Position numbers and translations under genes: made by a program
Part shown: positions 1 through 32,054 of the stretch, piece after piece
Layout of the letters: each line of letters begins with the position of its first letter
How positions within the stretch are numbered: position 1 is the first letter of the stretch
The notes under the pieces: generated by a model
Database searches by the model: none
What the model was told of the DNA's origin: nothing
The model's input: the letters and a program-made list of their open reading frames with translations, nothing else
DNA from: Actinomycetes bacterium
GTDB lineage: Bacteria; Actinomycetota; Acidimicrobiia; Acidimicrobiales; JAJYPT01
Assembly (NCBI GenBank): GCA_021795135.1
Contig: JAJYPT010000003.1
Span: 1 to 32,054, forward strand
Direction of reading: 5' to 3'
DNA: 32,054 nucleotides

Positions 1-813
1 CTTCCTCTTCAAGCTTATTTTCGAATCAACTCTGAAAATGCTGGACAGTTTGAACGTACCCTTATCATTGCCGATGAAGGATCTCAAGTTCATTACATTG
101 AGGGATGTTCTGCTCCTGTTTATTCTTCTGACTCTTTGCATTCAGCAGTTGTAGAAATAATTGTAAAACCAAGTGCAAGAGTAACTTATACTACGATCCA
201 AAACTGGTCTAACAATGTTTATAATCTTGTTACAAAAAGAGCTCGCTGTGAAGCAGAGGCTCATATGGAATGGATTGATGGAAACATTGGATCAAGACTT
301 ACTATGAAATATCCTTCTGTTTATCTAGTTGGTCCAAAAGCCTCAGGAGAAGTACTTTCTGTAGCTTACGCAGGACCTGGACAGCATCAAGATGCTGGAG
401 CAAAAATGATTCATGCTGCTCCTGAGACAACTTCTACAATTATTTCTAAATCCATTTCCAAAGATGGGGGTAGAACTTCTTATAGAGGTTTGGTTCATGT
501 AGATGAAGGAGCTCACAATTCCAAGAGCTTTGTTCGCTGTGACGCTTTGATTTTAGATGATCAAAGCCGTTCTGATACTTATCCCTATATGGAAGTAGGC
601 GAACAAGATGCTCAAATTGGACATGAAGCAACTGTTTCCAAAGTAGGAGATGACCAACTATTTTATCTAATGAGTAGAGGTCTTTCAGAAACAGAAGCTA
701 TGAGCATGGTCGTAAATGGCTTTATTGAACCTGTAACACGCACCCTTCCTATGGAATATGCTGTTGAGTGGAGTCGATTGATTGAACTCCAAATGGAAGG
801 CTCAGTAGGATAA
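1..813 (+). CDS. sufB: Fe-S cluster assembly protein SufB (5' end outside window)
   Basis: Frame is open from base 1 ([23 protein letters not shown]...YIEGCSAP). SufB motifs [29 protein letters not shown] and C-terminal EGSVG. Confidence 0.96.
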
Positions 814-876
814 AACTTGATTAGATATCGTCAAGCAAAAGAACCTTCAAATAATATTTGACAGAAGGATAAACCA

Positions 877-1224
877 ATGACGATGAGAGAAGAGTGTAAA
901 AATTATCAAAGCCGGACATATGATTCGGGAGAGGTCATGAGGACTTGCAGCTTAGATTTAGCTCCAGAAGCCCCTTGGCGTTGTCCTGAGAATTGTCCGG
1001 CTTATGCTCCTAGAAGCGCAGATGTAGGCTGGGTACGTGGAAGCTTAGTTGAACCGCCTTTAGAAGAAGAGCCAAATATTGATGAAGATTCTTTGGAGAT
1101 GCTTGAAGAAGCCGAAGAAGTAGTTAATGATATTGGCCCTTCTGTCATTTCTGAAGTAGAAAAAGAAAGATCTAAAAACTCTTCCCCAAAGAGATTTAAA
1201 CTACCGTGGAAAAAAAATTCTTAA
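877..1224 (+). CDS. Hypothetical protein with 4-Cys N-terminal domain, inside SUF operon
   Basis: AAGGA SD upstream. C7-x16-C24-x11-C36-x3-C40, acidic middle, basic C-terminal tail. Sits between sufB and sufD. Confidence 0.85.
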   Translation: MTMREECKNYQSRTYDSGEVMRTCSLDLAPEAPWRCPENCPAYAPRSADVGWVRGSLVEPPLEEEPNIDEDSLEMLEEAEEVVNDIGPSVISEVEKERSKNSSPKRFKLPWKKNS

Positions 1225-1251
1225 ATAGATATTGAATTGAGTTGAGCTAGA

Positions 1252-2586
1252 GTGAATTCTAATAAAGGTGTCTTTACCCCTGAACAAGCAGAGGGTCTTC
1301 CTGGTCCTAAATGGTTGAAAACAGCAAGGCTTGCTGCAGCCCAACGTTTTTCTAAAGCCCAATTACCTTCTGAAGCGGAAGAAGTATGGCGCTATAGTAG
1401 AATCGATGAATTAGATCTTGATAAGTTTCATCCTTTTCAAGTTAATGTCTCTTCACAAGCAGCTATACCAGATCAATTGAATTCCCTACTGAATTCGTTT
1501 AGTCAAAATTCAGGTTTTTTGCTATTTCATAATGGGCAATTGGTAAAAAAAAATCTAAGTCAAATAGCCCAAGATAAACAAGTAAAAATAGGTTCGGTTC
1601 AAGAAACTAGAGATGGAATTTTTGATTCAGTTCCTTTGATTCAAGACGCCTTTGCAGATCTTTCAATAGCATTCTTGTTAGATGCAGCAGTTATAGAAAT
1701 ACCTACAGGGGTAAGTCTGGAAGATCCTATAGTAATTTTGCATCTTGTAGATGAGCCTAATGTTGCTGTTTTCCCAAGAACTGTAATAAGAGCTGGACAA
1801 GGCTCTAGTGTTAGGGTCATAGATCATTTAACATCAACCAATGTAGAAGCTTTAGTTTGTTCGGTTTCTGAACTTGATGTAGATGAGGCTGCAAATCTTA
1901 CCTATCTATTCAATCAAGATCTTGGTCCCAAAGTATGGCAGTTGGGGTATCAATCTTCTCAAGTAGGTAAAGATGCTTCTTTTGAATCCTTTACTACCTT
2001 TTTAGGTGGAGATTATGCTCGCATGCGTACCGATTCAAGATTGGTTGGTCAAGGTGGTTCAGTTAAACTTTTAGCTGCTTATTATGGAGATGGTTCTCAA
2101 GTTCATGATTTTAGAACTCTTCAAGAACATAGTGCTCCTAAAACCACAAGCGAGCTTTTATTTAAAGGTGCAGTTCAAGGCAAAGCTCGTTCTGTCTATT
2201 CTGGTCTTATTAAAGTAGATAATGGAGCAAGCGGTACTAATGCTTTTCAAACTAATCGTAATCTAGTTCTATCAGAGGGCGCTCATGCCTATTCGGTTCC
2301 CAACTTAGAAATAGATGAGAACGAAGTAAGTTGTAGTCATGCTTCGGCAGTGGGGCCTATTGATAAAGATCATCTTTATTACTTGGAAAGTCGTGGGATT
2401 CCTACTGAAGTTGCCGAAAGACTAATTGTGCTTGGGTTTTTCGAAGATATTTTATCTAGAAATGCTTCATCACAACTCCAAGATTGGTTGAGAGAGTCGA
2501 TAGCGAAAAAACTCAATGCTGGATTTAAAATTATTGCTGATTTAGAAAATAAACCTGAAGGTTTAAAAGTAGGAAGTGAGATTTGA
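1252..2586 (+). CDS. sufD: Fe-S cluster assembly protein SufD
   Basis: EEVWRYS near the N-terminus; FQTNRNL, PNLEIDENEVSCSHAS, YYLESRGI. GTG start. Confidence 0.93.
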   Translation: MNSNKGVFTPEQAEGLPGPKWLKTARLAAAQRFSKAQLPSEAEEVWRYSRIDELDLDKFHPFQVNVSSQAAIPDQLNSLLNSFSQNSGFLLFHNGQLVKKNLSQIAQDKQVKIGSVQETRDGIFDSVPLIQDAFADLSIAFLLDAAVIEIPTGVSLEDPIVILHLVDEPNVAVFPRTVIRAGQGSSVRVIDHLTSTNVEALVCSVSELDVDEAANLTYLFNQDLGPKVWQLGYQSSQVGKDASFESFTTFLGGDYARMRTDSRLVGQGGSVKLLAAYYGDGSQVHDFRTLQEHSAPKTTSELLFKGAVQGKARSVYSGLIKVDNGASGTNAFQTNRNLVLSEGAHAYSVPNLEIDENEVSCSHASAVGPIDKDHLYYLESRGIPTEVAERLIVLGFFEDILSRNASSQLQDWLRESIAKKLNAGFKIIADLENKPEGLKVGSEI

Positions 2587-2906
2587 TGTCAGAGAGCATA
2601 AGACTTTGTTCTGTCTCGGATATAAAACCAGATACAGCTCGTCGTTTTGATGTTGGTCCTCACAGGATTGCTTTAGTGCGTATAGGTGAGAATGAGTTTT
2701 TTGCTATTGGAGATAAATGTAGTCATGCTGATTATTCTTTATCTGAAGGAGAAGTTTATGCCGATCAATATGAAATTGAGTGTTGGAAACATGGCAGTAC
2801 CTTTTCACTAAAAACAGGAGAACCTACAGTTTTACCTGCTACAAAACCAGTTCCTACATATGAGGTAAAGCTAAATGGAGACAATATTATGGTGGAAATA
2901 TCATGA
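2586..2906 (+). CDS. Rieske-type [2Fe-2S] ferredoxin
   Basis: CSH...CWKHGSTF Rieske ligands. ATG overlaps the sufD stop (TGATG). Usual member of actinobacterial SUF operons. Confidence 0.93.
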   Translation: MSESIRLCSVSDIKPDTARRFDVGPHRIALVRIGENEFFAIGDKCSHADYSLSEGEVYADQYEIECWKHGSTFSLKTGEPTVLPATKPVPTYEVKLNGDNIMVEIS

Positions 2907-3661
2907 CATCTTCAACATTTAAAGTTAGTGGACTTCGAGCTGGAATTTTAGGTAAAGAAATTGTCAAAGGAATTGACCTTGAAATACATTCTGGTCAAGT
3001 CCATGCCATTATGGGTCCCAATGGATCTGGTAAAAGTACTCTTTCCCATGTCTTGATGGGAAGACCAGGATATGAAGTTATTTCTGGTAGTGCAACTATA
3101 GATGGCATAGAACTATTGGGAATGCCAATTTGGCAAAGAGCACAAGCGGGTCTTTTTATTGCTCTCCAATATCCAATAGAAGTGCCAGGAGTGAGTTTAG
3201 AAAACGCGCTAGGGGAAGCTTTTGCAGCCAGAGGACAAGATCGTTCCATGGTGTATGAAAAAGTTTTAGCCGAGGCTAAAAGACTTGATTTTGATGAAAA
3301 GTTTTTATCTCGTTCACTAAATGTAGATCTTTCGGGTGGAGAAAAAAAGAGGAATGAAACTCTTCAACTGGGAGTACTAGAGCCTAAATTTGCAATTTTG
3401 GATGAGATCGATTCAGGTCTAGATATTGATGCTTTGAGAGATGTTTCTAGAAGGATCGAAGCTGCAACTACTGAATTTTCTTTAGGTGTTTTAGCTATAA
3501 CTCACTATAGTCGACTTCTTAAAGAATTGAAACCTGATGTAATTCATGTTATGGCTGGTGGAAAAATAATAGATACTGGTGGTCCTGAGCTAGCTGATAA
3601 GTTGGAAAAGACAGGATATAGCGCTTATGGCTTAAAAGATGAGGAACCTATTGTTATCTAG
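2903..3661 (+). CDS. sufC: Fe-S cluster assembly ATPase SufC (copy 1)
   Basis: GPNGSGKST Walker A, QYPIEVPGV, LSGGEKKRNE, LDEIDSGLDIDAL, ITHY. Confidence 0.93.
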   Translation: MTSSTFKVSGLRAGILGKEIVKGIDLEIHSGQVHAIMGPNGSGKSTLSHVLMGRPGYEVISGSATIDGIELLGMPIWQRAQAGLFIALQYPIEVPGVSLENALGEAFAARGQDRSMVYEKVLAEAKRLDFDEKFLSRSLNVDLSGGEKKRNETLQLGVLEPKFAILDEIDSGLDIDALRDVSRRIEAATTEFSLGVLAITHYSRLLKELKPDVIHVMAGGKIIDTGGPELADKLEKTGYSAYGLKDEEPIVI

Positions 3662-3730
3662 GCGATATTTTTGGTGTCGTGAAATTCTAAACTTTGGTAA
3701 ATAGATAATAAAGTAACAAGAAAGGCAAAG

Positions 3731-4087
3731 ATGACTATTGAAGAACAAGATGGAGATAGTCCTCTTTGGGGGTCTTGGGAAAAAGTAGTTTCTTTTGATC
3801 CCACTAAGGCAACAGTTCGTCCTGTTATCTCCAGTCAAGGATCTAAGGCATTTATAGTAGGTCTAGAGCCAGGCCAACAACTTCGAAGTCACCCAGCTCC
3901 TGCTGACTTGTATTTATTTGTTGTACAAGGCAGTGTAACTTTTACGATAGCAGACCAAGTCAATGCTGTAAATCTTGGAGATTGTGTACTGATGAAAAAA
4001 GGAGTTCCTCATGCTATTTATAATAGCCAAGAAGCTCGGGCTGCTGTTTTGGGAGTTACCTTGCCTCTATCAACTGTTTCACGATAA
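3731..4087 (+). CDS. Cupin-domain protein
   Basis: LEPGQQLRSHPAP...VVQGSVTF...GDCVLMKKGVPHAIYN cupin motifs 1 and 2. AAAGG SD. Confidence 0.85.
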   Translation: MTIEEQDGDSPLWGSWEKVVSFDPTKATVRPVISSQGSKAFIVGLEPGQQLRSHPAPADLYLFVVQGSVTFTIADQVNAVNLGDCVLMKKGVPHAIYNSQEARAAVLGVTLPLSTVSR

Positions 4088-4665
4088 ATAGACTTAGCAA
4101 TTTGTTGCTATGGCTCAGTCGATTTTTATTTCTTTTGAAATTCATTGACTGAATTGTTATTTTTTACCTGTATTTGAGATTATGTACTTTGCTAGTAGTC
4201 CAATTTTTATAAAATAAAACTAATACGGGTTCCTCTAGTTTTAGACAATGCTTCATAGCTTGTCATGCAATTCCTCAGATTGCAGTCTCTAAGGACAGTT
4301 TCATTGATCCTTACAGTTTCGTCTATTCTAAATGCACTTCAACCTAAATATTGGAGTTATTGTTATACTCCAAACATTTTTGCCTTACTTTTTCAAAGTA
4401 TTGGATAGCTTCCATGGTTTGTCCTTAAAGGCTTTACTTTCTAAGTAATAAAATTTTCTGAAAAAAGAAAGTATTTTAATTTTACTTTTTATATAAGAAT
4501 CTCCTCAAAAATTCTTTGACCAACAAATTTCTAAAATTTATTCTTTTAGTTTCCATTACTTTCAAAAATTAGGAATCCCTTCATGGAGGGCTATTTATTT
4601 TAAGTTTAGTTATTTGTATTTGAAGGTGTTCAAAAATAAATTTTAGAAATTTTTTTGATCTGCTA

Positions 4666-4694
4666 TAGACATAATACCTATCGGTATGTAAGAT
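4666..4694 (+). promoter_or_regulatory. Sigma70/SigA-type promoter of the LacI-GH39-ABC operon
   Basis: TAGACA (4666-4671), 17-nt spacer, TAAGAT (4689-4694), about 30 nt upstream of the lacI-family start codon. Confidence 0.7.
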
Positions 4695-4709
4695 AAGTGC
4701 TCAAATAGA

Positions 4710-4721
4710 GAAAGCGCTTAC
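4710..4721. promoter_or_regulatory. LacI-family operator
   Basis: GAAAGCGCTTAC with palindromic core AAGCGCTT, matching the LacI/GalR-type GnAAnCGnTTnC consensus. Lies between the promoter and the regulator's ATG. Confidence 0.75.
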
Positions 4722-4723
4722 GT

Positions 4724-5770
4724 ATGCCTAGTGAATTCGAAAAACCGACAATTTATGAAGTAGCTGAACGAGCCGGGGTTTCCATTGCTTCGGTATCTAG
4801 AGTATTGCAGAACAAGCCTGGAGTCTCTGAAGCTACTCGAAAAATGATTACTTCAGTAATGCAAGAGTTAGGATATGTTCCAAGTAATGCAGCTCGAGGT
4901 TTGGCGGGTTGTAGAGCTGGAATTATAGGATTGATATTTCCAGATTTAGATGATCCTTCTATGGAATCTGGACATGAGACTCTGCTTTATTTTGATGAAA
5001 TTATTAGAGGAGCACAAAGAGCGGCTCGACAAGAAGGTATTGCAGTGTTGATAGCTGCGACCCATTCTGCTTCTGGTAGGGAACTGGCTTTATCAATCGC
5101 AAGTAAAGTTGATGGATTGGTGGTAATGGCCCGTAGTGTCCCAGAGGTAGATATGCGTTCTTTGGCTACTAGGATTCCAACAGTGTTATTAGCAGCTGAT
5201 AGGCATATTTCGGGAGTTGACTATTTGATAGCAGACAATGAAGGCGGTGCAGCCGCTGTCACTAGACATCTTGTTGAATATCATAAATATCCAACTGTGA
5301 AGTTTATAGGGGGCCCTTCGAATTCACCAGATTCTAGAGCTCGTTTTCGTGGGTATTGTAAAGCATTGGCTTTAGCCAATCTTGAAGTTCCAAAAAGCCC
5401 CTGGATGGCTGGAGATTTTACAGAAGCTAGTGGTCGTAGGATTGCTAAAGTAATTCTTTCAAAAGGGTCTCTTCCTAGATCTGTTGTCGTTGGAAATGAC
5501 CAAATGGCATTTGGGATGATGAAAGTACTCATATCTGAAGGAATCAAAGTACCCCAAGAGGTAGCAATTACTGGTTTCGATGATCTTCCAGTAGCTCGCT
5601 ATTTGCAGCCGGGTTTGACTACTGTTCGCCAGCCAATGAGACAGCTGGGTGCTGAATCTATTCGATTGCTTCTTGTGCGTTTAGGTGGGGCTACCTCTCC
5701 TCAATCAGTTACGTTGCCAACTGAACTTACGTTACGACAAAGTTGTGGATGTGTAAACGATGACTACTAA
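4724..5770 (+). CDS. LacI-family transcriptional regulator
   Basis: PTIYEVAERAGVSIASVSRVL HTH, LGYVPSNAARGL hinge, ITGFDD and LTTVRQP sensor motifs. Confidence 0.96.
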   Translation: MPSEFEKPTIYEVAERAGVSIASVSRVLQNKPGVSEATRKMITSVMQELGYVPSNAARGLAGCRAGIIGLIFPDLDDPSMESGHETLLYFDEIIRGAQRAARQEGIAVLIAATHSASGRELALSIASKVDGLVVMARSVPEVDMRSLATRIPTVLLAADRHISGVDYLIADNEGGAAAVTRHLVEYHKYPTVKFIGGPSNSPDSRARFRGYCKALALANLEVPKSPWMAGDFTEASGRRIAKVILSKGSLPRSVVVGNDQMAFGMMKVLISEGIKVPQEVAITGFDDLPVARYLQPGLTTVRQPMRQLGAESIRLLLVRLGGATSPQSVTLPTELTLRQSCGCVNDDY

Positions 5771-7601
5771 AAAACCAATTTCACCACGAGATGATTGGCG
5801 AAAACGAATTAGTCTTCGTTCTGATGAACAAGCTACTTTAAATACCAAGATAAATTCAACATTACAAGCTCCTGCAGGGTTAGTAGCTACTCCTGGGCAA
5901 GCTCAAATTACTTTGAGATGGCTTCCAGTAGAAGGAGCAATTGGTTATATAATTTTTCGCTCTTTTGATGATGATGGATTTGTTGCTATCAATCATGGTG
6001 GTAGCGATGTCTTGGCTGTGCCTGAATTGTTATATGCAGATACCGATATCGTATCTGGAACTTTTTATTCTTATCGAGTAGCAGCGACTGCATCACTTGA
6101 TATAGCACCTGGACCTATGTCTAAGACGGTGACTTGTCAGGCAGTATCAACCATTGCCAGACCCCTTATTGGTCTAGTTGATAGTGCTGGTTCAGATGGT
6201 GATTTGGATCGAGTTTGGCATATGATAGGTTCTGAGCGTTTATCCCAACTAGATGAAGACTTTGATGTTTTTGGAAATCCTATTGGTAAAGAGTTTTCTC
6301 AAGCGCTTTCTATTGCGAGCAGCGAACTTGGAGCAACTATGGTTCGAGCTCATGCGATTTATCATGATGACTTGGAAGTATTTTCATGGAAACAAGGTAA
6401 TCCCAAATATAATTTTACCAAAGTCGATGCAATATTTGACAAGATTATAGAATTGGGTTTGCGTCCAGTTGTTGAGTTATCATTTATGCCTTATGATTTA
6501 GCAACTGACCCTAATGCTACTGTTTTTGACTACCGAGGTATAATTTCGCCTCCTCGCGATTGGGCTAAATGGGCTGAGCTTAATTTTGAACTAGGCAAAC
6601 ATCTAGTTGAGCGTTATGGCATCGATGAAGTTTCTCAATGGGCTTTTGAGGTATGGAACGAACCTAATCTTGATGTCTTTTGGACAGGCACTCAAAAAGA
6701 CTATTTTCAATTATATGACCTTGCAGCAATGGCAATTAAAGAAGTTGACAGTCGTTTGATTGTTGGCGGCCCTGCTACTGCAGCTGGGGAGTGGTTATAT
6801 GCTTTTATTGCTCATGTTGCAGATAATGCAATACCTTTGGATTTTTTATCTACCCACACTTATGGCAATACCCCTTTAGATGTTAGGCCTATTTTAGCTA
6901 AATACCACCTAGAGAAGACAAAGATATGGTGGACTGAATGGGGAGTAGGATCTACCCATTTCGGACCTATCCATGATACTGCTTTAGGAGCCCCTTTTAT
7001 TTTAAGAGGTTTTAAAGCTGTACAAGGTCGAGTTGATGCAGTTGCCTATTGGGTTATTAGTGATCATTTTGAAGAACTTGGACGACCTCCTCGGTTGTTT
7101 CATAACGGTTTTGGTCTTCTTTCGGTGGGCAATTTACGAAAACCTCGTTTTTGGGCTGTACGCCTAGCGCAAGAGCTTGGAGATCACCTTCTGCCAGTTG
7201 GCATAGAAGGTGATGGTGCCGAATCCCTAGTAGAGATATGGGCAACAAAATCTTTCGATGGCCAAGTTGATGTTTTGTTATGGAACAGTACTCTCAATGC
7301 ATCCAAGTTTGAGGGAGATGCACAACTTGAGAGAACTGTATCTTTAGATGTCGTTGGGCTAGAGCCAGGGATCTATAAAGTATTTCTTGCTCGAGTAGAT
7401 AGTAATCATTCTAATATCATCAGGCATTGTCCGCCTGAGGTGAAATGGCCCAATGAAAAATTGTGGAAGCAAATTGCTACCCAAGACCAGCTGTGGGAGA
7501 CCACGTTGGATGATTTAACTATAACGACAAAAACAAAAGTTAACTATGAAGTGATTTTACCAATGCCGGCAGTGGTCCGGATTAGGTTTAAACCATCTTA
7601 G
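5760..7601 (+). CDS. Glycoside hydrolase family 39 (beta-xylosidase-like) with N-terminal Fn3-like domain
   Basis: VRAH, PVVELSFMP, EVWNEP (acid/base), STHTY, WTEW (nucleophile), YWVISDHFEE, GFGLL. N-terminal APAGLVA..ITLRWLPV..GYIIFRS..YSYRVAA Fn3 pattern. Confidence 0.9.
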   Translation: MTTKKPISPRDDWRKRISLRSDEQATLNTKINSTLQAPAGLVATPGQAQITLRWLPVEGAIGYIIFRSFDDDGFVAINHGGSDVLAVPELLYADTDIVSGTFYSYRVAATASLDIAPGPMSKTVTCQAVSTIARPLIGLVDSAGSDGDLDRVWHMIGSERLSQLDEDFDVFGNPIGKEFSQALSIASSELGATMVRAHAIYHDDLEVFSWKQGNPKYNFTKVDAIFDKIIELGLRPVVELSFMPYDLATDPNATVFDYRGIISPPRDWAKWAELNFELGKHLVERYGIDEVSQWAFEVWNEPNLDVFWTGTQKDYFQLYDLAAMAIKEVDSRLIVGGPATAAGEWLYAFIAHVADNAIPLDFLSTHTYGNTPLDVRPILAKYHLEKTKIWWTEWGVGSTHFGPIHDTALGAPFILRGFKAVQGRVDAVAYWVISDHFEELGRPPRLFHNGFGLLSVGNLRKPRFWAVRLAQELGDHLLPVGIEGDGAESLVEIWATKSFDGQVDVLLWNSTLNASKFEGDAQLERTVSLDVVGLEPGIYKVFLARVDSNHSNIIRHCPPEVKWPNEKLWKQIATQDQLWETTLDDLTITTKTKVNYEVILPMPAVVRIRFKPS

Positions 7602-7627
7602 GATAACAGTCCAAGGGGGAGATAAAA

Positions 7628-9343
7628 ATGAAGGATTCACCAGGTTTTGCTAAGCAGATAGTGGCTAGAAATAAATTTAAAAACACTAGCCGCAAGAGCG
7701 GAACTAAAAGGATTGCTACGTTGGTAGCAGTAGCTTTTACAGTAGCTGCATGTGGTAGTACTGCTACAAGTACAGTTAAAAGTACTGGAGGAGGTTCTAT
7801 GACGATAGGAGTTGATAATGGATCTCCAACTTTACAGAAAAACTTTAATCCGTTCTCGTCAAATATGCGAATCGGAACTACCTATATGTACGAACCCTTG
7901 GAGTATGTAAATACTCTAAATGGAAAGTTTACTCCTTTTTTAGCCACAGGCCATCATTTCGTAAATAATACCACTTTGCAGTTTGACATTCGTTCTAATA
8001 TGAAGTGGAGCGATGGAAAACCAATCACTGCTTCAGATGTAGTTTTTACATTCAATTTACTTCATAAATATCCAGCACTTGATGTAACAGGAATATGGAA
8101 TCATTTAAATTCTGTAACTTCATCAGGAAATGTTGTTACTTTTCACCTCAATAGTCCCGATGTTCCGTTTGCCCAAATTATTGCTCAAACTCTTATAGTC
8201 CCTCAACATATTTGGGCGAGTATAAAAAATCCGGTTACTTTTACAAACAATAACCCTGTCGTATCAGGACCTTATGTATTGTCTTCGTTTAATCCGAATC
8301 AATATATATTGAAGAAAAATCCTAATTGTTGGCAAGCTTCTCATGTAGCTGTTCCTAAATTGATATTTCCCGCAATGAGTGGAGGCCAAACTTCTCAACT
8401 ACAGTTGTCTAGGAATGCTTATAGCTGGGCAACTTTATTTGTTCCCAACATAAAACAATCGTGGGTAGATAAAGCTCCAAAGTATAATAAATATTGGTTT
8501 CCACCAGGGGGTTCAATTTCTCTTTTTCTTAATCTAGCTAAAGCACCTTTCAATAATCTTACTTTTCGCCAGGCTTTATCCGATGGATTGAATCGTCAGA
8601 CTATAGCTACTAAAGCTGAAAATGGATATGTAAAACCAGCTAGCCAAACTGGGCTTTTACTCCCAGGTCTCAAAAAATGGCTCAACCCTTCATATCCAAA
8701 TAAAGGAGTGCCTACCTATAATGTAGCTAAAGCAATGAAGTTACTTTCATCTATTGGTTATCATAAAAACGGCAATACCCTTCTAAGTCCTAATGGATCC
8801 CCGGTCAAATTTTCAATAATTGTTCCGAATGGGTTTTCGGATTGGATTAGTGGAGCCCAAACAGTTGGCCATGAACTTGGTCGCTTGGGAATTTCAGTGA
8901 CAGTATCTACTCCTCAATTCGCAGCTTACCAAAGCCAATTACAAACCGGCCAATTTCAAGCAGCTTTTGGTTCCATTGGTGGAAATGGTAACCCATATTT
9001 GGATTTCCATAATCTACTAGCTAGTAGCCTAACTGCTCCTATTGGTCAAAGTACAGGAGTGGGAACAAACTATGAGAGATGGAAGAGCACAAAAACTGAT
9101 GCTTTGTTGAATCAATTGCTAGTTACGACTAATCCTACCTTGCAGAAAAAAGCTGTATATGGACTAGAAAAAATTATGTATACTCAATTGCCAGTTTTGA
9201 CCCTATTTTATGGAGCAACATGGGGAGAGTATAGCACTAAGAGCTATACCGGATGGCCAAGTGCTGCTAATCCATATGCTCCACCAGCGCCATATGGTGA
9301 TCCTCCTATTATGATTATGACTCATCTTCACAAGAGGGCTTGA
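7628..9343 (+). CDS. Family 5 (OppA/DppA-type) ABC substrate-binding lipoprotein, probably oligosaccharide-binding
   Basis: Lipobox VAAC, KWSDGKPITASDVVFTF, SGPY. Sugar specificity is inferred from context. Confidence 0.92.
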   Translation: MKDSPGFAKQIVARNKFKNTSRKSGTKRIATLVAVAFTVAACGSTATSTVKSTGGGSMTIGVDNGSPTLQKNFNPFSSNMRIGTTYMYEPLEYVNTLNGKFTPFLATGHHFVNNTTLQFDIRSNMKWSDGKPITASDVVFTFNLLHKYPALDVTGIWNHLNSVTSSGNVVTFHLNSPDVPFAQIIAQTLIVPQHIWASIKNPVTFTNNNPVVSGPYVLSSFNPNQYILKKNPNCWQASHVAVPKLIFPAMSGGQTSQLQLSRNAYSWATLFVPNIKQSWVDKAPKYNKYWFPPGGSISLFLNLAKAPFNNLTFRQALSDGLNRQTIATKAENGYVKPASQTGLLLPGLKKWLNPSYPNKGVPTYNVAKAMKLLSSIGYHKNGNTLLSPNGSPVKFSIIVPNGFSDWISGAQTVGHELGRLGISVTVSTPQFAAYQSQLQTGQFQAAFGSIGGNGNPYLDFHNLLASSLTAPIGQSTGVGTNYERWKSTKTDALLNQLLVTTNPTLQKKAVYGLEKIMYTQLPVLTLFYGATWGEYSTKSYTGWPSAANPYAPPAPYGDPPIMIMTHLHKRA

Positions 9344-9377
9344 GATGAATGTACTCAGCTTCAAAGACAAAGAATAA

Positions 9378-10361
9378 GTGATGCGATACGCCTTACATAA
9401 AATTCCGGTATTTCTCCTCACCCTATGGGGCGCTATAACTTTGAATTTTTTACTCCCAAGGTTGATGCCCGGTACTCCATCAGAAGCGGCTTTGGCCAAA
9501 TTTGCTGGGATGGGACCAGTATCTCCATCACAATTACGGGCTATTCAAGCAACTTTGGGAGTCCCTCATGGAAGTTTGATATCACAATATGGGCAATATC
9601 TAAACGATATTGCCCATGGGAGATTTGGAATTTCTTACACATATTTTCCCGAACCAGTAAGTAAACTTATAATTCAAGCCTTACCATGGACTTTGGCTTT
9701 AGTAGGTACGGTAACCATACTGGCTTTTATTATTGGGACCTTATTTGGAGTATTGGCTGCTTGGCGACGAAATAAGCTTTTTGATACTTTTGCAACAGTA
9801 AGTTGTACTTTTAGTTCGGCGTTTCCTTATTTTTGGACAGGACTATTGTTTTTATTTGTTTTTGGATTCGTCTTGGGCTGGTTCCCAATTAAAGGTGGAT
9901 ATGGGGCTTCTATGAGTCCTAATATGAGTTTTAGCTTCTTTGGTAATGCAATATATCATAGCTTATTGCCTGCTGGAACACTTTTGGTTAGTGGCATGGG
10001 TGGATGGTTACTTGGCATGAGAAATAATATGATTCCCACTTTGGGGGAAGATTATGTAATCTTTGCTGAAGCAAATGGACTGCCTAGTCGTAAGATTGCT
10101 CTTCGTTATGCAGCTCGTAATGCTATTTTACCTAATCTAACCGGGTTTGGAATGGCTCTAGGTTTCGTGGTTAGTGGTTCTATTTTGACCGAAGTTGTTT
10201 TCTCATATCCTGGAGTCGGTTTCCTTCTCTATAACGCTGTAATCAATAATGACTACCCACTTATGCAAGCCTTATTTTTGATTATAACCATTACCGTATT
10301 GGTGGCTAATTTTTTAGTAGATTTACTTTACGGATGGCTTGACCCGCGAGTTAGACGATGA
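9378..10361 (+). CDS. Opp/Dpp-type ABC permease (OppB-like)
   Basis: LPRLMPG, EDYVIFAEANGL EAA loop, EVVFSYPGVG, NDYPLMQ, LDPRVR. Start may be the ATG at 9381. Confidence 0.93.
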   Translation: MMRYALHKIPVFLLTLWGAITLNFLLPRLMPGTPSEAALAKFAGMGPVSPSQLRAIQATLGVPHGSLISQYGQYLNDIAHGRFGISYTYFPEPVSKLIIQALPWTLALVGTVTILAFIIGTLFGVLAAWRRNKLFDTFATVSCTFSSAFPYFWTGLLFLFVFGFVLGWFPIKGGYGASMSPNMSFSFFGNAIYHSLLPAGTLLVSGMGGWLLGMRNNMIPTLGEDYVIFAEANGLPSRKIALRYAARNAILPNLTGFGMALGFVVSGSILTEVVFSYPGVGFLLYNAVINNDYPLMQALFLIITITVLVANFLVDLLYGWLDPRVRR

Positions 10362-11299
10362 ATTTTCCTTTGTTAGATAATAATATTAAAAATTTGTTGA
10401 CAAAAGAAGAACTAGCGAAGAAGCTTTCTTCGCGCTCTTCTAACTCTGGAACTTTTATAATACGTGCTTTTTTAACCTTATGGGAAAATCGCAAGGCTCG
10501 AGTGGGAATAGCTATACTTGGTATTTTTATTCTAACTGCAATATTGGCACCAGTGCTTAGCCCTTATTCTCCAACTTCAACAAATTTTTCACGTTCAGCA
10601 GCACCAAGCTGGGCGCATCCCTTAGGAACCACCGGTCAAGGCCAAGATGCTCTTTCTCAATTGATATGGGGCACTCGGGTTTCTGTGTTTGTTGGTTTTG
10701 CCGCCGGTGCGCTTGCAACGATTGTAGCTGTAACCATTGGTCTTGTTGCTGGCTTTGTGGGAGGAGTTATTGATACCATTTTGTCTTTTGTTGTCAATCT
10801 TGCTCTGGTAGTTCCTTCTTTGCCATTGATGATAGTGATTGCTACTTATATACCGGGACGTGGAATTGGGGTAATCATTTTTGTCATATTTGTAACTGGA
10901 TGGGCGTGGGGAGCTAGAGTCCTTCGAAGCCAAACTACTAGTTTGAGGCAAAGAGATTTTGTTGTAGCTGCCCAATTTTCTGGAGAGCGACTTCCTCGTA
11001 TTGTCTTGCGAGAAATATTACCTAACATGACATCTCTTATTGCAGCCAATTTTTTTGGAGCAGCTACAGCAGCCGTGCTTGCTGAGGCAGGTTTAGAGTT
11101 TTTAGGGTTAGGCAATCCCAGCATAGTTAGTTGGGGGACAATGCTTTATTGGGCTCAAAACAACAGTGCTCTACTTACTGGAGAATGGGCTCTTGTTTTT
11201 GCTCCAGGCCTTTGTATTGCCTTATTGGCTGCCTCATTATCATTAATCAACTTTGGGGTAGATGCTCTTGCCAACCCCCGCCTACGGGAACATAAATAA
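10358..11299 (+). CDS. Opp/Dpp-type ABC permease (OppC-like)
   Basis: HPLGTTGQGQD, ARVLRSQ..RDFVVAA, EILPN, EAGLEFLGLG, SWGTML. Confidence 0.93.
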   Translation: MNFPLLDNNIKNLLTKEELAKKLSSRSSNSGTFIIRAFLTLWENRKARVGIAILGIFILTAILAPVLSPYSPTSTNFSRSAAPSWAHPLGTTGQGQDALSQLIWGTRVSVFVGFAAGALATIVAVTIGLVAGFVGGVIDTILSFVVNLALVVPSLPLMIVIATYIPGRGIGVIIFVIFVTGWAWGARVLRSQTTSLRQRDFVVAAQFSGERLPRIVLREILPNMTSLIAANFFGAATAAVLAEAGLEFLGLGNPSIVSWGTMLYWAQNNSALLTGEWALVFAPGLCIALLAASLSLINFGVDALANPRLREHK

Positions 11300-12279
11300 T
11301 GTCCCTATTAGAAGCGGTGAGGATAAATGTCGTGTATGAACCTTTCAGAGGAGCTGAAATACATTCGGTCAGAGATGTTTCACTACGAATAGAACATGGG
11401 GAGATAGTTGGCTTAGTAGGAGAATCTGGATGTGGCAAATCAACTCTTGCGTATGCTCTTACCAAAATGCTACATTCACCAGCTCGATTTGTCTCAGGAA
11501 AAATTTTTTTCAAAGGTGAAGATATTACTGACTTAAGTGGAGAGAATCTACGTCTTCATCGGCGTAAAAGTTTTGCACTTGTTCTACAAAGTGGGATGAA
11601 TGCTCTAAATCCTGTGATCAGTATTGAAGATCATTTTGTAGATGTCATGCGAGCGTATGAAAAGGTCAAATTTAAAGATATTCGTTCTAAAGCAGAACTT
11701 CTTTTGAAAAGTGTGCACTTACCACAATATACCCTTGAACGTTATCCCCATGAATTATCTGGAGGTATGCGTCAACGAGTAGCAATAGCACTTGCTCTTG
11801 CTTTGGATCCACAATTGGTAATTTTTGATGAGCCAACTACTGCATTAGACGTCCTAGCTCAAGAAGCAGTCATAGCTACCATTAGAGAACTACAACATAG
11901 TTTTGGCTTTTCTGCTTTATTGGTAAGTCATGATTTGGGGTTGGTACTGGATGCAACTGATCGTGTAATGGTAATGTATGCAGGCCGGGTAGTTGAAAAC
12001 CAAAATTCTTCGACGATGTATAAACACGCCCAACATCCCTATACAAAAGCTTTGCTTGATTGTTACGCTGATCCAAGAGCTGAAGAAGTAAAGCTAGGAG
12101 GTATTCCGGGCTCGCCTCCAGATCTTTCTTCTCATATAGATGGTTGTTCGTTTCAGCCCCGTTGCAATTTGGCCGAAGCACAATGTTCTTTAAATGAACC
12201 TCCCTTGTATCGTAGTGAATTTGGCCACGTAGCCTGTTTTGTGGCGAGTCAGAAAACAAAAGAAAATCTCAATGAATAA
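11299..12279 (+). CDS. Opp/Dpp-type ABC ATPase (OppD-like)
   Basis: GESGCGKST, YPHELSGGMRQR, DEPTTALD, HPYT and C-terminal Cys cluster (GCSFQPRC..C..VAC). Confidence 0.94.
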   Translation: MSLLEAVRINVVYEPFRGAEIHSVRDVSLRIEHGEIVGLVGESGCGKSTLAYALTKMLHSPARFVSGKIFFKGEDITDLSGENLRLHRRKSFALVLQSGMNALNPVISIEDHFVDVMRAYEKVKFKDIRSKAELLLKSVHLPQYTLERYPHELSGGMRQRVAIALALALDPQLVIFDEPTTALDVLAQEAVIATIRELQHSFGFSALLVSHDLGLVLDATDRVMVMYAGRVVENQNSSTMYKHAQHPYTKALLDCYADPRAEEVKLGGIPGSPPDLSSHIDGCSFQPRCNLAEAQCSLNEPPLYRSEFGHVACFVASQKTKENLNE

Positions 12280-13090
12280 AATTGATAGTTTTAGAAAAAC
12301 TGGGACTTTAGTAGTTGAAGATGTCACAAAGCTATATCAAGGACGGCGACGCCATGAAGCATCGGTAGTGGCAGTTAAAAATGTTTCATTTACACTTCCA
12401 GCTGGAGGAACCATCGGTCTAGTTGGTGCTAGTGGGAGCGGGAAAAGTACTCTTGCTCGTTTGATAACAGGAGCAGAACGGCCAAGTTCGGGAAGTATTG
12501 TCTTTAGTGACTATAGAGTGGAGAGACTTCGTGGTAAGAATCTACGTCATTACTATGGAGATGTCCAACTAGTATTTCAAGACCCTTACGCAGCTCTTAA
12601 TCCACTCAATACGGTTAGCTACGCTTTGACCCGCCCAATAATCAATTATTTAGGTGTTTCAACACAGCAAGCTCGATTGCGGGTCAATGAATTGCTTGAA
12701 CTGGTTGGTTTGACCCCTGTTGAACAATTTGGTGCTAAACTTCCTCATCAGCTTTCTGGAGGTCAGCGCCAGCGAGTTGTACTTGCTCGCGCATTAGCGT
12801 GTAAGCCTCAATTACTTGTAGCTGATGAGCCAGTATCGATGCTTGATGTTTCACTTCGAGCCGAAATACTTAGTTTATTGGATCAGCTAAGAAGACAAAC
12901 TGGGATAAGTCTTATATATATAACTCATGATTTACTTAGCGCTCGTTTGGTAACTAATAATCTTCTTGTATTGAATAATGGTCAAGTTGTTGAGCAAGGT
13001 CCAACTTTAGAGGTATTGAGAAATCCACAAAATGAATATACAAAAAAGCTACTTGCTGCACTTCCGAATCCATCTCATTGGAGTACCTAA
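12272..13090 (+). CDS. Opp/Dpp-type ABC ATPase (OppF-like)
   Basis: GASGSGKST, VFQDPY, LSGGQRQR, DEPVSMLD. ATG at 12272, overlapping the upstream gene end, preferred over TTG at 12239. Confidence 0.93.
   Translation: MNKIDSFRKTGTLVVEDVTKLYQGRRRHEASVVAVKNVSFTLPAGGTIGLVGASGSGKSTLARLITGAERPSSGSIVFSDYRVERLRGKNLRHYYGDVQLVFQDPYAALNPLNTVSYALTRPIINYLGVSTQQARLRVNELLELVGLTPVEQFGAKLPHQLSGGQRQRVVLARALACKPQLLVADEPVSMLDVSLRAEILSLLDQLRRQTGISLIYITHDLLSARLVTNNLLVLNNGQVVEQGPTLEVLRNPQNEYTKKLLAALPNPSHWST
13075..13086 (+). repeat. 12-bp direct repeat, copy 1 (TCATTGGAGTAC)
   Basis: Identical to 14096-14107. The two copies bracket the esterase gene. Confidence 0.7.
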
Positions 13091-13133
13091 AGTTAGGCTC
13101 TTTTTTGCAAGATTACAACTAACATAGACTTTA

Positions 13134-14078
13134 TTATTGTGGGTAAAAAGTGTTTTTGAGTGCAATATCTCGATCAGACGTAAAACGTTGAGAGATTTGA
13201 GCTGTGGGTACCATATGGTCAAAACCATGAGGGGCACCACGATACACATGTAGTTCAGTCGAAACATTTGATTGCATAAGTCTATTAGCATAAATTATGT
13301 CTTCATCTACAAATAAATCTAATTCACCAGTCATTATTGTTGCTGGTGCAACTCCTGATAAATCAGTCATTCGGGTAGGAGCTGCATATGGTGATATATT
13401 TTTTGTTCCATAATTAGTTCCTAGGTAACTACGCCAAGCAATTTCATTATTAGTACGATTCCATAATTGAGGCTCGGTAACCATATAGCTAGAAGGTGTG
13501 GAATTAGTATCATCAAGCATGGGAGAGATTAGAATTTGATGAGTAATATTAAATTCTCCTTTATCTCGTATAAGTAAAGCCAAACTAGTTGCAGAACCTC
13601 CTCCTGAACTACGACCACCGACAACTATTCGATTAATATCGATTTGTAATTGTGAGGCATTTTCTATGATCCAAGCTAAGCCAGTATAGCAATCTTGCAG
13701 TGCTGCTGGAAAAGGGTGCTCAGGTGCCCGTCGCCAATCTACAGAAACGACAGCACATTGATGTTTGTTGACGATTTCTTCACAGAATTGGTCATCTAAA
13801 TCTGGAGAGGTGATGACATATCCTCCGCCTTGAATCCAATATAGACAGGGCAAAACATCATTTGTGTTAGAAGAAGGCTTAAAAATCCTAAGCATCACAC
13901 TAGGTTTGTTGTCTTTGCTTGGTGTCCAATAATCTGAATGGCTAATTGATAGATTTGATTTTGGAACATGACCGTAGGCTCTTGCTGCTCGAACAGCCTC
14001 AATATTTGTTAAATCCAAAACAGGCAATTTTGAGACCACTGGCATAAACTCGGGATCCAGGCGGTTTAAAATTGGCAT
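13134..14078 (-). CDS. Alpha/beta hydrolase, HSL/family IV esterase-lipase
   Basis: IQGGGY oxyanion motif, VDWRRAPEHPFPAALQD, GRSSGG nucleophile, GELD acid, HGF histidine. Confidence 0.92.
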   Translation of the reverse strand: MPILNRLDPEFMPVVSKLPVLDLTNIEAVRAARAYGHVPKSNLSISHSDYWTPSKDNKPSVMLRIFKPSSNTNDVLPCLYWIQGGGYVITSPDLDDQFCEEIVNKHQCAVVSVDWRRAPEHPFPAALQDCYTGLAWIIENASQLQIDINRIVVGGRSSGGGSATSLALLIRDKGEFNITHQILISPMLDDTNSTPSSYMVTEPQLWNRTNNEIAWRSYLGTNYGTKNISPYAAPTRMTDLSGVAPATIMTGELDLFVDEDIIYANRLMQSNVSTELHVYRGAPHGFDHMVPTAQISQRFTSDRDIALKNTFYPQ

Positions 14079-14091
14079 TTTAGTTATTTAG

Positions 14092-14129
14092 TAATTCATT
14101 GGAGTACTCGATAGTGTTCCAATGAATTA
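14092..14129. repeat. Inverted repeat/hairpin between sufC copy 2 and esterase (terminator or operator)
   Basis: TAATTCATTGGA (14092-14103) / TCCAATGAATTA (14118-14129), extendable to 17 bp with G-U pairs on the + strand, loop CGAT. Contains direct-repeat copy 2. Confidence 0.75.
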
Positions 14130-14174
14130 GAAAGTAGTTAAAAATGCCACGCAGAAAGCCGTATAACATTTGTT

Positions 14175-14927
14175 TTAATTTCTCTCACGCCAAGCTTCAT
14201 ATCCTTGCTCTTCGAGTTGTTTAGCTAGTTCTGGTCCACCTTGTTCCACTATCTTTCCATTTACTAAGATATGAACATAATCAGGAGTTATCTCATCTAA
14301 TATTCTTTGATAATGGGTAATTAGTAGAACTCCTAATTCGGGACGGCTCTTTCTAACTTCTTTTACTCCTCGAGCTACCACTCTAAGGGCATCTATATCG
14401 AGCCCAGAATCTGTTTCATCTAATATAGCTATCTCTGGCTCCAATATAGCCATTTGGAGAACTTCATTACGTTTTTTTTCTCCTCCTGAGAAGCCTTCAT
14501 TTAAATGTCGGGTGGCAAAAGAAGGATCCATACCCAAGCGGTCCATCCATTCCATTATTGTAAGTCTAAGTTCAAGTATGGAAAGTTCCATGCCTTTTCT
14601 AGCTGAAAGAGCCTGACGTAAGAATTGGATAACTGGTACGCCAGAAATTTCTTCTGGATATTGAAAAGCTAAAAATATACCAGCTTTACCTCTTATATCT
14701 GGGGTCCAAGAAGTTATGTCTTCACCTTGAAAAATAATTTTTCCTGAAGTGACTTCATAATCAGGACTACCTAATAAAGTATTGGCTAATGTAGATTTTC
14801 CTGAGCCGTTAGGACCCATTAGGGCATGTATCTCCCCATCATTTACTAATAGGTTAACGCCTTTTAGGATTTCAGTTCCTTCTACGTTGACATGAAGATC
14901 TTGGATTTCAAAAAGAGGTGTAGTCAC
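14175..14927 (-). CDS. sufC: Fe-S cluster assembly ATPase SufC (copy 2)
   Basis: GPNGSGKST, FLAFQYPEEISGV, canonical LNEGFSGGEKKRNE, LDETDSGLDIDAL, ITHYQRIL. GTG start. Confidence 0.94.
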   Translation of the reverse strand: MTTPLFEIQDLHVNVEGTEILKGVNLLVNDGEIHALMGPNGSGKSTLANTLLGSPDYEVTSGKIIFQGEDITSWTPDIRGKAGIFLAFQYPEEISGVPVIQFLRQALSARKGMELSILELRLTIMEWMDRLGMDPSFATRHLNEGFSGGEKKRNEVLQMAILEPEIAILDETDSGLDIDALRVVARGVKEVRKSRPELGVLLITHYQRILDEITPDYVHILVNGKIVEQGGPELAKQLEEQGYEAWRERN

Positions 14928-14978
14928 AGTTCCAGTTTATATCTATAGAAAGTTTATGAGAATATTACTATTAAAAGG

Positions 14979-15590
14979 TTACCATCCCCTTTGAATCCAT
15001 TCATCTAAATGAGGCCGTTCATTTCCAATAGTTGTAGCTTTCCCATGTCCAGGAAGAACTACTGTATTGTCTGCAAATAGAGCAAAAACTTTATTTTTTA
15101 GAGAATCCATGATTTGTTTGAAATCTCCTCCAGGGAAATGAGTGGCGCCGGGGCCTCCTGGGAAAAGAGTATCTCCACTAAACAAAACAGAAGAGCCAGG
15201 TATTGAATAACAGGTAGATCCTGGAGTATGTCCTGGAGTATGTATAGCTTTTAATATTAAGTTTCCAAAGGGCAGTTCTTGTCCATCTTCGATACAAAAA
15301 TCGTATTCTTCTAACATTGAACTATCTTTAGTTCCTATACCTACTTTGACCCCAGCTTTTCTAAGCTGAGCTATTGCACGTACATGATCCCAATGGCCAT
15401 GGGTGTGAACTGCTGTAGTAGACTTCAATTTTTTAGACAATTTTAGTAAAAGTTCAGGATTGTCTGCTGCATCTATAATTATGGAGTTAGAAGTTTTTTT
15501 ACAAACTGGAAAATAAACATTGTTATCTAAATTTCCCACTGAAACTTGATAAATAATACTTTGTTCGTCTTCGTAAGCAATATCGGTCAT
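14979..15590 (-). CDS. MBL-fold metallo-hydrolase (glyoxalase II-like)
   Basis: THGHWDH, HTPGHT, SGDTLF, PGHG. AAGGAGG SD at 15594-15600. Confidence 0.93.
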   Translation of the reverse strand: MTDIAYEDEQSIIYQVSVGNLDNNVYFPVCKKTSNSIIIDAADNPELLLKLSKKLKSTTAVHTHGHWDHVRAIAQLRKAGVKVGIGTKDSSMLEEYDFCIEDGQELPFGNLILKAIHTPGHTPGSTCYSIPGSSVLFSGDTLFPGGPGATHFPGGDFKQIMDSLKNKVFALFADNTVVLPGHGKATTIGNERPHLDEWIQRGW

Positions 15591-15602
15591 TTTCCTCCTT
15601 AG

Positions 15603-15644
15603 AAATAATAGAAAAAATTTCTTTGGATGATTTTTCTATTATTT
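15603..15644. repeat. Perfect 14-bp inverted repeat upstream of MBL hydrolase
   Basis: AAATAATAGAAAAA (15603-15616), 14-nt spacer, TTTTTCTATTATTT (15631-15644). Confidence 0.75.
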
Positions 15645-15689
15645 GTAGATGCGATATGTTTAAATTACCAGAGAAAGGAGGTGGTCCAA

Positions 15690-15734
15690 CTGATAGGTAA
15701 ACGTTTTGGGACTCTGGAGGTGTCTGACCGTTAG
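15690..15734 (+). CDS. Candidate 14-aa small ORF (M)IGKRFGTLEVSDR
   Basis: CTG codon 8 nt after GGAGG, TAG at 15732-15734. Non-canonical start; translation unproven. Confidence 0.35.
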   Translation: MIGKRFGTLEVSDR

Positions 15735-15841
15735 GCAGCACTGAGGACTTCCTGACAATCCAAGTCAGGCACCGAATTCACAACGTGTCAAGTCTAGTCC
15801 CACTTGATAAACAAACTTGTGAATTTCTTTTCCCAGTAGTT

Positions 15842-15878
15842 TTGCACAAGGATAGCTAGCTATCCTTGTGCAATTTTT
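15842..15878 (+). terminator. Intrinsic terminator formed by a perfect 32-bp palindrome
   Basis: TTGCACAAGGATAGCT|AGCTATCCTTGTGCAA (15842-15873) followed by TTTTT. U-tract present only on the + strand. Confidence 0.85.
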
Positions 15879-15927
15879 ATGTCTAATCTAGGGCTGAACT
15901 ATTTTTAAATACTAGACTTTGTGCTAA

Positions 15928-16677
15928 ATGCAAACACAGATAAAAAGTAACGATTATCTTCTTCCAGGATGTATATTTTTCCCTCCTAAAAATGCAAGTA
16001 TGCCTTTGGTTCATGTTTTGATTCTTTGTCATGATTTTCCTGTTTTCAAAGAAGAGACCAATCTTTTTTCAAAGACCTATTGTGAACTTGCAGACAGAAT
16101 TTCTCAAGAAGTTGGCTGGACGGTACTTTATTTTAATTTCTCAGGAATTGGAGATGCTCCAGGTTCATTTTCTCTATCTCAATGGCTAAATGATTTGAAA
16201 TCAGCTGTAGATTTTGTATATGAGATGGATAAAATCAACGGGGTTTGGCTAGCAGGCTTTGGTGTGGGTGGCGGACTAGCTCTATGTGCAGCAGCTGAAG
16301 ATGCTCGTATCAAAGGAGTAGCTTCTTTTGGTGCCTGGTCAGATTTCAATGAATGGTCTAATCCAGAGCTGATTGTGGATTTAGCCAAACGAGTTGGAGC
16401 AATAAAACCAAAGCATCAAGTGGATTTAGATAAATGGCGCAATGAGTTTAAATCAATAAAGCCAATTGCTGGAATTGGAAAAGTCCCTCCTCGTTCTTTA
16501 TTGATTGTACATGGATCTGAAGACGAAGTAGCCCCAGCTGTAGAAGCTAGAGCCTTATCTAACGCTGCTGAAGAACAAGTAGAACTTAGAGTTATACCAG
16601 GTGCCAAACACCGTATAAGAGACGATCCTCGAGCTATTGCTATTCTTTTGGGGTGGCTGGACCGTCAATTCGTTTAG
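15928..16677 (+). CDS. Alpha/beta hydrolase-fold protein lacking the nucleophilic Ser
   Basis: FNFSGIGDAPG, LAGFGVGG at the elbow, VHGSEDEV, GAKH. Confidence 0.85.
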   Translation: MQTQIKSNDYLLPGCIFFPPKNASMPLVHVLILCHDFPVFKEETNLFSKTYCELADRISQEVGWTVLYFNFSGIGDAPGSFSLSQWLNDLKSAVDFVYEMDKINGVWLAGFGVGGGLALCAAAEDARIKGVASFGAWSDFNEWSNPELIVDLAKRVGAIKPKHQVDLDKWRNEFKSIKPIAGIGKVPPRSLLIVHGSEDEVAPAVEARALSNAAEEQVELRVIPGAKHRIRDDPRAIAILLGWLDRQFV

Positions 16678-17302
16678 CTTGCAATTGGGTATCAATTTCT
16701 TTTCTTATTTGTTTGGATGCTTCAAATGGATTTTCTGACTCTGTTATCCAGCGCACCACTACAAATCCTTTTGCTCCTAGTGATACTAAATTTCTAATTT
16801 TTTTGGGTTGGACTGCACCTGTAACAAAAAAAGGAACTTTTGAAATTTGACTAGCTTGTTTTAAATATTCTACCCCGGTTCCGGCTCTACCTGGTTTGGT
16901 GGGAGTAGGTTCTAGGGGGCCCACAGATATATAGTCAGTTTGTTGGTATAAAGAAGCTCTTAGTTCTTTCTCGCTGTGAGTAGATAATCCTATAATCGCC
17001 TCAGGGCCAAGTATTTTTCTTGCCAAGCTTACAGGAACATCGTCTTGACCAAGATGTACTCCGTCTGCTTTTACCTCTAAGGCAATATCTGGACGATCAT
17101 TGAGTATAAAAGGAACTCCAAATTCATTACAAATCTCGATCGCTTTATGAGAATATTTTATTATTTGTTTAGCATCTGCTGTTTTATCTCTAAGCTGTAC
17201 TATATCTACTCCGCCTTTTATGCAATTAGATAAAAATTGTTCAAAATCAGGCCTAATAGGAGTACATAGATATAAATAGCGATTTTCTAAGTTCACTGAC
17301 AA
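16640..17302 (-). CDS. thiE: Thiamine-phosphate synthase
   Basis: VQLRDK, ILNDRPD, GVHLGQDD, GLSTH, PTPTKPG. Start could be the GTG at 17296. Confidence 0.93.
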   Translation of the reverse strand: MSVNLENRYLYLCTPIRPDFEQFLSNCIKGGVDIVQLRDKTADAKQIIKYSHKAIEICNEFGVPFILNDRPDIALEVKADGVHLGQDDVPVSLARKILGPEAIIGLSTHSEKELRASLYQQTDYISVGPLEPTPTKPGRAGTGVEYLKQASQISKVPFFVTGAVQPKKIRNLVSLGAKGFVVVRWITESENPFEASKQIRKEIDTQLQAKRIDGPATPKE

Positions 17303-17306
17303 GTTT

Positions 17307-17906
17307 TTAGCCTTTAGATAGCTTTTTTTGTTCTGCTTTTAAATCTTTTTTATATTGGCGGACTTTTTGTAATGACTCCAAATCAACTATGTCAGCAATG
17401 GATAGATAAACATTTGGTTGACCAAAAGGAGAACTTACTTCTTGCCATCTTGGAGGACGAATTCCAAATTGTTTACCTAACAAAGCAATGAAAATTTTAG
17501 CCTTTTGTTTCCCAAATCCAGGAAGAGCTTCAATGCGTTGTAAAAGTTCTTCTGCATCTTTAGCTCCTAGCCATACTTGGTCGGCTTTAGAGTTATATTG
17601 ATCAGTAATAATTTTACAAAGCTGTTGAACTCTTTTTGCCATAGCTGAAGGGAATCTATGCAAAGAAGGAGTTTGGCAGAAATAAGAGTCTAGTTTTGCA
17701 GGATCCAAATTTGCTATATAACCAGGATCCAAACTCCCTGCCCTTTGTTGTAGCACTAAAGGACCCCTAAATGCTTTTTCCAGCATAATTTGTTGATCTA
17801 GAACCATTCCTATCAATAAAGCTAATGGGTCTTGGGCAAGTAATTGGTCAGCATTTGGCTCTCCTGCTAAGGCGAGAGATTTTGGATGAGTACTAGAGCT
17901 ATTCAT
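17307..17906 (-). CDS. HhH-GPD-type base-excision repair family protein (actinobacterial type)
   Basis: DPLALLIGMVLDQQ, LHRFPSAMAKRVQ, LPGFGKQKAKIFIALLGKQ helix-hairpin-helix. Confidence 0.88.
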   Translation of the reverse strand: MNSSSTHPKSLALAGEPNADQLLAQDPLALLIGMVLDQQIMLEKAFRGPLVLQQRAGSLDPGYIANLDPAKLDSYFCQTPSLHRFPSAMAKRVQQLCKIITDQYNSKADQVWLGAKDAEELLQRIEALPGFGKQKAKIFIALLGKQFGIRPPRWQEVSSPFGQPNVYLSIADIVDLESLQKVRQYKKDLKAEQKKLSKG

Positions 17907-20621
17907 CTATTGTAAAAAAGCAGGATTAACTGAGTCAGTGGCTAGGCCATATTTAGCAATTGCATCTTGTACTTCTTCTGCTTTTGCTTCATTACTATTT
18001 GCAAGGGCAAAAAGAACAGCTACCACAATGTGTTCAGCATCTATTTCAAAATAACGTCTTAGGTTTTTTCTAGTATCAGAACGTCCGAATCCATCAGTTC
18101 CAAGGGATGAGTAATTATTAGGAACCCATCTAGCTATTTGATCAGGTACTGATTTCATAAAGTCGCTTACTGCTATGACTGGTCCTTGTATAGATTCTAA
18201 AGAAGTTTTGACAAAAGGAATTTTTTGTTTAGCAGTTGGATGAAGACGATTCCAACGTTCTGTTTCTAAAGCTTGTTCTCTCAAAGCCTTATAAGAAGTC
18301 ACCGACCAAATTTCTACAGAAGTATCCCATTGCTCAGAAAGCATCTTTTGGGCCTTTACAGCTGCTTTCCAAGTTGATCCAGAAAATAATATGGCACCGT
18401 GACGATTATGAGAAGATGGGGAGGGTGCATCACTAAAGCGATACATTCCTCTAAGTATGCCTTCTTTTACCCTAGTTGCCTCTTTACCTGTTGGAAGAGC
18501 CGGCATGACATAATTTTCATTATATAAAGTTATATAGTAAAAAATATCTTCGGGATTAGGTCCATACATTCGCTTTATTCCTTCATTGACAATGATTGCT
18601 ACTTCGTATGCAAAAGCAGGATCATATGCCATAAGGTTGGGGAAAGTAGAAGCCAATACTAAAGAATGACCGTCGTCATGTTGAAGACCTTCTCCTTCAA
18701 GGGTGGTTCTTCCAGCTGTTGCTCCCAGCAAAAAACCTCTTCCTCTCGCATCTGCAAAAGCCCAAGCAAGATCTCCAACTCTTTGGAATCCAAACATTGA
18801 GTAAAAGATAAAGAAGGGAATCATTGGCTGACCCCAGGTGGCATAAGAGGTGCCAGCAGCGGTAAAGCTTGCTAAAGAGCCAGGTTCTGTAATGCCTTCT
18901 TCTAAGATTTGACCATCTTTTGCTTCTGTATATGAAAGCAAAAGATCGGCATCAACTGGGGTGTAGAGCTGACCTTGGGGAGCGTAAATCTTTATTTCTC
19001 TAAAAAGTGCATCTAAGCCAAAAGTTCTAGCTTCATCTGGAATTATCGGAACTATTCTTTTGCCCACTCCTGGATCTCTAAGTAAGTTTCGCATCAGACG
19101 TGCAAAACCCATTGTTGTAGAAACTGCTTGATTGGCAGATCCTTTTAAAAACTCTTCATAAGTAGAAGGGACTAATTCAGGAAGAGGTTTAGAACGTACT
19201 ACCCTTTTAGGTAAAGAACCACCCAAAGCAGCACGTCGTTCCATTAGGTATTCGTGAGCAGGAGACCCAGGAGGAGGACTATAATAAGGTGGTAATTCTG
19301 CATCTAGGGCTTCTACTGGAATATCTTCTTCTAAATGAAGACGATCTCTTAGGGCAAGCATTTGAGTCTTGGTCATTTTTTTAATTTGATGGGTGGCGTT
19401 TCTAGCTTCGATATCAGGCCCTAGAGTCCATCCCTTTACTGTTTTAGCTAAGATTACAGTAGGAGAACCTTCATGTTCTACTGCTGCTTTATAAGCAGCA
19501 TATAATTTACGATAGTCATGCCCTCCTCGAGGCAATGTTCTAAGCTCATCATCGCTTAGATGTTCTACTAATTTTCTCAATCTAGGATCAGGACCAAAGA
19601 AGTGTTCTCGTATATAGGCTCCACTTTCTACGGTATATTTTTGGAATTCCCCATCTAAGGTATTATTTAGCCTATTTACTAACACTCCATCAACATCTCG
19701 AGCAAGCAATTCATCCCATTTGGTGCCCCAAATAACTTTTATAACATTCCATCCAGCGCCTCTAAAAATAGCTTCTAGTTCTTGAACTATTTTCCCATTG
19801 CCCCTAACAGGGCCATCTAATCTTTGAAGGTTGCAATTGACTACGAAAATAAGGTTGTCAAGGCCTTCACGAGCAGCCAAGGAAAGAGCTCCAAGAGATT
19901 CAGGTTCGTCAGTTTCTCCATCTCCTAGAAAACACCAAACTTTGGATTTGGAGGTGTCTGCAATTTGGCGATGTAATAAATAGCGGTTAAAACGAGCTTG
20001 ATAAATAGCATTTATAGGGCCAATACCCATCGATACGGTGGGAAATTCCCAAAAATCGGGCATTAAGCGAGGATGGGGGTAAGAAGAAAGACCCTCTCCT
20101 CCTAATTCCATTCGGAAATTATCTAGCTGGGCTTCATTTAATCTACCCTCTAAATAAGCTCTTGCATAAATACCAGGAGCTGCATGGCCTTGAAAAAATA
20201 CTTGATCTCCAGCTTGACCATCATTTTTTCCTCTGAAAAAATGATTAAATCCAACTTCGTATAAAGAAGCCGAACTGGCATAAGTAGCGAGGTGACCTCC
20301 TATGCCGTCGGAACGGGCATTTGCACGAGTAACCATTACTGCTGCATTCCAGCGGATATATGCTCGTATTTTTCTTTCCATATCTTCATCTCCTGGGAAC
20401 CAAGGTTCTTGTTCAGTGGGGATGGTATTTATATAAGGAGAAGAAATAGTGCCTGGAAAGCCCACTTGGCTTTCTCTGGCACGTTCTAGGAGCTTCATCA
20501 GTAAAAAACGAGCGCGATTGCGCCCTTTGATGTCAACTATTGCATCAAAAGAATCTAACCACTCGGTTGTTTCTTGTTTGTCTATGTCTGGTATCTGATG
20601 GGAAAAACCGTCAAAAATCAC
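17907..20621 (-). CDS. aceE: Pyruvate dehydrogenase E1 component, homodimeric type
   Basis: [41 protein letters not shown] motif, [26 protein letters not shown]. Confidence 0.96.
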
Positions 20622-20771
20622 GTTTACGCTCGCAGTACTTGGGCTTAGTGAATGTCATTTACTATAAAAGCCTATGTTATCAACTTTGGTCAATTTGTTT
20701 GTTGTATCTAAAAACAAAACATTTAATTTGATTTTATCTTTTATTATTGTAAAAAACTAGGAGATGATTTT

Positions 20772-21239
20772 TTGCAACAAAAACAATTGAAAGTTTTTAC
20801 CGACGGAGCATGTCTTGGTAATCCAGGACCGGGGGGATGGGCCTTTGCAGTCGTTCAAGGACCATGGGAGGGTGGATGCGAAGCCAATACTACGAATCAA
20901 AGGATGGAGATTACAGCAGTTTTACAAGCAATTAAAAGTATTAGTGTCCCTTTGGAGATTATAAGTGATTCTGCTTATGTCGTAAATTGTTTTCGTCAAA
21001 ATTGGTGGCGTAATTGGATTAATCGTTCTTGGCGTAACAGTGCTGGCAAACCAGTAGCTAATAGAGATTTATGGGAACCTTTGGTCAAGTTATTTTTAGA
21101 ACGTGGACAAGACCAGGTGAGTTTTAGTTGGGTAAAAGGACACTCAGGAAATCCAGGTAATGATTTTGTTGATCTAATAGCGAGTCGCTGTGCTGCTACA
21201 CAAAGTCAAGAAAGAGGAGATATTTCACCTTTAGTTTAG
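20772..21239 (+). CDS. rnhA: Ribonuclease HI
   Basis: FTDGACLGNPGPGG, TTNQRME, SDSAY, VANRDLW, WVKGHSG. GGAG SD before the TTG start. Confidence 0.95.
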   Translation: MQQKQLKVFTDGACLGNPGPGGWAFAVVQGPWEGGCEANTTNQRMEITAVLQAIKSISVPLEIISDSAYVVNCFRQNWWRNWINRSWRNSAGKPVANRDLWEPLVKLFLERGQDQVSFSWVKGHSGNPGNDFVDLIASRCAATQSQERGDISPLV

Positions 21240-21293
21240 GTTAATTTGGCAAAAAACTTTTTAGTAAGGCTTTTGTCGCCTATTCTCTAAAAA

Positions 21294-22712
21294 GTGACTA
21301 CAAGTTCAAAAACATTCGACGTAGTAATATTGGGAGGCGGTCCTGCAGGTTATGGAGCTGCTCTTTATGGAGCTTCTGCAGGATTGTCCATTGCTTTGGT
21401 AGAAGCTAGCAAAGTAGGAGGAACCTGTTTACATAAAGGATGCGTTCCTGCTAAAGAATTTTTAGAAACAGCTGCGATCTATCGAAGCGTTTCTAATGCG
21501 AAAACTTTTGGAATAGAAACATCTAAGCCAAAAATTGATTTTTCTATTAGCCAAGCCCGCAAGCAAAAAGTCGTAGACCAGCTCTGGAAGGGTTTGACTG
21601 GTCTTTTACGAAAACGTAAAGTGACTATTATCCAAGGTCGGGGATATCTCAAAAATTCTAATACTGTAGAAGTTGAAGGATATGGGCAACTGGAGGGAAA
21701 TTACATTATCCTTGCAACAGGTTCAGATGTTCGTACTTTGGATGGTTTTGAAGTAGATGGTCGTTTTGTCATGACCTCTGATGAAGTTCTATCTTTGGAG
21801 ACTCTTCCTAGCTCAGTAGCTGTTATTGGAGGAGGTGCTATTGGGTGTGAATTTGCTTCTATGATGTCAGATTTAGGTGTAAAGGTAACAATTTTGGAAG
21901 CTTTGCCTCAATTGTTGACAGGGGTAGATGCAGATGTTGCCCAAGTTCTAGATAGATCATTTAAAAAACGTGGAATTGAAGTAAAAACAGGAGTTCGCAT
22001 ACAAGGACATATCCCTGGTGCTAGTACTACTAAGATAAGTTTTTCTTCTAATGAGACAGATGGTGAAAAACTACATACTTTAGAAGTAGATACCATAATT
22101 GTTTCAGTTGGAAGAAAGCCAAATTCTGAAAAAATAGCTAGCGATCAAATAGGTCTCGAAATAGATGATCGAGGGTTTGTAGTTGTTGATAACAAAATGA
22201 GAACTAATCTAGAAAATGTGTATGCCATAGGAGATTTGGTTCCAACTGCCCAACTAGCCCATGTTGGATTTGCAGAAGCTATTGTGGCGATAAAAGAAAT
22301 TCTAAAAGAAGACCCTTTGCCAGTAAATTATTCTGCTGTGCCTTGGTGTATCTATTCTCATCCCGAAGTTGCTTTTGTTGGATTGTCTGAGGATCAAGCT
22401 CGTAATCTTGGTCATGATATTTTGGTTTCCAAACATCGTTTTGCGGGCAACAGTAGAGCACTTATAATTGGAGAATCTGAAGGTTTAGTAAAAGTAATAA
22501 GCGAAAGAAATTATGATGGTAGCGCGGGAAAGATTTTAGGGGTTCACTTAGTGGGCCCTTGGGCAACAGAACTTTTAGGACAAGGATATTTGGCTGTAAA
22601 TTGGGAAGCTACTCCTGAAGAAGTATCTAACTTTATACAGCCTCACCCTACACTTTCTGAAGCTTTTGGAGAAACAGTTATGTCACTTACCGGAAGAGGA
22701 CTACACGGATAA
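21294..22712 (+). CDS. lpdA: Dihydrolipoamide dehydrogenase (E3)
   Basis: GGGPAG FAD site, GGTCLHKGCVP redox disulfide, GGGAIGCE, HPTLSE. Confidence 0.96.
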   Translation: MTTSSKTFDVVILGGGPAGYGAALYGASAGLSIALVEASKVGGTCLHKGCVPAKEFLETAAIYRSVSNAKTFGIETSKPKIDFSISQARKQKVVDQLWKGLTGLLRKRKVTIIQGRGYLKNSNTVEVEGYGQLEGNYIILATGSDVRTLDGFEVDGRFVMTSDEVLSLETLPSSVAVIGGGAIGCEFASMMSDLGVKVTILEALPQLLTGVDADVAQVLDRSFKKRGIEVKTGVRIQGHIPGASTTKISFSSNETDGEKLHTLEVDTIIVSVGRKPNSEKIASDQIGLEIDDRGFVVVDNKMRTNLENVYAIGDLVPTAQLAHVGFAEAIVAIKEILKEDPLPVNYSAVPWCIYSHPEVAFVGLSEDQARNLGHDILVSKHRFAGNSRALIIGESEGLVKVISERNYDGSAGKILGVHLVGPWATELLGQGYLAVNWEATPEEVSNFIQPHPTLSEAFGETVMSLTGRGLHG

Positions 22713-24094
22713 TGGCTGAAGTTATAATGCCTCAATTAGGTGAAACAGTCACCGAAGGCACAATTACTAGATGGTTAAAAAAACAAGGCGACCCAATAGC
22801 AGTAGATGAGATACTTTTTGAGGTATCTACGGATAAAGTAGATTCTGAAGTCCCGTCTCCAGCAGGAGGTTTCTTGTCTAACATTTTAGTCAAAGAAGGT
22901 GAGACAGTACCAGTTGGGGCAGTCTTGGCTGTTATCTCTGATGATTTACAAGCATCAGATTCGCCTAAGAGTTCTCCTCCTGAGACTTTTGAACAAAAAT
23001 CTAGCCCAAAGGTTTTAGATTCAGCGAACTCGGTTCCAAAACAGAACGACTCTGTCTCACAACCACAACAACCTCCAGAACCTACTCAGGCATTACCATC
23101 TTCTCCTAAGGTTGAAAAATCTCCTACTAGCAATGCCAGTGCTACAGGTCGTCTTATGTCGCCCTTGGTTCGTCAATTGCTGCAAGAATATGACATAGAT
23201 CCTTCGGAAGTAACTCCAACAGGAGATGGAAATCGTATTACCCGTTCAGATGTTTTATTGTTGGCAGAATCTAAAGCTAAAGGAGGAACTTCTAGACAAA
23301 AAGATGAACCATCTATTGTCAAAGAAGTCAAAACTGTTCCAGAGACTCCTTATCAAAAAGTAGAACCAATACCAATTTCGTCTCATGATGAAATTATTCC
23401 TTTTTCTAATATGCGTCGTCGTACTGCTCAGCATATGGTCCACTCCATAGCTACTTCGGCTCACACTCTTGTAGCGATAGAAGTTGATTTTGAAAATATA
23501 GAGAAGTTACGTAGAAAAAAAGGGGCTCAATTCAAAGCTGAAGAAGGTTTTAGTCTTACCTATCTTGCTTTTATATCTTTAGCTGTTACCCAATGTTTGA
23601 GAGAATTTCCTCATTTGAATTCCTCGGTAAATGCCGATTCTTTAGTAGTGCATAAAGATATCCATCTTGGAATAGCTGTTGATTTAAATTTTGAAGGATT
23701 GATAGTTCCTGTAATACATAATGCAGATGGCAAAAGGGTTAGAGCTTTGGCTAGAGAAATAGTAGATCTAGCCTCCAGAGCTCGAAGTCGACGCTTGGGT
23801 GCAGATGATATAGCTGGGGGAACTTTTACAATTACAAACCCTGGGCCTTTTGGAACCTTTATTACTGTTCCTGTAATCAACCAACCTCAAGTAGCAATTC
23901 TTTCTACTGATGGAATTAAAAGACGTCCAGTAGTTGTACAAGGACCAGACGGAGGAGAAGCCATTGCTATCCATTCTGTTGGCATCTTGGCCTTGTCTTT
24001 TGATCATCGAGCAGTAGATGGAGCTTATGCGTCTGCCTTTTTGGCCCGTTTGAAACAAATAATTGAAACCAAAGATTGGGACCAGGAGATATAG
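22712..24094 (+). CDS. Dihydrolipoamide acyltransferase (E2, DlaT/SucB-like), single lipoyl domain
   Basis: MPQLGETVTEG, STDKVDSE lipoyl Lys, Pro/Ser linker, SPLVR..GNRITRSD binding domain, FDHRAVDG. Confidence 0.93.
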   Translation: MAEVIMPQLGETVTEGTITRWLKKQGDPIAVDEILFEVSTDKVDSEVPSPAGGFLSNILVKEGETVPVGAVLAVISDDLQASDSPKSSPPETFEQKSSPKVLDSANSVPKQNDSVSQPQQPPEPTQALPSSPKVEKSPTSNASATGRLMSPLVRQLLQEYDIDPSEVTPTGDGNRITRSDVLLLAESKAKGGTSRQKDEPSIVKEVKTVPETPYQKVEPIPISSHDEIIPFSNMRRRTAQHMVHSIATSAHTLVAIEVDFENIEKLRRKKGAQFKAEEGFSLTYLAFISLAVTQCLREFPHLNSSVNADSLVVHKDIHLGIAVDLNFEGLIVPVIHNADGKRVRALAREIVDLASRARSRRLGADDIAGGTFTITNPGPFGTFITVPVINQPQVAILSTDGIKRRPVVVQGPDGGEAIAIHSVGILALSFDHRAVDGAYASAFLARLKQIIETKDWDQEI

Positions 24095-25756
24095 ATGAGT
24101 CGAAATCTTCAATTTAGGTGGTTGGGGAAAACTTCTTTTGCTGATGCTGAAGCTATTCAGAATTCTTTATTTAGCGCAAAAGGCAAAGACTATATGCTCT
24201 TGTTGGAACATCTACCTGTTTATACCCAAGGCATAAGAGCCTCCCAAGAAGAAGTATTAGTCAAAGATCTAGGAGCTCCAGTTGTAAAGGTAAAGCGAGG
24301 TGGAGCCACTACTTTTCATGGCTTGGGGCAATTGGTTATTTATCCAGTTGTCGATCTTGCTCCCAGGTCTCATATGTCAACTTTTTATGTAAATACTTTG
24401 GAAAATTTAATTATTGAAGTTTTGGCTGAACTAGGTATAACAAATGTGGGCAGATTAGCTCAATATCCTGGAGTTTGGGTTGATCCGAATGGTTCTAATG
24501 CTCGTAAAATTGCTGCTATAGGAACCCGTATTTCAAAGGGAAGAACTATGCATGGAGCTGCTTTGAATGTTTCAACTGATCTTTCTATGTTTGAAAACAT
24601 AGTTCCATGTGGGATATCAGACAAAGCAGTTACTTCTGTCTTGGCAGAAGGAATTACAACTTCTTTGCATGAAGTAGTGGATTTGGTTGAGAAAAAAGCT
24701 GCAGCTTTTATGGCAGAAGTCTCTCAAGATAGCGATATTGTTATTTCTCGACAAGATGTAGCTTGGAAAAACACTTCTATAGTTGGGCAAAAAAATCTTA
24801 TTCCAAAACTTGCTTCTAAACATTTGACAACTCGTTTGAACGAGGCTTTTTCTTCTAGCTCTGAACCAGTCAAGTGGATTGAAACAAAGCGTAAGCCCCC
24901 CTGGCTTAGAGCTAAGTTCAACATAGGTCAAGAATATAAAGAATTGAGATCTACTCTCAAAGGTTTTGATTTAGCAACAGTGTGCGAAGAGGCGGGTTGT
25001 CCTAATATATATGAGTGCTGGAATCAAGGAACAGCTACTTTCATGATCAATGGTACTCGCTGTACTAGAGCTTGTGCTTTTTGTTTGGTAGATACTAGAA
25101 GACCACTTGAATTAGATCATCAAGAGCCAATGCGAGTTGCCCAAGCTGTAAAGCAGATGAATCTTTCTTATGTGGTTCTTACAGCTGTTGCAAGAGATGA
25201 CTTAGAAGATGGAGGGGCAAGTGGTTTTGTCTCTAGTATTGAACACATTAGAAGACTTTGCCCGCAAGTTTCTATTGAGATTTTGATTCCTGATTTCAAA
25301 TCCAACTTAAATTCTTTAGAAAAAATATTTTCTGTTGCTCCTGAGGTTTTGAATCATAATTTAGAAACTGTTCCTAGGTTGCAAAGAGCTATTAGACCCT
25401 CAGCATCTTATGCAACTAGCCTTGCTGTGTTAGCTAGAGCAAAACAAGCAGGACTAGTTACAAAGTCAGGACTGATTTTAGGCATGGGAGAAACCGAACA
25501 AGAAATTTCTCAAAGTATTATTGACTTGGGTTCTATAGGGGTAGATATATTGACCCTCGGTCAATACCTAAGACCTAGTTCTAATCACTTGCCTATTTCG
25601 AGATGGGTTGAGCCTAAAGAATTTGAAGATTTGAAAGAATTTGCTTTGGGAGTCGGATTTTCCCATGTTGAATCCTCTCCTTTGACTCGCTCTAGCTATC
25701 ATGCCAAAGCAGCAGCACAAAATGCTAGTTCTTTAATTTCTATACCAGTCAATTGA
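24095..25756 (+). CDS. lipA: Fused octanoyltransferase LipB + lipoyl synthase LipA
   Basis: N-half: LEHLPVYTQG, RGGATTFHGLGQ, RKIAAIG, HGAALN, IVPCG. C-half: CEEAGCPNIYEC, CTRACAFC, NHNLETV, GQYLRP, RSSY. One uninterrupted frame. Confidence 0.94.
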   Translation: MSRNLQFRWLGKTSFADAEAIQNSLFSAKGKDYMLLLEHLPVYTQGIRASQEEVLVKDLGAPVVKVKRGGATTFHGLGQLVIYPVVDLAPRSHMSTFYVNTLENLIIEVLAELGITNVGRLAQYPGVWVDPNGSNARKIAAIGTRISKGRTMHGAALNVSTDLSMFENIVPCGISDKAVTSVLAEGITTSLHEVVDLVEKKAAAFMAEVSQDSDIVISRQDVAWKNTSIVGQKNLIPKLASKHLTTRLNEAFSSSSEPVKWIETKRKPPWLRAKFNIGQEYKELRSTLKGFDLATVCEEAGCPNIYECWNQGTATFMINGTRCTRACAFCLVDTRRPLELDHQEPMRVAQAVKQMNLSYVVLTAVARDDLEDGGASGFVSSIEHIRRLCPQVSIEILIPDFKSNLNSLEKIFSVAPEVLNHNLETVPRLQRAIRPSASYATSLAVLARAKQAGLVTKSGLILGMGETEQEISQSIIDLGSIGVDILTLGQYLRPSSNHLPISRWVEPKEFEDLKEFALGVGFSHVESSPLTRSSYHAKAAAQNASSLISIPVN

Positions 25757-25788
25757 GAAGTATTTATTGGATTTAAAAAAAGATCAAA

Positions 25789-26337
25789 TTGAAAATTTAT
25801 ACAAAAACTGGTGATAATGGAACAACTGGACTTTATTTTGGTGGAAGAGTTCCTAAAGACGATGCTCAAATACATGCAGTTGGAGCTATAGACGAAGCAC
25901 AAGCTGCATTGGGGGTAGCTAGATCTTTATCTCACAAAACATCGGAATTGAATTCTATTATAGTTTCTATTCAAAAAGATCTATGGATTTTGATGGCTGA
26001 AGTGGGAACCAAAGATGAAAATCGTCATAAGCTAAAACCACAAGAATCTCTAGTTACCAGCTCAATGATACAAAGACTAGAGTCTATGATAGATTTGACA
26101 GCTGAAAAATTCCAAATGCCAAATGAGTTTGTCATTCCAGGACAAACTCCAATTGCTGCTTCATTAGATTTGGCAAGAACTGTCATACGAAGAGCAGAGC
26201 GTTGTTGTATTAGCTGGAACTCAAATAGTAATTCTTTGGCACCAATTTATCTAAATCGCCTATCAGATCTAGTCTGGGCTTTAGCTCGATGGCAAGAAGG
26301 CGATTTTTTATTTAGTCGTTCTAAGGAGAATCAATGA
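25789..26337 (+). CDS. PduO-type ATP:cob(I)alamin adenosyltransferase
   Basis: KIYTKTGDNGTT, GAIDE, ARTVIRRAER, YLNRLSD. Confidence 0.93.
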   Translation: MKIYTKTGDNGTTGLYFGGRVPKDDAQIHAVGAIDEAQAALGVARSLSHKTSELNSIIVSIQKDLWILMAEVGTKDENRHKLKPQESLVTSSMIQRLESMIDLTAEKFQMPNEFVIPGQTPIAASLDLARTVIRRAERCCISWNSNSNSLAPIYLNRLSDLVWALARWQEGDFLFSRSKENQ

Positions 26338-27788
26338 TTAAGTTAGAATCAGCATCACAAATACCATCTGAAGTCCAAGCAATAGGTTTTGGTGTCTTTT
26401 CTCAAGGATCTACACTTGAAGCAGGAGACAAGATAGATGTTTCTATCTTGAAACAAGTAGGCTTTGAAGCAAAGCTAGGACAAACATATCTAATGTCCCC
26501 AGGACAAGGATCTCCTGTCAGTATAGCGATCGGTTTGGGTGATAAATCAAAATTTGATTTAGATGCTCTAAGGAAATCTGGCGCAGCTTTTATTAGAGCA
26601 TCTAAAAACTACACAACTGTAGCTATAGAAATTGACTTGGTTGAAGATGACTTTGGTCCACAAGGGTTTTATCAAGCACTAGGAGAAGGTGTTTTATTAG
26701 GCTCTTATAGTTTTGATACTTATAGATCTAATTCTCAAGATAATAAAGTTGAAAAAGTATTTATAAAAAAAGCTCCTCAACAAGCACTACAAAAAGCTGA
26801 ATTAATTGCCGAAGCTGTGTATTTAGCTCGGGATTTAGTCAATGAACCAGCTGGAAAATTATCTCCTAGTCATTTTGCAGAGATAGCCCAAGGTCTTGCC
26901 AATGAAGTCTTAGAAGTCCAAGTATGGGATGAACAGACTATCAAAGATGAAAAACTAGGTGGAGTTCTAGCGGTTTCTAGGGGTTCTTTTGAGCCTCCTC
27001 GTTTAATTAAAATGGAATATAAGCCTCCAACAGATATTGCTTCTGTTCCTAGCGTTGTCTTAGTGGGCAAAGGGATTACTTTTGATTCAGGAGGACTTTC
27101 TCTCAAAAGTGCTGAAGGCATGATGACAATGAAGACTGATATGAGTGGGGGGGCTGCTGTAGTTGGGGCTATGTCAGCTTTAGCAAAATTATCATTACCA
27201 GTCCACGTCATTGCTATAGTACCAGTAACTGAGAATATGCCAGGGGGGAGAGCTACTAAACCAGGAGATGTTTTCCGAGCTCGTAATGGAAAAACTATAG
27301 AGGTTTTGAATACTGATGCTGAGGGGCGTTTAATTTTAGCTGATGGATTAAGTCTTGCAAGTGAGATCAATCCCGATGCAATAATTGATTTAGCTACTCT
27401 GACTGGAGCCTGTGTGGTTGCCCTTGGACGTGAGATTGCAGGAGTGATGGGAAATAACCAATCCTTAGTAGACCAAATCCTAAAAGCTGCCCATTCAACT
27501 GGTGAGGCTTGTTGGCAACTACCTCTTCCTAGTCAATATCGCAAACATATAGAATCAGAAATCGCAGATATGAAAAATATTGGTGCTTCTGGAGGACAAG
27601 CTGGAACTTTGTCAGCTGCTTTGTTGTTGGAAGAATTTGTAGGAGAACAACCTTGGGCTCATCTTGACATAGCAGGACCTGCTCGTTCGGACAACAACGA
27701 AGGATATTGGACTAAGGGTGGTTCGGGATTTGGAGTAAGGCTTTTGATAGATTTGTTTGAATCTTTTACAGTTCCTGTCAAAGATTAA
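26334..27788 (+). CDS. pepA: Leucyl aminopeptidase (M17)
   Basis: GKGITFDSGG, MKTDMSG, NTDAEGRL, ATLTGA, WAHLDIAG. Confidence 0.96.
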   Translation: MIKLESASQIPSEVQAIGFGVFSQGSTLEAGDKIDVSILKQVGFEAKLGQTYLMSPGQGSPVSIAIGLGDKSKFDLDALRKSGAAFIRASKNYTTVAIEIDLVEDDFGPQGFYQALGEGVLLGSYSFDTYRSNSQDNKVEKVFIKKAPQQALQKAELIAEAVYLARDLVNEPAGKLSPSHFAEIAQGLANEVLEVQVWDEQTIKDEKLGGVLAVSRGSFEPPRLIKMEYKPPTDIASVPSVVLVGKGITFDSGGLSLKSAEGMMTMKTDMSGGAAVVGAMSALAKLSLPVHVIAIVPVTENMPGGRATKPGDVFRARNGKTIEVLNTDAEGRLILADGLSLASEINPDAIIDLATLTGACVVALGREIAGVMGNNQSLVDQILKAAHSTGEACWQLPLPSQYRKHIESEIADMKNIGASGGQAGTLSAALLLEEFVGEQPWAHLDIAGPARSDNNEGYWTKGGSGFGVRLLIDLFESFTVPVKD

Positions 27789-27798
27789 CTCTAAGTTT

Positions 27799-28581
27799 AT
27801 GTCGCATAGTCTGGATTTGTTTACACCTCAAATCATTCAAGATGTAAAGTCTGTTATAGATGCATCTAATAAGATAGTAGCTCTGACTGGAGCTGGTATT
27901 TCTACAGAATCAGGCATTCCTGACTATAGAGGTCCTAATGGAGTTTGGAGTAAAAATCCTATTTTAAAAAAGACTTCAAATGTGCATTACTATATGAATT
28001 CTTTTGAAGTTAGACAGCTGGCTTGGCAAGATCGAGTTGAATCTCCTATTTGGAAAGCTGAACCCAATAATGCTCATTTTAGATTGGCAGAGCTGGAAAA
28101 AAGAGGAAAACTAACTGCTATTGTTACTCAAAACATTGATCGCTTACACCAAAAAGCAGGATCACAAAAAGTTATTGAGCTTCACGGTAATGTATTTGAA
28201 GCTGTTTGTTGTTCTTGCGCCCGGCGTTATCCAATGCCAGAGGTCATACAAAGAGTTTCTCCCCAAAACTTAGATCCACGATGTCTACACCAACAAGGCC
28301 AAGAGGTCTGTAATGGAATTCTGAGATCATCAGCAATAGGTTTTGGGGAAGTTTTGAATAAATCTGATTTAGAAAGTGCTTATAGCTATATCTCAAATTC
28401 AGATTTGTTAGTAGTTGTTGGGTCAAGCTTGGTGGTGCAACCAGCTGCGAAATTGGTTCCTTTTGCAAAAAAAACAGGAGTAAAAGTAGTAATAATCAAT
28501 GCTAGTGCTACTTGCCATGATACTTTAGCTGATTATTTTATACATGCTCCTATAGGTAAAGTGATGACGGAGATAATATAA
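27799..28581 (+). CDS. Sir2-family NAD-dependent deacylase (sirtuin)
   Basis: GAGISTESGIPDYRG, TQNIDRLH, ELHG, FGE, GSSLVVQPA. ATG at 27799 preferred over TTG at 27757. Confidence 0.93.
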   Translation: MSHSLDLFTPQIIQDVKSVIDASNKIVALTGAGISTESGIPDYRGPNGVWSKNPILKKTSNVHYYMNSFEVRQLAWQDRVESPIWKAEPNNAHFRLAELEKRGKLTAIVTQNIDRLHQKAGSQKVIELHGNVFEAVCCSCARRYPMPEVIQRVSPQNLDPRCLHQQGQEVCNGILRSSAIGFGEVLNKSDLESAYSYISNSDLLVVVGSSLVVQPAAKLVPFAKKTGVKVVIINASATCHDTLADYFIHAPIGKVMTEII

Positions 28582-28610
28582 CGCTTGAGATAATACAATG
28601 AGGATCTAAA

Positions 28611-29477
28611 TTGAATTTTGGAATAGCTGTAGCATCAGGGACTTTCAAAGGAGTATTTGGACATGGAGTCCTTTCTACTTTTGAAGCAGAAGGAATCCTA
28701 GCCAGTTCCTATTCAACAGTATCGTCATCTGTTTTATCAGGTGGATTTGCAGCAATTGGCCAAGCTAATGCAATAGGTGTTGATTATTGGATAGAAGTAG
28801 CTGGTTCAAATAAATCTATGAGTGAAATAGTACTAGAAAGTATAGAAAAATATGGACCTATTTTGCGTGAAAAATTATTTCATCCAAATACTCCAAGATT
28901 TTTGATAGGTACAAGTAGAGTTGCCAACCAAGAAGCTGCCGATCTTGTTCAGAGTCCCCAAGCAAAACGTCTGGGTAAAAAGCTACTTCTAGAAGCAGCT
29001 CGTCAAAATTCATCTTGGGTGAAACAAAACTTAGAGATCCAAATATATGATTCTAAAGATCCACAAAAAAAAGATCTTTTGCTAAAAGATGATAATTTTG
29101 ACGAAGTTGCTTATGCATCTACTCGAATGCTTCATGCTTGGGAAATACCAGCACAAATACAAGGACAAGCTTATGTTGACGGGTCCTATACGAGTTCGTG
29201 TTTGTCTAAAGAATTAGCAGATATTGGCTGTGATGTGATAGCAGCAATTGGGACAGAGCCGGGAACTTTTTATCGGGATCTAGCTAAAACACAAGAGATA
29301 GATAAAGATATCAATATACAAAATACCAAATTAGTTCTAATTCAGCCTCCTTTTGATCTAGCTACTTTAGGAGTTGATTTTACTAAAGCTAGCGAAGAAG
29401 GATTATCTCAAAGCTATCAGTTAGGAATAGAGACTGGACAAAGTTTCCTAACTGAGTTGAATAAACTTGGTATTTGA
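28611..29477 (+). CDS. Divergent patatin-like protein
   Basis: ASGTFKGVFGHGVL (Gly-rich loop), TVSSS at the GxSxG position, ASTRM, YVDGSY (DG motif). Motif order fits patatin but is degenerate. Confidence 0.6.
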   Translation: MNFGIAVASGTFKGVFGHGVLSTFEAEGILASSYSTVSSSVLSGGFAAIGQANAIGVDYWIEVAGSNKSMSEIVLESIEKYGPILREKLFHPNTPRFLIGTSRVANQEAADLVQSPQAKRLGKKLLLEAARQNSSWVKQNLEIQIYDSKDPQKKDLLLKDDNFDEVAYASTRMLHAWEIPAQIQGQAYVDGSYTSSCLSKELADIGCDVIAAIGTEPGTFYRDLAKTQEIDKDINIQNTKLVLIQPPFDLATLGVDFTKASEEGLSQSYQLGIETGQSFLTELNKLGI

Positions 29478-29757
29478 TTGTTAGGAAAATTAATCTATGC
29501 CTTAGTTATTTTGAAATAAAGGTGACCTTCAGAACTGGAAGATCAGCTATATTTCCATTGTCTATTAGATTTAATCCAGTTTGGAAGATTTTATACTAAT
29601 TGATACTTGTTTTAAAGGGTATAGGTTTATTTGATATCTATATAGTTTTTATTGATGGGAAACATTGTTGTAGTTTTTTTGTTGTATTGTAAGAGTTTCT
29701 AGAGCAAAATTTTATTATATATAATTATTTAGATTGATATTGAAGGGCGCGATGCCA

Positions 29758-30942
29758 ATGGCTAATATGAGGGATCTTTTAAGTAGCGTCAAATCCCAAA
29801 TAAAAGAAATAGATACAGAAGAAGCTGAAAAATTAATAGATTCTTCTGCTCCAATTGTTCTATTAGATGTTAGAGAGTCAGATGAATATGAACAAGGAGC
29901 TATTCCTGGTGCTTTACATATACCTAGGGGTTTTTTGGAATTCCAAAGCGAAGGTAAACTCCCAGATAAAAATACTCCTATTCTAATTTATTGTGAAAGT
30001 GGAGGTCGCTCTGCTTTTGCTGCAAAAACTTTACTTGATTTAGGATATTCTAAAGTCCAATCTTTGGCAGGAGGATTTGGGAAATGGAAAAATGAGGGCA
30101 AACCCTGGCAAGCCCCAGCCACTTTAAATGCAGCTCAACGCAATCGCTATCACAGGCATTTATTGTTACCTGAAGTGGGGGAAAAAGGACAAAAGAAACT
30201 TTTAGAATCTAAAGTATTGTTACTAGGTGCAGGTGGACTGGGTGCTCCGGCAGCTTTATATTTAGCAGCAGCAGGAATTGGAACAATAGGAATAGTGGAT
30301 ATGGATGTAGTTGATGAATCTAATCTTCAACGCCAAATTATCCATAATCTAGAAAGAGTAGGACAAAGAAAAGTTGATTCTGCCAAAGTAGCCATAGAAG
30401 GAATAAATCCTGATGTAAAAGTTATTACCTATGATGTTAGGTTGGGTGCTGATAATATCTTAGATATTATTGATGGTTACGATGTAATTGTAGATGGAAC
30501 AGATAATTTTCCAACTCGTTATTTAGTCAATGATGCATCTCTTTTGAAAAATATTCCAGTAGTTCATGGTTCAATTTTTAGATTTGAAGGACAAGCAACT
30601 GTATTCAAGCCATATGAAGGGCCCTGTTACCGTTGTATGCTGCCAGAACCTCCTCCTCCAGAATTAGCTCCTTCTTGCGCAGAAGCAGGGGTGTTGGGAG
30701 TTTTGCCTGGAATAATTGGATCTATACAAGCACTAGAGGCTATAAAAATAATTTTAAATCTAGGAGATCCTTTAGTAGGGCGTCTTATGGCTTATGATGC
30801 CTTAGAAGAGTCTTTTAGAACCTTTAAAGTCCAAAGAGATCCAAATTGCCCAGCCTGTGGTCCACAAGCTGGTGAAATTGTTATTGCTGAATATGACGAG
30901 CTATGCATGCCTCACCCAGTGAGTGCGCCAGCTGGGGTATAA
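29758..30942 (+). CDS. moeB: MoeB/ThiF-family adenylyltransferase with N-terminal rhodanese domain
   Basis: LDVRE..IPGA..YCESGGRS..LAGG rhodanese; then RYHRH, GAGGLG, SNLQRQ, DGTDNF, CYRC, CPAC. Start uncertain (29734/29752/29758). Confidence 0.9.
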   Translation: MANMRDLLSSVKSQIKEIDTEEAEKLIDSSAPIVLLDVRESDEYEQGAIPGALHIPRGFLEFQSEGKLPDKNTPILIYCESGGRSAFAAKTLLDLGYSKVQSLAGGFGKWKNEGKPWQAPATLNAAQRNRYHRHLLLPEVGEKGQKKLLESKVLLLGAGGLGAPAALYLAAAGIGTIGIVDMDVVDESNLQRQIIHNLERVGQRKVDSAKVAIEGINPDVKVITYDVRLGADNILDIIDGYDVIVDGTDNFPTRYLVNDASLLKNIPVVHGSIFRFEGQATVFKPYEGPCYRCMLPEPPPPELAPSCAEAGVLGVLPGIIGSIQALEAIKIILNLGDPLVGRLMAYDALEESFRTFKVQRDPNCPACGPQAGEIVIAEYDELCMPHPVSAPAGV

Positions 30943-30974
30943 AAAGATAAAACTTTATTAAAAATAAATAACTT

Positions 30975-31007
30975 ACTAAAACAGGTCCTAGATGGACCTG
31001 TTTTAGT
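30975..31007. terminator. Bidirectional intrinsic terminator
   Basis: ACTAAAACAGGTCC / GGACCTGTTTTAGT perfect 14-bp stem with a 5-nt loop, between convergent moeB and carboxylase genes. Confidence 0.88.
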
Positions 31008-32054
31008 TTATTCAAAAATTATTATTGTATCCCCATTGCTCAATGAGTCTCCTACTGAGACTAAGATTTCTTTTACAACTCCATTTTGATCAGCTAGTAC
31101 ATTATTTTCCATCTTCATAGCTTCTAATACACAGATAATTTCGCCTTGTGCAATGCTTTGGCCAACCTCTACAGCTATTTTCGTAATTACTCCTTGCATG
31201 GGGGCAATAACTGTCTTTGATGCAGAACCATGATGTTTTCGAGAAGATCTACTCAAGGGTTTAGAAGCTTGAGCAGGGATAGCTTGGGGCAATTGAGAAT
31301 TAGGAGATATCCATAATTTTACGTTGAATAACTTTCCATTTACTTCTGCTTGGATTTGTTGTTCTTGGAGGGCAAGTTGTTTGTTTGGGCTAGTTGTTTC
31401 TAAAGAAGATATATTGGAAAAATTAAGCTTTTCTTCTACCCATTTTGTTGAATAGTTATTGTCTTGAAAATCTTTATGGTCAAGGATTGCTTTGTGAGCT
31501 TCGATATTGGTTTTGATACCTTGAATTTTGATCTCAGTTAATGCTTGGAGCATCCTTTTTATAGCGATTTGTCGATTGGGGCCCCAAGAGATGAGTTTTG
31601 CCACTAAATTGTCGTAAAAACTTGGAAGGCTATCTCCGCTTTGGTACCCAGCATCTAGTCTTATGCCTAATCCGCCTGGGGTATCGAATTGAGTAATAGT
31701 TCCAGGAGTTGGGCTAAAGAGTCCTCCAGAAACATCTTCAGCATTGATTCTGCATTCAATAGAATGCATATTGGGATCGAAAGTAGCTTTTTTATCTTTT
31801 ATAGATTGTCCTGCTGCTATTTCTATTTGAAGGCGAACTAAATCCAAACCGGTGGTCATTTCTGTCACTGGATGTTCTACCTGAAGACGAGTATTCATCT
31901 CCAAAAAATAAAATTTATCTTTTTCATATAAAAATTCAATGGTTCCTAAATTTTCATATCCACAATGCTTTGCTATTTTGAGCGCAGCTTGTCCCATAGC
32001 TTGGCGTACTTTAGGACTCAATCCTGGAGCTGGGCATTCTTCTAATAATTTAGA
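31008..32054 (-). CDS. Acyl-CoA carboxylase alpha subunit (biotin carboxylase + biotin carrier), 5' end outside window
   Basis: Frame is open to the window edge (KLLEECPAP). EMNTRLQVEH, ECRINAED, YDNLVAK and EAMKME biotinylation site. Confidence 0.94.
   Translation of the reverse strand, partial: SKLLEECPAPGLSPKVRQAMGQAALKIAKHCGYENLGTIEFLYEKDKFYFLEMNTRLQVEHPVTEMTTGLDLVRLQIEIAAGQSIKDKKATFDPNMHSIECRINAEDVSGGLFSPTPGTITQFDTPGGLGIRLDAGYQSGDSLPSFYDNLVAKLISWGPNRQIAIKRMLQALTEIKIQGIKTNIEAHKAILDHKDFQDNNYSTKWVEEKLNFSNISSLETTSPNKQLALQEQQIQAEVNGKLFNVKLWISPNSQLPQAIPAQASKPLSRSSRKHHGSASKTVIAPMQGVITKIAVEVGQSIAQGEIICVLEAMKMENNVLADQNGVVKEILVSVGDSLSNGDTIIIFE

What the first reader, a model, noticed from the sequence alone, without database searches (positions are those of the whole stretch)
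15667..15878. Unrecognised ~210-nt structured RNA opening with a 19-nt match to the 16S rRNA 3' end (a 'super Shine-Dalgarno')
Seen: AGAAAGGAGGTGGTCCAAC (15672-15690), then three hairpin elements whose G-U pairs all work on the + strand, then a strong terminator. No ORF-track gene lies downstream of this SD. CCAGAG (15668-15673) can also pair with CTCTGG (15712-15717). Established: the 16S 3' end is ...G(U/C)UGGAUCACCUCCUUUCU, so this tract can pair over about 17-19 nt with one G-U, far beyond a normal 4-9 nt SD and reaching the base of helix 45. Inference: a stand-alone small transcript that binds 30S subunits unusually tightly, for example a ribosome sponge or hibernation RNA, a 16S 3'-maturation factor, or a dual-function sORF RNA. 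It matches no RNA family I recognise.
Basis: partly seen in the sequence, partly recalled or inferred. Interest (0 to 1): 0.88.

Follow-up and report, generated by a model that had tools for sequence, protein, structure and literature searches.

The report
Known actinobacterial sRNA hiding a mini-ORF
This small RNA belongs to an already catalogued but uncharacterised family of actinobacterial RNAs, and its ribosome-matching opening appears to be an unusually long ribosome-binding site that loads ribosomes onto a conserved, overlooked 14-codon reading frame buried in the RNA's own folds.

Summary
Window 15672-15688 can pair with all 17 nt of the free 16S rRNA 3' tail (one G-U). It is the only such site in the 1.93-Mb genome; the next best run is 13. 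"Unrecognised" is wrong: 15667-15832(+) matches Rfam RF02471, Ms_IGR-5, an actinobacterial sRNA of unknown function (45.6 bits, cut-off 45). "No ORF" is also wrong. In 63 of 63 homologues the tract is followed 5-12 nt later by an in-frame start or near-cognate start. The frame has 12-15 sense codons and no internal stop. A stop codon sits at one fixed position (TAG 41, TGA 12, TAA 10). In the window this is CTG 15690 to TAG 15734. Tract substitutions follow 16S-pairing rules. Helix P1 covaries strongly. The peptide is not conserved: two lineages keep the ORF in a shifted frame. Best reading: a stand-alone mini-mRNA or dual-function RNA in which an extreme Shine-Dalgarno drives translation through conserved helices. 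Published Ribo-seq reports ribosome footprints on mycobacterial homologues. Its downstream function is unknown. It is a new member of a known family whose features I did not find in print.

The parts
15655..15660 (+). Candidate -10 promoter hexamer (TATGTT). It predicts a transcript start near A15667.
   Evidence: Among the 63 homologues, 29 carry a TANNNT hexamer starting 14-15 nt before position p-8, where p is the first G of GGAGG. Others carry NNNNAT/NANNNT variants at the same place. The Rfam model starts at 15667. The start site is inferred and not mapped.
15667..15832 (+). Match to Rfam RF02471 (Ms_IGR-5, Actinobacteria sRNA), covering the full model 1-184.
   Evidence: 45.6 bits against a gathering score of 45, E 2.2e-07. 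The alignment is shown. It is the only match in the assembly.
15668..15671 (+). P1 5' strand (CCAG, extendable to CCAGAG 15668-15673).
   Evidence: It pairs with 15714-15717. Three of the 4 pairs show compensatory changes in 63 sequences, and 96.8% of cells are paired.
15672..15688 (+). 17-nt complement to the whole free 3' tail of 16S rRNA (extreme Shine-Dalgarno; core GGAGG at 15677-15681).
   Evidence: The predicted duplex with the tail is -29.4 kcal/mol.
15683..15687 (+). P2 5' strand (GGTCC), which overlaps the 3' part of the tract.
   Evidence: It pairs with GGGAC(T) at 15708-15713. The helix is 81.5% paired in 63 sequences and almost invariant.
15690..15734 (+). Conserved sORF: CTG start at 15690-15692, 8 nt after GGAGG, then 14 sense codons (LIGKRFGTLEVSDR) and stop TAG at 15732-15734.
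   Evidence: Translation is inferred from comparative data and from published Ribo-seq on mycobacterial homologues. It was not shown for this organism.
15708..15717 (+). Descending strands of P2 (GGGAC 15708-15712) and P1 (CTGG 15714-15717). They lie inside the sORF.
15716..15722 (+). Second SD-like motif (GGAGGTG) inside the sORF. GAGGTG is invariant or nearly so across the family.
   Evidence: One search lists the invariant columns. The stop codon always begins 15 nt after the G of GAGGTG (63 of 63). That leaves 8 nt between GGAGG and the last sense codon, which is my own inference from the coordinates.
15719..15773 (+). P3 domain. Outer stem GGTGTCTGAC (15719-15728) pairs with GTCAGGCACC (15764-15773). 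Inner stem GTTAGG (15730-15735) pairs with CCTGAC (15751-15756). The apical loop is 15736-15750. The conserved AATCC internal loop is 15757-15761.
   Evidence: Present in the MFE fold and in the RNAalifold consensus of 24 order-level sequences. The outer stem is 92% paired and the inner stem 84%, each with 5 pairs showing double changes.
15774..15826 (+). P4 long hairpin. Outer stem 15774-15783 pairs with 15817-15826. Inner stem 15787-15793 pairs with 15802-15808. The loop carries the conserved GTCC (15797-15800).
   Evidence: All 6 inner-stem pairs show double changes.
15834..15837 (+). 3' tail motif (CAGT, within CCCAGT). It can pair with the P3 apical loop ACTG (15740-15743) to form a candidate pseudoknot.
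   Evidence: In the order-level alignment loop GCUGGA pairs with tail UCCAGC: 86% of cells are paired and 3 of 6 pairs show double changes. The window row is offset by one column in that alignment, so its own pairing was read by eye.
15842..15878 (+). Intrinsic terminator: 14-bp stem, 4-nt loop and T-run.
   Evidence: By eye, most of the 24 order-level homologues have a GC-rich hairpin at the same place.

Best explanation
The element is a member of the Ms_IGR-5 sRNA family (Rfam RF02471). It is a stand-alone transcript of about 205-210 nt, starting near 15667 and ending at the terminator 15842-15878.

Its first ~22 nt present a 17-nt tract that pairs with the whole single-stranded 3' tail of 16S rRNA. 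This tract acts as an extreme Shine-Dalgarno. It places the 30S P site 8 nt downstream on a near-cognate CUG in the loop of hairpin P2. Translation then runs through a 14-codon frame (15690-15734).

The 3' half of that frame forms the descending strands of P2 and P1 and the ascending strands of P3. A translating ribosome must therefore unzip three conserved helices. It ends at a positionally fixed stop inside P3, 8 nt beyond a second SD-like motif.

Selection acts on ribosome loading and on the translated span, not on the peptide. The transcript is a mini-mRNA or dual-function RNA whose fold is coupled to its own translation.

Shown: family membership; tract complementarity and its conservation pattern; conservation of the ORF boundaries; covariation of P1, P3 and P4.

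Inferred: the transcript start; actual translation in this organism; the CUG start; the role of the second SD; and whatever the remodelled 3' domain does.
For: Family membership:
- RF02471 matches at 45.6 bits against a cut-off of 45.
- The same family is found in 23 of 41 order-level genomes and 44 of 151 phylum-level genomes. It is found in 0 of 14 control genomes.

The tract:
- It is unique in the genome.
- 53 of 63 homologues keep all 17 contiguous pairs, 8 keep 16, 1 keeps 15 and 1 keeps 9.
- The 64 variant cells all lie at wobble-tolerant positions, and 54 of the 64 still pair.
- The mean duplex energy with the tail is -29.1 kcal/mol.

The sORF in 63 Rfam-derived loci (59 distinct sequences):
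- 0 of 63 have an in-frame stop. In the other two frames 42 and 49 of 63 do.
- 63 of 63 have a stop exactly 15 nt after the G of GAGGTG (TAG 41, TGA 12, TAA 10).
- 63 of 63 have an in-frame NTG/ATN codon 4-14 nt after GGAGG. The other frames have 16 and 7.
- The SD-to-GAGGTG distance varies from 36 to 44 nt across all three residues mod 3, and the start codon moves to stay in frame.
- Near-cognate starts number 31 of 63, with 27 at a spacer of exactly 8 nt. Canonical starts number 32 of 63, and 31 of these lie at spacers 9-12.

Independent set from a pattern scan of named genomes:
- 77 of 117 evaluated loci pass RNA-only criteria. Of these, 75 have the stop at the fixed site.
- The other 2 (L135, L194) keep a 13-codon ORF shifted by one base, which gives a different peptide.

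Structure:
- P1 covaries and P2 is invariant.
- P3 and P4 covary.

Literature:
- MS_IGR-5 homologues show 'significant ribosomal reads' in M. abscessus and M. smegmatis Ribo-seq (passage read, PMC4974804).
- The RNA is expressed as an sRNA transcription unit in Streptomyces (passages read, PMC8079986 and PMC8780764).
- In S. aureus, conserved non-canonical start codons go with extended SD motifs (section 10 of PMC13009471 read).
- An SD lets mycobacteria use TTG and ATT starts (passage read, PMC4633059).
Against: - There are no expression or ribosome data for this organism; no RNA run holding the stretch was listed.
- The Rfam score is barely above the cut-off.
- CUG is a weak initiator in the bacteria studied so far (recalled). 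About half of the family uses such codons, so the output could be tight 30S binding with little translation.
- In thermodynamic ensembles that ignore pseudoknots, the GGAGG core is predicted mostly paired. Mean unpaired probability is 0.26 over 63 sequences and 0.28 in the window.
- The variable codons show no coding signature. GC at the third position is 0.31 while the flanking DNA is 0.69 GC. This argues against a selected peptide. Translation then rests only on the start, stop and frame conservation.
- Some alternative-frame stops come from conserved motifs, so the frame comparison is not made of independent events.
- The homologues are kin, so the counts overstate independent support.
- The founding paper of the family could not be read. 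Supplements that list Ribo-seq ORFs were closed.
Confidence: 0.68

Rival explanations
1. The RNA is a non-translated 30S-binding decoy. It acts as a ribosome sponge, a hibernation RNA or a guard of the 16S tail. The tract clamps the 16S tail, the weak start codon prevents productive initiation, and the RNA works by occupying 30S subunits or shielding their 3' tail.
For: - The tract can form 17 contiguous pairs at about -29 kcal/mol, conserved across the phylum.
- 31 of 63 members have only near-cognate start codons.
- Ribosome footprints on mycobacterial homologues do not separate binding from translation.
- A mycobacterial MazF toxin cuts the single-stranded 16S tail at CACCU (abstract read, PMC12274833). 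A duplex with the tract would mask that site; this last step is inference.
Against: - The start, the open frame and a positionally fixed stop (TAG/TGA/TAA) are conserved in 63 of 63 loci and 75 of 77 loci. The frame is restored in the 2 exceptions. A decoy needs none of these.
- 32 of 63 members use ATG, GTG or TTG.
- There is one gene copy per genome in nearly all cases, so titrating ribosomes would need very high expression.
Confidence: 0.14
2. The element is a cis-acting leader-peptide attenuator of the downstream alpha/beta-hydrolase gene (15928-16677). Translation of the sORF would decide whether the terminator at 15842-15873 forms.
For: - A homologous alpha/beta hydrolase lies downstream on the same strand in 16 of the 50 loci clustered. 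All 16 are among the 23 order-level loci.
- The order sORF, structured region, terminator, gene resembles ribosome-mediated attenuators.
Against: - Synteny is lost outside the order. In the mycobacterium-like locus L024 the downstream gene is convergent (THAP4/nitrobindin-like). In the Streptomyces-like L030 the neighbours are a PAS protein and a 2OG oxygenase.
- S. avermitilis transcript-end mapping classed the RNA as an sRNA unit, not a cis-regulatory one.
- I saw no antiterminator alternative to the terminator stem.
- The sORF has no run of regulatory codons.
Confidence: 0.08
3. It is a micropeptide gene. The 12-15-aa product itself is the effector, and the RNA structure only tunes its synthesis.
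For: - The ORF boundaries are conserved.
- A recurring ...T-x-E-V-x-x-x C-terminus is seen.
- Some clades share N-termini such as (L/M)HKP.
Against: - The conserved residues coincide with helix strands. The codon before GAG is the covarying P1 strand and encodes L, S, C, R or P.
- L135 and L194 read the same nucleotides in another frame and end in a different peptide.
- The variable codons have GC3 of 0.31 in genomes of 0.69 GC.
Confidence: 0.06
4. It is a chance match or a decayed rRNA-gene fragment on the minus strand.
For: The minus strand reads like the last 19 nt of a 16S gene with two changes.
Against: - No further rRNA similarity exists; Rfam finds only RF02471, on the + strand.
- The tract sits at a fixed place in a covarying structure in more than 130 genomes.
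Confidence: 0.01

Closest known systems
Ms_IGR-5 (Rfam RF02471), an actinobacterial sRNA first reported in Mycolicibacterium smegmatis (the link to ncMSMEG15794c is given in PMC10454040)
   Same: Full-length match to the covariance model. The 5' motif, P3, the GAAUCC loop and P4 with a GUCC loop are the same. The host belongs to the same phylum, judging from its relatives.
   Different: The score is borderline (45.6 against 45). The host has low G+C, so the helices are AU/GU-rich. The P3 apical region and the extra terminator differ from the mycobacterial type. In the texts I could search the family is described only as an sRNA. I found no mention of the full-tail complement or the conserved sORF. 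The founding paper and all supplements were not readable.
Extended-SD initiation sites with conserved non-canonical start codons (infC AUA, cvfC1 AUU and ccpN AUA in Staphylococcus aureus; PMC13009471, section 10 read)
   Same: A strong, extended SD-antiSD pairing at a proper spacing directs the ribosome to a near-cognate start codon that is itself conserved.
   Different: Those sites head ordinary protein genes. Here the frame has 12-15 codons, the peptide is not conserved, the pairing covers the whole 17-nt tail, and the frame lies inside conserved helices of a stand-alone RNA.
Dual-function or attenuator-derived sRNAs that carry a short ORF, for example rnTrpL/peTrpL of Sinorhizobium meliloti (titles and abstracts seen in the listing). 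SgrS/SgrT and RNAIII/hld are recalled examples.
   Same: A small, terminated transcript that is both structured and translated.
   Different: No base-pairing target or peptide function is known here. There is no conserved downstream operon. The selected feature appears to be the act of translation.
tmRNA (recalled)
   Same: A highly structured, pseudoknotted small RNA with a short internal reading frame engaged by ribosomes.
   Different: tmRNA has no SD and enters stalled ribosomes through a tRNA-like domain. This RNA uses an extreme SD and ordinary initiation. No Rfam similarity was found.

Membership tests
Rfam RF02471 Ms_IGR-5 | Covariance-model score at or above the curated gathering score (45 bits) over the full model | tested here: met
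   45.6 bits, model positions 1-184 of 184, E 2.2e-07. This is borderline. Same-order homologues score 25-60 bits.
Rfam RF02471 Ms_IGR-5 | Conserved 5' motif (purine run, GGAGGUGGUCC, then GGAC, then GAGGUG) and 3' elements (GAAUCC loop, CACC strand, P4 with a GUCC loop) | tested here: met
   Alignment to the family consensus and alignments A1 and A2.
Rfam RF02471 Ms_IGR-5 | Helices kept by compensatory change | tested here: met
   P1 has 3 of 4 pairs with double changes. P3 outer has 5 of 9, P3 inner 5 of 7 and P4 inner 6 of 6. Rfam's own first helix (model positions 14-19 with 55-60) is mismatched at two pairs in the window. P1 and P2 as defined here replace it better.
Rfam RF02471 Ms_IGR-5 | Expressed as a discrete small transcript | not testable with these tools
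   No RNA run holding the stretch was listed. Expression is reported for Streptomyces and mycobacterial members only.
Dual-function (coding plus structured) small RNA | The short ORF is really translated | tested here: inconclusive
   Comparative signature in 63 of 63 loci and 75 of 77 loci (plus 2 frame-shifted), and published ribosome footprints on homologues. No direct data exist for this locus.
Dual-function (coding plus structured) small RNA | A second, RNA-level activity (a base-pairing target or a protein partner) | not tested
   No target search was made. The conserved loops (GAAUCC, GUCC, UCCAGC) are candidates only.
Ribosome-mediated transcription attenuator (leader peptide) | The same regulated gene lies downstream throughout the family | tested here: not met
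   An alpha/beta hydrolase lies downstream in 16 order-level loci only. Other classes have different or convergent neighbours.
Ribosome-mediated transcription attenuator (leader peptide) | Mutually exclusive terminator and antiterminator pairings governed by ribosome position | not tested
   I saw none by eye. No systematic search was done.
Protein-coding small gene under amino-acid selection | Conserved peptide and a codon-position signature | tested here: not met
   The peptide varies and is frame-shifted in L135 and L194. GC by codon position is 0.36, 0.44 and 0.31 against 0.69 in flanking DNA.

The most novel reading that the evidence does not exclude
Ms_IGR-5 may be a phylum-wide 'ribosome gauge'.
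- Its 5' tract pairs with the entire 16S tail.
- In half of the lineages a near-cognate start sits exactly 8 nt downstream. Initiation would then depend on the supply of free 30S subunits and on initiation-factor proofreading.
- A second SD-like motif sits 8 nt before the last sense codon and could hold the terminating ribosome.
- In 26 of 63 members an internal copy-like mimic of the 16S tail can mask the tract.

Ribosome occupancy would toggle the pseudoknotted 3' domain. That would report translational capacity to an unknown partner, or shield the 16S tail from tail-cutting nucleases.
Probability: 0.2. Interest if true: 0.8.

Novelty: new member of a known kind. Interest (0 to 1): 0.6.

Why it matters
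Ms_IGR-5 is found across Actinomycetota: in mycobacteria, streptomycetes, Micromonospora, Acidimicrobiia and Thermoleophilia. In the texts I could search it is listed only as an sRNA of unknown function.

This work gives the family a concrete, testable anatomy:
- an SD that uses the whole 16S tail;
- a positionally fixed mini-ORF threaded through covarying helices;
- frequent near-cognate starts;
- lineage-specific 16S-tail mimics.

It also shows two blind spots. ORF tracks with canonical starts and a 20-aa floor miss such frames. The Rfam threshold misses the Thermoleophilia members: 8 of 15 signature-bearing loci fell below the gathering score.

Tried and rejected
Expression: one search for public runs holding window 15400-16100 gave 'no RNA holder listed'.

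Own 16S tail: it is not in this assembly. The tail sequence was taken from 5 relatives instead.

Other ORFs over the region:
- The minus-strand 72-aa ORF (15523-15741) and the 35-aa ATG-extended frame (15627-15734) have no Pfam match at E 0.001 or better. The second begins upstream of the predicted transcript start. Both were rejected.
- The in-frame GTG inside the tract (15681) was rejected as a start. It lies within the SD and is in frame only when the SD-to-GAGGTG distance is 1 mod 3.

The mir-70 hit at 15601-15646 (21.1 bits against a cut-off of 90) is chance. It reflects an AT-rich inverted repeat.

Internal anti-SD (16S-tail mimic):
- It is significant in 26 of 63 homologues (at most 5 of 100 shuffles as good).
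- It is not significant in the window (-12.8 kcal/mol; 48 of 100 shuffles as good).
- It is therefore not claimed for this locus.

Kissing interaction between the P3 loop GGACC and the P4 loop GGUCC: 88% of cells are paired but the columns are almost invariant. It also overlaps the loop-tail pseudoknot. This was left open.

Rfam's first helix does not fit the window (two mismatched pairs). P1 and P2 are used instead.

Synteny clustering used stop-to-stop frames of 80 aa or more, and in high-GC DNA it gave many spurious clusters. Only the hydrolase cluster and the Pfam-checked neighbours were used.

Literature:
- Searches for 'Ms_IGR-5', 'RF02471', 'IGR-5 + smegmatis + Hfq', ncRv/ncMSMEG names, 'extended Shine-Dalgarno + Actinobacteria + sRNA + small ORF' and 'sRNA + anti-Shine-Dalgarno + M. 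smegmatis + small ORF' found no description of the tract or the sORF.
- The founding paper (Li et al. 2013) is not held.
- Supplements are closed. These include the Ribo-seq ORF tables of PMC9094748 and PMC4974804 and Table S4 of PMC10454040. They may already list this sORF.

Rows dropped:
- L041 and L051 (unpublished genomes G058 and G088) were excluded from every analysis.
- The hits in G159 and G041 (also unpublished) were not fetched.
- The tally of 44 of 151 includes these four genomes. No other claim rests on them.
- One search covered 48 loci because L033 and L040 failed a first regular expression. They are included in the 63.
- Three of the 120 pattern-scan loci lay at locus edges and were not evaluated.
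Full report
WHAT IS THERE

- The tract AGAAAGGAGGTGGTCCAAC lies at 15672-15690.
- CCAGAG (15668-15673) faces CTCTGG (15712-15717).
- Three hairpins follow, then a 14-bp terminator stem (15842-15873) with a T-run.
- The + strand folds to -73.9 kcal/mol, z -4.6, and 0 of 200 shuffles fold as well. The - strand is weaker at -68.2 kcal/mol, z -3.7.

IS THE 16S COMPLEMENT REAL AND UNUSUAL?

The window's assembly has 257 contigs and is 88.6% complete. It holds no 16S 3' end.

In 5 of 5 relatives tested, a 17-nt tail pattern occurs at rRNA-operon-like copy numbers of 1 to 6. In two of them it sits at the end of the Rfam SSU match. One 16S gene reads ...GGCTGGATCACCTCCTTTCT.

Against this tail, window 15672-15688 forms 17 contiguous pairs (16 Watson-Crick and one G-U). 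That covers the whole stretch 3' of the last rRNA helix. The 18th position is an A-C mismatch.

I scanned both strands of the whole 1.93-Mb assembly. This is the only 17-pair site. Lower run lengths were 13 pairs (3 sites), 12 pairs (7), 11 pairs (31) and 10 pairs (135).

IT IS A KNOWN FAMILY

Rfam's gathering-threshold scan of the window gives one hit: RF02471, Ms_IGR-5, 'Actinobacteria sRNA'. It covers 15667-15832 on the + strand at 45.6 bits (cut-off 45), E 2.2e-07, over the full model. The family consensus itself begins with the purine run and GGAGGUGGUCC.

How widely the family is found:
- 1 of 1 copy in the own genome.
- 23 of 41 order-level genomes, 8 of them over the cut-off.
- 44 of 151 phylum-level genomes, 20 over the cut-off. 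This tally includes four unpublished genomes that I otherwise excluded.
- 0 of 14 control genomes.

A pattern scan of named genomes found the motif in Mycobacterium, Pseudonocardia, Blastococcus, Kribbella, Micromonospora, Nocardioides, Acidimicrobiia/Acidimicrobiales, Conexibacter and Solirubrobacterales records, among others. Of 15 such loci, 7 reach the Rfam cut-off.

What the literature I could read says:
- It is expressed as an sRNA in Streptomyces lividans and S. avermitilis.
- It is equated with ncMSMEG15794c in M. smegmatis.
- It is among the sRNA homologues 'displaying significant ribosomal reads' in M. abscessus and M. smegmatis Ribo-seq.

I read these papers as passages only. The founding paper was not held.

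THE TRACT IS SELECTED TO PAIR WITH THE 16S TAIL

I analysed 63 homologues. These are 50 of the 52 loci L001-L052 (L041 and L051 were dropped as unpublished) plus 13 further hits fetched.
- 53 keep 17 contiguous pairs, 8 keep 16, 1 keeps 15 and 1 keeps 9.
- All 64 variant cells fall at the 9 positions where a transition preserves pairing (A or G opposite U, C or U opposite G).
- None falls at the 8 positions where a transition would break the pair.
- 54 of the 64 variant cells still pair.
- The position opposite the tail's C is G in 63 of 63, while its purine neighbours opposite U alternate between A and G.
- The predicted duplex energy averages -29.1 kcal/mol.

The 3' part of the tract (GGUCC) is also the 5' strand of hairpin P2. 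P2 is nearly invariant on both strands, whereas the adjacent P1 covaries freely. That is what an external partner constraining the 5' strand would produce. This last step is inference.

THE OVERLOOKED READING FRAME

Results in the 63 loci (59 distinct sequences):
- The frame that reads GAG GTG has no internal stop in 0 of 63 cases. The other two frames have stops in 42 and 49 of 63.
- It ends in a stop codon exactly 15 nt after the G of GAGGTG in 63 of 63 (TAG 41, TGA 12, TAA 10).
- It has an in-frame NTG or ATN codon 4-14 nt after GGAGG in 63 of 63. The other frames have 16 and 7.
- In the 48 loci, the SD-to-GAGGTG distance ranges from 36 to 44 nt and takes all three residues mod 3 (30, 12 and 6). 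The start codon moves to stay in frame.
- Canonical starts (ATG, GTG, TTG) occur in 32 of 63: 31 at spacers of 9-12 nt and 1 at spacer 7.
- Near-cognates (CTG, ATT, ATC, ATA) occur in 31 of 63: 27 at a spacer of exactly 8 nt, 3 at spacer 9 and 1 at spacer 5.
- Frames have 12-15 sense codons.

In the window the frame runs from CTG 15690-15692 through 14 sense codons (LIGKRFGTLEVSDR) to TAG 15732-15734.

An independent set came from the pattern scan of named genomes. Of 120 loci, 3 lay at edges and 117 were evaluated.
- 77 loci pass RNA-only criteria (at least 16 tract pairs and at least 3 of 4 P1 pairs). Of these, 75 have the stop at the fixed site and 72 have a start in the 4-14-nt window.
- Three of the remaining loci carry ACG at spacer 8.
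- Two loci (L135, L194) keep a 13-codon ORF with TTG or GTG starts, but in a frame shifted by one base. The same nucleotides then encode a different C-terminus.
- Of the 40 loci failing the RNA criteria, 9 have the stop at the fixed site and look like members with a shifted P1 register. The other 31 lack it and look like chance matches. They include most non-actinobacterial titles.

WHAT IS SELECTED IS TRANSLATION, NOT THE PEPTIDE
- The codon before GAG is the covarying 3' strand of P1 and encodes L, S, C, R or P.
- The recurring T-x-E-V residues coincide with P2, P1 and P3 nucleotides.
- The variable codons have GC of 0.36, 0.44 and 0.31 at positions 1, 2 and 3, in genomes whose flanks average 0.69 GC (130 distinct regions). 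This is the opposite of a coding signature.
- The frame-shifted lineages change the peptide but keep the ORF.

STRUCTURE
- P1 (15668-15671 with 15714-15717): 96.8% of cells are paired. Pairs 2-4 show CG, GC, AU, UA and GU types. No shuffle of 500 reaches the observed covariation score.
- P2 (15683-15687 with 15708-15712) leaves the SD core in an internal loop and the start codon in the apical loop.
- RNAalifold on 24 order-level sequences recovers P1, P2, a two-tier P3 and P4. P3 outer, P3 inner and P4 inner have 5, 5 and 6 pairs with double changes.
- A loop-to-tail pairing, GCUGGA in the P3 apex with UCCAGC just before the terminator, is 86% paired with 3 of 6 pairs compensated. In the window this is ACTG 15740-15743 with CAGT 15834-15837.
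- A loop-loop pairing (GGACC with the P4 loop GGUCC) is 88% paired but nearly invariant. These two candidate pairings overlap and remain tentative.
- The second SD-like motif (15716-15722) forms the junction of P1 and P3. Its GGAGG ends 8 nt before the last sense codon, which mirrors the 8-nt spacing at the start. This is my inference from the coordinates.
- In 26 of 63 homologues the P3 apex carries a stretch complementary to the tract, which makes it a mimic of the 16S tail. In the window it does not beat shuffles.

CONTEXT
- A -10-like hexamer sits at a fixed distance upstream in many members. It predicts a start at about 15667, only 10 nt before GGAGG.
- Neighbours in the window are a divergent MBL-fold hydrolase (14979-15590) and a downstream alpha/beta hydrolase (15928-16677).
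- The hydrolase is downstream in 16 order-level loci. Elsewhere the neighbours differ. L024 has a class IV aminotransferase upstream and a convergent nitrobindin-like gene downstream. L030 has a PAS protein and a 2OG oxygenase.
- This argues for a stand-alone gene rather than a leader.

MECHANISM PROPOSED

Steps shown:
- family membership;
- the tract-tail complementarity and its wobble-rule conservation;
- conserved ORF boundaries;
- covarying helices.

Steps inferred:
- The 30S subunit binds the tract through its whole tail.
- The P site falls on the CUG in the P2 loop.
- The ribosome translates 14 codons, melting P2, P1 and the 5' strands of P3.
- It terminates at the fixed stop, possibly held by the second SD-like motif.
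- The freed 3' strands and loops then act on something unknown.

Two precedents support extended SDs driving conserved near-cognate starts. One is in S. aureus (section 10 of PMC13009471). The other is SD-dependent use of TTG and ATT in mycobacteria (passage of PMC4633059).

RIVALS
- A non-translated 30S decoy or tail guard keeps some weight because half of the members have weak starts.
- An attenuator of the hydrolase gene fails on synteny.
- A micropeptide gene fails on peptide conservation.
- An rRNA remnant fails on everything.

NOVELTY AND VERDICT

The element is a new, divergent, low-GC member of a known Rfam family. The claim 'unrecognised RNA' is therefore refuted.

My searches of the held literature found no description of the full-tail complement, the conserved mini-ORF, its near-cognate starts or the tail mimics. 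Supplements and the founding paper were not readable, so priority cannot be excluded.

Caveats:
- The homologues are kin and the counts are not independent events.
- No expression or ribosome data exist for this organism.

Noticed in passing
L135 and L194 (pattern-scan loci): Two family members keep a 13-codon ORF with TTG or GTG starts, but in a frame shifted by one base relative to the conserved GAGGTG. The stop lies one base earlier and the peptide tail differs. This is a natural frame-shift experiment.
   Followed up: partly
L150 (record titled Syntrophobacter sp. MAG) and L151 (Candidatus Polarisedimenticolia MAG): Two records with non-actinobacterial titles carry the tract, sORF, GAAUCC and CACC motifs, though L150 keeps only 1 of the 4 P1 pairs scored. 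L151 reaches the Rfam cut-off (51.6 bits). This could be mis-binned contigs or horizontal transfer. It was not resolved.
   Followed up: partly
L080, L082, L107, L110, L131 and others: Members from Thermoleophilia/Conexibacter-type records and some Acidimicrobiia records have the full signature but fall below the Rfam gathering score. The curated model under-detects these lineages.
   Followed up: partly
L070, L064, L049, L032, L048 and others: In 26 of 63 homologues the P3 apex holds a stretch that is a near copy of the 16S 3' tail and can pair with the SD tract at up to -30 kcal/mol. This is a possible built-in mask of the ribosome-binding site. It is absent or weak in the window and in the mycobacterium-like loci.
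   Followed up: partly
L131, L144, L152 (Solirubrobacterales-titled records): The in-frame codon at the 8-nt spacer is ACG, a second-position near-cognate. No NTG or ATN codon lies in the 4-14-nt window.
   Followed up: no
window 15601-15646: An AT-rich inverted repeat lies between the divergent MBL-hydrolase start and the RNA's predicted promoter. It gave a chance mir-70 hit. It could be an operator or a bidirectional-promoter element.
   Followed up: no
G061: One phylum-level genome has two matches to the family, on contigs C126 and C17. All the others have one.
   Followed up: no
window 13134-15590, minus strand: A SufC-like ATPase gene (14175-14927; name given from its sequence by recall, not checked with Pfam) lies between an MBL-fold hydrolase and an Abhydrolase_3 esterase. 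There are no other suf genes among its immediate neighbours in the ORF list.
   Followed up: no
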